In this document: positions 1 to 64,000 of the stretch, piece after piece
How positions within the stretch are numbered: the first letter of the stretch is position 1
How the letters are laid out: each line of letters starts with the position of its first letter
Assembly (NCBI GenBank): GCA_963719465.1
Contig: OY970386.1
Coordinates: 981,789 to 1,045,788, forward strand
Length of the DNA: 64,000 bases
Direction of reading: 5' to 3'
Source of the DNA: an uncultured Chloroflexia bacterium
Lineage (GTDB): Bacteria; Chloroflexota; Dehalococcoidia; DSTF01; JALHUB01
Notes under the pieces: model-generated
What the model was told of the DNA's origin: nothing
What the model saw: the letters and a program-made list of their open reading frames with translations, nothing else
The model's database searches: none
Made by a program: the position numbers and the translations under genes

Positions 1-79
1 AAGGAAAGCGAACGCTTCTGGCACAAATAAGACGCGCGCCGAGCCGCGAGCCGAAGAAGGCGGCGGAGGCTGATAAGCG

Positions 80-580
80 CTAGCGCAGCCGGAACGTTGG
101 TTTCCGGACCATCTCGCCCATAGCGGCGTCGCGCAGTTTCTGGCAGGCGCCTTTCAACTGGTCCAGCTCGCGGGCGCCGAGCTTGGCGAAAAGCTTCTCG
201 CTTGCGGCGTTGGCGACGCCGAAGGCTTCCTGGAACTTCTTGCGGCCCTTGTCCGTGAATTCGACGAGCCTCTTGCGGCGGTCCTTCGGGTCGCCGTGGG
301 TGTTCACCCAGCCCTTGGCCTCGGTGCGATCTACCAATCCGGTCAGGCTGTTCGGCTCTTTCACCATCCAGGAGGCGAGCTCACTGATAGCCAGCGGTCG
401 CCGCTCGTAGGCGAGGAGGGCGAGCAGTTGCAGTTGAGGCAGCGATATGCCGTGGGGAATGATTGACAGCTCCTGCACTTTGAACACCGCGTTGTAAGCC
501 TCATAGAGCGAGTACCAGTTGCCCAGCACCTTTTCTTTGTCCTGAGGCTTTACTTTTACAGCCCGCGTCCTTGTTGCCAC
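80..580 (-). CDS. MarR family transcriptional regulator
   Basis: 166 aa. Winged-HTH MarR signature (LTxxQxxxL...DRRxxxxxLTxxG). Divergent from the second MarR at 858. Confidence 0.85.
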   Translation of the reverse strand: MATRTRAVKVKPQDKEKVLGNWYSLYEAYNAVFKVQELSIIPHGISLPQLQLLALLAYERRPLAISELASWMVKEPNSLTGLVDRTEAKGWVNTHGDPKDRRKRLVEFTDKGRKKFQEAFGVANAASEKLFAKLGARELDQLKGACQKLRDAAMGEMVRKPTFRLR

Positions 581-857
581 TTGTCAACCTCCGTTCTTGG
601 TGATACGCTCGACAGGACAATTCTTTAGTGGGACTTTAGCCAAACCGCGGCAGCCCGCCGCCAATTCTGCCGTAATGCTGATTCTTAATCCTGAACGTCC
701 TCGGTCGACCTCTTCTCATACAGCTTACTTTCATTCCTACCTCCAATGCTTCCGGCTGTCAAGTAGAGCTCTCGACTGTAGACTACTAAACGTTGTTGCT
801 TTATTGCCAAAATGCACCATATAATGACAACATCAGAATTCAAAATAAGGAACCGAG

Positions 858-1310
858 ATGAATACTGAACCTTCCCCCCAGAACGGCGCTGAAGAACCCC
901 TGTTGTTATCGGCGGCTTATGTCATCATGCGCAAGCATACAGAGCGCGCGCTTGCACGGTGGAACCTCACCGTGACGCAGGCGCTCACCCTTGGCATCCT
1001 TGACGGCATGAAGTCTTCCATCATGGTAAGCCGGCTGGCCCGCCTGCTCATCCAGGAAAGTCCGAGCACGAGCACGCTGGTTGACCGGATGGTGGAGCGC
1101 GGCCTTGTCGACAGGCTTCCCGATCCGAAGGACCGGCGCAAGGCGCTCATCAAGCTGACCCGAAAGGGCCGGGCGCTGCTCAACGAGGTGCGGCCGCAAC
1201 TGCGAACGGCCACTGAGGAGTTGTTCGCGCCTCTGTCCAAAAACCAGCGGGCAGGCTTGACCGACGCTCTGCGCACGTTCAGGGACGCGAACATCCGCCG
1301 CCTGAAGTAG
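858..1310 (+). CDS. MarR family transcriptional regulator
   Basis: 150 aa. MarR wHTH motif (DPKDRRKALIKLTRKG). Paralogue of the MarR at 25988. Confidence 0.85.
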   Translation: MNTEPSPQNGAEEPLLLSAAYVIMRKHTERALARWNLTVTQALTLGILDGMKSSIMVSRLARLLIQESPSTSTLVDRMVERGLVDRLPDPKDRRKALIKLTRKGRALLNEVRPQLRTATEELFAPLSKNQRAGLTDALRTFRDANIRRLK

Positions 1311-1320
1311 CAGGCGGTAG

Positions 1321-1980
1321 ATGCTGTCCGACTCAGCTTCCCGCCGACCGACGAGCGAAGCTGTTGTCTTCCCTTCAGGCGAGTCCGAACTCGAAGGCGT
1401 CCTTCATCATCCCGTCAGGGGCGAAGCTCCCTTTTCGGCGGCGGTCGTCCTTCAGCCGCATCCACTGTACGGCGGCGACATGCACAACAACGTCGTCGTT
1501 GCGCTTTGCCGGACGCTGGCGGACGAGGGGTTCGCCGCGTTGCGGTTCAATTTCCGCAGCGTGGGCGGTAGGGGCGGCCTGCGCGGGAGCGGGATCGAGG
1601 AGCGCGAGGATGCCCGCGCGGCGCTGGCCTTTCTTGCCTCTTGCCCGGGAGTCGATGCCGGCCGGTTTTGCCTTGCCGGCTACTCCTTCGGCGCCGTCGT
1701 CGCGCTCTCGCTCGGCGAATTGGGCCTGCGGGCCCTGGCTGCGGTCTCCCCGCCGCTTGGCGAAGGCTTATCTTTCAGGCTGACCTGTCCCACGTTGTTA
1801 GTCTTCGGCGAGCGAGACAGCATTGCGCCGCCCCGCGACCAGGCGCGGTTGGGGCTCGATCTGCCCGAAGGAAGCCGCGCGCTGACCATTCGAGGAGCCG
1901 ACCATTTCTGGCTGGGATTCGAGGAGAGCCTGGCGGGAGAGGTGGGCTACTTCTTCATTGGACGGACGCGGCCGGCGTAG
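1321..1980 (+). CDS. alpha/beta hydrolase (dienelactone hydrolase/BAAT-like)
   Basis: 219 aa. GYSFG nucleophile-elbow motif and a C-terminal GADHFW motif. Start codon uncertain. Confidence 0.7.
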   Translation: MLSDSASRRPTSEAVVFPSGESELEGVLHHPVRGEAPFSAAVVLQPHPLYGGDMHNNVVVALCRTLADEGFAALRFNFRSVGGRGGLRGSGIEEREDARAALAFLASCPGVDAGRFCLAGYSFGAVVALSLGELGLRALAAVSPPLGEGLSFRLTCPTLLVFGERDSIAPPRDQARLGLDLPEGSRALTIRGADHFWLGFEESLAGEVGYFFIGRTRPA

Positions 1981-1983
1981 ACG

Positions 1984-3255
1984 CTATTCGTGGCGGAGCG
2001 CCTCGATGGGATTGAGGCGAGAGGCCCGGTACGCGGGGTAGATGCCGAAGAACAAGCCTATGCCAGCCGATACGCTGAACGCGACGATGATGGAGAACGG
2101 CGTGATGGCGGTATAGAGGTCGCGGCCGAACAGGTGTTGTCCGTTGGCCACTTTGGCCAGCAGGACGCCGGTGCCGACGCCGATCAGGCCACCGAGCATC
2201 GTCACGGTCAGCGCCTCGACGATGAACTGCCAGAGGATGTCCACTCTGCGGGCCCCTAGCGCCTTGCGAATGCCGATCTCCCGCGTTCGCTCGGTCACGG
2301 AAACGAGCATGATGTTCATGATGCCGATCCCACCGACGATCAAGGAGATGCCAGCGATGCTGGCGAGCAGCACCGTCAGCGTCTGCGAGACCTGGCTGGC
2401 GGTGTCCACCAGGTCGGACTGCGACTCGATGGTGAAATCGTTCTTGTCGACGCCATGGCGGTCGCGGAGGAGCGCCGATATCTCCTCTTTTGCCTGAGCG
2501 AACTTGCTGGCGCCGGTGAGTTTGACCGTTATCTGGTGAACGTTGGCCACTCCTTTAGGGTTTCGAATGTAAGAGATGCGGTCCTGCATCGTCGGTAGAG
2601 GAATGATCATCATGTCGTCTTCGTCTTCGGTGGCGTTGGCGCCCTTTGGTTCCATCACTCCGATGACTTGAAAGTTGAAGCTGAAGTAGACGCCAAAAGC
2701 GCCCACTGTCACACGAACCGTCCGCCCGGTGGGATCAACGCCGTCGCCGAAGAGGCGCGCGGCAAGATTAGGCCCCAGGTCGGCAACCAGTCCTTTTCGC
2801 GTGATGTCATCGTCGTTGATAAATCTGCCAGTCGCGACGTAGTGGTTACGGGTCACCTGGTAGCCAGGCGTCACGCCGCTTATGTTGACGGATACGCTCT
2901 TCCCGTTAGCTACGACGGGAGCGGTGAAAAAGACCTGTCCGACGGCGCTCTCCACATATGGGAACCGGTCGGGATTGTTTATGGCAGCAACGTCCGTGTC
3001 GACGAGTGTGAGGACGGTGTCGCCAAGGGGATTGTTCGTCGGGTTGTCGTCCTTGGTGCCCGGGCGAATGAACAGGAGATTGCTGCCCAACCCCTGAATG
3101 CGGCTGGTGATACCTTTCGAGGCGCCCTGGCCGGCGGCCATGAGGGAGATGACGGCGCCGACGCCGATGATGATGCCCAGCATGGTCAGCATCGAGCGCA
3201 TTTTGTTGGCGGCGAGGGCGCGGAGGGCGATGGGGATGGTGTCGAAAAGGTTCAT
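1984..3255 (-). CDS. ABC transporter permease, MacB/FtsX family
   Basis: 423 aa. N-terminal TM, large periplasmic domain and C-terminal FtsX 3-TM bundle. Last gene of the adaptor-ATPase-permease operon. Confidence 0.85.
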   Translation of the reverse strand: MNLFDTIPIALRALAANKMRSMLTMLGIIIGVGAVISLMAAGQGASKGITSRIQGLGSNLLFIRPGTKDDNPTNNPLGDTVLTLVDTDVAAINNPDRFPYVESAVGQVFFTAPVVANGKSVSVNISGVTPGYQVTRNHYVATGRFINDDDITRKGLVADLGPNLAARLFGDGVDPTGRTVRVTVGAFGVYFSFNFQVIGVMEPKGANATEDEDDMMIIPLPTMQDRISYIRNPKGVANVHQITVKLTGASKFAQAKEEISALLRDRHGVDKNDFTIESQSDLVDTASQVSQTLTVLLASIAGISLIVGGIGIMNIMLVSVTERTREIGIRKALGARRVDILWQFIVEALTVTMLGGLIGVGTGVLLAKVANGQHLFGRDLYTAITPFSIIVAFSVSAGIGLFFGIYPAYRASRLNPIEALRHE

Positions 3256-3262
3256 CGCGGCC

Positions 3263-4007
3263 TCATTTGGCTGGCTGCTCGGCGGTGGCAGGCGCCGGCA
3301 CGTTCATTGCCGATCTGTCCTGGAAAGCAACGGGCGTGTTAGGCTCATCGCTTACGACCTGGCCGTCGCGCAGCTTCACTATACGGCGAGTGTGATAGGC
3401 GACTTCGAGGTCATGGGTCACGAAAGCGACGGTTATGCCCAGGTCGCGGTTCAGCGCCTCGAAAAGTCCCATGATCTCATGGCTGGTGTTCGTATCGAGG
3501 GCGCCGGTAGGCTCATCGGCGAGAAGAAGCGTCGGGCGGCTGACGATGGCACGCGCGATAGCCACCCGTTGCTGCTCGCCGCCGGAAAGCTGTGTCGGAC
3601 GGTGATGCACGCGCGTCGCGAGCCCCACCTCGACGAGCGCCTGTCGGGCGACCTTTCCCCGGTTGTGGGCTCCGCGATAGACAAGCGGCACCTCTACCTG
3701 CTCCAAAGCGGTCAGTCGGGGCAGAAGGTTGAAGCTCTGGAACACGAAGCCGATACGGCGGTTGCGGATGCGAGCGAGGGCACCGTCGCTGAGGCTGCCG
3801 ACTGTCACGCCGTCGAGGCTGTACCTACCGTTTGTCGGGAACGTCCAGGCAGCCGACGATGTTCATGAGGGTCGACTTGCCTGAGCCGGAGGGCCCGATT
3901 ATGGCTATGAACTCGCCGTCTTCGATCTGCAGGCTGAGAGAGCGGAGGGCGTAGATCGGGATGTCGCCCGTGCGGTAGATCTTGTCGATGTTTTCCAGCG
4001 TGATCAC
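3263..4007 (-). pseudogene. ABC transporter ATP-binding protein (MacB/LolD-like), interrupted by a +1 frameshift
   Basis: N-terminal 60 aa (Walker [10 protein letters not shown]) in ORF 3825..4007. The Q-loop, LSGGQ, Walker B and H-loop lie in ORF 3263..3808 in another frame. On the minus-strand reading, GACAAACGGTAGG (around 3826) creates an in-frame TAG; removing one T restores ...VPDKRRYSLDG.... Confidence 0.8.
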
Positions 4008-4020
4008 GGTCGTGCCCGGG

Positions 4021-5970
4021 CTATTGGAAATGGCCGGGAAGCTGTTGGTCTGCGGTCGCCGGCGTGGGAGTTGCGGCCGCGTGCACGGCCAGGATGTCGC
4101 CGACTTTGACCCCGCTTGTGATCTCGATGTTATCGCCGTCGCTGAGGCCGGTGGTCACCGGCACCATCTGCGTTTTGCCCTTAGTGACCTCTACCTCAAC
4201 AACGTCTTGGACGCCGCGACTTCTGACGAGGGCGCTGGGGATGGCAACGACATTCGGCCTGGTATCGGTGACAATGCTGGCGGAGCCATTCATGCCGGGC
4301 GCGATCTGCTGAGTGCTTGTCGCGTCGCCCGGGTCGGGGCTGATCGTGCACTTGACCCTGTAAATGATTACGCCCTGGCTTGTGGTGGGTGACAGGCTGA
4401 CCGCGGCCACTTGAATCGGGAAAGAGTAGGCCGGGAGACCGTCAAATCTCACGGTGCCCTGCTCGCCAAGCCTGACCGATGCCAGATCCGTCTCGCCCAC
4501 GTTCAACTCAAAGACCATGGCGCCGGGGGTAAGGACGGTCACGGCCGGAATTGTAGCGTTCACGACCTGGCCTATCTTCACCGGAAGCGCCGACACCACT
4601 CCGTCGAAGGGAGAGGTGAGCGTCATGTCTTTCACGGCGAGGTTGGCCCTCTGGACCGCCAGCTCCGCCTGATGCACCTGCTCCTGCTGCATCGCCAGCT
4701 CGGTAGCGGTGGCGCCGGCGGTCACCTCATTCTGCGCTATCTGGGCGGCCAGGACGTCGGCCTGGGCCTTGTCGACGGCGGCCTGGAGGTCTGCCTTCTG
4801 GGTGTCCGTGGGGCCGTCGATCAGCCTCTGCAGCGCGGCGTTGGCGGCGTCCACTCCGGACTGAGCGGCGGTCACCGCTTGCTCAGCAGCATCGATGTCG
4901 TTCGAGCTGGCGCCTTCGTTCGCGCTCTCCAGCGCCTTCTGCGCGGCGTCGCGGCCTGAAGTTGCAGCGGTCACGGCGTCATTCGCCGTGCTGACGCCGG
5001 CGATGGCGCTGCGGTAGGTGTCGTTGGCGGTTGCCAGCGCTGAGGTGTAGTCAATCAGAACGGCCGGGGTGGCGGTCAAGAGCTCATGGACCTGATCGCT
5101 CGTCAGCACGTCTTGATAGTTGTTCGAGTGGAGGCTGTCGCAGATGTCGGCGAGGGCGCCGCCGTTCAGGCAGTAGCCCATTCCCGCCGCCTCGAAAGCG
5201 CTCTGGGCGTCCGCCTTCTGAGCCGTGGCGATGTCGAGGGCGTTTTGTGCCTCGGTAACCTTTGCCTTCGCGGCGTCCAGGGCGGCCTGAGCGGCGGCGA
5301 CGTTGGCGTCGCTGGCGCCCTTCTTGAGCGTGTCGAGCTTGTCCTGGGCAGCGGAGAGGGTAGCTTCTGCAGTATCGACGGCCTGGTGGGCGGCGGTGAG
5401 CTCGGTGTCGGTGGGCGGATCGGTGGCGTCCTTGAGAGCGTTCTGGGCGGTTTCCATCTCGGTGTTCGCCGTGACGACGGCCTCCGCCGCCTTTCCGAGA
5501 TCAGTATCGGTCGCGCCCTCCTGCAGCTTCTGCAACTCAAGCTGCGCCAGCGTCAAGGCGGACTGGGCGGTCGCGGCGGCATTCTGGACCTCGTCCGATT
5601 TCAGGCCAATCAGCGGCTGACCGGCTGTCACGTGGTCGCCAATGTTGACGTATATCGTCTCCACCTGACCCGGGGTCGTGAAGCTCAGATCGGCCTCGTC
5701 CTGGGCCTCAGAGACGCCGGCAGTCTGAACCATGGCGTGCAGGGTCATGGTGCCAACCGTATACGGTGTGTAGGGCTGCGCCTGCTGGCCGCCTCCGGCC
5801 ATGGCTTTGCTAATGAAGAACGCAGCTACGCCGCCGATGGCTAGCACAACGACAAGCGCAGCTATCCGTCGAAACCAGCGGGGACGCCCTTCATCCAGAT
5901 CCACCCCTTGCATTACCCACCTCCTGGAGAAGACCGCCGTCGGAATTCCGGCAATCGTAATCCAATACAA
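4021..5970 (-). CDS. efflux transporter periplasmic adaptor (HlyD/MacA family) with an unusually long Ala-rich coiled coil
   Basis: 649 aa. N-terminal TM anchor, HlyD-like lipoyl/beta-barrel segments, and a central alpha-helical hairpin of ~250 aa. First gene of the tripartite operon. Confidence 0.75.
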
Positions 5971-6078
5971 TAGGTCTAGCAGGTCGGGGGCTTTGCAGTC
6001 AAGGTTGTCGTGATGGATGTGACTTTTGGCTTGCCTCCGCCGGTGCTATGATCGGCGAATCGGACAGAAGCAAGCTCC

Positions 6079-7767
6079 ATGGCGAAAGGAATAAGGAAGA
6101 TGGGTCAGATCAACGGCGGCGAAGTGCTCGCACGAATGCTCGCGAAGGAAGGGATCAGGCAGGTCTTCGCGCTGCACGGCGGTCACATCGACCCCGTGAT
6201 TCAGGCGCTGCCGAAGTTCGGCATCAGCGTCTACGACACGCGCCACGAGGCGGCGGCCGGACACATGGCGGAAGGCTGGGCGCGGCTGACCGGCCAGCCG
6301 GGCGTCGTCGCGGTCACGGCCGGGCCGGGCATCGCCAACGTCGTCACGCCGGTCGCCAACGCCTTCGTCGACGCCGTGCCGATGGTCGTCATCGCCGGCA
6401 GGCACGCCCTGCAGGACGAAGATCGGCTCAGCCTCCAGGAGTTCGACGGCCGCAGGCTGCTGCAGCCCATCACGAAGTGGTCGCGTACGATCCTCGACCC
6501 GGCGCGCATCGCCGAGTACACGGCGATGGCGTTTCGTGAGGCAACGTCGGGCAGGCCGGGGCCGGTGCTCCTCGAAGTACCGATAGACGTGATGTTCGGC
6601 AAGGTGGACGAGGAGGCGGTGTGCGTGCCGGATGTGGCGAAGGCTTCTCCGCCGGCGCCCTCGCCGGAAGCGGTGGAAAACGTCCTTTCGCTGCTGGCGG
6701 AGTCGAAGAGACCCCTGATCGTCGCCGGCCGCGGCGGCTGGATCGCTGAGGGCGCCGAAACGCTGCGGCGATTCGCCGAAATGACATCGACGCCGGTTCT
6801 GGGGCACGGGCCGTCGCGCGGGGCAGTGCCGGAGGAAGGGCATCCGCTGGGCGCGGGAAGCCTGGGGACGCTGGCGGTGCTTGGCCTTCAGCCGGAAAAC
6901 GCTCCTGACCTGGTCATCCTGCTGGGCGCCCGCATCGGGCTGTTCTTCGCCGGCGGCACGTGGCTACCGGCGGACGCCAGGCTCATCCAGATAGACATCG
7001 AAGGCGCGGAGATAGGGCGCTGCCGCGACATCGAGCTCGGCATCGTGGCCGATTGCGCGGAGGCGCTGCGGTCGCTGGTAAAGGCAGCGGAAGGACGGCA
7101 GTTCCCCGATCGAAGCGCCTGGGCGTCGGCGCTGAAGGGCGCGCAGGGGGCCTGGCGCTTCCTGTACAGGGACGTTCTGGAGCCGGACGCGAAGCCGATG
7201 CACCCGCTGCGGCTGATGCAGGAGATAGACCGCTTCCTGGGCGATGACGACATCCTCGTCGTCGACGGCGGCGAGACGTTCGTCTGGATGCAGATGGCGG
7301 CGACGATGAATAAGCCGCAGCGCTTCATCTCTTACGGCTACCTGGGCTGCCTGGGCATCGGCATTCCCTTCGGCATGGCGGCGAAGATAGCGCATCCGGA
7401 GAAGCGCGTGCTGGTGGTGACGGGCGACGGCTCCGTCGGCCTCAACTTCGCGGAGTTCGACTCGGCGGTGCGGCACAAGCTGCCGATCGTCGTCGTCATC
7501 AACAACGACCAGGCGTGGGGAATGTCGAAGCACGAGCAGGAGTTGCGCGGCACGAAAGTCGTGGCGACGGAGCTAGGGCTGGTGCACTACGAGAAGGCGG
7601 CGGAAGGCTTCGGCGTCTACGGAGAGCTGCTGGACGACCCGACGAAGGTCGGCGAGGCACTGGAACGGGCTTTCGCGGCCGGACGCCCAGCCTGCCTGAA
7701 CGTGATTGTGGACCCGACGCCGCCCTCACCCTGGACGCAGGCATCGGCAGCGACGTTCCAGCTGTAA
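6079..7767 (+). CDS. thiamine pyrophosphate-dependent enzyme (acetolactate synthase / oxalyl-CoA decarboxylase-like)
   Basis: 562 aa. TPP N-terminal pyrimidine-binding domain, central domain, and a GDG...NN TPP-binding motif (VTGDGSVGLN...INND). Confidence 0.85.
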   Translation: MAKGIRKMGQINGGEVLARMLAKEGIRQVFALHGGHIDPVIQALPKFGISVYDTRHEAAAGHMAEGWARLTGQPGVVAVTAGPGIANVVTPVANAFVDAVPMVVIAGRHALQDEDRLSLQEFDGRRLLQPITKWSRTILDPARIAEYTAMAFREATSGRPGPVLLEVPIDVMFGKVDEEAVCVPDVAKASPPAPSPEAVENVLSLLAESKRPLIVAGRGGWIAEGAETLRRFAEMTSTPVLGHGPSRGAVPEEGHPLGAGSLGTLAVLGLQPENAPDLVILLGARIGLFFAGGTWLPADARLIQIDIEGAEIGRCRDIELGIVADCAEALRSLVKAAEGRQFPDRSAWASALKGAQGAWRFLYRDVLEPDAKPMHPLRLMQEIDRFLGDDDILVVDGGETFVWMQMAATMNKPQRFISYGYLGCLGIGIPFGMAAKIAHPEKRVLVVTGDGSVGLNFAEFDSAVRHKLPIVVVINNDQAWGMSKHEQELRGTKVVATELGLVHYEKAAEGFGVYGELLDDPTKVGEALERAFAAGRPACLNVIVDPTPPSPWTQASAATFQL

Positions 7768-7864
7768 CTGCCCCGAAGAAGCGCCCCTTTGGATGGCGAC
7801 CGGCGGTTCGGCAACCCGAACCGCCGGCGGGCAAGGCGCCAGCCGCGCCCGGCTAGCAACGGCG

Positions 7865-8797
7865 CTATGTCTCGTGGCGTCGAGACCGCGTCACCACGAA
7901 CGCTATCCCAACCGCAACGACAAGCATGGGCGCCAGCCACCACAGGAAGGCGCTCGTCACCAGCAGACCCGTCGCAATCGCCTTCAGGAACACAAGCGAC
8001 GAGCTCCAGCCGGCAGCGGCGGCGCTCAATGGGTCGGGGCCGCCTTTCGACGGCGCGGGCGGCGTCTCGCTGTAGAGGTGGACCTTTATCGTCGCATTCG
8101 CCGAAAGGTTGTCCATGACGTTGATCTGACCCTGGAGCTGCTCGATCTCCGTTCGCACGGGGGCCAGCCGGTCCTGCACCTTCAGGATGTCGTCGATGGT
8201 GTTGGCCTTGTTCAGTAGGTCGAGGTAGCGGTCTTCCACCGCCTGGGCGCTGCGGAGCCTGGCCTGCAGGTCGGTGTACTGGTCGGTAACGTCCTGCGCG
8301 TTCGAGGTCTGGCTATCGACGTGGATGGCCAGGGCGGCGAGCTTCTTCAGCGCGTCCTCGTAGGTCGCGGCAGGAACACGAAGCGTGAGGGTGGCGTCCG
8401 GCTTGTCCTGGGACGGCGATAGCGACGAGTCGAGCACGAGGCCGCCCTCATCCAGCGCGACTTGCGCCGCGTCCTGATAGGCGCGCGGCACGTCCTCCAC
8501 CTTCAGCTCCAGCGAAGCGTTCTGGATGACCTTGCGGTCGGCCGACGACGATGCGGCCGGCACCAGGTCAGTGCCGGCGGACTGCCCGCTCGTTTCCGCG
8601 GACTGCTGATTGGACGCGTCAGGCACCATCGGCGCCAGGCCTTGCAGCGTACCAGCCGCGACCTTCGGGTTGGATTGGCTGAGGTCGCTGGCATCGTTGG
8701 TACTTCCGTTGCCTCCTCCGCAGGCAATTAGCAGAACCGACAAGCCCACGACCACCACCGCCGCCGCCAAGCGCTTCGAGACGATGAGTCGAGCCAT
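7865..8797 (-). CDS. DUF4349-like lipoprotein (signal peptide/lipobox, coiled coil, C-terminal TM)
   Basis: 310 aa. N-terminal LIACGGG lipobox, central coiled coil, C-terminal double TM. Architecture typical of DUF4349. Confidence 0.55.
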   Translation of the reverse strand: MARLIVSKRLAAAVVVVGLSVLLIACGGGNGSTNDASDLSQSNPKVAAGTLQGLAPMVPDASNQQSAETSGQSAGTDLVPAASSSADRKVIQNASLELKVEDVPRAYQDAAQVALDEGGLVLDSSLSPSQDKPDATLTLRVPAATYEDALKKLAALAIHVDSQTSNAQDVTDQYTDLQARLRSAQAVEDRYLDLLNKANTIDDILKVQDRLAPVRTEIEQLQGQINVMDNLSANATIKVHLYSETPPAPSKGGPDPLSAAAAGWSSSLVFLKAIATGLLVTSAFLWWLAPMLVVAVGIAFVVTRSRRHET

Positions 8798-8846
8798 TGT
8801 TAACGCTCCTTTCCCTGAAGCACCGTCGCGGAACGATCAGCGACGC

Positions 8847-9597
8847 TTATTCGATGGCGAAGACGACCTGCACGGTGATATCGACGTCGAGCTGGCCCGT
8901 CTCGATGGGCGTCGACGGCCCGGCACCGGTAGCGGCGCCGAGGGGTGCCATGGCCGGCACGGGCTGAACGTTCGTACCCTCTGAGATGGATATCGGCGCG
9001 CCGAGCTTAACGCCCGCCGTATCGGCGATGCGCTGGGCGCGGGCCTTCGCGTCGGTCACCGCCTCGCCGCGCGCCTGGTCTTGCAGCGTCTCCGGGTTGT
9101 CGATGGTGAAGGTTATGCCCTGTACCTGGACGATGTCGCCGCCGGCCGCCGTCACGTCGTCGAGCACCTTGCTCGTGTTGTCGAACGTCGCGCACCTTGA
9201 CGGTCACTGTGTTGGTCACCCGATAGCCGATCAGCTTCGGCGTTCCGCTCTGCGGGTAGCTGTACTCCGGGGAGATGTCGTACTGGGTCGTCTGGACGTC
9301 CTTCTCATCGACGCCGTCGTTCTTGATGGCGTTGACGACGTTTTGCATGGTGCTGGCCGCATCGTCGCGCGCGTCCTTGACCGTCGCCTTCACCGTGCTG
9401 ACGCCGAGGCTCAACACGGCGGTGTCGGGAACGCCGCTGGCCTTCCCTTCGCCGCTGACGGTGATCCCCTGAGGGGTCGAGCCGCTGTCGGTGGCGGCGA
9501 GGCTCACCTTTTCCGTGCCGCAGGCGCTGCCCAGGGCCGCGAGCAAGCCGAGCCCGAGCAGGCCGACGATTCCGATGTACTTGCTGTTCTTGTTCAT
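8847..9597 (-). pseudogene. SIMPL domain (DUF541/BP26-like) secreted protein, frameshifted
   Basis: N-terminal part (signal peptide, MNKNSKYIGIV...RVTNTVTVKVRDV) is in ORF 9007..9678 and the C-terminal part (TFDNTSKVLDDVTAAGGDIVQVQGITF...) is in ORF 8847..9167. A one-base frame change sits near 9165-9175. AAGGAGAA RBS before the ATG at 9597. Confidence 0.75.
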
Positions 9598-9619
9598 GGC
9601 TGTTCTCCTTCTGAGATAC

Positions 9620-10729
9620 TTATGAGTGCCGGTTTGTCCGTATCCAACAACGTCGCATCCAAAACGCGGAAATGCCAAGGCCGACGAACAGGCCGCCGCC
9701 GATGCCCTCGAGGAGCCACAGCCACAGGTGCGACGACCCCTCGTTCGTCAGCTGGGTTCCAGCCGTCGTCGGCGGGACGCCCGCGGACCCGCCGCCGCTG
9801 GAGGAAGCCGGCCCATTACCCGCGAACGCTTCTTGCGCCGGCGTCGGCATCCCTTCGGACGGCGTGCCTGCGGCGGCCGCGCCGAGTGGCAGAGCCGGCG
9901 TGCCCACCTCCGGCGGCGTCCCCTCCGCGGGAGGCATCCCCGGCTCCCCGACGGGCGGGGGCGGAGCGAACGGCGTGCCCGCTGCCGGCGGCGTCCCCTC
10001 TATGAGAGGCATTGCCGGCGTCCCTCCGGGCGGGAGCAAACCAGACGGCGTGCCTGGAGGCTCCGACGTGACGACGGGCGGCGGCAGGAGCCCCGAGGAC
10101 TCGGCCCCCGGGCTCGTCGCGGTGCCTGGTGTGGCGGGAGGGACGGCAGTCTCGCCCAGGTTGTCGGCCTGTGTGGCCAGCGGAGTCACGGGGGGGACTA
10201 CTCCCGCCACACCAGGCACCGCCTTCGGCTCGTATTGGGGAGTGCCTTCGGCCTGGAGACTGCCGTTCTCCTCCAGAGGCCCTTCTTTGGGGGCCGCGGC
10301 CATCGACTTCTGTGAGGAAGCGGCGGGGACGGACGCCGGTCCACCTCCCTGCCCGCCGCCGCCCGAGACCACAAGATCGGCGCCGAGGGCCACGACGAGC
10401 ACCAGCGCGGCAACAACCGTCGCGCCGCTAAGGCCGAGGTATGCCCACTTCGCGGCCTTTGCCTGCCTGGCGACCTCCGATTCTCGCCGGCGACGCGCTT
10501 CTCCTAGCAGCTCCGGCGACAGCGCGAACGACCGCGGCGCTTTTGCTTCCGGCAGAGCGTTCAGCGTCGCCACGAGCTGCCGCAGCTCATCGAGCCGCTG
10601 GGCGCAGCCGGCGCAGGATCGAAGGTGCGCTTCAACGCGCGGGCGCTTCGACTCGGGAAGGGCTCCGTCGAGGTAGGCGGACAGATCGCTTTCATCTACC
10701 GGATGGCGGCCAAATGCAAAGAGCCTCAC
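9620..10729 (-). CDS. anti-sigma factor, zinc-finger (HxxxCxxC) type, with Pro-rich low-complexity region and C-terminal TM
   Basis: 369 aa. N-terminal HLRSCAGC zf-HC2 motif, a TM helix, and a long GTP/PA-rich repeat region. Sits directly downstream of the ECF sigma factor. Confidence 0.75.
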   Translation of the reverse strand: MRLFAFGRHPVDESDLSAYLDGALPESKRPRVEAHLRSCAGCAQRLDELRQLVATLNALPEAKAPRSFALSPELLGEARRRRESEVARQAKAAKWAYLGLSGATVVAALVLVVALGADLVVSGGGGQGGGPASVPAASSQKSMAAAPKEGPLEENGSLQAEGTPQYEPKAVPGVAGVVPPVTPLATQADNLGETAVPPATPGTATSPGAESSGLLPPPVVTSEPPGTPSGLLPPGGTPAMPLIEGTPPAAGTPFAPPPPVGEPGMPPAEGTPPEVGTPALPLGAAAAGTPSEGMPTPAQEAFAGNGPASSSGGGSAGVPPTTAGTQLTNEGSSHLWLWLLEGIGGGLFVGLGISAFWMRRCWIRTNRHS

Positions 10730-10766
10730 GGTCTTCTCCTCTTCAGGAAGTCGCCGGAAAGCGGCT

Positions 10767-11339
10767 TCAATCAGTAAGACGAAACTGGCTGGGCAAAAGT
10801 TCCCGCTTCTGGAGAAGGCGTTCGCGGAGACGGGCGCGGCCGCGGCTGAGACGCGACTTCACGGTTCCGGGCGAAAGACGGAGGGTCTCCGCTATCTCTT
10901 CGTAGCTGAAGCCCTGCACGTCGCGGAGGACGACGACCGCCCGCTGGTCGAGGGGGAGCGACAGCAGGCCCCACTGGATGTGACGGGCGAGCTCGCCGCG
11001 TTCCGCCGCCTCTTCCGGCGATTCGGACGGGTCGGGCAGGTCGAGGGGCGAATCGTCATCGGACGCATCGTCGAGGGAGAGCTGCGGGTGGCGCGAGCGG
11101 CGGCGCAGCTCATCGGTGCAGGCGTTGACGGCGATGCGCAGCAACCAGGGGCGGAACGCGTCGCTGCGGCAGTGTTCAACGTTTCTGAAGGCGCCTAGGA
11201 ACGTCTCCTGCGTCACGTCTTCTGCGGAGTGCGCCGAGCCGAGCATTCGAAGGCAGACGCTGAAGACGGTATCCTGGTACGCCTCCACGAGGACGTTGAA
11301 GGCGGCGGGATCGCCTTCGCGGCAGCGTCGCAGGAGCAC
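10767..11339 (-). CDS. RNA polymerase ECF sigma-70 factor
   Basis: 190 aa. Sigma-70 region 2 (FLGAFRNVEHCRSDAFRPWLLRIAVN) and region 4 (LSLPLDQRAVVVLRDVQGFSYEEIAETL). The true start may lie slightly upstream. Confidence 0.85.
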   Translation of the reverse strand: MLLRRCREGDPAAFNVLVEAYQDTVFSVCLRMLGSAHSAEDVTQETFLGAFRNVEHCRSDAFRPWLLRIAVNACTDELRRRSRHPQLSLDDASDDDSPLDLPDPSESPEEAAERGELARHIQWGLLSLPLDQRAVVVLRDVQGFSYEEIAETLRLSPGTVKSRLSRGRARLRERLLQKRELLPSQFRLTD

Positions 11340-11523
11340 GCCTTCAGCGAGGTCGGTGAGAGGGCCCTGGCGGGTCAGGATGCACCTCCGCAGATTCGGA
11401 TCGTTTCAACAAGTTTAACAGAATGAGGGTAGACTCTGCCGCCTTCACAGGTTCTAATAGGATGGCCGCCGACTCCGGTCCGGCGTCTTATGGTAACAAT
11501 TCGGCCGCCGGAGAGTTTAGGAT

Positions 11524-12375
11524 GTGGAGGCATGCTATAATCGTGGCAAGGCAATGCTAGGAGAACCTCGCGATAACCTCGTCGAGGAGCCCGAGAAGGC
11601 CGACGACAAGAAGAAAGGGAAGTCTTCTCGACGTTCTTCCGAGGCTTCCTCAAACGACTTCATCTGGTCGACGGAGACGGGCCTGCCGATTGATTACGGC
11701 CCCTGGACTGTGGAGGGGCCCCATCCACCGATTGGAAGGAGGTCTCGATTCTCCGGCGTTGGCAGACTTGTCCGCGATTTCGTCGAGATCGCCATCTTCG
11801 CGCTGCTCCTTTTCATCGGCCTGCGGCTGGTCGTGCAGAACTTCCGCGTCGAAGGGTCGAGCATGGAGGGCACCCTTCACGACGGTCAGCTCATTCTGGT
11901 GAACAAGGCGGCCTACCTGAAGGTGGACTTGGGCTTCCTTGATTTCCTTCCGCTCGTTCATTTCGATGACAGCCCGCATTATCTGTTCGGTGCGCCGCGG
12001 CGCGGCGACGTTATCGTCTTCCGCTTTCCGGATCAGCCGGACCGCGACTTCATCAAACGCGTCATCGCCGTGCCCGGGGAACAGGTGGAGATCCGCGACG
12101 GGCTTGTCTACATCAATGGAAGGCCTCTTGACGAAAAATACATACCGGATAAAGACGAGCACGATTTCGGGCCCGAGCTGGTGCCGGACGGCCAGTACTT
12201 CGTCATGGGGGACAATCGCAACAACAGCTATGATTCGCGCAGCTGGGGATTCGTGCCGGAGGGCAACATTATCGGGCGGGCGTGGGTCTCTTACTGGCCG
12301 TTCAAGTCATTCGGGCTGGTCTCCGATCCCAATATCCAGCCGATGGGGACGGGAACGCAAGGGGCCTCACCTTGA
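11524..12375 (+). CDS. lepB: signal peptidase I
   Basis: 283 aa. S26 motifs: SMEGT (Ser), RGDVIVF, KRVIAVPGE (Lys), GDNRNNSYDSR. Confidence 0.85.
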   Translation: MEACYNRGKAMLGEPRDNLVEEPEKADDKKKGKSSRRSSEASSNDFIWSTETGLPIDYGPWTVEGPHPPIGRRSRFSGVGRLVRDFVEIAIFALLLFIGLRLVVQNFRVEGSSMEGTLHDGQLILVNKAAYLKVDLGFLDFLPLVHFDDSPHYLFGAPRRGDVIVFRFPDQPDRDFIKRVIAVPGEQVEIRDGLVYINGRPLDEKYIPDKDEHDFGPELVPDGQYFVMGDNRNNSYDSRSWGFVPEGNIIGRAWVSYWPFKSFGLVSDPNIQPMGTGTQGASP

Positions 12376-12926
12376 ACGATGAGCTCCTGGAGATGCTGCG
12401 CCGGGCCGGCGCCGTGCTCGACGGGCATTTCAAGCTCACCTCCGGTCGACACTCCGACACCTATTTCGAGAAGTTCCAGGTCCTTCAGTATCCCGCCTAC
12501 ACCGTGCGTCTGTGCGGCCTGATTGCAGACCACTTTCGAGGCAGCGATGTCGAACTGGTGGCAGGGCCGACGACGGGAGGTGTGATTCTCAGCTTCGAGG
12601 TTGCGCGGCAGTTGGGCGTGCGCGGCATCTTCGCGGAGACTGTCGGCAGTGAACGGCGCTTCTTGCGCGGTTTTCGCGTGAATGCCGGCGAGCGGGTGCT
12701 GGTGGTCGACGACGTGCTGACGACGGGCGGCAGCATACGGCAGGTTATCGACGCGGTTCGGCAGGCTGGCGGCGAGCCCATCGGCGTCGCGGTGCTGGTG
12801 GACCGAACGGGCGGGAAGGCCGACTTCGGACTGCCGTTTTTCGCGTGTCTGGAGCTCGTCGTGCCGTCGTACGATGCGGCGGACTGTCCGCTTTGCCGCG
12901 ATGGCGTGCCGATCACCGAAACGTAG
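12372..12926 (+). CDS. pyrE: orotate phosphoribosyltransferase
   Basis: PRPP-binding motif VLVVDDVLTTGGS and GHFKLTSGRHSDTYF. TTG start overlaps the lepB stop. Confidence 0.85.
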   Translation: MNDELLEMLRRAGAVLDGHFKLTSGRHSDTYFEKFQVLQYPAYTVRLCGLIADHFRGSDVELVAGPTTGGVILSFEVARQLGVRGIFAETVGSERRFLRGFRVNAGERVLVVDDVLTTGGSIRQVIDAVRQAGGEPIGVAVLVDRTGGKADFGLPFFACLELVVPSYDAADCPLCRDGVPITET

Positions 12927-13005
12927 CCACCCAGGTTTTCTCTTCGCCTCGTCGGATTCGAACCGGTTTGACAGGTCTTCAGAGGCTCCCCTATATTGCT
13001 TCTTG

Positions 13006-13080
13006 GGGCCGTTAGCTCAGCGGCAGAGCTCCGGACTTTTAATCCGGGAGTCGAGGGTTCGAATCCCTCACGGCCCTCCA
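13006..13080 (+). tRNA. tRNA-Lys (anticodon TTT), CCA encoded
   Basis: 75 nt cloverleaf. Acceptor GGGCCGT/ACGGCCC, D-arm GCTC..GAGC, anticodon stem CCGGA/TCCGG with loop CTTTTAA, T-arm GAGGG-TTCGAAT-CCCTC, then CCA. Confidence 0.9.
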
Positions 13081-13177
13081 GACGGCTTTTCTGAATCTGA
13101 AATTCGGGAGGAGCGCTCGACCGGCGTCCTCATCCTGGCCTTCGTCGCAAGTTTCTTGCTTCAGGGGCTCTAGGGGA

Positions 13178-13501
13178 TCAGGCGGGCCGCGGCTGATGCG
13201 AGCCCTGATGGACCCCAGTGCGCGGCCAGGACTCCATGCGCAGGCAGGGGCCGATGCGGGTAGAGACGCCGTCGGAACTGGTGAGCAACTCGCCCACGTG
13301 GTTGTAGAGCCGATAACGGATGTTCTCACCAATCCCGGCTGGCAAGTCGAGGAGAAGCTCTCCTTCTTCGGAGCTAATCCTGATGCCTTCCGGGAATGTG
13401 GAGGTTTCGCCTGATTCAGCCACGAGGCGCCCGCTGGAGTCGTAAAGGCAAAACCGGACGTGCGGGCGGCCTTCCGAGTCTGCCGCGATATTCAGGATCA
13501 A
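13178..13501 (-). CDS. hypothetical protein (possibly a gene remnant)
   Basis: 107 aa ORF with TTG start. The beta-rich N-terminal part looks protein-like, but there is no recognisable domain and the C-terminus is low-complexity. Confidence 0.25.
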   Translation of the reverse strand: MILNIAADSEGRPHVRFCLYDSSGRLVAESGETSTFPEGIRISSEEGELLLDLPAGIGENIRYRLYNHVGELLTSSDGVSTRIGPCLRMESWPRTGVHQGSHQPRPA

Positions 13502-13601
13502 CTCGCCGGTCGGTCCGTCAAGGAACGAGATGGATGTGCCCGGCCGTCTATGTCCTAGCCTCGTACGTACCTCCTGCGCCGGCGCGCGGATGGTGTGTCG
13601 A

Positions 13602-13904
13602 CTAATGGCCCTTGACTCTGCGGCGAGAACCGCGCGTACCGCGACCGCCGCGTTGCCGCCCTCCGGACGGTGGCTGATCCACCACTACGTCCATGGTGCG
13701 TCCTTTGAGCTCGACGCCCTTCAACGCGTCGATAGCGAGAGCGGCGGCGGCGTCATCAAGCTCGACGACGGCAAAGCCGCGGGCATGGCCCGCACGGTCC
13801 CGCGCGACCCGCAGCGAGTGTATCTCGCCGAAGGGGGAGAAGAGGGCCTGCAAATCGCTGGCGGTAGCATCAGCAGATAGGTTGCCAACGTACAAGAAGG
13901 TCAA
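13602..13904 (-). CDS. RNA-binding protein, RRM domain (RNP-2 LYVGNL, RNP-1 RGFAVVEL) with RG-rich tail
   Basis: 100 aa. Classic bacterial Rbp-type RRM plus a Gly/Arg-rich C-terminus. Confidence 0.85.
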   Translation of the reverse strand: MTFLYVGNLSADATASDLQALFSPFGEIHSLRVARDRAGHARGFAVVELDDAAAALAIDALKGVELKGRTMDVVVDQPPSGGRQRGGRGTRGSRRRVKGH

Positions 13905-13995
13905 CTGTCTTCCCCGCAGCCGAATCAGCCACGGGCCGTGCTTTTGCTGCGTCCCGGAATCGACCGCACGCAGCGCTGGGTCGAAGGTTCAGCCT

Positions 13996-14310
13996 CTAGT
14001 AGCGACCGCGGCTCGGCGCGCGTGACGCGAAGCAATCGCGGCAGTAGACGGGCCGGTCTCCGCGCGGCTCGAACGGGACCTCGGCGGTCTTTCCGCACTG
14101 AGCGCATACGGCGGAGTACATCTGGCGAGCAGATGCTCTGTAGCCTTCGCGGCTATCGCCCCGCTCCGACTTCCGGGCCGCTCGGCAGGAGGCACAGCGC
14201 TTGGGCTCATTGGAAAAGCCACGACTCGCATGATACTCCTGGTCCTCAGCCGAGAACGTGAATTCGGCGCCGCAATCGACGCAGGTCAGGGTTTTGTCTG
14301 TGTAAGACAC
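13996..14310 (-). CDS. zinc-ribbon protein with two CxxC...CxxC modules (internal duplication)
   Basis: 104 aa. CVDCG...CASC and CAQCG...CRDC modules. GTG start with AAGGAGG RBS. Co-oriented with, and upstream of, the RRM gene. Confidence 0.7.
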   Translation of the reverse strand: MSYTDKTLTCVDCGAEFTFSAEDQEYHASRGFSNEPKRCASCRAARKSERGDSREGYRASARQMYSAVCAQCGKTAEVPFEPRGDRPVYCRDCFASRAPSRGRY

Positions 14311-14706
14311 TCAACGACCTCCTTGGGGTCTGCCATTCCTCAGTCGCCGAGTGCAAAACAAATGGTTGGGGATTGCGTTGCAGTTCGAGGACAGGGACAA
14401 TTACCGATGCACAGAGTATAGCACACTTTAGCGCCCCCGTCACTTCTAGGCAGATGGCGGCGGGTCCGCGCTGCGAATCAGGCCGACGCAGGCAGATCCG
14501 AGCAGCGACAGCGGCCCGCTGACACCCAACGCCTTTACCTTTGCAGGACTGGCCACGGGTGCTGCATTCCTGCTAGCAATTGCTGGCTGGTACGCCAGGA
14601 GGCGTCGGCTGGGGTAGCTCGCATCCCTGCCGCACACTCGACGACGCCCTTCAATCTGGTCGTTAGATGCCACGCGGGCCCGCTTCGCCTTCACGCCGGC
14701 CGGCAG

Positions 14707-15600
14707 CTACCAGGCAGGGCCAGTGTCGACCACGCTATTGTGTGTCAGCCTCGTCTGATCGCTGCCATCGGCGTTCATTATGTAGATCTCGTCGTTGCCG
14801 TCCCGGTCGCTCGCAAAGGCGATCTTGGCGCCGTCGGGCGACCACGTGGGAAAGACGTTGTTCCCCAGGTCGTTGGTCAAGTTCGTCTGGCCGCTGCCGT
14901 CGGGGTTCATCACGTAGATCTCCTCGTTGCCGTCCCGGTTGCTCATGAAGGCGATCTTCGAGCCATCGGGTGACCAGGCGGGCAGGGCATCAACACCCGC
15001 ACTGTGGGTCAGATTCTTCTGGCCATTGCCGTTCGCCTTCATCACATATATCTCGTCGTTGCCGTCCCGGTCGCTCGTGAAGGCTATCTTGGAGCCGTCC
15101 GGCGACCAGGCCGGGACCTGATCGTTCGCTGCGTTGTTTGTGAGCCGAGTCTGACCGGCGCCGTCAGCGTTCATCACGTAGATCTCGTCGTTGCCGTTTC
15201 GGTCGCTCGTGAAGGCGATCTTCGAGCCGTCAGGCGACCAGGTTGGCAAGATATCGTTCGCGCCGCTGTCGGTGAGCCGCGTCACGTTGCTGCCGTCGGC
15301 GCTCATGACGTAGATACTGAAGGCGCCGTCGCGGTTGCTCTCGAAGGCGATCTGCTTCATGTCCGGCGACCAGGCAGGGGAAGTATCATCCGCGGTGTTG
15401 TCCGTGAGGCGGGTCTTCGGGCCGGCGGCGTCAGCATTCATCACATAGATCTCTAAGTTGCCGTCCCGGTTGCTCACGAAGGCGATCTTGGCGGTGTGCC
15501 ACGACACGCAGCCGGACAGAAGGAAAGGCAGGACAGCACCAATAAGAACAGGAATAACCAACCTATAGCGGGGACGGCTCCTTCCGTTGAACATATCCAT
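14707..15600 (-). CDS. TolB-like PD40 beta-propeller lipoprotein (copy 1 of a tandem pair)
   Basis: 297 aa. LSGC lipobox followed by ~6 PD40 repeats ([27 protein letters not shown]). Near-identical to the next gene. Confidence 0.75.
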
Positions 15601-15643
15601 CTCCTTTGGCTAGCACCGTAGGATCGGCCTGACCGACCGGCAG

Positions 15644-16537
15644 CTACCAGGCAGGGTCAGTGTCGACCACGCTATTGTGCGTCAGCCGCGTCTGATCGCT
15701 GCCGTCGGCGTTCATGATGTAGATCTCATCATTGCCGTCCCGGTCGCTTGTGAAGGCGATCTTGACGCCGTCGGGCGACCAGGAGGGAAACATGTCGTTC
15801 CCCGGGTCATTGGTCAAGTTCGTCTGGCCGCTGCCGTCGGGGTTCATCACGTAGATCTCCGCGTTGCCGTCCCGGTCGCTCATGAAGGCGATCTTGGAGC
15901 CGTCGGGCGACCAGGTGGGCATCAAGTCATCAGCGGCACTGTCGGTCAGGTCAATCTGGTGATTGCCATTCGCGTTCATCACGTAGATCTCCTGGTTGCC
16001 GTTCCGGTCGCTCATGAAGGCGATCTTGGAGCCGTCGGGCGACCAGGTGGGGTGCCGATCGCTCGCTGGGTTGTTGGTGAGCCGAGTCTGGCCGGTGCCG
16101 TCGGCATTCATCACGTAGATCTCGTCATTGCCGTCCCGGTCGCTCGTGAAGGCGATCTTGGAGCCGTCGGGTGACCAGGCGGGCATCTGATCGGTTGCGC
16201 CGTTGTTGGTGAGCCGAGTCTGACCGCTGCCGTCGGCATTCATCACGTAGATTTCGCCGTTGCCGTCCCGGTCGCTCGTGAAGGCGATCTGCTTGCCGTC
16301 CGGCGACCAGGCAGGGTAGATATCAGCCGCGGCGTTGTTGGTGAGACGGGTCTTCGGGCCAGCGGCGTCAGCGTTCATCACATAGATCTCTTGATTGCCG
16401 TCTCGGTTGCTCGTAAACGCGATCGTAGCGGTGCGCCATGACACGCAGCCGGACAGAAGCAAAGGCAGTACGGCGCCAAGAACAAGGGCAATGATTAGCC
16501 GATGGGGGGAACGGCTCCTTCCGTTGAACATATCCAC
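15644..16537 (-). CDS. TolB-like PD40 beta-propeller lipoprotein (copy 2 of a tandem pair)
   Basis: 297 aa. Same architecture as copy 1. The ~937-bp tandem duplication includes the upstream leader. Confidence 0.75.
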   Translation of the reverse strand: MDMFNGRSRSPHRLIIALVLGAVLPLLLSGCVSWRTATIAFTSNRDGNQEIYVMNADAAGPKTRLTNNAAADIYPAWSPDGKQIAFTSDRDGNGEIYVMNADGSGQTRLTNNGATDQMPAWSPDGSKIAFTSDRDGNDEIYVMNADGTGQTRLTNNPASDRHPTWSPDGSKIAFMSDRNGNQEIYVMNANGNHQIDLTDSAADDLMPTWSPDGSKIAFMSDRDGNAEIYVMNPDGSGQTNLTNDPGNDMFPSWSPDGVKIAFTSDRDGNDEIYIMNADGSDQTRLTHNSVVDTDPAW

Positions 16538-16744
16538 CTCCTTTGGCAGGCATTCTAGGCGCGGCCTGACCGACCGTCAATCGCCACTCGTTGGCCGCCT
16601 GCGCCGACATCTCAGCGTGGCGAGGGCATCCGCTGAGCTCCTGACGCGCGGTTTCTTCCCTGCAAAGGCCCTTCGACGTTACTATACTTCTGTAAAATGG
16701 ACTCTTTCGGCGACGACAGTCATAGCACAAGCAAAGGAACTCCA

Positions 16745-17854
16745 ATGATTAAGTCCAGGCTCTGCGACCTCATCGGCATCAAGTACCCCATAATCCAGGC
16801 GGGCATGGGGCCCTTCAGCAACAATAACCTTTGCGTGGCGGCGGCAAACGCCGGGGTGCTCGGGCTGCTTTCGACCAGCGGCGTCTTCAACAAGGACACG
16901 CAGCCCTGGGTCTACAAAGGCTTCGTCAGCACCGCCGGCGCGAATTACGACGATGACATGTCCACCGTTATCGAGAAGGTGCTGAAGCGGACCTACGGCC
17001 TGGTCAAGGACAAGGGCGGCATCTTCGGCATCAACGTGATGGTCTCGGCGGAGGTCCTCGACCGCTCGAAGGTCATCGTGGACACGGCTATACGGGTGCG
17101 CGAGGAGAACCCCGACCTGAAGAAGCACTTCAAGGTCATCTTCACGTCGGCGGGCGACCCGGTGGGCTGGCACGACAAGATCAAGGACGCGGGCTTCACC
17201 TGGATGCACGTCGTGCCGTCGGTCAAGGGGGCGCTGCGGTGCAAGAAGGCGGGCGTGGACGTCATCGTCGCGTCCGGCCACGAAGGCGGGTTCCACACGT
17301 CATGGGAGCCGGTGCACTCGATGATCCTGCTTCCGGCGGTCGTCGAAACGGTTTCCGACGAGAATACGCTGGTCTGCGGCGCTGGCGGCTACTCCGACGG
17401 CAGGACGCTGGCGGCGGCGCTGGTGATGGGCGCGGACGGCGCGCAGATGGGGACGCGCTTCCTGGCGACGCAGGAGAGCGACTTCCACCTGATGTGGAAG
17501 CAGGCGGTCGTGGACTCCGGCGACAGGGCGACGCTTGTTGCGCGCGGCGTCGTTGGGCCGGCGCGATGGCTGAAGACGCCGCGCAGCGTCGAGCACGCCG
17601 CCAACACGCTGAAGAAGTCGCCGGGCGTCTTCCTCGGGACGCCGGACGACTACAGCACGATGGACATGTCGCTGCTCGACTATGAGATCGAGTCGATAAA
17701 GGCTGTCTTCGATGGCGACAGGGAGAAGGCGATGATGGCCGCCGGCGAAGTGGCGCAGCGCATCCAGGACATGCCCAAGGTCGACGACATGGTGCAGCAG
17801 ATCGTGAAAGACGCGGAGACAATCCTGCGCAACGTTCCGAGGCTGCTCGCCTAG
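16745..17854 (+). CDS. nitronate monooxygenase / 2-nitropropane dioxygenase family (FabK-like) FMN oxidoreductase
   Basis: N-terminal IIQAGMGPFS motif and TIM-barrel NMO family features. ATG at 16745 follows an AAGGAA RBS. Confidence 0.8.
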   Translation: MIKSRLCDLIGIKYPIIQAGMGPFSNNNLCVAAANAGVLGLLSTSGVFNKDTQPWVYKGFVSTAGANYDDDMSTVIEKVLKRTYGLVKDKGGIFGINVMVSAEVLDRSKVIVDTAIRVREENPDLKKHFKVIFTSAGDPVGWHDKIKDAGFTWMHVVPSVKGALRCKKAGVDVIVASGHEGGFHTSWEPVHSMILLPAVVETVSDENTLVCGAGGYSDGRTLAAALVMGADGAQMGTRFLATQESDFHLMWKQAVVDSGDRATLVARGVVGPARWLKTPRSVEHAANTLKKSPGVFLGTPDDYSTMDMSLLDYEIESIKAVFDGDREKAMMAAGEVAQRIQDMPKVDDMVQQIVKDAETILRNVPRLLA

Positions 17855-17873
17855 GCGCTCCGAGGGTGTTGCG

Positions 17874-18527
17874 CTAAGGCTGGCAGCGCGCCACGAAGAA
17901 CATCGGCACAGGCCCGCCGGTCGGCACATCTTCTATCTTTGACGATGCAAAGAAGGCCGCCCGCACGAGCGCGTCGAGATTCCACACAAACGGCATTCTC
18001 CCGGCCTTCGCGGCGAGGTTGAGGTACCAGCGCGGAACCGTTCGCTGCCCGAAGATGCTCACCCACGTGAAGCGGCCCGCGAGCAGGGACTGGAATTCGA
18101 CCGGGCTGAACTCGACGGTGTGATAGGCGCCCAGCCTGTAAGAAGCATCCCCGTTGGGCGTCGAGATGAAAGCGATGCCGCCGGGCTTGAGCACGCGCTT
18201 CAGTTCGGAAAGAAGGGGCTTGATGCGCGCGACGGGCAGGTGCTCGATCGTCTCGAACGACACGACAACGTCCATAGAGGCGTCGGACAGGGCGAGCGCC
18301 GACGCGTCGCCGACGACGTACTCAACGTTCGGGCGGCGGTAGCGCGACCGCGCATATTCGATGGCCGCGGGCGAGACGTTAATCCCACAGACGTATTTCG
18401 CGCCGGCGTCGGCGAGGAGCGCGGACCCATAGCCTGACCCGCAGGCGACATCGAGCACGCGCCTGGACACGACGCTGCCGGCCGCGAACCGGTATCGCGC
18501 CTCATGCAGGCGATACAGGTGGCGCAT
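17874..18527 (-). CDS. class I SAM-dependent methyltransferase
   Basis: 217 aa. Motif I VLDVACGSGYGS and motif post-I/II. Methyltransf_11-like. Confidence 0.8.
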   Translation of the reverse strand: MRHLYRLHEARYRFAAGSVVSRRVLDVACGSGYGSALLADAGAKYVCGINVSPAAIEYARSRYRRPNVEYVVGDASALALSDASMDVVVSFETIEHLPVARIKPLLSELKRVLKPGGIAFISTPNGDASYRLGAYHTVEFSPVEFQSLLAGRFTWVSIFGQRTVPRWYLNLAAKAGRMPFVWNLDALVRAAFFASSKIEDVPTGGPVPMFFVARCQP

Positions 18528-18755
18528 GTAGAACGGCGTCTCATCCGGGACCAGACGCTCGAGCTTTCTTGCGATGGTCTCTCACTCCGGAACGAAGTTC
18601 GACTGCCTTCGACGAATCAGTCGATGAGAAGACCATATTGGCCGCCCTCGGTTGCGTCAAGGCGGGCCCGCGAAATTGCCTGCTCGTCGCAGCGGCGCGA
18701 TAATCGGCTCTGGCGCGCTCTCGAAGGCGCTTCAGCCACAGGGAGGAGACGAAGC

Positions 18756-19724
18756 ATGAAGGCAGCAGTCTACTACGAAACCGGCCCGCCCAGCGTCTTC
18801 CGATACGAGGACGTGCCGAACCCGCAGTGCCATCCGAGCGGCGTCCTCATCGACGTGAAGGCCGTGAGCATAGAGGGCGGCGACATCCTCAACCGGGCAA
18901 TGGGCGTGATGGCTTCGCGGCCGCACATCGTGGGCTATCAGTGCGGCGGCACGATCCGAGAGGTCGGCGCCAACGTCAGAGACCGTTTCGTCGGCCAGCG
19001 GGTCGTGGCCACCGGCCCCTACGGCTCGCACGCGGAGATCTTCTCAGCGTCGGCCCGCGCTACCTGGCCAGTTCCAGAGGGCCTGGAGCTGGAAGTGGCG
19101 GCCTGCGTGCCGATCCCCTTCGGAACGGCCGACGACTGCCTCTTCGAGTTCGGGCATCTGCAAGCCGGCGAAACGGTGCTGATCCAGGCGGGCGGCGGTG
19201 GCGTGGGCCTCGCGGCGATTCAGCTCGCGAAAAGGGCGGGCGCGACGGTCCTGGCGACGGCTTCGACTGACGAGAAGCTGGAACGGCTGCGTGAGTTCGG
19301 GCTGGACCACGGCATCAACTACGCGCGCGACGACCTGGTGGAAGCCTGTCGAAGGCTGACCGGCGGCAAGGGCGTGAACCTGGCTATCGATTCCGTCGGC
19401 GGCAAGACGCTGGAAGATAGCGTCAGGAGTCTTGCGTACAGAGGGCGGGTGATCAGCATCGGTCAGACGGCCCGCGCCCCCAGAAAGCCGGACGTGGCGT
19501 TCCTCATGGAGGGCAATCGCTCGTTGACGGGCATGGCTTTCAGCGTCGAGATGGCGGTGAATACGGAGCACGCCAGGAACCTCGTCTCGCGACACCTGGA
19601 AGACGTGGCGGCAGGGAGCTTGCGGGTCGTGATCGATCGCACGTTTCCGCTGTCGGAAGCGGCGGCCGCGCACGCCTACATCGAAAGCCGCAAGGCCTTT
19701 GGCCGCGTGCTCCTGATACCGTAA
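18756..19724 (+). CDS. NADPH:quinone oxidoreductase / zinc-binding alcohol dehydrogenase family (MDR)
   Basis: 322 aa from the ATG at 18756, with GGGAGGAG RBS. Starts MKAAVYYETGPP and has a Rossmann motif GGGGVG. Confidence 0.85.
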   Translation: MKAAVYYETGPPSVFRYEDVPNPQCHPSGVLIDVKAVSIEGGDILNRAMGVMASRPHIVGYQCGGTIREVGANVRDRFVGQRVVATGPYGSHAEIFSASARATWPVPEGLELEVAACVPIPFGTADDCLFEFGHLQAGETVLIQAGGGGVGLAAIQLAKRAGATVLATASTDEKLERLREFGLDHGINYARDDLVEACRRLTGGKGVNLAIDSVGGKTLEDSVRSLAYRGRVISIGQTARAPRKPDVAFLMEGNRSLTGMAFSVEMAVNTEHARNLVSRHLEDVAAGSLRVVIDRTFPLSEAAAAHAYIESRKAFGRVLLIP

Positions 19725-19879
19725 CAACCCCACGCGTCTGCGGACGATCTGTAACAAATTGCACGGGCCCAACGGCTCAAGGCCTTTGCCCGCGTGCCGA
19801 CTCTCTAGGTAAGATGCGGTGAGTCGCGCTGGCGACGGCCGCAAATCCACGACATTTGTTCCATATAAGGAGGTGTAAC

Positions 19880-20524
19880 GTGCGACGGAAGTTCATCGTT
19901 TTTCCCCTTTTCGCCGGCCTGCTGCTCCTCGTTGCTTTCGGCACAGGGGCCCGCTGCATCATGGCCACAGCGACGCAGGTGACCGACGGCGACACCTTCG
20001 ATGCGACGGCGAACGACGCCTTCGGCTGGGGTGGCGACTGTCCGGTGACCGACGGCCAGCAGTACCACGTACGCCTCATTAACGTCGACGCTCCCACGGG
20101 CGACGAGTGCTACGCGCAGGAGGCGAAAGACTACCTGACAAACCTGATCGAGGGGAAGCGCGTGTGCCTCGCCCGCGACGTCGGCTGCCGCGACTCCAGC
20201 GGCAATATCCTGGCCTACGTTGGAGTGAGCCAGGACCCAGCGGGTATGGGCTGCGACACTTTTGTCAACGCTGAGATGATCCGCAACGGCTACGCGCGGA
20301 CGGCAACGACCGGTTCGCCTGCGGCGCTGCGCTGGCTTCTCAACTTCCTGCAGTGCCAGGCATACCGGCAGCAGGCCGGCATGTGGGGCGCCTGCCCGGA
20401 CCTTGCGCCGCCTCCCAACTGCCCCGGCGCTCCGATTGCGACCGGCACACCGAAGGCGCATCCCACGCGAACCTGGGGAAAGACCAAGACGCCAGAGCCC
20501 GCCACCGCGACTCCCGCGCCCTGA
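19880..20524 (+). CDS. secreted thermonuclease (SNase-like) with Thr/Pro-rich C-terminus
   Basis: GTG start after AGGAGG. Signal peptide or lipobox (LLLLVAFGTGARC). SNase motifs DGDTF, RLINVDAP, YAQEAKDYL, NAEMIRNGYA. Confidence 0.7.
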   Translation: MRRKFIVFPLFAGLLLLVAFGTGARCIMATATQVTDGDTFDATANDAFGWGGDCPVTDGQQYHVRLINVDAPTGDECYAQEAKDYLTNLIEGKRVCLARDVGCRDSSGNILAYVGVSQDPAGMGCDTFVNAEMIRNGYARTATTGSPAALRWLLNFLQCQAYRQQAGMWGACPDLAPPPNCPGAPIATGTPKAHPTRTWGKTKTPEPATATPAP

Positions 20525-20605
20525 CACGGATGATCGCATCGATCGAAGAGGCCCGACAGAACGCCGGGCCTTTTCTTATGCGGGCAGCGGTTGCTATGCG
20601 CCTGG

Positions 20606-20889
20606 CTATACGACCTGGTGCTTGATGCGCTCGAACTCGTCTGAGGTTATCTCGCCCCTGGCCAGGCGTTCCTTGGCGATGTCCAGCGCGCTCTTTTCAG
20701 ACTTGCGCGTCCCGGCCAGCCTCGTGAATGCCCAGACCGCGAGGGCGACGACGGCCACCCAGAATATGATAAACATCAGAAAGCCTACGAATCGCCATCC
20801 ATCTCCAAAACGACCGCCATGGCGAAAGACGATCGCCATCAAGGGCAGCACCGCCAACGCGAGGCTTGCCCTTGCGGAATCCAGTTTCA
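20606..20889 (-). CDS. SHOCT domain membrane protein
   Basis: TM helices followed by the C-terminal SHOCT motif LARGEITSDEFERIK. Start chosen at the ATG (MKLD...); the six-frame ORF extends to 20926. Confidence 0.6.
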
Positions 20890-21495
20890 TTGCCTGCCTG
20901 ACCTTTCTGCGCAACTCCCTAATCAATTATAGCACGACTAGATTCGGGTGAGATGCGAAGCGCCGGTTAAGAAAGGTCGGGACGTGAGGCAGGAGTGAAG
21001 CTACGGCAGGGACGTCCTCTGGGTGGTCAGGGGTTGTAACGACTTGCCCTTGCTGGGTTTCCAAGTGACCGGGCCGACGGAGGCGGAATGGCACGATCCT
21101 GGCCAGCCGCCCGGCGGGGTTCCCCTCGGACCCCGTACTCCAATCGCCCATCGCCGCTCTCCGCAGGCCCGGCCACCACTGGCGCCCGCGTCGCCCAGCC
21201 CAACTAGTGGCCCAGTCCCCCTCCGCGACGACGGGCTCCCAATCTTCCCTGAAAGGACGGCCTTAGAGATCTCCCCTCCGCGGCGTTCTCTTTTTCCGGC
21301 CTTCGACGACTTTTTTCGTCATTTCGTCGCCCCAACATCTTGACTTTGGAGGGCCGTCGATGAACAATTATTCTCGACAGCTAAGACCGGTTATTGCATT
21401 CCAGACAGGCGTACCCAGAACTTTATGACCAGTTACTTGTTACGTGTATTCTACTTCCCCTGTCGGCCTTGTCAAGCCCTTTGGAGGAAAAAAAT

Positions 21496-21810
21496 ATGGC
21501 TCATTGGGATTTTCTTACCAATCACGCCCTCGTCCTGATCCACGTCATCGACCACCCGCACTCGACGCAGCGAGACATTGCGCTGGCCGTCGGCATCACC
21601 GACAGGGCTGCCTTCTCGATCCTGCGGGCGCTGGAGGAGGACGGGATGATCTCGCGGGAGAAGGTGGGCCGGCGCAACCGCTACTCGGTGAACATCGAAG
21701 CGTTGCTGCGCCATCGCCGGCAGGGGCCGTACAGCATGGAAGAGTTGGCGGCGGGCCTCCTCCGCCTTTCCGAGGAGGCGGCAGAGACCGTATCGCCCTC
21801 CGCGTTGTAG
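21496..21810 (+). CDS. winged-helix transcriptional regulator (MarR/ArsR-like)
   Basis: 104 aa from the ATG after GGAGG. HTH segment STQRDIALAVGITDRAAFSILRALEEDGMI. Confidence 0.6.
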   Translation: MAHWDFLTNHALVLIHVIDHPHSTQRDIALAVGITDRAAFSILRALEEDGMISREKVGRRNRYSVNIEALLRHRRQGPYSMEELAAGLLRLSEEAAETVSPSAL

Positions 21811-21813
21811 TCC

Positions 21814-22224
21814 TTACTTCGCCGCCTTCTCCTTCGGGACGAACTCGAGCGACAGCGAGTTGATGCAGTAGCGCTTGCCAGTGTCGGTCGGGCCGTCGTC
21901 GAACATGTGGCCGAGGTGGCAGCCGCAGTTGGCGCACGTCACTTCGACGCGGTGCATCCCCATCGAGTAGTCGTCCGTGTATTCGATGCGGTCGTTGCCC
22001 TCGGCGCGGTCGAACGACGGCCAGCCGGTGCCGGAGTCGAACTTCGACTCGGACGTGAACAGCTCGGTGCCGCAGACGGCGCAGCGATAGCTGCCGGCCT
22101 CGTGGTTGTCCGTGTACTTGCCGGAAAACGGCGGCTCGGTGCCCTTCAAGAAGCAGACGTTGTACTGCTCTCGCGTCAGCTTCTGCTTCATCTCGTCGGT
22201 TACTTTCATCTTGCTTCCCTTCAT
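21814..22224 (-). CDS. msrB: peptide-methionine (R)-S-oxide reductase
   Basis: 136 aa. Two CxxC pairs and the catalytic RYCINS motif. Confidence 0.9.
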   Translation of the reverse strand: MKGSKMKVTDEMKQKLTREQYNVCFLKGTEPPFSGKYTDNHEAGSYRCAVCGTELFTSESKFDSGTGWPSFDRAEGNDRIEYTDDYSMGMHRVEVTCANCGCHLGHMFDDGPTDTGKRYCINSLSLEFVPKEKAAK

Positions 22225-22823
22225 CGGTACTCCTCCTTCACCTCGTCACGAAAGTCGCGCAGGAGCTTTCGGATCTTGGGTTCAATCACTATCGAGCAGT
22301 AGGACGCGTGCGGATTGGAGTCGTAGTAGTCGTGGTGATAGCCCTCGGCCGGGTAGAAGCGGTCGAACGCCTCGACGGTCGTGACGATCTTGTCGCGGTA
22401 CTTGCCCGACGCCTGCCATCGCTCACGGGAGGCTTCCGCCGCGCGGCGCTGCTCTTCGTTGTGGTAGAAGATCGCCGAGCGGTACTGGTGGCCGACATCC
22501 GCGCCCTGCCTGTCGAGCGTCGTCGGGTCGTGGGTCGACCAGAAGACGTCGAGGAGGCTGTCGTACGATACGACGCGCGGGTCGAACGTGACCTGCACCG
22601 CCTCGGCATGGCCGGTGCGACCGCCCGAGACCTGCTCGTAAGATGGGTTGTTCACCTGGCCGCCGGTGTAGCCGGATGTGACCGAATGGACGCCCCTGAC
22701 TCGCTTGAAGATCGCCTCGGTGCACCAGAAGCAGCCGCCGGCGAACGTCGCTGTTTGAAGTACGCCCGACTGCGCTTCGGGTTCGTCGGGCGCTTGTGCT
22801 GGCATTGCCATACCCCTCACCAT
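22221..22823 (-). CDS. msrA: peptide-methionine (S)-S-oxide reductase
   Basis: 200 aa. GCFWC catalytic motif. Overlaps the msrB start by 4 nt. Confidence 0.9.
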   Translation of the reverse strand: MVRGMAMPAQAPDEPEAQSGVLQTATFAGGCFWCTEAIFKRVRGVHSVTSGYTGGQVNNPSYEQVSGGRTGHAEAVQVTFDPRVVSYDSLLDVFWSTHDPTTLDRQGADVGHQYRSAIFYHNEEQRRAAEASRERWQASGKYRDKIVTTVEAFDRFYPAEGYHHDYYDSNPHASYCSIVIEPKIRKLLRDFRDEVKEEYR

Positions 22824-22951
22824 CCTCTCAACTCTATTGTAACAAAGTCGTCAAACGGCCCGCGTCAAGTTGACAGGTTCCCAGGTTCAACTATAATCGA
22901 GCCATCGGTCTTCGCCAGATTCGGTTCTCCCGTGCCTCAGGAGGAGGCAGT

Positions 22952-23935
22952 TTGATGCGCCATCGCCGCCCAGCGCTGTCCCGCTTGAATCGGCCTGAGG
23001 ATCGATTCGAAGCGAGGAAAGGAGCGGCGATCGCGCTCTTCGCGGCGTTCGCGGTCGGCCTGGCGCTGGCCGCGCTTTCCTGCAATCACGCGGCGGCAAA
23101 GCGCGAGGTTGCAGCCGCCGAGGCGACTCATACGGAAACGCCGACGCCGGACGCAACGGCCACGCCTATCGATCCCGCCAGCAGCAAGCCCCAGCGCATC
23201 ATGGTCATCGGCGATTCGCTGGGCATGGCGCTCGACCCGGGTCTGACGGACGTCGGCCGGCAGTGGAACTTCTCGATTCTCAACCGCGGCGGGCTTTTCT
23301 GCGGTTTCCTGCCGGCGGACATGATGATCGACATGACGGGCCAACTGTCGATCGACCATGAGCAGCAGTGCCAGCAGTGGCGAAACAGTTGGGCCTGGGA
23401 TGCGCTGCACTACCAGCCGGACATGGTGCTGATGATATTCGGCGGCTGGGACTACCCGGACCACATCGTCAACGGGGTGACGCTGCGGACCGGGACGCCG
23501 GAATGGAAGAATTACGTCGTCGACCACATTCAGGACGTACTCGACAAGGTGGTCCCGCCGAACGCCAAGCTAATCATACTGACCTGGCCCTACCCCCGTC
23601 CTAACCTCTGGTTGATGCTTTCGGACGGCGGCGCCCGGGCTGAAGCCGACGCCCGCTGGCGCGACGACCAGTTGAACGCCCTGTACCGCCAGTTCGCGGA
23701 GGCGAATCCGACGCGCGTGTCACTGATCGACCTGGCGAGCTTCATCTGTCCAAACGGGAAGTTCGAAGACCTCTACATGAACGGCGTGAGAATGCGCTAC
23801 GATGGCGTCCACTTCACTCCTGAAGCCTCCTACATCGTCGCGAACTGGCTGGCGCCTCAGATAGCGGCCGCCGCTGACGGAGTGCTTTTCCCGAAGCCGT
23901 CGGGCCCCCAGCCGACAGTCTCGGACACTCCCTGA
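22952..23935 (+). CDS. SGNH/GDSL family hydrolase, secreted
   Basis: 327 aa. Block I IMVIGDSLG, block III FGGWD and block V DGVHFT. N-terminal TM or signal peptide. Confidence 0.65.
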   Translation: MMRHRRPALSRLNRPEDRFEARKGAAIALFAAFAVGLALAALSCNHAAAKREVAAAEATHTETPTPDATATPIDPASSKPQRIMVIGDSLGMALDPGLTDVGRQWNFSILNRGGLFCGFLPADMMIDMTGQLSIDHEQQCQQWRNSWAWDALHYQPDMVLMIFGGWDYPDHIVNGVTLRTGTPEWKNYVVDHIQDVLDKVVPPNAKLIILTWPYPRPNLWLMLSDGGARAEADARWRDDQLNALYRQFAEANPTRVSLIDLASFICPNGKFEDLYMNGVRMRYDGVHFTPEASYIVANWLAPQIAAAADGVLFPKPSGPQPTVSDTP

Positions 23936-24034
23936 CGCCTGCCGCTCACGTCAATCCCGCGCATTCGACGAGGCTCCCATCGACTCGAAGTAGACACGCT
24001 GGCGACCTCTTGACAGGCGGTGTATAATGCGGGT

Positions 24035-24206
24035 CTCTGAGGGTGTCTGGCTGGGAGCCCCCTCTTTGCAGGGCGGCCAGCGGGCAGGTCAAGGCGCCCG
24101 GCGACACGGCAGACAGGATGTCGGCGTGCCGCTTACTACGGAGTGATTCTCGGGCGCAAGCCTCTCGCGAAGGCCGACCGGTAACTTCCCGGCCGGTCTT
24201 TGTTTG
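24035..24206 (+). ncRNA. candidate small RNA (~170 nt) between a strong TGTATAAT -10 element and an intrinsic terminator; identity unresolved
   Basis: TGTATAAT at 24021..24028. GC-rich structured region. Terminator hairpin GACCGG...CCGGTC (24176..24198) followed by TTTGTTTG. No ORF inside. Confidence 0.3.
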
Positions 24207-24524
24207 TCGAGGCTAACCCTTCGCTAGAGCGATATAAAGGCCCCGATGGTGGTGGCCAGCGGGGCCGAGCTAAGGAATGCGGGCGCAGACCCTAGCACTT
24301 TGTATTCTAGAGGCTCACCTGCCCAGGTTTCAAGCGCAAGATTCTTCCTGATCGGAAGGAGGTGGCGATGACAGGGCAGAACGGGGTGTGACGTGGCGAC
24401 GCGTCCGCGGGGGCGCGGAACGATATCGACGGCGGCGATTATTGGCCCGACAGACTCTTCCAAACGTTCGATGGACGTACCTGCGTTGGGAAGACAATGT
24501 CGGGCGGAAAGCAAGAGGTCAAGG

Positions 24525-25940
24525 ATGAAACGGCGAACCCTAATTCTAATCGGCGGGGCAACTCTGGCGGCGGCAGTCTGTGTCCTCGCGCTTGCCCCCT
24601 TGGGCTCTGCGCGTGACACCGCGCACGCAGGCGGCCCGCCGGCATCGTTCTGGGAGAACGGCATGCCCGACCTCGGCCAGCACTCGGACGCCTGGTGCTG
24701 GGCGGGCTCAGCGGCCAACGTCTTCTGGTGGCTCGCGGCCAACCAGGGGCAAACGGGGCTGATGGGAGGCGTGCCTAACCCGTCATACCCGTGGCAGGCC
24801 ATCGACGCCAACAGCACGAACCCGGCAAGCGTCTGCGGTGTAGGCCACAGCTGGTATGATGCGCGAGACGCCGGCGACCTCCCTCCCCCCGTCACCGGGT
24901 ACCCGACGGTCCTGGAGAAGATTGCCGCAAAGACGTTTCACGACAACAACCAGAACGGCGTCAAGGATGCTCTGCCCGCTCCAGGTGAGCAGAACTACTG
25001 CTATGGCGAGGGAGTTGAGGAGTGGGACTACCTTATCGGCCTCAGGGACTATGTGAGCAGCTACGGCAATAACCTCAAGGTCCACGACATTATCAATCCG
25101 ACCCGCTGCGCCGTCGGCTCTGGGTGGATCGTCAACAGGTCGGTCCCCACCATGAACACGCTCGACCCCTGTGGCCCGGGAGCGGTGGCACCCGGCGGAG
25201 TGCCGGGCGTGGACCAGGTGGGGCCAAGGCCTACCTTCTCGGACTATGAGACCCAACTGAGCAACAACGGCAACCAGGTTGTGCTGCTCTGGATGGAGCC
25301 CGCGCCCGGCTACTACTTCGTCGAGACCGCGCACGTCGTCGCCGGCGTGGCCTACGACGCCACCCCGGGGGCGGGGGCTTCTGGGCTCGGAACCGTCACC
25401 ATCTCCGATCCCTGGACCCACACCACGAATGCCGCCGCGCCACTACCCAACCCGGTGCCCAGCAACGTTCACAGCGACGCCGCCAATGCGGGACCCTGGC
25501 AGAGCAAGCCCGACCATAACAACTCATCTGCCTTCAATGGAACTGACCCGTACAACCTCTGCGACGTCATAAGCACCGGCCCCCTCCCAAAGGGGTTCCA
25601 GATCCAGTGCTACAACGAAGACACGGGCGCGGCCCAGCAGTGGCAGGTATATGACATGATCTACGTGGCGCCGCTGCCGACGGATACGCCGACGCCCACC
25701 AACACGCCGACGAACACGCCAACCGCCACCGCTACGCCCACGAGAACGCCGAGCTCAACGCCTACGATTACACCGACGCCGCGTCCGGCCAGCTGGGTGG
25801 GTGGCGTCGCCGAGGCGCCTGACGTGCCATCAGGTAGTTCGGGTTCATCCGCGCCATACGCCCTCATTGGTGGCGCGATCGCCGGCGCGGCGCTCCTCGT
25901 CGGAGCGGGCTTGTATGCAAGGAGGCGCTGGCTGGCCTAA
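24525..25940 (+). CDS. secreted papain-like (C1-like) cysteine peptidase with PT-rich linker and C-terminal TM anchor
   Basis: Signal peptide MKRRTLILIGGATLAAAV. Q-x5-C with CW (QHSDAWCWAGS) resembles the papain oxyanion Gln and catalytic Cys. Candidate catalytic His at AHVVAGVAYD. (PT)n linker. C-terminal hydrophobic helix followed by RRRWLA. Confidence 0.55.
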   Translation: MKRRTLILIGGATLAAAVCVLALAPLGSARDTAHAGGPPASFWENGMPDLGQHSDAWCWAGSAANVFWWLAANQGQTGLMGGVPNPSYPWQAIDANSTNPASVCGVGHSWYDARDAGDLPPPVTGYPTVLEKIAAKTFHDNNQNGVKDALPAPGEQNYCYGEGVEEWDYLIGLRDYVSSYGNNLKVHDIINPTRCAVGSGWIVNRSVPTMNTLDPCGPGAVAPGGVPGVDQVGPRPTFSDYETQLSNNGNQVVLLWMEPAPGYYFVETAHVVAGVAYDATPGAGASGLGTVTISDPWTHTTNAAAPLPNPVPSNVHSDAANAGPWQSKPDHNNSSAFNGTDPYNLCDVISTGPLPKGFQIQCYNEDTGAAQQWQVYDMIYVAPLPTDTPTPTNTPTNTPTATATPTRTPSSTPTITPTPRPASWVGGVAEAPDVPSGSSGSSAPYALIGGAIAGAALLVGAGLYARRRWLA

Positions 25941-25987
25941 GAAGGGCGGCGGAGCAAGATCCGAAGATTCGCGGGCGGCTTCGTGCG

Positions 25988-26452
25988 TCAGCGGAGGCGC
26001 CCGATGTTGGCGCTGCCGAACTTGTGCAGCAGCCGCCGCAATGTGGCGCGCTCCTCATCCGTCAGGGCGCCGAACATCTCGTCGCTCACCGCCATCGCCT
26101 GCGAGCGGACTTCGTCGTGGATGCGGTGGCCCTTCGGTGTAAGCTGAATCAGCACCAAGCGTCGGTCGTTCGGGTCCTTGAGGCGCCTCACGAGGCCGTT
26201 CGCGCACATCCTGTCGACGAGGCTGGTGATGCTAGGGCTCTCCTGGAGGAGCAGCCTGGCGATCCTCGTTACCGGCAGAGGACTTGATGACTCTGCCAGA
26301 ACGGCGATTACGCCCGCCTGCGGCACCGTCAAATTCCAGGCCGAAAGCGCCCGCTCCGTGTCCTTTCGCAGGATGGCGAAGGCGACATAGAGACCCGCCC
26401 ACTCTTCTCGATCCGGAGGTGCGTTGTGCGTGGTCATCGTTAGCCCACTACT
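25988..26452 (-). CDS. MarR family transcriptional regulator
   Basis: Paralogue of the MarR at 858 (LTVPQAGVIAVL...DPNDRRLVLIQLTPKG). Start trimmed to MSSG; the six-frame ORF runs to 26530. Divergent from the glycosylase gene. Confidence 0.8.
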   Translation of the reverse strand, partial: SSGLTMTTHNAPPDREEWAGLYVAFAILRKDTERALSAWNLTVPQAGVIAVLAESSSPLPVTRIARLLLQESPSITSLVDRMCANGLVRRLKDPNDRRLVLIQLTPKGHRIHDEVRSQAMAVSDEMFGALTDEERATLRRLLHKFGSANIGRLR

Positions 26453-26505
26453 CATGGTGAAGACTATACTCCACTTTGCCAGTAGATGCGATATCAGTGA
26501 AAAGC

Positions 26506-27123
26506 ATGAATTTCGTAGGGCCATACCCAAAGAAACTGCAACGCTCCTTCTACGAACGAGGCGCTCGCACGGTCGCCAGGCAGCTCCTCGGCAAGCGCCT
26601 TGTCTACCAGCGCGAAGGGAGGCGCCTCGCCGGCAGAATCGTCGAGACGGAGGCGTACCTGGGCGTGCGGGACATGGCGTCTCACGCCTTCCGCGGCCGG
26701 ACGAAGCGCACGGAGGTGATGTTCGGCGCGGGGGGCCACCTCTACATGTACTTCATCTACGGCTTGTTCTGGATGATGAACGTGGTGACCGAGACGGAGG
26801 GCAGCGCCGGCGCGGTCCTGCTGCGGGCGCTGGAGCCGCTGGAAGGCGTAGACGAGATGAAAGCGAACCGCGGCGGCAAGGACGGCCGGCTGGTCGCCTC
26901 CGGGCCGGCGCGGCTGACACGCGCGCTGGGCGCCGACGGCAGCCTGAACGGCGTCGACCTCTGCGGCGACCTCGTTTGGATAGAGGATTGGGGCGAGAGG
27001 GTGAAGCCGTCGGAGATCGCGGCGACGCGAAGAGTGGGCGTCGCTTACGCCGGCGGCTGGAAGGAGCGAAAGCTGCGGTTCTACCTTTCGAGCAACGAAT
27101 TCGTGTCGAGACCGCGCCTGTAG
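26506..27123 (+). CDS. DNA-3-methyladenine glycosylase (MPG/AAG family)
   Basis: Family motifs RIVETEAYLG, GHLYMYFIYG and NVV. About 205 aa. Confidence 0.85.
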   Translation: MNFVGPYPKKLQRSFYERGARTVARQLLGKRLVYQREGRRLAGRIVETEAYLGVRDMASHAFRGRTKRTEVMFGAGGHLYMYFIYGLFWMMNVVTETEGSAGAVLLRALEPLEGVDEMKANRGGKDGRLVASGPARLTRALGADGSLNGVDLCGDLVWIEDWGERVKPSEIAATRRVGVAYAGGWKERKLRFYLSSNEFVSRPRL

Positions 27124-27136
27124 CCCGCCGGACCGC

Positions 27137-28388
27137 CTATTCAAGCCAGATGACGCCGATCGCGCTTGCCTCGGCGGCCCAGCCCTTGACGGTGTTTGTC
27201 TGAACCAGCCACCAGCGGAAGCCGCCGGCATCGACGGGGCCGTCCTTGATTGTCACCCTCGTTCCGTCTGTCAAGCAGCCGACGATGTTGGCGTAGTCGG
27301 ACGGCGCGTCTCTGACGTTGAGGCAGGACTCGGTGTTCGCGACTTTCGCCCGCGAGCCGTTGTGGAACTTCGGCGCGACTGTCGGTGATGGCGTGGGCGT
27401 TGGCCTCGCCACCTGTGAACCGGGCGGATTTGCCTTCAGCAGCGGCCGAGACGTCGGTGTTCGTAACGCCGAACCGCCAGGCGGAAACGCAGCCCATTCC
27501 AATCGCATAGGCGTGAGTCAGGAAGTTCACCCAGGCGTCGAGCGTTGAGTCGCCCTGGCCGACCGGCTGGATGGGAAGGCCGTAGCCGCCGAACATGCTG
27601 GCGGAGACATCGAGGAGGAATTCGGGGCAGATGCCGGGCGACCCCGGATCGTAGCCGGCGCCCTTGAAGTCGTCGACATTGTCCGAAGTGTTGAACGTCT
27701 CCCAGTAGATCATCGGCGCGATGATCTGCGCGATAGAAACGAACTGGGCCATCGGGATGCGGGGCATAACCCAGGGCCGCGGCTCGACGCAGAGGCTGAC
27801 CACGGCATTCGGCTGCTGGCGACGGAACTCGCTGGCGAAGGTTGCGGCGGTTTGCGGCGTTCCGGCCCAGTAGCCGGCCCAGGGCTCGAGGTCGATCACT
27901 ATGCTTCGGGCGCCGGCGCCGATGACCTGCGCGCACATCTTCGCCTCGGTCGTGGGGTCGACGCCGTTGAGCACGCAGTAGGCGTGGAAGGGAACGTTGT
28001 TGTTCTCGAAGTAGTTGGCCAGCTTCTGCACCTGCGCCGGGCCGGTGACGGCCTGCGAGGACTTATCCCAGTCCCCCATCCACTCCGTGCCGTTGTGCGT
28101 CTTGAGGATGATCCCGAGGTTGTTTTGCGACAAGACGGAGGCGAGCTTCTGGGGCGTGCCGTCGGTGCTGAACTGCCAGACCCAGGCCAAGTGAGTGGCA
28201 GGAATGACCTTCTTGTCGCTCACGGGTTCGACCGGTGGAAGGCAACTGACGGTTACCGCGGCGGCGCCGGCCATCGCGGAGAGAGCGAGCAGCCGGCGTC
28301 GGGTGATGTGGTACTCGAGCAGAGAGAGGCCGTTGGTCTTGCCTGAAGGTTCGAAGTCTCCCATACCACCTCTATCCCTTTCCTTCAA
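27137..28388 (-). pseudogene. Tat-secreted GH25-like TIM-barrel (putative muramidase) fused to a PT linker and SH3b domain; frameshifted near 27390-27410
   Basis: Twin-arginine signal (TRRRLLALSAMAGAAA). The domain with ILKTHNG / FHAYCV / IDLEPW blocks loosely resembles GH25. The SH3b-like C-terminus (CLNVRDAPSDYANIVGCL...GFRWWLVQ) lies in a different frame (ORF 27137..27508). Confidence 0.5.
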
Positions 28389-28719
28389 GCCGGGTGGAGC
28401 TATAGACTAGCCGTCGCTTATCGGCTTTGTCAAGAGAAAACAGAAACGCAGACGCCTCTTTCAGCGCATTTTTACAACGTCTTAGCAAAGGAAAGGTTAA
28501 CCGCTCAAAGGCGCGGCTCTGAGCGATAAACGCGAAGAGAGCCACCGGCAGCCGATGGCTCTCTCGGCTGCCTTAGGCATCGCGGCTCCCTTTGGCAGAT
28601 GCCTACATCCGAAGCCTCTAGCAAGCGGTCGCGACGGCGGAGTGAAGGCGGTCTGAGATTCCCGCCGCTTGCGTGATAGAATAATGAAGATTCGCTGGCC
28701 GAATTGAAACGAGGGCAGA

Positions 28720-29253
28720 ATGGAAGCGCAGAGGGGCAACATATCCGATGAAAGCGCGCGGCAGGTCATAGGCTATCTCAAGCACCAGGCGTCGAAAAAG
28801 GCCGCTGACCTGCTGCCGCTCGTGGACCGGGCGCAGGGGGTCATCGAGCGCTCGCTGGCGGGCGTAAGCGAGGCGCAGGCGCGCTTCTGTCCTGAACCCG
28901 GCGAGTGGTGCATTGCCGAGGTGCTGCAGCACATCGAGAGGTCGACGCGTGGCACGGCGCGGGCCATCGCGGCGCTGGCGGCCGGCGAAAGGGCAACGCC
29001 GAGCGGCATCGAGCCCGAGGTAACGGAGGCATCAGAGACGCTGGCCGAGCTACGCAGGCGCGTCGGCGCGTCGTTCGACGAGCTGCGAGCCGCGATGGCG
29101 GCGATGCCCGACGGCGAGTCGGGAGCGACGGCGCAGCATCCGTTCTTCGGGGAGCTGACGTGCAAGGAGTGGGCGGCGTTCGGATACGTGCACGCCCGCG
29201 ACCACGCGGCGCAGATAGAAAAGAACAAGCAGGCGCCCGCATATCCGCGGTAA
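28720..29253 (+). CDS. DinB/YfiT-like (DinB_2) family protein
   Basis: 177 aa. C-terminal HPFFGELTCKEWAAFGYVHARDH motif typical of the DinB_2 four-helix-bundle metalloproteins. Confidence 0.8.
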   Translation: MEAQRGNISDESARQVIGYLKHQASKKAADLLPLVDRAQGVIERSLAGVSEAQARFCPEPGEWCIAEVLQHIERSTRGTARAIAALAAGERATPSGIEPEVTEASETLAELRRRVGASFDELRAAMAAMPDGESGATAQHPFFGELTCKEWAAFGYVHARDHAAQIEKNKQAPAYPR

Positions 29254-29267
29254 GCCGGAGGGAACCG

Positions 29268-29843
29268 GTGGTCCTTAGCGACAGGTCTATTCGCGGGGAG
29301 CTGGCAAGCGGCCGGCTGCGCATCGAGCCGCTGAGCGATAACGCCATCCAGCCGTCCAGCGTCGACCTCCGCCTCGACCGCCTGTTTCGCGTCTTCAAGA
29401 AGGGCGCCCGCTCCCAGATCAACGTCCGGGAGCCGTGCGACGACTGCACCGAGCTAATCGAGGTCGCCGAAGGGAAGCCGTTCGTGATCGCGCCGGGCCA
29501 GCTCGTCCTGGCGGACACGCTGGAGACGATCACGCTGCCGGACGACCTGGTCGCGCGGCTGGACGGCCGCAGCTCGCTTGGCCGCCTCGGCCTGCTGGTG
29601 CACGCAACCGCCGGATACGTCGACCCCGGCTTCAGCGGGAAGCTGACGCTGGAGCTATCGAACGCGTCGCCGCTGCCAATCGCCCTCTACGCCGGCATGA
29701 AGGTCTGCCAGATATCGTTCCTGCGAATGTCGACGCCGGTGGAGCGGCCGTACGGGTCGCCGGGCCTGGGCAGCAAGTACCAGGGCCAGCAGCAGCCGAC
29801 GCCGAGTCGCATCTACGAAGACTTCAAAGACCGATCCGAGTAG
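29268..29843 (+). CDS. dcd: dCTP deaminase
   Basis: 191 aa. GTG start after GGAGGG. Family motifs DLRLD..., PGQLVLA, VDPGFSGKLTLEL. Confidence 0.9.
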   Translation: MVLSDRSIRGELASGRLRIEPLSDNAIQPSSVDLRLDRLFRVFKKGARSQINVREPCDDCTELIEVAEGKPFVIAPGQLVLADTLETITLPDDLVARLDGRSSLGRLGLLVHATAGYVDPGFSGKLTLELSNASPLPIALYAGMKVCQISFLRMSTPVERPYGSPGLGSKYQGQQQPTPSRIYEDFKDRSE

Positions 29844-29844
29844 A

Positions 29845-30969
29845 ATGCGCGCACGCGGCATGAAACAGAAATCGGATGCCACCGACTACATGGCGCGCGC
29901 GCTGGAGCTCGCCCGGCAGGCGCTCGGCACGACGAGCCCGAACCCGGCCGTCGGCGCGGTTCTGGTGAAGGACGGCTGCATCGTCGGCAAGGGCCGCACG
30001 CAGCCGCCGGGAGGCCCGCACGCGGAGGTTGTCGCAATCAAGCAGGCGGGGCCGGATGCTCGCGACGCGACGCTGTATGTGACGCTGGAGCCCTGCGCTC
30101 ACTACGGTCGCACGCCGCCGTGTACGAAAGCGATCATCGAGGCCGGCGTCCGCGAGGTCCACTATTCGTTCGACGACCCTGACCCCAACGGCCGGGGTGC
30201 CGGAGCGCGCGAGCTGCGCGAGGCGGGCATCGAAGTAGTCGCCGGCGAGGGCGAGCAGGAGGCGCGGCGCATCAACGAAGCGTACGTCAAGCAGCGCCTG
30301 ACCGGCCTTCCCTTTGTCATCGCAAAGTGGGCGATGAGCCTGGACGGCAAGATCGCGGCGACGAGCGGCGATTCGCGCTGGGTAAGCGGGCCGGAGACTC
30401 GCGAATGGAGCCACGAGCTGCGGACGAAGATAGACGCGATCATGGTCGGCGTCCGAACGGTGCTCGTTGACGACCCGCAGCTGACGGCGCGACCGGGCGA
30501 CATTGTTGCCGAACGCCAGCCGCTTCGCATCGTCGCCGATAGCCGCGGTCGCACGCCGGTGACGGCCCGCGTCCTCGACGGCCCGGGAAGAGCGCTGGTG
30601 GCCACAACTTCGGCTTCGCGGGCAGCCTGGCGGCGACAGATGGCGGAGGCGGGCACCGAGGTTCTGCTGCTGCCGGACCGCGACGGGCGCGTCGACCTGG
30701 CGGAGCTTCTGCGCGCCCTCGGCGAGCGGCAGGTGCTGAGCCTGCTGGTCGAAGGCGGCGGCGAGCTGCTGGGCGCTTTCTTCGACGGCGGACTGGTCGA
30801 CAAGGTGCAGGCGGTGGTCGCGCCGCTGGTCATCGGCGGCGACGAGGCGCCGGCGGCGGTCGCAGGACGGGGCGTCGAACGCATGGCGGACGCGCTGCGG
30901 CTGCGCAACGTGAGCGTGGAGCGCCTCGGGGAGGATGTGCTCGTCGTCGGCTACCCATCGACGAAGTAG
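29845..30969 (+). CDS. ribD: bifunctional diaminohydroxyphosphoribosylaminopyrimidine deaminase / 5-amino-6-(5-phosphoribosylamino)uracil reductase
   Basis: CMP/dCMP deaminase zinc motif HAEVVAI...PCAHYGRTPPC, plus a C-terminal RibD reductase domain. Confidence 0.9.
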   Translation: MRARGMKQKSDATDYMARALELARQALGTTSPNPAVGAVLVKDGCIVGKGRTQPPGGPHAEVVAIKQAGPDARDATLYVTLEPCAHYGRTPPCTKAIIEAGVREVHYSFDDPDPNGRGAGARELREAGIEVVAGEGEQEARRINEAYVKQRLTGLPFVIAKWAMSLDGKIAATSGDSRWVSGPETREWSHELRTKIDAIMVGVRTVLVDDPQLTARPGDIVAERQPLRIVADSRGRTPVTARVLDGPGRALVATTSASRAAWRRQMAEAGTEVLLLPDRDGRVDLAELLRALGERQVLSLLVEGGGELLGAFFDGGLVDKVQAVVAPLVIGGDEAPAAVAGRGVERMADALRLRNVSVERLGEDVLVVGYPSTK

Positions 30970-30975
30970 GGAAGT

Positions 30976-31065
30976 CCTCGAGGGGACGCTCCCTTCTGGC
31001 GGGGTTCGAGGGGTGTCCCACCCCAAATTCCGGGAAGGCCCTTGTGGGCGGGCGGGTGGGAAGAT
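30976..31065 (+). repeat. dispersed GC-rich hairpin repeat, copy 1 of 3
   Basis: About 75% identical to 53123..53212 and to the reverse complement of 42064..42140. Shared blocks CCTCGNGGGGA, GGGGTGTCCC, GGGCGGGCGGGTGGGAAGAT. Lies immediately 3' of the ribD stop. Confidence 0.7.
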
Positions 31066-31131
31066 AGACGTCGCATGGCGAAGGCGGCAGCGGGGGCGGG
31101 GCAAGCGCAGCGACGTAGAGAGAGGCTAGCT

Positions 31132-31719
31132 ATGTTCACAGGCATCATTGAAGAGGTAGGCGTCGTCAGAAAGGGCGGCGGCGGAACGCTCATCATCGAG
31201 GCGAAGCGCACCCTCTGGGGCACGAACCTGGGCGACAGCATCGCCATCAACGGCATCGACCTGACCGTCGCCCACATGGACGAGGAGTGCTTCACCTTCC
31301 ACGTCATGCCGGAAACCTATCGTCGCAGCAACCTCGGCGCGCTTTCGAAGGGCGACGCCGTGAACCTGGAGCGCTCTCTAACGCTGGCCAGCCGGCTCAG
31401 CGGGCACCTGGTGCGCGGCGTCGTCGAAGGCACCGGGCAACTGCTGTCGCTGACGCCGGAAGCGGACGCTATCCTGGCCCGCTACGCCGCGCCGCCGGAG
31501 CTGATGCGCTACGTCGTCGTCAAAGGCCCGATTGCGGTCGACGGCGTCAGCCTGACGGTGGTGGAGCGCGACGACGCGTCTTTCGTCGTCTCGCTGGTGG
31601 CCTACACGCAGGCGAACACGAACCTCACTCGCCGAAAAGTCGGCGATGCGGTAAACTTGGAGACGGACATTATCGCCCGCTACGTCGAGCAGCTGCTGGC
31701 GGAGCGGGGTCAACCATAG
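31132..31719 (+). CDS. ribE: riboflavin synthase alpha subunit
   Basis: MFTGIIEEVG N-terminus and two lumazine-binding repeats. Confidence 0.9.
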   Translation: MFTGIIEEVGVVRKGGGGTLIIEAKRTLWGTNLGDSIAINGIDLTVAHMDEECFTFHVMPETYRRSNLGALSKGDAVNLERSLTLASRLSGHLVRGVVEGTGQLLSLTPEADAILARYAAPPELMRYVVVKGPIAVDGVSLTVVERDDASFVVSLVAYTQANTNLTRRKVGDAVNLETDIIARYVEQLLAERGQP

Positions 31720-31730
31720 CGGAGGCAGAA

Positions 31731-32978
31731 GTGGCCCGAAAAGCCCATAACGATCTTCCCTCAGTCGAGGAAGCGATTGAAGAGTACCAGCACGGGCGGT
31801 TCGTCATCATCGTCGACGATCAGGACCGCGAGAACGAGGGTGACCTGACGCTGCCGGCCCAGTTCGTCGACGCCGACGCGATCAACTTCATGGCCCGCTA
31901 TGCCCGCGGCCTCATTTGCGTCGCCATGAGCGCGGAGCGGCTGGATGAACTGCGCATCCCGCTGATGGTCGGCAAGAACGATTCCCACTTCGGCACCGGC
32001 TTCACCGTATCGGTCGAAGCAAAGCGAGGAGTCACGACCGGCATCTCGGCAGCCGACCGCGCGCGCACCGTGCAGGTGCTCGTGGACCCGAATTCCTCAC
32101 CTGAAGACCTCGCCATGCCCGGTCACACGTTCCCACTGCGGGCGCGCGAGGGCGGCGTTCTCGTCCGCGCGGGCCAGACAGAGGCGACGGTCGACCTGTG
32201 CCGCCTGGCGGGACTGGGCACGGCGGGCGTCTGCTGCGAGATCATGCGCGCCGACGGCACGATGGCCCGGCTCCCTGACCTGAAGCGTTTCGCTTCCCGT
32301 CACGGGCTCAAGATCATCAGCGTCAACGACCTCATAACCTACCGGCTGCGCAAGGACCGGCTCATCGAGCGGGTGACCGAGACGTTGCTCCCGACGGCTT
32401 ACGGCCACTTCCGCGCCATCGCCTACAAGAGCATCATCGACCCCGACGAGCACCTGGCGCTGGTCCTCGGCGACGTCACGACGCCGGAGCCGGTGCTGGT
32501 GCGCGTCCACAGCCAGTGCGTGACCGGCGACGTGTTCGGCAGCCTGCGCTGCGACTGCGGCGAGCAGGTTGCCCTGGCGATGAAGCGCATCGGCGAAGAG
32601 GGACGCGGCGTGCTGCTCTACATGCGACAGGAGGGCCGCGGCATTGGGCTGCACAACAAGCTGCGGGCCTACGCGCTGCAGGACGAAGGGCTGGACACCG
32701 TCGAGGCGAATCATGCGCTCGGTTTTCCGGCCGACCGTCGCGACTACGGCATCGGCATGCAGGTCCTCGTCGACCTGGGCGTCCACGAGATGCGGCTTCT
32801 TACCAATAACCCGGCCAAGCGCGCCGGGCTGGAGGGCTACGGCCTGAAAGTCGTGGAGCGCGTGCCTATCATCGTCGAGCCCAACACGTTCAACATGCGC
32901 TATTTGGAAACAAAGCGCACCAAACTCGGTCACCTCCTCGACGCACAGGGTATAATCGAAGGTGACGGCCAGTACTAG
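31731..32978 (+). CDS. ribBA: bifunctional 3,4-dihydroxy-2-butanone-4-phosphate synthase / GTP cyclohydrolase II
   Basis: GTG start after GGAGG. DHBP synthase motifs (RENEGDL, GLICVAM). GCH-II zinc motif CDCGEQ and RQEGRGIGL. Confidence 0.9.
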   Translation: MARKAHNDLPSVEEAIEEYQHGRFVIIVDDQDRENEGDLTLPAQFVDADAINFMARYARGLICVAMSAERLDELRIPLMVGKNDSHFGTGFTVSVEAKRGVTTGISAADRARTVQVLVDPNSSPEDLAMPGHTFPLRAREGGVLVRAGQTEATVDLCRLAGLGTAGVCCEIMRADGTMARLPDLKRFASRHGLKIISVNDLITYRLRKDRLIERVTETLLPTAYGHFRAIAYKSIIDPDEHLALVLGDVTTPEPVLVRVHSQCVTGDVFGSLRCDCGEQVALAMKRIGEEGRGVLLYMRQEGRGIGLHNKLRAYALQDEGLDTVEANHALGFPADRRDYGIGMQVLVDLGVHEMRLLTNNPAKRAGLEGYGLKVVERVPIIVEPNTFNMRYLETKRTKLGHLLDAQGIIEGDGQY

Positions 32979-32988
32979 GCGGTGACGA

Positions 32989-33483
32989 TTGTCGCGAGTC
33001 CTGGAGGGAGAGCCGGGAGGAAGCGGCCTATCCCTGGCCATCGTCGTCTCCCGGTTCAACCAGGCCCTGACCGAGAAGCTGCTTGCCGGCGCCAGAGAGG
33101 CGCTGGCGACGTGCGAAGTCGACGACAAGCGGGTCAACGTCGCCTGGGTGCCGGGTTCGTTTGAACTGCCGCTGGCCGCGAAGCGCCTGGCCGAGACGGG
33201 TCGATACCAGGCAATCGTCTGTCTGGGATGCGTCCTCCGCGGTGAGACGTCCCATTTCGATTACGTGGCGGGACAGGCGGCGGAAGGCATCGAGCGGGTG
33301 GCGCTGGACACGGGCGTGCCGGTGGCCTTCGGCGTGATCACCGCCGAAACGCTTCAGCAGGCGGTTGAAAGGGCTGGTGGCGCGCACGGCAACAAGGGCT
33401 ATGACGCCGTTCTGACAGCCGTACGCATGGCAAACCTGCTGAAGAAGATCGACGCAGTGGGGGAGAAGGAGCAGGGAAAGTGA
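32989..33483 (+). CDS. ribH: 6,7-dimethyl-8-ribityllumazine synthase
   Basis: 164 aa with TTG start. Family motifs IVVSRFN and GVITAET. Confidence 0.9.
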   Translation: MSRVLEGEPGGSGLSLAIVVSRFNQALTEKLLAGAREALATCEVDDKRVNVAWVPGSFELPLAAKRLAETGRYQAIVCLGCVLRGETSHFDYVAGQAAEGIERVALDTGVPVAFGVITAETLQQAVERAGGAHGNKGYDAVLTAVRMANLLKKIDAVGEKEQGK

Positions 33484-33812
33484 CTGAGATAGACCAGGTG
33501 AGGGAGCTGACACCCGACAACGACATCTGGGAGCAGCCGGTCATCGGCGAGCAGCCGGACGGTCTGACCAACGACGCGCTGGGGCTGGCGCACAAGGCGC
33601 TCGACAAGTTCCCGGAGCTACGAAAGCGCTACATCCGCGTGGCCGGGCCGGCGGCCATCATCTCCACCGGCGCCGTCTTGCTGGCCGGCATGGCCATCGC
33701 TCGCCGGCAGCGTCGCGGTGAATCGCCGGACGAGATCCTGGAAGGGCTGACGCCCGAGGAGATCGAGAACGCCGTCCGCCTGGACGGGACCGAGGGCGAA
33801 GAAGAGGAATAG
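33480..33812 (+). CDS. hypothetical membrane-anchored protein
   Basis: 110 aa. GTG overlaps the ribH stop (GTGA). One TM helix and an acidic tail. No recognised domain. Confidence 0.4.
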   Translation: MTEIDQVRELTPDNDIWEQPVIGEQPDGLTNDALGLAHKALDKFPELRKRYIRVAGPAAIISTGAVLLAGMAIARRQRRGESPDEILEGLTPEEIENAVRLDGTEGEEEE

Positions 33813-33824
33813 CTCCGCTCCGGC

Positions 33825-34076
33825 CTAGGTCACCCTGTAGACGTGGTCGCCGTGGCGCACACGGTCCTTCACCTTGATTCCAACGGCCTGGCCGGCTTTC
33901 GCCTCTTCGACCCCCACGCCGTCGATCTGCATCGAGTCCACCGTCTGCTCCAGGTCTGTTGTGTGCCCCTTGATGTGAATCGTGTCGCCCGCGCGCAGCG
34001 TTTCGCTGAGCTCGATCCCGGCGACGTTGATCCGCGCGAAGAATTCGTTGATGACGCCTATTTGCTGCTCAGCCAT
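33825..34076 (-). CDS. small beta-barrel protein resembling EF-Tu domain 2 (translation elongation factor-like)
   Basis: 83 aa from the ATG after GGAAGGAG. Segment DTIHIKGHTTDLEQTVDSMQIDGVGVEEAKAGQAVGIKV resembles an EF-Tu domain 2 barrel. Confidence 0.45.
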   Translation of the reverse strand: MAEQQIGVINEFFARINVAGIELSETLRAGDTIHIKGHTTDLEQTVDSMQIDGVGVEEAKAGQAVGIKVKDRVRHGDHVYRVT

Positions 34077-34262
34077 GATGCGCTCCTTCCGCTTGGCTGC
34101 CTTGTCGTCCCTGTCAAGCGCTAGCATAGCGGCCGACGACGCGGCTTTCAACGGCAGGCCTCCCGCCGGCCTCTTAGCCAATCAGTATACTTCCTGTCTG
34201 CGGCCATGTCATAATAATGATAGCGAATTCAAGTTCAGAGCTACTCTTGAGAGGATATCTGG

Positions 34263-35477
34263 ATGTTGGGGGTCACAAGGCTCTTGTGCGGCACCGTCAC
34301 GCCCGGCGACGCTTTGCGCTTCGGGCGGCTTTCCGGCGAGCTGCCGCCGCACCTGCTGCACTACTCAGAGGACAAGAAGCCGGTCATCGCCTGGAACGTG
34401 ACGCGGCGCTGCAACCTGCATTGCGCCCACTGCTACACCGACTCCTTCGACCGCGCCTATGAGGGCGAGCTGACGACGGAGGAGGCGAAGGCCGTAGTCG
34501 ACGACCTCGCGGCGTTCGGCGTGCCGGTCATCCTCTTCAGCGGCGGCGAGCCGCTGCTGCGACCCGACCTGCCGGAGCTCATCGAGCGGGCGCAGAGGCA
34601 TGGAATCCGCAGCGTCCTTTCGACCAACGGCACGCAGATCAGCCGCGACATCGCGCAGCAAATGAAACGCCTCGGCCTATCCTACGTCGGCGTCAGCATC
34701 GACGGACCGGCGCCCGTCCATGACCGTTTTCGCGGCATGGTGGGCGCTTTCCAGGAAGCGATGCAGGGCATCCGCAACTGCAAGCAGGCCGGCCTCCGAG
34801 TGGGCCTGCGCGTGACTTTGACGCAGTTCAGCTTCGCCCACTTGAAGGAGATCTTCGACATCGTCGACAGCGAGGATATTCCCCGCCTCTGCTTCTATCA
34901 CCTCGCTTACGCCGGCCGCGGCGACCGCATCATCAAGTTCGACCTGTCGCACGCGGAGACCCGCGCCGCCGTCGACCTTATCTTCGCGCGAACGCTGGAC
35001 TTCGCCCGCCGCGGCAACACGAAGGACGTCCTGACGGTGGACAACCACACCGACGCCGTCTACCTCTATCAGACGGTGCGTGAGATGGAGCCCCAGCGCG
35101 CCGACGAGGTGCTGCAGATGCTGCGCTGGCAGGGAGGCAACCAGTCGGGGATCGCCGTGGGCAACATCGACCCGCTGGGAAACGTTCACGCCGACCAGTT
35201 CAGCGGCAGTCACAGCTTCGGCAACGTGAGGGAGCGTCCTTTCAGCCAGATCTGGACGGACGAGAGCGACCCCGTTCTCGCCGCGCTCAGACACCGTCGC
35301 GGGCACGTGAAGGGGCGTTGCGCCCGCTGCGGCTATTTCGACATCTGCAACGGCAACCTGCGCGCCCGCGCGGAGTCCTACTTCGGCGACTTCTGGATGG
35401 AAGACCCGGCGTGCTATATGACCGACGCCGAGCTCAACATGGCGCCCGAAGAGGCGACCGCGCAGGCTGGACAATAG
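34263..35477 (+). CDS. radical SAM/SPASM protein of the NirJ/AhbC/AhbD family (tetrapyrrole modification)
   Basis: CNLHCAHCY radical SAM motif after a LLCG...DALRFGR...LPxHLL N-terminus, which I recall as typical of NirJ-family heme enzymes. C-terminal SPASM Cys cluster (CARCGYFDICNGNLR). Adjacent to sirC/hemA. Confidence 0.65.
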   Translation: MLGVTRLLCGTVTPGDALRFGRLSGELPPHLLHYSEDKKPVIAWNVTRRCNLHCAHCYTDSFDRAYEGELTTEEAKAVVDDLAAFGVPVILFSGGEPLLRPDLPELIERAQRHGIRSVLSTNGTQISRDIAQQMKRLGLSYVGVSIDGPAPVHDRFRGMVGAFQEAMQGIRNCKQAGLRVGLRVTLTQFSFAHLKEIFDIVDSEDIPRLCFYHLAYAGRGDRIIKFDLSHAETRAAVDLIFARTLDFARRGNTKDVLTVDNHTDAVYLYQTVREMEPQRADEVLQMLRWQGGNQSGIAVGNIDPLGNVHADQFSGSHSFGNVRERPFSQIWTDESDPVLAALRHRRGHVKGRCARCGYFDICNGNLRARAESYFGDFWMEDPACYMTDAELNMAPEEATAQAGQ

Positions 35478-35481
35478 CGCG

Positions 35482-36123
35482 ATGGCCTACTACCCACTTT
35501 TCCTGGACATGAAGGGGCGCCGCTGCCTGGTTGTCGGCGGCGGACAGGTGGCGGCGCGAAAGGTCGAAGGACTGCTGGCCGCCGGCGCTTCCGTGGCCGT
35601 TGTCAGCGTGTCGCTCGATCCGGAGATCGACAGGCTGAAAGCGGAAAGGCGCATCCAGCACGTCGCCAGGCAGTACCAGAGCGGCGACCTGAAGGGATAC
35701 ACCGTGGTCATCGCGGCGACGGACGACGAGGCGACAAACGAGCGCGTGGCGATGGATGCGCGGCGGAGCGACGTTCTCGTGAACGTCGTCGACCAGCCGG
35801 CGCTCTGCGATTTCATCGTGCCGTCGGTGATTCGCCGCGGCAACGTCGTTCTCGCCATATCGACTGGCGGTCTCAGCCCGGCGCTGGCCCGCTGGCTTCG
35901 CGAGCATCTTGAGACGTTCGTCACGGAGGACTTCGAGCGGCTGGCGCAGCTTCTGGCCGACGTGCGGGTCGAGCTGCGGGAGCGGGGCGTATCGGTTGCG
36001 GCCGACGCCTGGCAGCGCGCCATCGACAAGCGCCTGCTGGAGCTCATCGCGGCTGGACGCTTCGACGAGGCGCGGGCGAAGCTGCTGGCTTCGCTGGGCG
36101 CCGGCGCGCAAATGAAAGCTTGA
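35482..36123 (+). CDS. sirC: precorrin-2 dehydrogenase / sirohydrochlorin ferrochelatase (siroheme synthase N-terminal domain type)
   Basis: Rossmann motif VVGGGQVAARK. Similar to the CysG N-terminal / Met8 domain. Confidence 0.8.
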   Translation: MAYYPLFLDMKGRRCLVVGGGQVAARKVEGLLAAGASVAVVSVSLDPEIDRLKAERRIQHVARQYQSGDLKGYTVVIAATDDEATNERVAMDARRSDVLVNVVDQPALCDFIVPSVIRRGNVVLAISTGGLSPALARWLREHLETFVTEDFERLAQLLADVRVELRERGVSVAADAWQRAIDKRLLELIAAGRFDEARAKLLASLGAGAQMKA

Positions 36124-36148
36124 ATCGAGAATCGGGGGCCCGTCCGCC

Positions 36149-37426
36149 TTGCTGTATTTAGGAACGATCGACCAGAAGACCGCGCCTGTCGCGGTGCGGG
36201 AGCGTTTCGCGTTCTGCGCCGAGGAAGTGGAGCGCGCGCTCGCCCGTCTACGAAGCGAGCTGGGCAGCGGCGTCATCCTTTCGACCTGCAATCGCACCGA
36301 ACTCTACATCGACGCTCCTGCTGGCCGCGACATGCCGGAGCAAATGCTTTCGTTCTTGGCGGACGCGAAGGGGCTCGCCGAGGGGCTGTTCGACGACCGC
36401 TTCCATTTCTATCAGGATGCCGACGCGGTCCGCCACCTGTTTCGCGTGACGGCCGGCATCGAATCGCAGGTGCTGGGCGAGGCGGAGATACTGGGACAGG
36501 TGCGCTCGGCGTTTACCGCTGCCACCGACGCTAACTCGACGACGCCCTACCTGGCGCGGCTCTTCCACTCGGCCATTCGCGTCGGCCGCCGCGCCCGCAG
36601 CGAGACGGAGATCGGCCGCCACGGCCTGTCGGTGAGCGCCGCAGCCGTCGCTCTGGCGCGCAAGACGCTGGGCAACCTTTCGGAGCGGTGCGCCCTTGTG
36701 ATCAGCGCCGGCGAGGCGGGGAAGCTGACCGCGCACGCTCTCCAGGACTGCGGCGTCGGGCGAACGCTGGTGGTGAGCCGCCGCTTCGAGCGCGCCGAGC
36801 AACTGGCGACGGAGCTTTCCGGCGAGGCGCTGCCGCTCGACCGCCTGAGCGAGGCGCTGGCGACGTCGGACATCGTCATCACCTCTTCCGGTTCGCCTTC
36901 GTTCATTATCGACTGCAATCTGCTGGAACAGGTCATGCCGCAGCGGAACGGCTCGCCGCTGCTGCTCATCGACATCGCGGTGCCGCGGGACGTGGAGCCG
37001 GCAGTGCGCGATTTCGGCGGTGTGTACCTGTACGACATCGACGACCTGCAGTCGGTAGCCGAAGCGAATCGCCGGGCGCGGCAGAAGGAGTCGCCTGCGG
37101 TGGAAGCGATCGTCGAAGAGGAGGCGCAGCGCTTCCTCGATTGGTCGCGCTCGCTGGCGGTGGTGCCGACGATAAGAGCGATCCGCCGCTACGCGGAGCG
37201 AATTCGCCAGGACGAACTGGCAAAGACGCTGGCGCGCCTGCCCGACCTCTCGGACGAAGAGAAGCAGCGCATCGACAGCCTCTCGGAGGCGATCGTGAAG
37301 AAGCTGCTCCATCGCCCCATTTCCCGCTTGAAGGCGAAAGCCGGCGGCACGGCCGTCCTTGAATCGGCGCGCCAGCTTTTCGGAACCGACGAAGCGCCGG
37401 GCCGGCGGGACAGGCCGGACTCCTGA
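36149..37426 (+). CDS. hemA: glutamyl-tRNA reductase
   Basis: Family motifs ILSTCNRTELY and the NADP-binding and dimerisation domains. Confidence 0.9.
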   Translation: MLYLGTIDQKTAPVAVRERFAFCAEEVERALARLRSELGSGVILSTCNRTELYIDAPAGRDMPEQMLSFLADAKGLAEGLFDDRFHFYQDADAVRHLFRVTAGIESQVLGEAEILGQVRSAFTAATDANSTTPYLARLFHSAIRVGRRARSETEIGRHGLSVSAAAVALARKTLGNLSERCALVISAGEAGKLTAHALQDCGVGRTLVVSRRFERAEQLATELSGEALPLDRLSEALATSDIVITSSGSPSFIIDCNLLEQVMPQRNGSPLLLIDIAVPRDVEPAVRDFGGVYLYDIDDLQSVAEANRRARQKESPAVEAIVEEEAQRFLDWSRSLAVVPTIRAIRRYAERIRQDELAKTLARLPDLSDEEKQRIDSLSEAIVKKLLHRPISRLKAKAGGTAVLESARQLFGTDEAPGRRDRPDS

Positions 37427-37430
37427 CACG

Positions 37431-38351
37431 ATGACGGGCAGGACGCTGATCGTAGGGACGCGAGGCAGCCGGCTGGCCCGCCGCCAAACGGAAATCGTGA
37501 TCGAGGCGCTCCGGCAACGCCATCCGGACCGCAACTTCGAGATTCGCACCGTCACAACCACCGGCGACCGGCGTCCGCAGCCGCTCGCCGAGATCGCCGG
37601 CGAGGGCGTGTTCACGAAAGAACTCGAAGAGGCGCTCCTTCGTGATGAGATTGACATGGCGGTCCACAGCCTCAAAGACCTGCCGACGCAGCTTCACCCA
37701 CAGCTCGCGCTGGCGGCCGTGACGGCCCGCGAAGACGTGCGCGACGCGCTGGTCTCGGCCGGCGGCCAAACGCTGGCCCGGCTTCCGGCGGGAGCGCGCA
37801 TCGGCACGGGCAGCGTCCGGCGGGCCGCGCAGATGCGCCTCTTGCGACCCGGTATCGAAGCGGTGCCGATCCGCGGCAACGTCGATACGCGCCTCGCCAA
37901 GGTGGGCGGCGATGAGATAGACGCCGTGATCGTGGCGGCGGCGGCGCTGGCAAGGCTGGGTCGCCTCGACGCCGCGGCCGAGCTGCTACCGCTGGAGGCG
38001 ATGCTGCCGGCGCCCGGCCAGGGAGCGCTGGCGGTCGAGACGCGGGCTGACGATACCGAGGCGCGCGAGGTCGCGTCCGCCGTCGATGATGACGATACGC
38101 ATCGGGCGACGACAGCGGAGCGGGCGTTTCTGCGACGGCTCGGCGGCGGCTGTCGCGTGCCGGTCGCGGCGTACGCGACGGTCGAAACCGGCGGACTGCG
38201 CCTTCGAGGGCTGGTCGTGGAGCCGGACGGCACGCGCGCCTACCGCGGCCAGATTGACGGCCCCGCGGCGGAAGCGGAAGCTCTGGGAGAACGCCTGGCC
38301 GAAAGGCTGCTCTCTGAAGGCGCTTCAAGAACGCTCGAAGGGATCAGATGA
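37431..38351 (+). CDS. hemC: hydroxymethylbilane synthase (porphobilinogen deaminase)
   Basis: Family motifs LIVGTRGSRLA...TTGD and the dipyrromethane cofactor Cys (GGGCRVP). Confidence 0.9.
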   Translation: MTGRTLIVGTRGSRLARRQTEIVIEALRQRHPDRNFEIRTVTTTGDRRPQPLAEIAGEGVFTKELEEALLRDEIDMAVHSLKDLPTQLHPQLALAAVTAREDVRDALVSAGGQTLARLPAGARIGTGSVRRAAQMRLLRPGIEAVPIRGNVDTRLAKVGGDEIDAVIVAAAALARLGRLDAAAELLPLEAMLPAPGQGALAVETRADDTEAREVASAVDDDDTHRATTAERAFLRRLGGGCRVPVAAYATVETGGLRLRGLVVEPDGTRAYRGQIDGPAAEAEALGERLAERLLSEGASRTLEGIR

Positions 38352-39883
38352 AGAACGCGAGCGGCAAGGTCTGGCTCGTCGGCGCGGGACCCGGCGACCC
38401 CGGGCTGATCACGGTCAAGGGCGTCAACGTCCTGGCCCGCGCGGAGGTGGTCGTCTATGACCGGCTGGTCGTCCGCAGCCTCGTCGAGCTGGCGCCGGCG
38501 AAGGCGGAGCGCATCTTCGTCGGCAAGGACCCGACGAGGAAGGGCGGCTCAGGCTTCAGCCAGCAGGAGATAGACGATCTGCTCGTCGCCAGGGCGCGCG
38601 AGGGCAAACGGGTGGTCCGGCTCAAGGGAGGCGATCCGTTCGTCTTCGGACGGGGCGGCGAGGAGGCGGAAGCGCTCGCGGACGCCGGCATCCCCTTCGA
38701 GGTGGTCCCCGGCGTGTCGTCGGCCATCGCGGCGCTCGCCTACGCGGGCATTCCGGTGACGCATCGCGGGCTGTCGTCGTCGTTCACGGTGGTGACCGGC
38801 CACGAGGACCCCGATAAGCCCGAAAGCGCGGTCGACTGGAGGCGCGTAGCAAATAGCGCCGATACGCTGGTCATCTTGATGGGCGGCTCGAATATCGGCG
38901 AGATCATGAAGCTTATCTCCGAATGCGGCCGAGCGCCCGATGACCCCGCCGCCGTTGTACGATGGGGAACCACGCCAGATCAGGCAGTAATCGCGGTAAC
39001 CATTTCTGATTTGGCGAAGCGCGTCGCCGAGGCCGGGCTGGAGCCACCGCTCGTCACGGTCGTCGGGCCGGTCGTCGGCCTGCGCGACAAGCTGCGCTGG
39101 TTCGACAACCGTCCCCTCTTCGGCAAGCACGTTCTGGTGACCCGCGCCGCTGAACAGGCCGGCGTCCTCTCGCACGCCCTGGCCGAGGCGGGCGCGGAGC
39201 CAATAGAATTGCCGACGATCGAAATCGTACGGCGCATCGACCAGAAGGCCCTGCGCAGCTCGCTGCAACGCCTGGAAGCGGGCGAGTACGACTGGCTCGT
39301 CTTCAGTAGCGCCAACGGCGTCGACATCTTCTTCGACGAGCTGCGGCGCCGCAAGAAGGACGCCCGCGTGCTGGGTCGAGCCTCCGTCTGCGCCATCGGC
39401 CCGGCGACGGCGACTGCGCTTGCCGAGCGCGGCGTCCACGCCGACGTGGTGCCGGAGCGCTTCCTTGCGGAAGGCATCGTCGAAGCGCTGACGGAGCGCG
39501 GTATAATGGGGCAGCGCGTCCTCTGGCCCCGGGCCCGCGGCGCCCGTCGAGCGCTGGTCACCGGGCTGGAGCGCTTGGGCGCAATGGTCGACGAGCTGCC
39601 GCTGTACAGCGCCGCCGTGCCGAAGCAGGTCGACGCCGAGGCGATGGCGCGGCTGCGCGCCGGTGAAGTCGACATCGTGACGTTTGCCAGCTCTTCGGCG
39701 GTGCGCAACCTGCTTAAGATGCTCGACGGCGACAAGGCGCCGCTGGAGAAGCCGCTGATCGCCTGCATCGGGCCGGTGACGGCGACCGCAGCGCGTCGAG
39801 CGGGCCTGCGCGTCGGCGTCGAAGCGCCGGATCATACTATTGAAGGCTTGCTGGCCGCGCTGTCAGACCACTTCGAAAGATGA
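38348..39883 (+). CDS. cobA-hemD: uroporphyrinogen-III C-methyltransferase / uroporphyrinogen-III synthase fusion
   Basis: N-terminal SUMT domain ([15 protein letters not shown]) and a C-terminal HemD domain. Confidence 0.9.
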
Positions 39884-40554
39884 CGCCTGGTTCCAAGAGA
39901 CAACCTGTCGCAACTGACGACGAAACGGCGAAGAGGCAGCGCCGCGTTCGCCGCCTGTACTCCCTGGTTGCCGGCATATACGACCTTCGCGTCGGCACGT
40001 TCCTGCGCTGGCGGAAGCCCGCCCTCGAGGCCCTCCGGCCCAACGCGGGGGACAAGGTGCTGGACCTGGCCTGCGGCACCGGCCTCAACTTCAGCCAGAT
40101 CCTGGCGCGGATTGGCCCTAAGGGCAGGATCGTTGGCTTGGACATTACCCGCCCTATGCTGAAGCGCGCGAGACGAAGGGCAGATCGCAGTCATTGGGAA
40201 AACGCCACCCTCGTCGAAGGCGACGCCACCGACCTGCCACTCGCCGCCGACTCCTGCGACGCCGTGCTCTGCTCCTACGCCATGGCGATTATTCCCGACT
40301 ACCGCACGGCGATAGCGGAGGCGGTCCGCGTCCTCAAGCCCGGCGGACGGCTCGTATTGCTGGAGCCGAAGCGCGGCTCGACCCTCTGGGGCCGGTTGCT
40401 GACTCCGCTGGTGGCGCCTTCTGGCGTCGGCATCGTCCACCTCGACCGGAGAGCGTGGGAGGAGCTACCCGCACTTCTGGAAGACGTTTCGCGACGTGAC
40501 TATGCGGGCGGGCTGGTGTACATTGCCAGTGGCACGAAAGCGAGGGACCGGTGA
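39880..40554 (+). CDS. class I SAM-dependent methyltransferase (UbiE/COQ5-like), inserted within the hem cluster
   Basis: Motif I VLDLACGTG and GGRLVLLE. Flanked by two diverged copies of the cobA-hemD 3' end. Confidence 0.75.
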   Translation: MTPGSKRQPVATDDETAKRQRRVRRLYSLVAGIYDLRVGTFLRWRKPALEALRPNAGDKVLDLACGTGLNFSQILARIGPKGRIVGLDITRPMLKRARRRADRSHWENATLVEGDATDLPLAADSCDAVLCSYAMAIIPDYRTAIAEAVRVLKPGGRLVLLEPKRGSTLWGRLLTPLVAPSGVGIVHLDRRAWEELPALLEDVSRRDYAGGLVYIASGTKARDR

Positions 40555-40672
40555 TGGCAGCCGCGGCGCGTGGCGCGGGCCCGCGCATAGACGTCGGAGC
40601 GCCTGAGCACACGGTCGAGGGGTTGCTAGCGGCGCTGGAATTTGCATATGCCGAAACGAAGGGGGCCATGAA

Positions 40673-41032
40673 ATGGGGTTGACAACCATCGAGCTCGAAA
40701 TCGCCAACGTCGCCGATCCTGAACAGACCGAGAGGTTAGAGTTTCTCATCGATTCCGGTGCCATCTACTCCGTCGTGCCGGCAGTTGTGCTACAGCGGCT
40801 CGGCATAAAACCGATAGCGCAGCAGGACTTCCGGTTGGCTGACGGGACAAAGATCTCGCGCCGGAAAGGCGTAGCCCTTTTCCGATACCAAGACAAGATC
40901 GGTGGTGCCGACGTTATCTTCGGCGAGGAGGGCGATGCGACGCTGCTTGGCGCGTTCACTCTCGAAGCGCTTGGCCTCGGTCTAGACCCGTTGAAGCGGG
41001 AATTGCGTGATCTCCCCATGATGCTTGCATGA
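40673..41032 (+). CDS. retropepsin-like (clan AA) aspartic protease, single-domain
   Basis: 119 aa. The LIDSGA catalytic D-S-G-A motif and its length match bacterial retropepsin-like proteases. Confidence 0.65.
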   Translation: MGLTTIELEIANVADPEQTERLEFLIDSGAIYSVVPAVVLQRLGIKPIAQQDFRLADGTKISRRKGVALFRYQDKIGGADVIFGEEGDATLLGAFTLEALGLGLDPLKRELRDLPMMLA

Positions 41033-41043
41033 AAAGGTAACCT

Positions 41044-42018
41044 ATGAACGGTGACGTTCGTCGATTTCGGCGGCTGCGGGACAGCAACTCAATGCGGCGG
41101 CTCGTGCGGGAGACGAGGCTTTCCCCGGAGGACTTCGTCTACCTGCTGTTCGTCGTGCACGGCAGCGGCGTTCGTAACGCCATCCCATCGATGCCGGGCC
41201 AGTCGCAGCTCTCCGTCGACCAGCTTGCCGCCGAGGCGCGCGAGCTGCGCGAGCTCGGCATTCCCGCCGTCCTCCTCTTCGGCATACCGGCGTCGAAGGA
41301 CGAGCAGGCGTCGGAGGCATACGCGCCGGACGGCATCGTCCAGCAGGCGGTCCGCGCCCTCAAGCAGGCCGACCCGGAACTCCTCGTCATCACGGACGTC
41401 TGCCTCTGCGAGTACACAAGCCACGGCCACTGCGGCATCGTCAAGAACGGCGACGTCGATAACGACGCCACGCTGCCGCTGCTCGCCAAGACGGCGCTCT
41501 CGCACGCCCAGGCCGGCGCCGACATGGTCGCCCCGTCGGCGATGATGGACGGCCAGGTGTCGGCCATCCGCGGGGCGCTCGACGAGAGCGGCTTCTCGCA
41601 GACGCCGATCATGGCCTACGCCGCCAAGTACGCCTCCGCCTTCTACGGGCCGTTCCGCGAGGCGGCGGAGTCGGCGCCGCAGTTCGGCGACCGCTGCGGC
41701 TATCAGATGGACCCGGCGAACGTCCGCGAGGCGTTGCGCGAGATCGAGGGCGATATCGCCGAGGGCGCTGACATTGTGATGGTGAAGCCGGCGCTCGCCT
41801 ACCTGGACGTGCTCGCCCGCGCCCGCCGGCGCTTCGACCTGCCGCTTGCCGCCTATAACGTCAGCGGCGAGTACGCTATGATTAAAGCGGCGTCGGCGAA
41901 CGGCTGGCTCGACGAGAAGCGCGTCGTTCTCGAGGTGCTGACGGCGATCAAGCGGGCCGGCGCGGACGTCATTATCACGTATCACGCCAAGGACGCCGCC
42001 CGCTGGCTGACCGCTTGA
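41044..42018 (+). CDS. hemB: porphobilinogen synthase (delta-aminolevulinic acid dehydratase)
   Basis: Active-site Lys motifs and conserved VKPA and SGEYAM blocks. Confidence 0.9.
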
Positions 42019-42057
42019 GCGCCTGCGGTGCGTCCGGTGCCAAACCTGAAAAAGCTA

Positions 42058-42899
42058 TGTCTGATCTTCCCACCCGCCCACCCGAGATGCGTTGGGATTC
42101 GGGGGACACCCCCGAACCCCCGGAAGAGAGGGATCCCCTCTCTTCACTCTCCCTTTCTCGGCGTGACGGCATTCGCGCCATCGCCTTCGACTGCTACGGC
42201 ACGCTGATCGACTTCACCGACCAGGCGTTCATCCGCGCCTACCACGAGATCTGCGTTCAGCAGGGCATCGCCTGCGACGGCCGGACGCTCTGGGAGAAGT
42301 GGATGGACATCTGGCGGCGCATGTCGTCCGTGGTCAGCGACTATGAAAGTCCGCGCAACGAGCCCACCTCCTGGACCCGCACGATGGCTAGCTTCCGACC
42401 TTATAGTGAAGCCTGGCCGGAGCATTTCGAGGCCTGCTTCCGCGAGCTCGGCGTTCGCGGGGACGGCGTCGCTGCCTACGCGCACGTCCGCAACGGACTG
42501 GCAGACGCGCCGGCGTTCGCGGAAACGGCCGAGGTGCTGTCGGCGCTGAAGTCGCGCTACCACCTGGGCATCCTCTCCAACGCCGACGACGACTTTCTGA
42601 ACGCCTGTCTCGAGAAGAACGGCCTGCACGTCGAGTTCCAGCTCATCGTCACGTCCGAGAGCGCGGGCGTCTACAAGCCGCGGCAGGAGATATTCCACTC
42701 GTTCGTCGAAGCGAGCGGCTTCCAGCGACACGAGGTGCTATACGTTGGCGACAGCCAGTCGGCGGACGTGCTGGGCGCCAAGAACGCGGGCCTGCCCGTA
42801 GCCTGGGTCAACCGCGACGGTTCGCCGCTCAGGGAAGGCGTGCCGCAGCCAGACCACGAAGTCGCCTCGCTGCGCGAGCTTCTCGGAATCTTATCGTAG
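42058..42899 (+). CDS. HAD-superfamily hydrolase (haloacid dehalogenase type II-like)
   Basis: Motif I FDCYGTL, motif III K and motif IV GDSQSAD. The true start is probably downstream of the repeat element, so the N-terminal Pro-rich extension is doubtful. Confidence 0.7.
42064..42140 (-). repeat. dispersed GC-rich hairpin repeat, copy 2 of 3 (inverted)
   Basis: Its reverse complement aligns with copies at 30976 and 53123 (ATCTTCCCACCCGCCC...GGGGGACACCCCCGAACCCC). Lies just 3' of the hemB stop and overlaps the annotated N-terminal extension of the HAD ORF. Confidence 0.65.
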
Positions 42900-42907
42900 C
42901 CGGGACT

Positions 42908-44245
42908 TTGCAGTTTCGGCGCCGGTCCGTTTCGACCCGGGTCGATGGAATGATGCCGCTGTCCCATGACCGTTCGCACGAAGTCTTCCAGCGCTCGCTG
43001 CGCTACCTGGCCGGCGGCGTCGACAGCCCCGTCCGCGCCTTCCGAGCCGTCGGCGGCGAGCCCATCGTTGTCGCCCGCGGCGAAGGGCCGTACCTGTTCG
43101 ACGTGGATGGCAATCGCTACGTCGACTACGTCTGTTCCTGGGGCGCGCTCATCCTCGGGCACGCGCACGCCGCCGTCGTCGCAGCGGTCCGGAAGGCGGC
43201 GGAGCGCGGCAGCAGCTACGGCGCGCCGACGGAGCCGGAGGCCGACCTGGCGCAGCTCATCGTCGAAGCCGTGCCGTCGATTGAGACGGTCCGCTTCGTG
43301 AACTCCGGTACCGAGGCCACGATGTCGGCGCTGCGCCTGGCCCGCGCCTTCAGCAGACGCGACAAGATCGTCAAGTTCGAGGGCGCCTATCACGGGCACG
43401 CCGACGGTCTGCTCGTGCGCGCCGGCTCGGGCGTGGCGACGCTGGCCCTTCCCGACAGCCCGGGTGTGCCGGCTTCATACGCCCAGGAAACCCTCATCGC
43501 CCGCTACAACAACGTCGAGAGCGTCGAGCGCCTGTTCGAACGATACGCCGGCGAGATAGCGGCGGTCATCGTCGAGCCGGTCGCCGGCAACATGGGCGTC
43601 GTGCCTCCCCAGCCAGGCTTTCTGGCGTCGCTGCGCGAGATCACGCGGTGTGAGGGCGCGCTGCTCATCTTCGACGAGGTGATTACGGGCTTCCGCGTCG
43701 CATTCGGCGGCGCTCAGTCGCTCTACGGGATCGTGCCGGACTTGACGTGCCTTGGGAAGATCATCGGCGGTGGACTGCCGGTCGGAGCCTACGGCGGCCG
43801 GCGCGACGTGATGGCGATGCTGGCGCCGGAAGGCCCCGTCTACCAGGCGGGGACGCTCTCCGGCAACCCGCTGGCGATGGCGGCGGGACTGGCGACGCTG
43901 CGGGAGCTGCAGTCGCCGGGCTTCTATGAGCGGTTGGAGACGCTTTCGTGGAAGCTGGCGGAGGGAATTGCTGTGGCAGCCAAGCGCGCTGGCGTACCGC
44001 TTCAGCTAAATCGCGTCGGCTCGATGTTCACGCCCTTCTTCGTCGACAGCCCGGTCAGCGATTATGGGAGCGCCCGCCGCGCCGACACCGAACGCTACGC
44101 AAGCTTCTTCCACGCCATGCTGGAGCGCGGCGTCTACCTGCCGCCGTCGCAGTTCGAAGCAGCATTTGTGTCCTCAGCCCACGGGGATGAGCAGATCGAC
44201 GCCACAATCGCGGCCTTCCAGCAGGCGCTGACGGAGCTGTCCTAG
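42908..44245 (+). CDS. hemL: glutamate-1-semialdehyde 2,1-aminomutase
   Basis: Class-III aminotransferase fold with the PLP Lys motif (CLGKIIGGG). Confidence 0.9.
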
Positions 44246-44279
44246 CCCCTTCAAGAGAACGCCTAGTGAAGCTGCTGCC

Positions 44280-44308
44280 TTGACAATCCCCCGTTCTGGT
44301 GCTAAATT
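44280..44308 (+). promoter_or_regulatory. sigma-70-type promoter (TTGACA-17-TAAATT)
   Basis: TTGACA at 44280..44285. TAAATT at 44303..44308, 17-nt spacer. Confidence 0.5.
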
Positions 44309-44317
44309 GCCATCAGG

Positions 44318-44498
44318 CCTAGCTCGTCAGTCGCGGTGGGCGGCGACGAGACGGGGGAACCGAAGGCAGCATGGGGTGTACTCGCTTGGAGCGAGAGGGC
44401 AGTCTCTTTCAGCCCTAACCCGACAGCTAACCTCGTAGGCCACTGAAAGAGGGCTGGTTCCAAACAAGGCGGCCGGAGCCAACTCCTCCGGCTTTTTT
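44318..44498 (+). promoter_or_regulatory. candidate cyclic-di-AMP riboswitch (ydaO/kimA class) with intrinsic terminator, upstream of otsA
   Basis: Contains ACGGGGGAACCGAAGG, GGGGUGUACUC and CCCUAACCCGACAGCUAACCUCGUAGGC. I recall these as the conserved ACGGGGA / GGGGUGAAUCC / CCGAACCCGACAGCUAACC blocks of ydaO RNAs. A long-range closing helix (GGAACC...GGUUCC) is present. Terminator GCCGGAG-CCAA-CTCCGGC plus T6 at 44472..44498. Confidence 0.6.
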
Positions 44499-44607
44499 GC
44501 ACCCTCGTGTCCTGCCTGAATGGCGGACAGGCCCGGCCCGGTCGGTTGCGTGTATCTATATCGCTAAGGTGGGAGCGATACCCCGCGACATGCAAAAGGA
44601 GGCCGAC

Positions 44608-46191
44608 ATGGCACCTCGCGATCTCTCCGACTTTCCGCCCTTATCCGTCATCCGGCGCAGTTCAAGTCCACTCATCGTCGTCAGCAACCGCGGCCCCTTC
44701 GAGCACTATCGAGACGCCGGCGGTGTCCTGGCACGGAGGCCCACGAGCGGGGGCGTCGCCGTCGCGCTCTCCAGCATTTTCGGGCGGCAGGAGTTGACGT
44801 GGGTCGTCGGCGCTGTTGGCGATGTTGACCGCGAGCTGGCAATGCGCGACTTCCGCCGCTTTTCTTTTGGCGACGGGCATCGCCTCTGTTTCGCGTCGAC
44901 GGATTCGCACTCATACGATCTCTTCTATCGCACCTTCAGCAATCCGATTCTCTGGTTCCTGCAGCACTCGCTATGGCATCTGCTCGACGGACGGCCGAAC
45001 TTGAGGCAAGAGATCGTGCGGTCCTGGGAGGAAGGCTACGTGCCGGTAAACGCGGCCTTCGCCGCCGCGGTCTGCGACGAGATCGATGACGCGCGCGGGC
45101 CCGCCCGAGTCATGCTCCACGACTACCATCTCTACCTGGCACCACTACTCATCCGCGAGCGTCACCCGGAAGCTCAGCTCCAGCACTTCTGCCACATCCC
45201 CTGGCCGGGGCCGGAGGCCTGGCGCGTGCTGCCGGAATACGTCATCGCCCGCATCTGCGAGGGCATGCTGGCCAACGACAGCGTCGCTTTCCAGACGGAG
45301 GAATCGAAGCGCAACTTCGCGCTGACCTGCCTCGCATATCTTCCTGACACGACAGTCGATCTGGCAGAGACTGCGATCAGCCACCGGGAACGGTCGACTG
45401 GTATCTTTGCCAATCCGATATCGGTGGACGTGTTCGACCTGAGGCGGAAGCTCATCTCGCCGAAAGTGCAGGCCTACCGGCAGGCGCTGGTTGGCGAAGA
45501 TGACATAAGGACAATCGTTTGCGTCGACCGTCTGGACCCGGCAAAGAATGTCGCCGGCGCGCTGAAGGCGTTTGACCTCCTCCTTCAGCGCCATCCCGAA
45601 TGGTCGGGCAAGGTCCGGATGCTCGCCTTCCTGGTGCCGTCGCGGGTAGCGATCCCCGAGTACCAGACGTATCGGGACAAGGTCTTTACGCTCGTTGACG
45701 AGATAAACTCGCGACACGGCGACGGGCGTTGGCAGCCGCTAACGGTCTTCTACGAACAGAACCGAACCCAGGCGCTTGCCGGCTTGAGCCTATACGACGT
45801 GCTCATCGCCAACTCCATAGCCGACGGCATGAACCTTGTGGCCAAGGAAGGGCCCGTCTTGAACGGGCGCGACGGCGTCCTGGTGCTTTCGACGGCGGTG
45901 GGTGCGGCGCGCGAACTCGGCGGCGCAGCGCTGACCGTCGAGGCCGGGGACATCGAAGGGACCACCGAAGCGCTCAAACAGGCGCTGTCGATGGACGCTT
46001 CGGAGCGCCGGCAGCGGGCGCGGCTGCTGCGACAGACCATCGCGCGCCACGACATCAACGATTGGTTGGAGACGCAGATGGCGGCGTTCGGCGAACGTTC
46101 GGCGGAGATCCTTCCGGTGCCCGCATCGCTGCTCACCCGCCCGCCCTCCCGCGAGGAGCCACCCGCGCTCATCGCCGGCGGAATCTCTTGA
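44608..46191 (+). CDS. otsA: alpha,alpha-trehalose-phosphate synthase (UDP-forming), GT20
   Basis: ATG after AAGGAGG. GT20 N-terminal block VVSNRGPF and the overall length. Confidence 0.85.
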   Translation: MAPRDLSDFPPLSVIRRSSSPLIVVSNRGPFEHYRDAGGVLARRPTSGGVAVALSSIFGRQELTWVVGAVGDVDRELAMRDFRRFSFGDGHRLCFASTDSHSYDLFYRTFSNPILWFLQHSLWHLLDGRPNLRQEIVRSWEEGYVPVNAAFAAAVCDEIDDARGPARVMLHDYHLYLAPLLIRERHPEAQLQHFCHIPWPGPEAWRVLPEYVIARICEGMLANDSVAFQTEESKRNFALTCLAYLPDTTVDLAETAISHRERSTGIFANPISVDVFDLRRKLISPKVQAYRQALVGEDDIRTIVCVDRLDPAKNVAGALKAFDLLLQRHPEWSGKVRMLAFLVPSRVAIPEYQTYRDKVFTLVDEINSRHGDGRWQPLTVFYEQNRTQALAGLSLYDVLIANSIADGMNLVAKEGPVLNGRDGVLVLSTAVGAARELGGAALTVEAGDIEGTTEALKQALSMDASERRQRARLLRQTIARHDINDWLETQMAAFGERSAEILPVPASLLTRPPSREEPPALIAGGIS

Positions 46192-46273
46192 CACTCTGAT
46201 AAGTGCTCTCTAGAATAACTGGTGGGCGGCGCCTCCCGTCCGCGCTGGCGGAGCGAGGGCCGCTTATCTATAA

Positions 46274-47905
<1,632 letters not shown>

Positions 47906-47996
47906 GATGGAGGTCGGGGGGCGAGCGTCGGAAGCGTTTGATGGAGGTGGTTTGACGCCGGCATTCGCGCGTTCGGCGGGCATTTGCAGTATTTGC

Positions 47997-48104
47997 TTGA
48001 AAACAAGAAGTAGATGCTGTATCATACATTCGGCCGCGAGTACTACTGCACTTTTCCCTCTGTGTTTTCTCTTGAGGCCCCAACATAAATCCGAGGTTTG
48101 AACG
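47997..48104 (+). promoter_or_regulatory. rho promoter (TTGAAA-17-TATCAT) and C/U-rich 5' leader
   Basis: -35 at 47997..48002 and -10 at 48020..48025. Leader CACUUUUCCCUCUGUGUUUUCUCUUG looks rut-like, consistent with rho autoregulation. Confidence 0.5.
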
Positions 48105-49385
48105 ATGAAGCCAGGCGGCGAACTTAACATTGCTGAGCTAGAGACCAGGACGCGCGAGGACCTGATGGAGATCGCCAAGGAGCTTGGAATCTCCGGCTAC
48201 AGCGCACTCAAGAAGCAGGACCTTATCTTCCGCCTGCTCCAGGCCCAGACGGAGCGGGAGGGCAACATATTCAGCGGCGGCGTGCTGGAGATCGTCGACG
48301 ACGGCTACGGCTTCCTCCGCGGCGAAAGCCTCCTGCCCTCGCTGAACGACGTTTACGTGTCGCAGTCGCAGATCCGACGCTTCGCGCTGCGCACGGGCGA
48401 CTATGTGACCGGCCAGGTCCGTCCCCCGAAGGACAGCGAGCGCTACTACGGGCTGCTTCGCGTGGAGGCGGTGAACGGCCTCGACCCGGAGGTCGCGAAG
48501 GGCCGTCCTTACTTCGAGAGCTTGACAGCCATCTTCCCCAACCGCCTCTTCAACCTGGAGACGACGCCGGACAAGCTTTCCGCGCGCGTCATCAACCTTA
48601 TCTCGCCCATCGGTCGCGGCCAGCGCGGCCTTATTGTCTCGCCGCCGAAAGCGGGCAAGACGTTCCTGCTGAAGGCGATAGCCAACGGCATAACGGCCAA
48701 CTACAACGACGTGCACCTCATGGTTCTGCTCATCGGCGAGCGGCCGGAGGAAGTGACGGACATGCGACGCTCCGTCAACGGCGAAGTCATCGCGTCCACC
48801 TTCGACGAGCCGGTGGAGGACCACACGCGCGTCGCCGACATGGGGCTGGAGCGCGCGAAGAGGCTGGTCGAGTGCGGCACGGACGTTGTCGTCCTGCTGG
48901 ACAGCATCACGCGTCTCACCCGCGCCTACAACCTGGCGATGCCGACGAGCGGTCGCACGCTTTCCGGCGGCATCGACCCGATCGCTCTCCACCCGCCGAA
49001 GCGCTTCTTCGGCGCCGCCCGCAACACCGAGGAGAGCGGCAGCCTCACGATCATTGGCACCTGTCTGGTCGACACCGGCAGCCGCATGGACGAGGTGATC
49101 TACGAGGAGTTCAAGGGCACGGGTAACATGGAGATCCACCTCGACCGCCGCCTGGCCGAACGACGCATGTGGCCGGCAATCGATATCCACCGCAGCGGCA
49201 CCCGTCGCGAAGAGCTGCTGCTGGACGAGGAGACGCTACGTCAGGTCTGGCTCGTGCGCCGAATGACGTTGATGATCAGCCAGAACGCGCCCAATCCCAC
49301 CGAGGCGACGGAACGGCTGCTGGAGCGGCTGGCGCGGACCCGCAGTAATGACGAGTTCCTGGCGACTCTGAAGCAAGAAATCTAA
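48105..49385 (+). CDS. rho: transcription termination factor Rho
   Basis: N-terminal RNA-binding (CSD-like) domain. Walker [17 protein letters not shown]- and R-loops. Confidence 0.95.
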
Positions 49386-49775
49386 ATCCACCCGTCGCAC
49401 TCAACAACCGCCGTTACGTTCGGAGAGACCGAAACGGGGTGAAATTTGAGCCTTTTTGCCCTTGACATGAGTTAAAGGCGTCTGGTAGGGTGTCGGGGAT
49501 GTTGCGTATGCCGGGTGGAGGAGGCAGGCTCTCTGAGTTGGGCTGACAAGTAGGAGGCGAGGAGCATCAGAGGCACGCTCAGCCCGCGGAATCCTGAGCC
49601 GAAAGACAGGCTCGGGCCGCGACCAATCAGTCTGGGACGACAGCTCCCCACCGCTGCCGCGTTTCGCAGGAAATACAGGCCTTACGTTCACTCCTTCATT
49701 CTGGGCCTGGCAGCGATCGTTCTTCTATCTGTTTCTCTCTCTCAACATTTCCAACTCCCCACTCCCAACGTCCCC

Positions 49776-50783
49776 ATGGCCCTGGAGAGGGCGCCGGTCT
49801 CTCAGACAACCGCGTCCACTCCGGTGTCAGAGGACGCCGTTCTGCAGGCATCCGTCCTTCCTTTGACGCTCGTCACGGCGCAGTCGACGGAAACGCCGGC
49901 GCCGCTGGTGCGCGGAACGGCCCTTCCCGCTGACGACACGACGATGATGGCCGCCAGCATCCTGCCAACTCCAGCGCCCACGCCGGTGCCGATCTACGTC
50001 ATCTATGCGGTCCAGGACGGCGACACCGTCGACGCCCTGGCCAGCCGCTACGGGATCTCGTCGGACTCGATTCTATGGAACAACACCGACCTCGAGGATG
50101 CGGACACGCTGGCGGTGGGCCAGTTCCTGCGCATCCCCTCGAGCGACGGCATCATCTACGATGTCAAGCTCGGCGACACTTTGAGCGATGTCGCCAGTCG
50201 CTACGGCGTCAACGTTGCGTCCATTACCGGATTCGCGGGCAACCATTTGCTGAGCGCCGACGATATCTCCGAGCATCAGGTCATCTTCATACCGAACGGC
50301 ACGATGCCGGCGCCACCGCCGCCGGCACCGGCGCCCACGCCTGAACCGGCCAGCAGCGGCAACGGCGGCGGCTCAGCTCCCGCGTCGCCGTCAGAACCGT
50401 CCGCGCCATCGTCATCAGGCTTCATCTGGCCGGTCAACGGCCCGATCTCCAGCTACTTTGGGCCGTCGCACCCGCTGGGCATCGATATCGACCAGTACAA
50501 CAGTCCGGGAGCGCCAATCCACGCGGCGGCCGCGGGCATCGTGACCTTCGCCGGTGGCGACCCCTGCTGCTCCTACGGGCTGTACGTCGTCGTCAACCAC
50601 CAGAACGGCTTCGAGACCCTCTACGCCCACATGGCGTCGATTGCCGTGACGCAAGGCCAGTATGTGAATCAGGGAGACGTCCTGGGATACGTGGGCATTA
50701 CCGGCCGTTCAACCGGCTATCACCTGCACTTCGAAGTTCACTACAACGGGGCGGTAGTAAACCCGCTCGACTACTTGCCTTAG
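49776..50783 (+). CDS. LysM domain-containing M23 family metallopeptidase
   Basis: Two LysM repeats (YAVQDGDTVDALASRYG, YDVKLGDTLSDVASRYG). M23 motifs HxxxD...HLHFE (AHMASI..., GYHLHFEV). Confidence 0.85.
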   Translation: MALERAPVSQTTASTPVSEDAVLQASVLPLTLVTAQSTETPAPLVRGTALPADDTTMMAASILPTPAPTPVPIYVIYAVQDGDTVDALASRYGISSDSILWNNTDLEDADTLAVGQFLRIPSSDGIIYDVKLGDTLSDVASRYGVNVASITGFAGNHLLSADDISEHQVIFIPNGTMPAPPPPAPAPTPEPASSGNGGGSAPASPSEPSAPSSSGFIWPVNGPISSYFGPSHPLGIDIDQYNSPGAPIHAAAAGIVTFAGGDPCCSYGLYVVVNHQNGFETLYAHMASIAVTQGQYVNQGDVLGYVGITGRSTGYHLHFEVHYNGAVVNPLDYLP

Positions 50784-50853
50784 CGTCGGGGCTTACAGAG
50801 AGCACGGCGGCCGTCTAGCCGCCTTTCTTTTTGCCTTGCCGCGGAAGAACGTC

Positions 50854-51489
50854 TCAGCGCTTGAAGTCGAGGACGACTACCTCCGGCTCATGCGGCAGCG
50901 ACGAGCGGTTCACGGTGAGTCGCGGCTGCGGCTCGCCGGCGGTGGCACCTCGCTCATGGAGGAAGCGATCCAAAGCCTCGAGCTTCTCGGTCGAAGCGGA
51001 CGTGGCATAGTGCATCGGCACGATGATCTTCGGCTCGAGCAGAGCGATCGTCTCTTCCGCCTGCGTCGCATCGAGCGCGCCGTTTCCGCCGACCGGCACC
51101 AGCAACAGGTCGATGTTGCTCATCTCCTCTACTTCGTCCGACGTCGGCACGTGGCGGATGCGCCCCAGGTGGCAGACGCGCAGGTTCTCCGTCTCAATGA
51201 CGTAGGACGTGTTCGTCGGGCCCTTCTCACCGTCGCGAGCGTGTTCCGTGGCGACGCCGGTGACCAGCACCTGGGCGCTCTCGTACTCGCCGGGACCCCA
51301 GATGACGAGGGGCGTGCCGCTGACGGCCGCCAGGTTCGTGCTTCCCGGATGGTCGGAGCTGACGGTTACGATGTCCGCGGTGACCTTGCCGATGGCGTAG
51401 CCGCTGCTCTTCGGGGTCGGGTCCGTCAGAATCGTCGCTTCGCGACTGCGTATGCGGAAGCAGAAGCTTCCCAGCCAGATGAGTTCCAT
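50854..51489 (-). CDS. MBL-fold metallo-hydrolase
   Basis: 211 aa. Metallo-beta-lactamase-like His/Asp motifs (TVSSDHPG..., MHYAT). Confidence 0.75.
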   Translation of the reverse strand: MELIWLGSFCFRIRSREATILTDPTPKSSGYAIGKVTADIVTVSSDHPGSTNLAAVSGTPLVIWGPGEYESAQVLVTGVATEHARDGEKGPTNTSYVIETENLRVCHLGRIRHVPTSDEVEEMSNIDLLLVPVGGNGALDATQAEETIALLEPKIIVPMHYATSASTEKLEALDRFLHERGATAGEPQPRLTVNRSSLPHEPEVVVLDFKR

Positions 51490-51670
51490 CGACGGCAGTA
51501 TAGCATGGCGGAGACGGCCGGTCAGCAGGAGAGCGCTTCAGCGGCACTTGACAGGTCAAGGGAGCCGATGGTTAACTAAACTCGTGGCGGGAGGCTGTTG
51601 GGGGAGGAGGGAGCCTCGGTTGACCGCGATTGCCCCTTAATCTGGCGAAAGTATTGAAAGCAGCCCGGCA

Positions 51671-52483
51671 GTGTTGGTGGAAAGACGGGCCCGCATTTTG
51701 GGTCATATCGTAAGTGAATACGTACACACAGCGCTGCCGGTAGGTTCTGAGACCATCGTCCGCAAGTACGGCCTGCCCATCTCTCCGGCAACGGTGCGTA
51801 ACGAAATGGCGCGCTTGGAGGAGGAAGGCTACATAACGCATCCGCACACCTCCGCCGGCCGCATCCCTTCCGACATGGGGTATCGCTTCTACGTCGAAAG
51901 TCTGATGGAGGAAGAGGACCTGCCCTGGTATGAGAAGCAGTCGATCCAGAGGCGGTTGCGGATGGCGGCCAGGGCGGCTTCCGGTCGCGCTGCGCTGCTG
52001 GCGGAGCGGGCGCGAATCGCGGCCACGGTGCTGGCGGAGAGCGTGCGCAACGCCGCGGTCGCGACGGCGCCCCGTTCGCCCGGGATCGACGAAGAGGACG
52101 ACGCGCTGTACGACCGGGCTTACCTGGAAGGGCTGCGAAACGTCCTCAGCCAGCCGGAGTTCTCGCAGACGGAGGACGTCATCGACCTCGTCTGCGTGCT
52201 CGAAGAGGGCAACCTGATGCGGGCGATGCCGCTCGACAACCTCTCCGGCGAGGACGTGACCGTCGTCATCGGCGAGGAGAACCGCGAGGACGTTATGCGG
52301 CGCTGCAGCGTCGTACTGACGCGCTATGGAGTGCCGGGCACGGCCGTCGGCGTGCTGGCGGTCCTGGGGCCGACGCGGATGGCTTATTCGCGCGTCATTC
52401 CTACGGTACGTTACCTCTCACTCCTGATGGGCGATTCTCGTCGCCCAGGGCTGAGCGCCGGCCAAACAGGCGCGGGGGCAAGG
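51671..52483 (+). CDS. hrcA: heat-inducible transcription repressor HrcA (no in-frame stop; reads through into grpE)
   Basis: GTG start. N-terminal wHTH (ILGHIVSEYVHTALPVGSETIV...ATVRNEMARLEEEGYITHPHTSAGRIPSDMGYR) and a C-terminal ...GPTRMAYSRVIPTVRYL block. Continuous ORF with the next gene. Confidence 0.8.
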
Positions 52484-53107
52484 ATGTCCGAGCAAGAGAA
52501 AAACAACCAGCATCCGTCTCACGTCGACAAGCGCAGCTCCACCGGCGGCAAGCACCACGACGCCACGGAGAACCTGAGGCATCAGGTTGACGAGGCGAGG
52601 AAGAAGGCACATGAGGCGATAGGTCCGGAGGCACAGCTCGAAGAGGAGCGGAAGAAGGCGGAAGGCTACCTGGCGAGCTGGCAACGGACAGCGGCCGACT
52701 TCCAGAACTATAAACGTCGCACGGAGCAGGAGCGTCAGGAGCTGGCGCTGTTCGCCAACGCGTCGCTCATCATCAACCTGCTGCCTATCGTCGACGACCT
52801 GGAGCGCGCTCTCCAGAGCGTCGACGCGCATCTCGCCGGCCTGACGTGGGTTGACGGCATCGGCCTGATCTATCGCAAGTTCCGCGCCGTGCTGGAGGCA
52901 AGCGGCGTCAAGGAGATCCAGACGGAAGGCCAGGACTTCGACCCGCGCTACCACGAGGCGACAATGTTCGGCGAAGGCGAGGACGGGAAGGTGGTCGCCG
53001 AGGTGCAGAAGGGGTACATGCTCGGCGACCGCGTGCTGCGTCCGGCGATGGTCGTCGTCGGCCGCGGCAAGCCATCGGAGCAGCCGCCCGAAGGCCAGGC
53101 GGGCTGA
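52484..53107 (+). CDS. grpE: nucleotide exchange factor GrpE (own RBS and ATG, but in frame with hrcA)
   Basis: GGGGGCAAGG before the ATG. GrpE motifs ADFQNYKRR and the C-terminal beta-sheet domain (GYMLGDRVLRPAMVVV). Confidence 0.85.
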   Translation: MSEQEKNNQHPSHVDKRSSTGGKHHDATENLRHQVDEARKKAHEAIGPEAQLEEERKKAEGYLASWQRTAADFQNYKRRTEQERQELALFANASLIINLLPIVDDLERALQSVDAHLAGLTWVDGIGLIYRKFRAVLEASGVKEIQTEGQDFDPRYHEATMFGEGEDGKVVAEVQKGYMLGDRVLRPAMVVVGRGKPSEQPPEGQAG

Positions 53108-53122
53108 GGCACGCGATAGACG

Positions 53123-53212
53123 CCTCGGGGGGAGTCCAGAGAGTCCGCCCTCGGGCGGGGGGCCTGGGGTGTCCCCCAGAAGATCCTTCCTGGGCGGGCC
53201 GGGTGGGAAGAT
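53123..53212 (+). repeat. dispersed GC-rich hairpin repeat, copy 3 of 3
   Basis: Aligns with 30976..31065. Lies immediately 3' of the grpE stop. Contains the CTGGGG-TGTC-CCCCAG hairpin. Confidence 0.7.
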
Positions 53213-53287
53213 CAAGCGATTCATGGGGCGACAGCGCCCAGCGCTTCTTGGCATGAGAGCGCTATCATTAGATTAGATGCATCATCT

Positions 53288-53346
53288 CCAGACCGGAGGG
53301 AGCCACCATGGCGAAGGTAATCGGAATCGACCTGGGAACAATATGA
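53288..53346 (+). repeat. duplicated copy of the dnaK RBS/start (encodes [12 protein letters not shown]-stop) followed by a 20-nt perfect hairpin
   Basis: 53288..53340 is ~85% identical to 53429..53481. Hairpin CTGAGGGT-TGAA-ACCCTCAG at 53353..53372. Confidence 0.7.
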
Positions 53347-53448
53347 GCAGTTCTGAGGGTTGAAACCCTCAGCCTTTCCTGAAGCTGCGGCACTGAAGTG
53401 AGACGGAGCCGCTGACCCAAGACACATCTCCAACCGGAGGACATCATC

Positions 53449-55342
<1,894 letters not shown>

Positions 55343-55346
55343 ACGG

Positions 55347-56430
55347 ATGCCATCGGACGGAGCCAATGTCCCGCAGGCAATTGTGTCGAAGCTTGGGCAC
55401 CTCATAGACGGCGCCCAAAGCGTTTTGTCCCGACTTGATCGCGGAGAAGAACTCAGTTCCGTTCTGTCTCAAGCCAAGTCAGTAGTAGACGAGTATGGGA
55501 ATCGCATCCACGCTTCCTGGCTGGAATTTGAGATATATGGTTTGATGGGCGCTCCCCTCATGAAGATGCCGCTCACCGACGCAGACCAGAAGGCGGGTGC
55601 GTACCTCTTTTCCAGGCTCCATTCCGCGAGCGATCCAACGACGGTGACGGCTGAGGGGACACTTGAGCACTGGGACGAGGGGAAGAAGACGGCACCGGAA
55701 CGCGACCAGGTCATGTATTCATCTGTGGCGGAAATCGAGCGCGGGTTAGCGTCATGGAATGAAGCGAAGGGGAAACTGCAGGAGGAGTCAGTCACGAGGC
55801 GCGCGTTGGATCAATTCCTCCAAGTCAAGGTTCTCAATGAAGAGCGCGCTCGGGTATTGAGCAACGTCCGCGCCTACCTCTACGACTACATCGCCAAGAT
55901 TCTGCAGGTGGGCGATAACGGAGCAGGAGAATCAGGCACTTCTCGGTCCCGACTACCGCATTGTGGTCGAGAGCTTGGATGCTCTGGAGTCCGGCGTAGG
56001 CGATCATTTGGCCGGTGCGCTAGAGCTACTAAGGAATCCCAATCCAGCCCTATGGTCCGCTGCGGCACTTGTCTGTCGAAATGTTGTGCTGGCTCTCGGC
56101 CGGACAATGTGGAAAGTGAAGGGAGAAACGTACGATTCTCAGCTAGCTGGAAGGTCCATCGACACAAGGGGCGACAAGGAGAAGAATTGCCTCCTGGCGT
56201 TCATTGACGTTTGCCATCGGCGCGCTGCCAACGACGATGCCAAACGTGAGCTTGAGGAAGCGTGCGAGTTAACCAACACTATCTACGAGCGCGGGTCCAA
56301 GGGGAAAGGCGGTCGAAGTTTGCATCACGAGGAAGCCCAGAACCTGGTTGTCGACACCTTTCGCCTTGTCTCTTCTCTTCAGCGCCGCACGGGTCTCCTG
56401 CCCGTAACCGATCTCTCTTCGTATCAATAG
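55347..56430 (+). pseudogene. hypothetical alpha-helical protein, lower GC than surroundings, frameshifted near 55915-55945
   Basis: Frame 1 (55347..~55930) and frame 3 (ORF 55963..56430, extendable upstream to ...ENQALLGPDYRIVVES) both look protein-like. No recognised domain. GC is visibly lower (~50%). Occupies the position usually held by dnaJ. Confidence 0.4.
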
Positions 56431-56511
56431 GCGATGGCGGTTGCGCCCGGGCGGTTGGCCGCCAAATCTGCCTTATGCTATGATTGCGCCCAGCACGCTT
56501 GGAGGAGAAAC

Positions 56512-57276
56512 ATGCCGGTTGAAGGATTCGATCTGAGCGGAAAGAAAGCGCTGGTCATAGGCGCGGGGTCTGCCGTCGGACGCGCCATCGCCCTGGCGCT
56601 GAAAGAGACGGGCGCGGAAGTCGCCGTCACGTCGACGCGAAAGGACGCGGCCGACAGCGACGCCGCAGAAGAGACCGCCCGACTCCTCGGCGGGGCGACC
56701 GCGCGGTCGATGGATGCGACATCCGCATCGCAGGTGAACGAAGCGGTCGACGAAGCGTTCCAGCGCATGGGGCGTCTGGACATCCTCGTGAACTGCCCCG
56801 ATCTCTTCCTCGCGAAGCCCACGGCCGAGACTTCCGACGCCGAGTGGGAGAAAGTATTTGCGGCCAATCTTAGCAGCGTCTTCTTCGCCTGCCGCGCCGC
56901 GGGCCCGCGAATGGCCAACCAGGGGTACGGACGGATCATCAACGTCGCCTCCGGCCTCGGCGAGCGCGGCCTGCCCAACTGCTCGGCGTACTGCGCCGTG
57001 AAGGGCGGCGTCTACAACCTCAGTCGGGCGCTGGCCGAAGAGTGGGCGGCCAACGGCGTGACCGTCAACGTCATCGCTCCCGGCTGGCTGGAGGGCTCGC
57101 CCGGGTTGGGCGATCCCGACCCGAGGGAGAACCGCCTCCTCCGCTACATTCCGATGCGGCGCGCCGGCAAGCCGGATGAGCTGGGGCCGATCACCGTCTG
57201 GGTTGCCTCCGATTCAGCCGGCTATCTGACGGGACGGACGCTCTTCGTCGACGGCGGCCTGCTCGCTCACCTCTAG
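56512..57276 (+). CDS. SDR family oxidoreductase
   Basis: TGxxxGxG-like motif ALVIGAGSAVGRAIA. Catalytic YxxxK (YCAVK). Confidence 0.85.
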   Translation: MPVEGFDLSGKKALVIGAGSAVGRAIALALKETGAEVAVTSTRKDAADSDAAEETARLLGGATARSMDATSASQVNEAVDEAFQRMGRLDILVNCPDLFLAKPTAETSDAEWEKVFAANLSSVFFACRAAGPRMANQGYGRIINVASGLGERGLPNCSAYCAVKGGVYNLSRALAEEWAANGVTVNVIAPGWLEGSPGLGDPDPRENRLLRYIPMRRAGKPDELGPITVWVASDSAGYLTGRTLFVDGGLLAHL

Positions 57277-57286
57277 AGGCCGGCCG

Positions 57287-58102
57287 ATGCCCTTCGCAGA
57301 TGTGAACGGCTTTCAAATGCATTACCAGGTGCGCGGCGATGGGCCGCCTCTGGTAATCGCTCATGGCCTGCTCAGCAGCATGCTCATGGCCGACATCCTC
57401 GGCGAGGTGCCGATAGCGCTCTTTCAGCACTTCAGCGTCGTGACCTACGACGCGCGCGGCCACGGCGAGTCCGGCTTCACAACCGACACCGTCGATTACC
57501 AGTGGAAGTCGCTGGCGGAGGACCTGCGCGGCCTCTGCGACCACCTCGGCATCAAGCGCGCGCATCTCGGCGGCAGCTCGATGGGCGGCGGCACGGCCCT
57601 GGTCTTCGCGCTGCGACACCCGGAGATGGTGGACCGGATCGTCCTGCAATCGCCGCCGCCGGTCGGGCAGCAGCAGTCGGCTCCGGGCGCCGCGCTTTTC
57701 GGCGGGCTGGCGCTTCTCATCGAGGGGCTGGGGCTGAAGACAGCCGTCGAGACGGTGCTCAAGCTCTCGCCCTGGGCCGACCTCAAGAAAACAGCGCCTA
57801 TGATGTTCACGTTCTTGCGGCACTGGCTGCTATCGCTCAACCAGCAGGCCGTCGTCCCGGCGATCCGCGGCATCGCTTACGGCCCGGCGCTGGCGGACGA
57901 GGACTTCTCGCGCATACAGGCGGAAACGTTTCTCATCGCCCACCCCGACGATGAGCTCCACCCAGTCGCCTCCGCCGAGCGGCTCCACAACGCCATCCCC
58001 AACTCTCAGCTCGTCGTGGCGCCGGACGCCTTCTACTACAATATGCATCGCGACGAGCTGGCGTCGACGATTCAGACGTTCCTCGAAGACGGCCACGCCT
58101 GA
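57287..58102 (+). CDS. alpha/beta hydrolase
   Basis: HGLLSS and GSSMGG nucleophile elbow. C-terminal His. Confidence 0.8.
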   Translation: MPFADVNGFQMHYQVRGDGPPLVIAHGLLSSMLMADILGEVPIALFQHFSVVTYDARGHGESGFTTDTVDYQWKSLAEDLRGLCDHLGIKRAHLGGSSMGGGTALVFALRHPEMVDRIVLQSPPPVGQQQSAPGAALFGGLALLIEGLGLKTAVETVLKLSPWADLKKTAPMMFTFLRHWLLSLNQQAVVPAIRGIAYGPALADEDFSRIQAETFLIAHPDDELHPVASAERLHNAIPNSQLVVAPDAFYYNMHRDELASTIQTFLEDGHA

Positions 58103-59010
58103 TGGACGAGCGGGCAAGCGAGGAACCTCCGCCAGGGGGCAGCGTCGCCCCCGACGCCTACGACAGTCGCTATTTCTTTGCCTCGTGCGAAGGTTATAAG
58201 GAGTTCCGCACGTCCGGCGGGCGCAGGCTGAGCAGCCGCTTCCAAAAGGCGCTACGATTCGCGAAGATAAAGCCGGGCGAACGCGTCCTCAACGTCGGCT
58301 GCGGCCGTGGCGAGATCGTGCTCCATGCCGCCATTCAGGGCGCGGACGCCGTCGGCATCGACTACGCCGAGGAAGCGGTGCGCATAGCGGCCGAGTCGCT
58401 GGCGCTGGCGCCGGAAGACGTGCGGCGGCGGGCCTCGGTGCGGCTCATGAACGCCCGCGTGTTGGAATTCGACGCCGACTCCTTCGACGTTGCCCTGATG
58501 AGCGACATCGTCGAGCACCTCTACCCGCCGGAGCTGGCGGAGGCGCTGCGGGAGACCTGCCGCGTGCTGAAGCCCGGAGGACGGCTCATCGTTCACACCA
58601 GCCCCAACCGCCTCTTCTACAACGTCACTTTCCCTCTATACGTCCGGCGTATTCATCTGATCGTACGCCGGTTGGCAGACCTCGCCCACTACGGGAGCTA
58701 CGTAATCGGGCCCAGCCTGCCGGTCGGAAGGCAATATCCGCGCACCGACGATGAGTTGCGCGTCCACGTCAACGAGCAGACTGAGTCGGGATTGAAGCAG
58801 GCGATCAGCGACGCCGGCTTCCGCGTCCGCAAGACCGAGCGCTGGGAGATCCCGCATCAGCTCCCCTACATCTCGCGCCAGATGACCATCGAGCTGATGC
58901 TACTGGACAGCGTGCGCTATCTGCGTCCGTTCAGCTTCCTGCCACCGCTGAACCGGCTCTTCACAAACCACATCTGGGTCATCGCGGAGAAGCCGCAGGC
59001 CGGCCTCTAG
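58102..59010 (+). CDS. class I SAM-dependent methyltransferase
   Basis: Motif I VLNVGCGRG and motif II/III. Confidence 0.8.
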   Translation: MDERASEEPPPGGSVAPDAYDSRYFFASCEGYKEFRTSGGRRLSSRFQKALRFAKIKPGERVLNVGCGRGEIVLHAAIQGADAVGIDYAEEAVRIAAESLALAPEDVRRRASVRLMNARVLEFDADSFDVALMSDIVEHLYPPELAEALRETCRVLKPGGRLIVHTSPNRLFYNVTFPLYVRRIHLIVRRLADLAHYGSYVIGPSLPVGRQYPRTDDELRVHVNEQTESGLKQAISDAGFRVRKTERWEIPHQLPYISRQMTIELMLLDSVRYLRPFSFLPPLNRLFTNHIWVIAEKPQAGL

Positions 59011-59320
59011 GACGTTGGAGCGGAACTGACCGCCGTCGAGGTCACAATCGCCGTCTTGCGGGCCGGGCCGAGGTCCATCTCAGCCTCTTCCTCGCCAACA
59101 TAGCACAAGCCTATTGCACGAAAAGTGGTTCGTATTGACTTGATATTTGATGCTTGCTACGATTTCGCTCGCCCCCGAGATCGCGCTCGGCCTGGTGGCA
59201 GCAGGGGCGTTGCCTCCAATCTGAGGCTGGGGTTATGATGAATTCGGCTGTGAAGATTAGCACACACCATTGCTCATGGTGATGCTGCGTCTCGGTGCTG
59301 CGGCTTAGAGGAGGCAGAAA

Positions 59321-61399
59321 GTGGCACCTTCAAACGAATTACCGGGCATCATATTCTTCTACCTCATAATCGTTGGCTTCAGTGCCTTCTTTCTGCTGAC
59401 GATTGCCGCGCGGCTCATCCCGTTCGTTCAGGCGAAGGGCGTCCCTCAATTCGACCACCTGCCGCAGCGCATCGGCGATTTCCTCTTCATAATGGTAGGG
59501 CAGTGGCGGTTTTGGCGCCGGAAGTACTGGTACTCCGGCATTCTGCATCCGCTTATCTTCTGGGGCTTCCTGGTCCTGCTCATTCGCAGCCTGAACTTGT
59601 TGCTGAGCGGTGTCGCCGACCCGCTCAGCCTCCAGCACCTGCCCGGCGACGTGTTCAACTATTGGCGGCCGGTGATGGACGCGTTCAACGTGCTGGTCAT
59701 GGTCGGCCTGGTGATGGGCGCTTACGAGCGATTCTTCGTCAAGCCGCAGCGCCTCACGTTGAACGTGGACGCCTGGCGGATCATCGGCCTCATCTTTTTC
59801 TTGATGGTCACCGACATTCTCGCCAACAGCTTCGAGCTTGACCTGGAGGCGAAGAAGGAAGCTTGGTCGTTCGTGGCTTACGGCGTTTCGGGCATCTGGA
59901 CCGGCATGGGCCTCTCCCACAATGCCATCGGTGACCTGCACGCGACTTTCTGGTACATGCACCTCGTCATTCTGTTCGGATTCCTCTGCTACCTCCCGTA
60001 CTCCAAGCACTCGCACGTGCTGACGGTAGCCTTCAACGTCTTCTTCCACAGCCGCGAGCGCACCGGCGTGCTCCAGCCCATCAACATCGAGGCGATGATG
60101 GAGAACGCCGAGGAAGGCCAGACTTTCGGCGTGGGCAAGGTTACAGACTTCAACTGGAAGTCGCTGCTCGACTTCATGACCTGCACCGAATGCGGCCGCT
60201 GCCAGTCCAACTGCCCCGCCTATCTGACGGATAAGGAGCTCTCTCCCAAAGAGATCGAACATCACGGCCGTATGGCCCTCCTTTCGAAAACGCCGACGCT
60301 CGGCTCGCTGCTGAAGGGCAAGCCGGCCACGGCGGGCGAGCCGCTTAACCTGGTCGACACCATGGGATTCGAATCGATCTGGGACTGCGTGACTTGCGGC
60401 TCCTGCATGTACTGGTGCCCCGTCTGCATCGAGCACGTGCCGGAGATCATCGACGTGCGTCGCTACCTCGTCATGGATGAGGCGCGCATGCCGGAGACGG
60501 CGCAGGCTACGCTGATGCAGATCGAGCAGCGCGGCCACCCCTGGCGCGGCACGCAGTTCTCCCGCTCGGACTGGATGCAGGGAATCAACGTCCCGCTGTT
60601 CGACGGCTCGCAGGAGTATTTGCTGTGGGTCGGCTGCACCGGCTCCCTCTCCGAGCGCAACATCCCGATCACGCAGTCGCTGGCCAGGCTGCTGCTGCAG
60701 GCCGGCGTTAGCTTCGGCGTCCTCGGCGAGGAAGAGACGTGCTGCGGCGATCCCGCGCGCCGTCTGGGCAATGAGTACCTCTTCCAGATGCAGGCACAGC
60801 AGGCGATCGAGATCATGAAGGCGAAAGGCGTGAAGAAGATCGTCACCGCCTGCCCGCACGGCTATAACACGATGCGCAACGAGTACCCCCAGTTCGACGG
60901 CAAGTTCGAGGTGATGCACCACACGGAGCTGCTCGACCAGCTTCTGAAGGAAGGCAAGCTCCAGCCGAAGCAGGGCATCGCCGAGACAATCGTCTACCAC
61001 GACTCCTGCTATCTGGCGCGCCACAACGAGATCGACGGGGCGCCACGGGACATCTTGAAGAGCATCCCGCAGGCGCACGTGGTGGAGATGGAGCGATCGC
61101 GGCAGACGACGTTCTGCTGCGGCGCCGGCGGCGGCCATATGTGGGTGGAGGAGAGCAGGGGGCAGCACATCGACCACGCCCGCACCGAGGAAGCGATGGG
61201 CACCGGCGCCAAGATCGTCGCGACGGCCTGCCCGTTCTGCATCCAGATGTTCGAGGACGGGATCCCGGCGCTGGAGCCCGACGAGGAGAAGCGGATGCGG
61301 GCGCAGGACGTCGCGGAGCTGCTGGAAGCCGCCGTTGGGCGCGAAGCGGGGCCGCCTCCTGCTGCCGCTCAGAGCGAAGAGGTGGGCGCCAGCCCCTAA
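59321..61399 (+). CDS. membrane-bound Fe-S oxidoreductase: NarI-like di-heme cytochrome b domain fused to an HdrD-like domain (2x[4Fe-4S] + CCG)
   Basis: 692 aa. N-terminal 5 TM with conserved His. Ferredoxin motifs CTECGRCQSNCP and CVTCGSCMYWCP. Two CCG domains (CCG, CPH..., CPFC). Immediately upstream of etfBA. Confidence 0.75.
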   Translation: MAPSNELPGIIFFYLIIVGFSAFFLLTIAARLIPFVQAKGVPQFDHLPQRIGDFLFIMVGQWRFWRRKYWYSGILHPLIFWGFLVLLIRSLNLLLSGVADPLSLQHLPGDVFNYWRPVMDAFNVLVMVGLVMGAYERFFVKPQRLTLNVDAWRIIGLIFFLMVTDILANSFELDLEAKKEAWSFVAYGVSGIWTGMGLSHNAIGDLHATFWYMHLVILFGFLCYLPYSKHSHVLTVAFNVFFHSRERTGVLQPINIEAMMENAEEGQTFGVGKVTDFNWKSLLDFMTCTECGRCQSNCPAYLTDKELSPKEIEHHGRMALLSKTPTLGSLLKGKPATAGEPLNLVDTMGFESIWDCVTCGSCMYWCPVCIEHVPEIIDVRRYLVMDEARMPETAQATLMQIEQRGHPWRGTQFSRSDWMQGINVPLFDGSQEYLLWVGCTGSLSERNIPITQSLARLLLQAGVSFGVLGEEETCCGDPARRLGNEYLFQMQAQQAIEIMKAKGVKKIVTACPHGYNTMRNEYPQFDGKFEVMHHTELLDQLLKEGKLQPKQGIAETIVYHDSCYLARHNEIDGAPRDILKSIPQAHVVEMERSRQTTFCCGAGGGHMWVEESRGQHIDHARTEEAMGTGAKIVATACPFCIQMFEDGIPALEPDEEKRMRAQDVAELLEAAVGREAGPPPAAAQSEEVGASP

Positions 61400-61471
61400 A
61401 TCACGACTGTTCACGGCAAAGCCGGGACCAGCATAAGAGAACAGAGTCGCGGACGAAGGAGGAAGTAGAAG

Positions 61472-62266
61472 ATGCCCTTGCACATCATAGCCTGCGTCAA
61501 ACAGGTGCCTGACCCGGAAGCCCCGGCCTCGTCGTTCAAAGTCGATGAGGCGGCGAAGAAGGTCGTTCCGGCGGCGGGCGTGGCGCCTGTAATCAGCCAG
61601 TTCGACGCGCTGGCAGTCGAAGCGGCCCTGCGAATCAAGGATGCCGCCGCGGACACCAAAGTCACGATCGTCAGCCTCGGTCCGGAAGGCGCACGCGATG
61701 TGATCAAGCACAGCCTGGCGATGGGCGCCGACGAGGGCGTCCTACTGACGGACAGCGCCTTCGATAACGGCGACAGCTACACGACGGCGCTTGCCCTCTC
61801 CAAGGCGATTCAGAAGATCGGCGACTTCAACCTGATCCTCTGCGGCCGCCAGGCGACCGACTGGGACGCCGGTGTCGTCGGCTACGGCATCGCCGAGATG
61901 CTTGGCGTGCCGAGCGTCAGCCTCGCCAAGTCCGTCAACATCCAGGACAGCAAGGTCGTCGTCGAGCGCGTGCTGATGGAGGGCTATGACACAGTGGAAG
62001 CGCCCCTGCCCGCGCTCGTCACCGTCAGCAACGAGCTGGGCGAGCCGCGCTACCCCAAGCTGCAGCAGATCATGATGGCTGCCCGCAAGCAGGTCACCGT
62101 ATGGGGCGCCGGCGACATCGGCTTCGCTCCCGACGGCACCCGCACTCATCTGGAGCGGCTCTACCAGCCGGTCAGCGAGATCGAGTGCGAGGTCGTCGAG
62201 GGCGAGACGCCGGACGAAGCGGCGCAGAAGCTTGCGCAGCGGCTGCGCGATCAGAAGATAATCTAG
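61472..62266 (+). CDS. etfB: electron transfer flavoprotein beta subunit
   Basis: Begins MPLHIIACVKQVPD. Confidence 0.9.
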   Translation: MPLHIIACVKQVPDPEAPASSFKVDEAAKKVVPAAGVAPVISQFDALAVEAALRIKDAAADTKVTIVSLGPEGARDVIKHSLAMGADEGVLLTDSAFDNGDSYTTALALSKAIQKIGDFNLILCGRQATDWDAGVVGYGIAEMLGVPSVSLAKSVNIQDSKVVVERVLMEGYDTVEAPLPALVTVSNELGEPRYPKLQQIMMAARKQVTVWGAGDIGFAPDGTRTHLERLYQPVSEIECEVVEGETPDEAAQKLAQRLRDQKII

Positions 62267-62297
62267 GCTCTGCCTACCAGAGATAAGGAGGGTTGAT

Positions 62298-63281
62298 ATG
62301 GCTAACGGAATCTTGGTTGCAGCCGAGGTAAGCGGCGGCGCAGTCGCTCCGATCACGTTCGAAGTCCTGGGCGCAGCCCGTCGTCTCGCCGACCAGAGGG
62401 GCGAACCGGTGCAGGCCGCGCTCATCGGCTCCGGCGTCGAAGGGCTGGCGAAGGACCTCATCGCTCAGGGCGCCGACCAGGTGTTCGTCGTCGACGAGCC
62501 GGCGCTGGCAAAGTACAGCTGTGACGGCTTCGTCGCGGCGATGGAGAAGGTGAACACCGCAGCGAGCCCGAGCGCGATACTCATGGGCCAGAGCGACCTG
62601 GGACGCGACCTGGGCCCGCGCCTGGCTTTCCGATTGGGGAGCACGGCCGCTATGGACTGCCTGAACGCTTCGGCGCAGGACGGCAAGATCATCGCTGAGA
62701 GGCCCTGTTACGGCGGCAATGCGCGGGTAAACCTTTCGTTCAAGACGTCGCCCGCCGTCATTTCGATCCGCTCGAAGGCGCAGGAGCCGCTGGCGCGCGA
62801 CGACTCGCGTCAGGGGCAGGTGACGAAGGTCGACGCCGGGATCGACGCGTCGGCCATCCGCGACAAGATCACCGGTCACCAGGAGGCCGCCGAGGAAGGC
62901 ATCCGCCTGGAGGACGCGGGCGTGATTGTGTGCGGCGGACGGGGCATCGGCAGCGCCGAAGGCTTCGGCATGCTGGAAGAGCTGGCAAAGGCGCTCGGCG
63001 GCGCCGTCGGCGCCACGCGCGCCGCCTGCGACAATGGCTGGCGGCCCGTATCCGAGCAGATCGGCCTGACCGGCAAGATCGTCGGGCCGACGCTCTACTT
63101 CGCGGTTGGCCTATCCGGCGCCAGCCAGCACATGGCGGGCTGCTCCGGCGCCAAGAACATCGTCGCCATCAACAAAGACCCGGAGGCAATGATATTCAAG
63201 TCGTCGCGCTTTGGCATCGTTGACGACTACAAGAAGGTGCTGCCGGCGCTCGTCGAGGCATGCCGCAAGCTGCGAGCATAG
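62298..63281 (+). CDS. etfA: electron transfer flavoprotein alpha subunit
   Basis: FAD-binding C-terminal domain (GGRGIGS...LYFAVGLSGASQH). Confidence 0.9.
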   Translation: MANGILVAAEVSGGAVAPITFEVLGAARRLADQRGEPVQAALIGSGVEGLAKDLIAQGADQVFVVDEPALAKYSCDGFVAAMEKVNTAASPSAILMGQSDLGRDLGPRLAFRLGSTAAMDCLNASAQDGKIIAERPCYGGNARVNLSFKTSPAVISIRSKAQEPLARDDSRQGQVTKVDAGIDASAIRDKITGHQEAAEEGIRLEDAGVIVCGGRGIGSAEGFGMLEELAKALGGAVGATRAACDNGWRPVSEQIGLTGKIVGPTLYFAVGLSGASQHMAGCSGAKNIVAINKDPEAMIFKSSRFGIVDDYKKVLPALVEACRKLRA

Positions 63282-63450
63282 CTTTTCGAAGGTCAATCCA
63301 GCGGCCGCTCTGCTCGCTCCCGGCGGGGCGGCCGTTGCTTTGCCTTCGACCCGTACGCAGCCGTTCTCTAATGCGCTATAGTTGCATTGACAGAGACTCG
63401 CGCGCGCAGATATCATCCCGTTCAGCACTCTCAGCCTGGAAGGGACTGCC

Positions 63451-64000
63451 ATGAGTAAACTCGGCGACAGGATACGAAAGACCATCCGCCAGGAGGCCGC
63501 GCCTATCGGCTTCCGCGCGGTCAGGCCGGCGAAGACGCCTCAACTGCTGACGGCAGTGCTCCTTGACGACGCAGACAAGGTCGCCCAGGCGGTTGCCGCT
63601 GACGCCGGCGTTCTCATTCTGAAAGACGCGAGGCCGGAAGATTTTGAAGCGGCGGCAGAAGCCGCGGGGGAAACGCCCCTGGGCGTCTGGCCGAAGACCA
63701 TCGACGCGGCGGACACGAAGGCGCTGATCGCGGCGTCAGCGGACTTCATCATCTTCGAAGGCGAATCCACGCCGGCGGCCGCTCTCCTGGAGGAGAAGAT
63801 CGGCTACGTGCTCGCGCTCAAGGACGGCGAGGACGACGACACGTATCTGCGCATCCTTGAGTCCGTCGCCCTCGATGCGGTCCTGCTGCCTGATTGGAAG
63901 GGGCCGCTCACGCTGAAGAAGCAGCTCGGCCTGCGCCGCGTTGCCGCTCTGGCGCGAAAGCCGTTAATGCTGCCGGTCGAGCCACCGGTCGAAAGCGCGG
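63451..64000 (+). CDS. hypothetical protein (partial; runs off the window end)
   Basis: ATG after GGAAGGG. Promoter-like TTGACA-18-TATCAT upstream (63378..63407). No recognised domain. Confidence 0.35.
   Translation, partial: MSKLGDRIRKTIRQEAAPIGFRAVRPAKTPQLLTAVLLDDADKVAQAVAADAGVLILKDARPEDFEAAAEAAGETPLGVWPKTIDAADTKALIAASADFIIFEGESTPAAALLEEKIGYVLALKDGEDDDTYLRILESVALDAVLLPDWKGPLTLKKQLGLRRVAALARKPLMLPVEPPVESA

Follow-up and report, generated by a model that had tools for sequence, protein, structure and literature searches.

A ydaO-class (c-di-AMP) riboswitch upstream of a GT20 gene, probably encoding trehalose-6-phosphate synthase, in Chloroflexota

c-di-AMP is known above all as a brake on the import of potassium and preformed compatible solutes, acting by way of protein receptors and of riboswitches that precede transporter genes. 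To our knowledge, there is almost no experimental c-di-AMP biology in the Chloroflexota. The stretch of Chloroflexota DNA analyzed here (64 kb, hereafter the window) raises the question of whether this second messenger could also govern the synthesis of a compatible solute. In the initial annotation, the spacer between hemL and a glycosyltransferase gene named otsA was proposed to contain a ydaO-type riboswitch controlling trehalose-6-phosphate synthase. Does this RNA belong to the class, what does the gene encode, and in which direction would the switch operate?

Family assignment and fold of the aptamer

A single RF00379 copy was detected when the 64-kb window was scanned with Rfam. It lies at 44306-44456 on the + strand, scores 77.6 bits with the covariance model (gathering score 38; E 2.6e-16) and spans model positions 1-134 of 134, which is far beyond chance. 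No second aptamer was found ahead of the LysM-M23 peptidase gene or in the rest of the window. The structured RNA had been recognized by three conserved blocks, and these were located at 44351-66 (ACGGGGGAACCGAAGG), 44373-83 (GGGGTGTACTC) and 44419-40 (CCCGACAGCTAACCTCGTAGGC), i.e. at the model positions expected for P3, for the P5/J5-6 region and for the J5/3-P3-P1 3' strands. The covariance scan and the block positions thus both agree with the proposed ydaO fold, and all sequence elements named in the initial annotation were recovered. The closing helix, however, is not GGAACC/GGUUCC as had been suggested but the GGCC/GGCC P1 of the Rfam alignment (Table 1): GGAACC (44356-61) runs from the last pair of P3 through the GAAC junction to the first base of the small P3–P5 hairpin of Rfam, and GGUUCC (44456-61) comes shortly after the pseudoknot strand and is no part of the aptamer.

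The fold covaries over ten related leaders. Pseudoknot included, 95.7% of the cells are paired and compensatory changes are found at 14 of the 38 pairs, located in P1, P2, P6, P7 and the pseudoknot; none of 500 shuffles matched this covariation and slid controls were only 36-60% paired. For the pseudoknot itself, 98.8% of the cells are paired across the 10 sequences, and one pair is changed in a compensatory way, from C-G to U-A, in the relative L013. Two three-way junctions (P1-P2-P3 and P5-P6-P7) are backed by covariation in the window aptamer and its relatives.

Among the core nucleotides, ACGGGGGAACC, GGGGUG, CCCG.CAGCUAACCUCGUAGGC and the first A of J1/2 are kept in the window aptamer. 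Two junctions depart from the consensus: J5/6 is UGUAC instead of UGAAU and J7/5 is CUAAC instead of CGAAC. These changes are shared by the clade, J5/6 being UG[U/C]A in 14/14 aptamers (a pyrimidine replaces a highly conserved A) and J7/5 being C[U/C]AAC in all of them (U or C replaces G). The same Y for A and Y for G distinguish the clade from the Bacillus subtilis ydaO/kimA leader. To gauge variation at J5/6, unrelated ydaO riboswitches were sought in viral contigs, where two pattern scans returned chance matches only. Together, the Rfam match and the covariation indicate that the hemL–GT20 spacer carries a genuine c-di-AMP riboswitch (RF00379). Selective binding of two c-di-AMP molecules is a trait of the class, and the window aptamer is predicted to bind c-di-AMP.

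Table 1. Coordinates of the elements of the hemL–GT20 spacer and of the downstream gene (positions in the window).
Feature	Position	Strand	Remarks
Sigma-70-type promoter	44280..44308	+	-35 TTGACA 44280-85, 17-nt spacer, TG 44300-01, TAAATT 44303-08
c-di-AMP riboswitch aptamer (RF00379)	44316..44452	+	Rfam match and covariation
P1 (GGCC/GGCC)	44316-19 with 44438-41	+	Rfam alignment
P2	44323-28 with 44345-50	+	inner stem 44330-34 with 44340-44
P3	44351-56 with 44431-36	+	
Variable "bubble"	44357-73	+	
P5	44374-76 with 44419-21	+	
P6	44381-85 with 44391-95	+	
P7	44397-400 with 44412-15	+	
Pseudoknot	44404..44411 with 44444-51	+	P7 loop strand CUCUUUCA with 3' strand UGAAAGAG, 8 pairs
Proposed antiterminator, 5' strand	44448..44461	+	AGAGGGCUGGUUCC; end of the pseudoknot strand plus linker, includes GGUUCC 44456-61
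Proposed antiterminator, 3' strand	44475-87	+	shared with the terminator: end of 5' arm, loop, start of 3' arm
Intrinsic terminator	44471..44498	+	RNA stem GGCCGGAG/CUCCGGCU, loop CCAACUC, then U6; in DNA, hairpin GGCCGGAG/CTCCGGCT 44471-93, then T6 44493-98
Leader 3' of the terminator	44499..44607	+	conserved in L001-L006
Hairpin TATCGCT/AGCGATA	44559-65 with 44574-80	+	in the post-terminator leader
Shine-Dalgarno AAGGAGG	44596-602	+	5 nt 5' of ATG 44608
GT20 glycosyltransferase gene	44608..46191	+	527 aa, probable trehalose-6-phosphate synthase (OtsA-like)

The GT20 gene and its association with the riboswitch

The protein matches Pfam PF00982 with 320.1 bits (gathering 32.5) over profile positions 3-470 of 473. 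Its best solved-structure match is the OtsA enzyme of Streptomyces venezuelae (5lqd, E 4.5e-68) and its 13 best solved-structure matches are all trehalose-6-phosphate synthases. The motifs SNRGP, Y..F.N..LWF, DYHL, HF.H.PWP, VDR.D..KN, PSR and DGMNLVAKE were aligned to 5lqd, and these motifs, which bind the acceptor phosphate and the NDP-sugar, do not vary among 8 members of the clade. The NCBIfam OtsA equivalog cut-off was missed (TIGR02400, 295.3 vs 564.85), as were those of PRK14501 (314.6 vs 634) and PRK10117 (162.6 vs 759). Compared with characterized OtsA enzymes (S. venezuelae 5lqd, E. coli 1gz5/1uqu, mycobacterial 5jij), the window protein shares the full-length GT20 fold and the acceptor/donor motifs but is only ~30-40% identical, below the equivalog cut-offs and encoded outside an otsBA operon. 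It falls in a divergent Chloroflexota clade, and its homologs bear, in their source records, the automatic annotation trehalose-6-phosphate synthase. The window, with its 54 ORFs, was found to encode neither an OtsB-type phosphatase (PF02358) nor a diadenylate cyclase. The name otsA was retained only in part: the top solved structures agree with it, and the sub-threshold NCBIfam scores (295 vs 565 bits) led us to file the protein as a GT20 enzyme and "probable" trehalose-6-phosphate synthase, the product being probably trehalose-6-phosphate.

The pairing of riboswitch and GT20 gene was observed in 11 other Chloroflexota or metagenome loci (L001-L004, L005, L006, L007, L009, L013, L014 and L025), with RF00379 scores of 61.7-103.5 bits, protein identities of 49-78% and at least five gene neighbourhoods. 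In five differing neighbourhoods the aptamer is co-oriented with the GT20 gene and immediately upstream of it. As the neighbouring genes are entirely different in L007, L009, L013 and L014, the riboswitch tracks the GT20 gene and not hemL or pyrG, and its maintenance despite changed flanking genes supports the control of the downstream synthase gene that the initial annotation had put forward. The paralogous GT20 loci L008, L011, L012 and L015 have no riboswitch; a GT20 paralog (P0038) is also present on the window's own contig, its context being deduced from the orthologs L008, L012 and L015. One relative, L025, carries three aptamer copies in tandem. The 66-aa ORF located behind its copy 2 was compared with the small zinc-ribbon ORFs found beside the riboswitch-less paralog and no convincing similarity was seen.

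Transcription signals and direction of the switch

The TTGACA-17-TAAATT promoter proposed from the initial reading is present. It scores 10/12, has in addition a TG extension and ends ~7 nt 5' of P1, the predicted transcription start (~44314-16) falling on the first base of P1. Two promoter-like sites were observed in a 2.5-kb region, against 0.2 expected from shuffles, and a TTGACA-17-(TG)-10 element was found at equal distance from P1 in 9/9 related leaders examined. The hairpin-T6 terminator was likewise recovered, and a GC-rich hairpin followed by a U-run occupies the same place in nine aligned leaders (the window, L001-L007 and L009). In L014 the U-rich run after the hairpin is interrupted (UUUCUUUU), in L013 merely a weak UUUGUC follows, and the L025 copy adjoining GT20 has a weaker terminator stem. 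Promoter, aptamer, antiterminator and terminator are thereby packed into ~220 nt. The T-run is separated from the ATG by 109 nt, so that the gap of ~110 nt noted earlier stands, with a start coordinate that was off by one.

A proposed antiterminator connects the pseudoknot to this terminator. Folded to its energy minimum, the truncated transcript pairs 44448-61 with 44475-87. When the tail was left free, the antiterminator was the lowest-energy fold of the platform in 6/9 leaders and of the truncated transcript in 9/9; when the 10-nt pseudoknot strand was masked, the terminator fold was obtained in 9/9. In the window, L001 and L007, the terminator stays the equilibrium lowest-energy fold even with a free tail and only truncation of the transcript lets the antiterminator prevail, which makes the argument kinetic in these three leaders. 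The antiterminator is stabler than shuffled-linker controls in 9/9 leaders (1-24 of 300 shuffles reach the observed energy). Linker and terminator-loop sequences vary by lineage while their complementarity is kept, as in L007 (GAGGGCAGA with UCUAGUCCUC) and L014 (GAGGAUG with CAUCCUC). Copy 2 of L025 has the pseudoknot strand itself as its Shine-Dalgarno sequence (CUGAAGGAG, 6 nt before an ATG). Other pairings were considered and rejected: GGUUCC:GGAGCC alone is too weak as an antiterminator, is not kept in L005 and L006 and was replaced by the extended helix with GAGGG of the pseudoknot strand, and the pairing of the terminator 3' arm with ACGGGGGAA in P3 was judged a long-range by-product of G-rich and C-rich strands. 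Folding of the whole 312-nt leader gave no useful structure (z = -1.2).

We consider it likely that the spacer acts as a transcription-terminating c-di-AMP riboswitch, with OFF logic, in the 5' leader of a GT20 gene most likely making trehalose-6-phosphate; the direction is suggested by the folding and by L025 copy 2. Transcription would start at ~44315 and the aptamer would adopt the class-typical architecture of two three-way junctions. With c-di-AMP bound, the 3' strand UGAAAGAG would be locked in the pseudoknot with the P7 loop, the terminator hairpin and U6 would form and RNA polymerase would terminate, leaving GT20 untranscribed. At low c-di-AMP, the two antiterminator strands would pair, the terminator would be blocked and the enzyme would be made. 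Termination would hence be favored at high c-di-AMP, and trehalose-phosphate synthesis would become possible when the messenger is scarce. A need to raise internal osmolytes goes with low c-di-AMP in studied bacteria and may be the physiological signal here.

The opposite direction is unlikely. In an ON switch, GGUUCC (44456-61) would pair with GGAACC (44356-61) when no ligand is present and the terminator would form by default, and c-di-AMP would lock the core so that GGUUCC pairs with GGAGCC (44475-80) and read-through occurs; as a corollary, high potassium and c-di-AMP would trigger the use of trehalose in place of potassium. The alternative helix, GGAACC(G) 44356-62 with (U)GGUUCC 44455-61, is co-predicted with the terminator in the whole-leader lowest-energy folds and in the RNAalifold consensus, measures 7-9 bp in the window and L001-L006, has one compensatory version in L014 (GGGACCC:GGGUUUC) and would cover the P3/P5 junction, where binding site 1 is formed (PMC11963983). 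If formed in the free state, it would compete with the antiterminator. L007, L009, L013 and two of the three L025 copies, however, lack this helix; with its 6-7 bp and 13-nt loop, the inner antiterminator on its own falls far short of the terminator in strength, and masking of the pseudoknot strand, which mimics the bound state, lets the terminator win in 9/9 leaders; the copy 2 design of L025 points to OFF logic in the same lineage; and all characterized natural members of the class are OFF switches (PMC9960051, PMC11963983). We find it quite improbable that the transcript is a stand-alone small RNA of ~185 nt (e.g. c-di-AMP-binding), with GT20 relying on a start site or control element of its own within the 109-nt leader. 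This would suit the strong terminator, which prevails at equilibrium in the window sequence, and the leader 3' of the terminator, which is conserved in L001-L006 well above neutral expectation although the proteins are just 64-78% identical, suggesting a second function there. Rfam searches of this leader at E up to 10 gave noise only, and its RNAalifold structure is without covariation and broken in L007. Against the small-RNA reading, no sigma-70-like promoter was found in 44499-44607. Moreover, L007, L009, L013 and L014 do not share this conserved leader and yet retain the riboswitch, the aptamer stays directly 5' of GT20 and co-oriented in five neighbourhoods, and a constitutively terminated small RNA would need no conserved antiterminator.

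Two further explanations concern the ligand and the enzyme. That the clade has a ydaO fold altered in specificity or affinity, responding to a related nucleotide or to c-di-AMP in a markedly shifted range, is very improbable. The pyrimidines of J5/6 and J7/5 argue for it, and the first A of J5/6 appears, by an uncertain alignment of the numbering, in a list of binding-site residues of a solved structure (PMC7288161); the very high scores obtained with the standard model (up to 103.5 bits), the otherwise intact conserved blocks and an osmolyte gene context that fits c-di-AMP biology argue against it. More broadly, there is an outside chance that the GT20-linked aptamers of the Chloroflexota are a functional ydaO variant, in which the J5/6 pyrimidine (14/14) or the extra GGAACC:GGUUCC helix (many) could give a switch that turns trehalose synthesis ON at high c-di-AMP and potassium or a retuned ligand range or specificity. 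A rather unlikely reading leaves the riboswitch as described and has the enzyme make another phosphorylated glucoside, such as glucosylglycerol-phosphate, the osmolyte then not being trehalose. The protein reaches the trusted cut-off of no NCBIfam equivalog model, matches the GgpS model TIGR02398 (189.6 vs cut-off 569), belongs to a divergent clade and has no OtsB nearby. On the other hand, the OtsA models score ~100 bits above GgpS, and the solved-structure matches and, weakly, the automatic annotations of the homologs speak for trehalose-6-phosphate synthase.

Comparison with known systems and significance

Among the closest known systems is the prototype of the class, the B. subtilis ydaO/kimA leader, with which the window element shares an RF00379 aptamer in a 5' leader, an intrinsic terminator next to it and a link to osmotic and potassium homeostasis, and in which ligand favors termination (PMC9960051, PMC11963983). 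The prototype controls a potassium importer in Firmicutes, whereas the window gene encodes a biosynthetic glycosyltransferase in Chloroflexota. The junctions P1-P3 and P5-P7 and a pseudoknot joining the P7 loop to the 3' end are also found in the riboCdA riboswitch of Thermoanaerobacter pseudethanolicus, a member with a solved structure, and single-molecule and reporter work has identified the pseudoknot as the ligand-sensitive output element (PMC11963983). In riboCdA the pseudoknot strand is the Shine-Dalgarno sequence and the OFF control is translational, a design that recurs in L025 copy 2; in the window this strand would form the 5' part of the antiterminator and control is predicted to be transcriptional. 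The Streptomyces rpfA and Corynebacterium nlpC riboswitches belong to the same family, are found in high-GC non-Firmicute hosts and are OFF regulators as well, but they precede cell-wall hydrolases and have no canonical terminator (PMC10117811, PMC9960051), unlike the window leader with its textbook terminator and osmolyte-synthesis target.

This target had been called unusual in the initial annotation. It is less so than supposed: reviews citing Barrick 2004 and Block 2010 (PMC7288161) already count genes for "synthesis and transport of osmoprotectants" as associated with ydaO; what does hold is that trehalose-phosphate synthase was not found in the searchable literature as a named ydaO-riboswitch target. 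Nor is control of OtsA enzymes by a second-messenger-sensing RNA described there.

The riboswitch class is a known one and its target is sensible; the picture of the class itself is unchanged. In this Chloroflexota group, the osmotic second messenger probably controls compatible-solute synthesis and not only uptake. If true, direct c-di-AMP control would be extended to de novo compatible-solute synthesis, in Chloroflexota. Of two GT20 paralogs, the osmotic-stress enzyme could then be predicted simply from the presence of the riboswitch. The compact ~220-nt leader would make a handy substrate for termination assays, and the triple-tandem relative, in which the tandem arrangement would steepen the response, offers a natural case for the study of cooperative stacking.

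Identity and anatomy of the riboswitch

The initial annotation had proposed a ydaO-class c-di-AMP riboswitch in the spacer between hemL and otsA. A search of the whole window with Rfam 15 bore this out: RF00379 was matched over its full length (model positions 1-134 of 134) at 44306-44456 (+), scoring 77.6 bits where the gathering score is 38 (E 2.6e-16), and the sole other Rfam match in the window was a tRNA. The three sequence blocks on which the proposal was based are present (44351-66, 44373-83 and 44419-40), as are the TTGACA-17-TAAATT promoter (44280-44308), which additionally carries a TG extension, and the hairpin and T6 terminator (GGCCGGAG/CTCCGGCT at 44471-93, T6 at 44493-98). The gap from the T-run to ATG 44608, estimated at ~110 nt, measures 109 nt, and AAGGAGG lies 5 nt before this ATG. 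Two promoter-like sites were found in 2.5 kb, where 0.2 were expected from shuffles.

Helices were assigned from the Rfam alignment of the window RNA (see table). The pseudoknot complementarity links UGAAAGAG (44444-51) to the P7 loop CUCUUUCA (44404-11), an interaction of a kind known from solved class members (PMC11963983). The closing helix is not GGAACC/GGUUCC, as had been supposed, but the GGCC pairing of P1. GGAACC (44356-61) comprises the end of P3 and the beginning of the variable P3-P5 region, a flexible stretch, most of which is not resolved in the crystal from Thermoanaerobacter tengcongensis (PMC5393176), and GGUUCC (44456-61) is directly 3' of the pseudoknot strand.

When ten aptamers were aligned, the canonical fold, pseudoknot included, gave 95.7% of cells paired and compensatory changes in 14 of 38 pairs; none of 500 shuffles was as good and slid controls dropped to 36-60% paired. 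All 14 clade aptamers (window; L001-L014 and L025, homologous GT20 loci) have UG[U/C]A[N] in J5/6 (window 44377-81) versus the Rfam consensus UGAAU, and [U/C]AA in J7/5 (window 44416-18; within C[U/C]AAC) versus GAA (within CGAAC). The J5/6 change may replace a ligand-contacting adenine. The RNA at 44306-44456 belongs to RF00379 and, two junction nucleotides aside, shows the hallmarks of the family that computation can assess.

Features of the riboswitch locus (window positions)
Feature	Position	Partner or sequence	Remark
hemB	41044-42018		upstream of riboswitch
HAD hydrolase gene	42015-42899		upstream of riboswitch
hemL	42908-44245		upstream of riboswitch
P1	GGCC 44316-19	GGCC 44438-41	Rfam alignment
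P2	44323-28	44345-50	Rfam alignment; extra inner stem
P3	ACGGGG 44351-56	CCUCGU 44431-36	Rfam alignment
P5	GGG 44374-76	CCC 44419-21	Rfam alignment
P6	44381-85	44391-95	Rfam alignment
P7	GGGC 44397-400	GCCC 44412-15	Rfam alignment
GT20 gene	44608-46191		downstream of riboswitch
Second promoter-like site	46188-46216	TTGACA-17-TAGAAT	near-consensus (11/12); overlaps GT20 stop codon, just before pyrG
pyrG	46274-47905		downstream of GT20
rho	48105-49385		downstream of pyrG

Predicted switching mechanism

In nine aligned leaders, P1 begins 7-11 nt after the promoter end and the aptamer is followed by a GC-rich hairpin plus U-run. L014 has a hairpin, then a U-rich tract; terminator-like features are weaker in L013 and in the GT20-proximal copy of L025. 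A candidate antiterminator strand, AGAGGGCUGGUUCC (44448-61), consists of the last pseudoknot-strand bases and the linker, and is complementary to 44475-87, which spans the end of the terminator 5' arm, the loop and the start of the 3' arm. When the expression platform was folded alone, the antiterminator was the lowest-energy structure in six of nine leaders, and in all nine when the transcript was truncated before the last 3'-arm bases. Masking the 10-nt pseudoknot strand, which mimics the ligand-bound pseudoknot, made the terminator the lowest-energy structure in 9/9 leaders. Antiterminator stability exceeded that of shuffled-linker controls for all nine leaders, with 1-24 of 300 shuffles doing as well. 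Linkers differ by lineage and terminator loops match them, as seen for L007 (GAGGGCAGA with UCUAGUCCUC) and L014 (GAGGAUG with CAUCCUC).

L025, a metagenome contig locus (Ga0209640_10058864, 516-1322), carries three tandem RF00379 aptamers before its GT20 gene, which do not represent an assembly repeat since their sequences differ. A 7-codon mini-ORF follows the first. In the middle copy, the pseudoknot strand CUGAAGGAG doubles as the Shine-Dalgarno sequence of a 66-aa ORF (972-1172), whose ATG lies 6 nt further on; as read from this arrangement, ligand-driven pseudoknot formation must repress that ORF.

These folding and masking results, the middle L025 copy and the published behaviour of natural c-di-AMP riboswitches, which are OFF switches (PMC11963983; PMC9960051), make termination of GT20 transcription by c-di-AMP the best-supported model. 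Bound c-di-AMP would stabilize the pseudoknot and leave the terminator free to form, so that no GT20 mRNA is made; at low c-di-AMP the antiterminator would allow read-through into GT20. Single-molecule and reporter work identified the pseudoknot as the ligand-sensitive output element (PMC11963983). The modelled mode can be likened to the terminator-based OFF control of the B. subtilis kimA leader, and resembles the T. pseudethanolicus switch in its pseudoknot output. That the aptamer acts instead as an ON switch has a low probability; what keeps this reading alive is a predicted pairing of GGAACC(G) 44356-62 with (U)GGUUCC 44455-61, which RNAalifold and whole-leader folds place alongside the terminator. 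In the window and L001-L006 it comprises 7-9 bp; L014 has a compensatory variant, and L007, L009, L013 and two L025 copies lack it. Such a helix would run across P1 and P3 and mask the P3/P5 junction. It may form as an alternative in the free state, or arise from the resemblance of GGAACC to the terminator's GGAGCC.

Beyond the terminator, conservation of the leader (44499-44607) in L001-L006 goes well past what their 64-78% protein identity predicts: ACCCTC directly after the T-run, CCGGCCCG.TCGGTT and CCCCGCGACAT.C..AAGGAGGCCGAC are retained, together with a hairpin (44559-80) of variable loop. No Rfam match, sigma-70-like promoter or covariation was found in this segment. A possible CGGCC/GGCCG helix would cover the bases right after the GT20 Shine-Dalgarno.

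Distribution of the riboswitch-GT20 pair

GT20 homologs were annotated as from Chloroflexota metagenome-assembled genomes, and linkage was scored for co-oriented aptamers directly upstream of GT20. None of 79 other, more distant GT20 loci (29-48% identity, metagenome scan) had an aptamer.

GT20 loci with a linked RF00379 aptamer at or above the gathering score
Locus	Protein identity to window	RF00379 (bits)	Context
L001-L004	76-78%	61.7-70.4	hemL end upstream of promoter
L005	66%	92.2	hemB-HAD-hemL upstream, pyrG downstream
L006	64%	82.4	hemB-HAD-hemL upstream, pyrG downstream
L007	60%	90.8	SIMPL gene as upstream neighbour
L009	52%	96.4	neighbours unrelated
L013	51%	103.5	neighbours unrelated
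L014	51%	92.9	neighbours unrelated
L025	49%	95.3, 88.1, 94.2	metagenome contig, three aptamers

Immediately upstream of the riboswitch-GT20-pyrG unit, the window has the hemB-HAD-hemL genes, as do L005 and L006. In L007 (538-3685) this place is taken by an S26 signal peptidase, ECF sigma factor, zf-HC2 anti-sigma and SIMPL cluster, which in the window lies at 9007-12375, 33 kb from the riboswitch.

The RF00379 riboswitch is absent from L008, L011, L012 and L015, where a GT20 gene is present. Because L015 and L004 share an assembly, and the window's own 2.31-Mb contig carries a paralog, P0038, beyond the window's limits, a single genome can carry one riboswitch-controlled and one riboswitch-free GT20. 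In a neighbour-joining tree, riboswitch-free L008, L012 and L015 group tightly in a single clade, L011 stands apart from them beside the window clade, and riboswitch-bearing genes occupy several deep branches; this branching suggests that the association is old. The second paralog (L008, L012, L015, P0038; 53-54% identical, without riboswitch) has its own conserved cluster, comprising a large PAS/GAF/HisKA-response-regulator protein, small ORFs including a 66-67-aa CxxC protein, a DinB-like protein, Fe-SOD and glyoxalase; L008, L012 and L015 adjoin the PAS/HisKA kinases and Fe-SOD. The gene content suggests a second trehalose-phosphate synthase under different control, possibly linked to oxidative or other stress.

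The probable target enzyme and other targets of the class

Pfam PF00982 spans the whole GT20 protein (320 bits). The label otsA finds support in the solved structures, where the best matches are without exception trehalose-6-phosphate synthases, headed by Streptomyces venezuelae OtsA (5lqd, E 4.5e-68) with substrate-binding motifs aligned, but the NCBIfam scores (OtsA models 295-315 bits, GgpS 190 bits) all fall under equivalog cut-offs. It is annotated here as a probable trehalose-6-phosphate synthase from a divergent clade. Some riboswitch-linked GT20 proteins (~800-880 aa) have DUF5667 (PF18915) fused C-terminally to the synthase (L006 3905-6514, protein P0013; likewise P0014, P0015, P0020 and P0021).

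No terminator-like site was found between GT20 and pyrG. With the second promoter-like site, pyrG is probably transcribed from a promoter of its own, and the riboswitch probably acts mainly on GT20. After rho and a 390-nt gap, a LysM and peptidase M23 gene is found at 49776-50783 (region 49386-50783). Genes for cell-wall hydrolases are among the classic targets of c-di-AMP riboswitches; neither Rfam nor a clade-specific model detected an aptamer before this gene.

The literature associates the class with transporters for potassium and amino acids, with osmoprotectant transporters and with cell-wall enzymes (PMC9960051, PMC7266159), and 'synthesis and transport of osmoprotectants' is given generally as a class association (PMC7288161). 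In the full texts searched, no paper tied the riboswitch to trehalose-phosphate synthase or reported it from Chloroflexota, though a supplement of the primary surveys (Block 2010, Nelson 2013) may already list it. By analogy with other phyla, where c-di-AMP biology is established (PMC10243994, PMC5919688), low c-di-AMP would accompany a need for osmolyte build-up. Trehalose-phosphate synthase would be a coherent and modestly new target for this riboswitch class.
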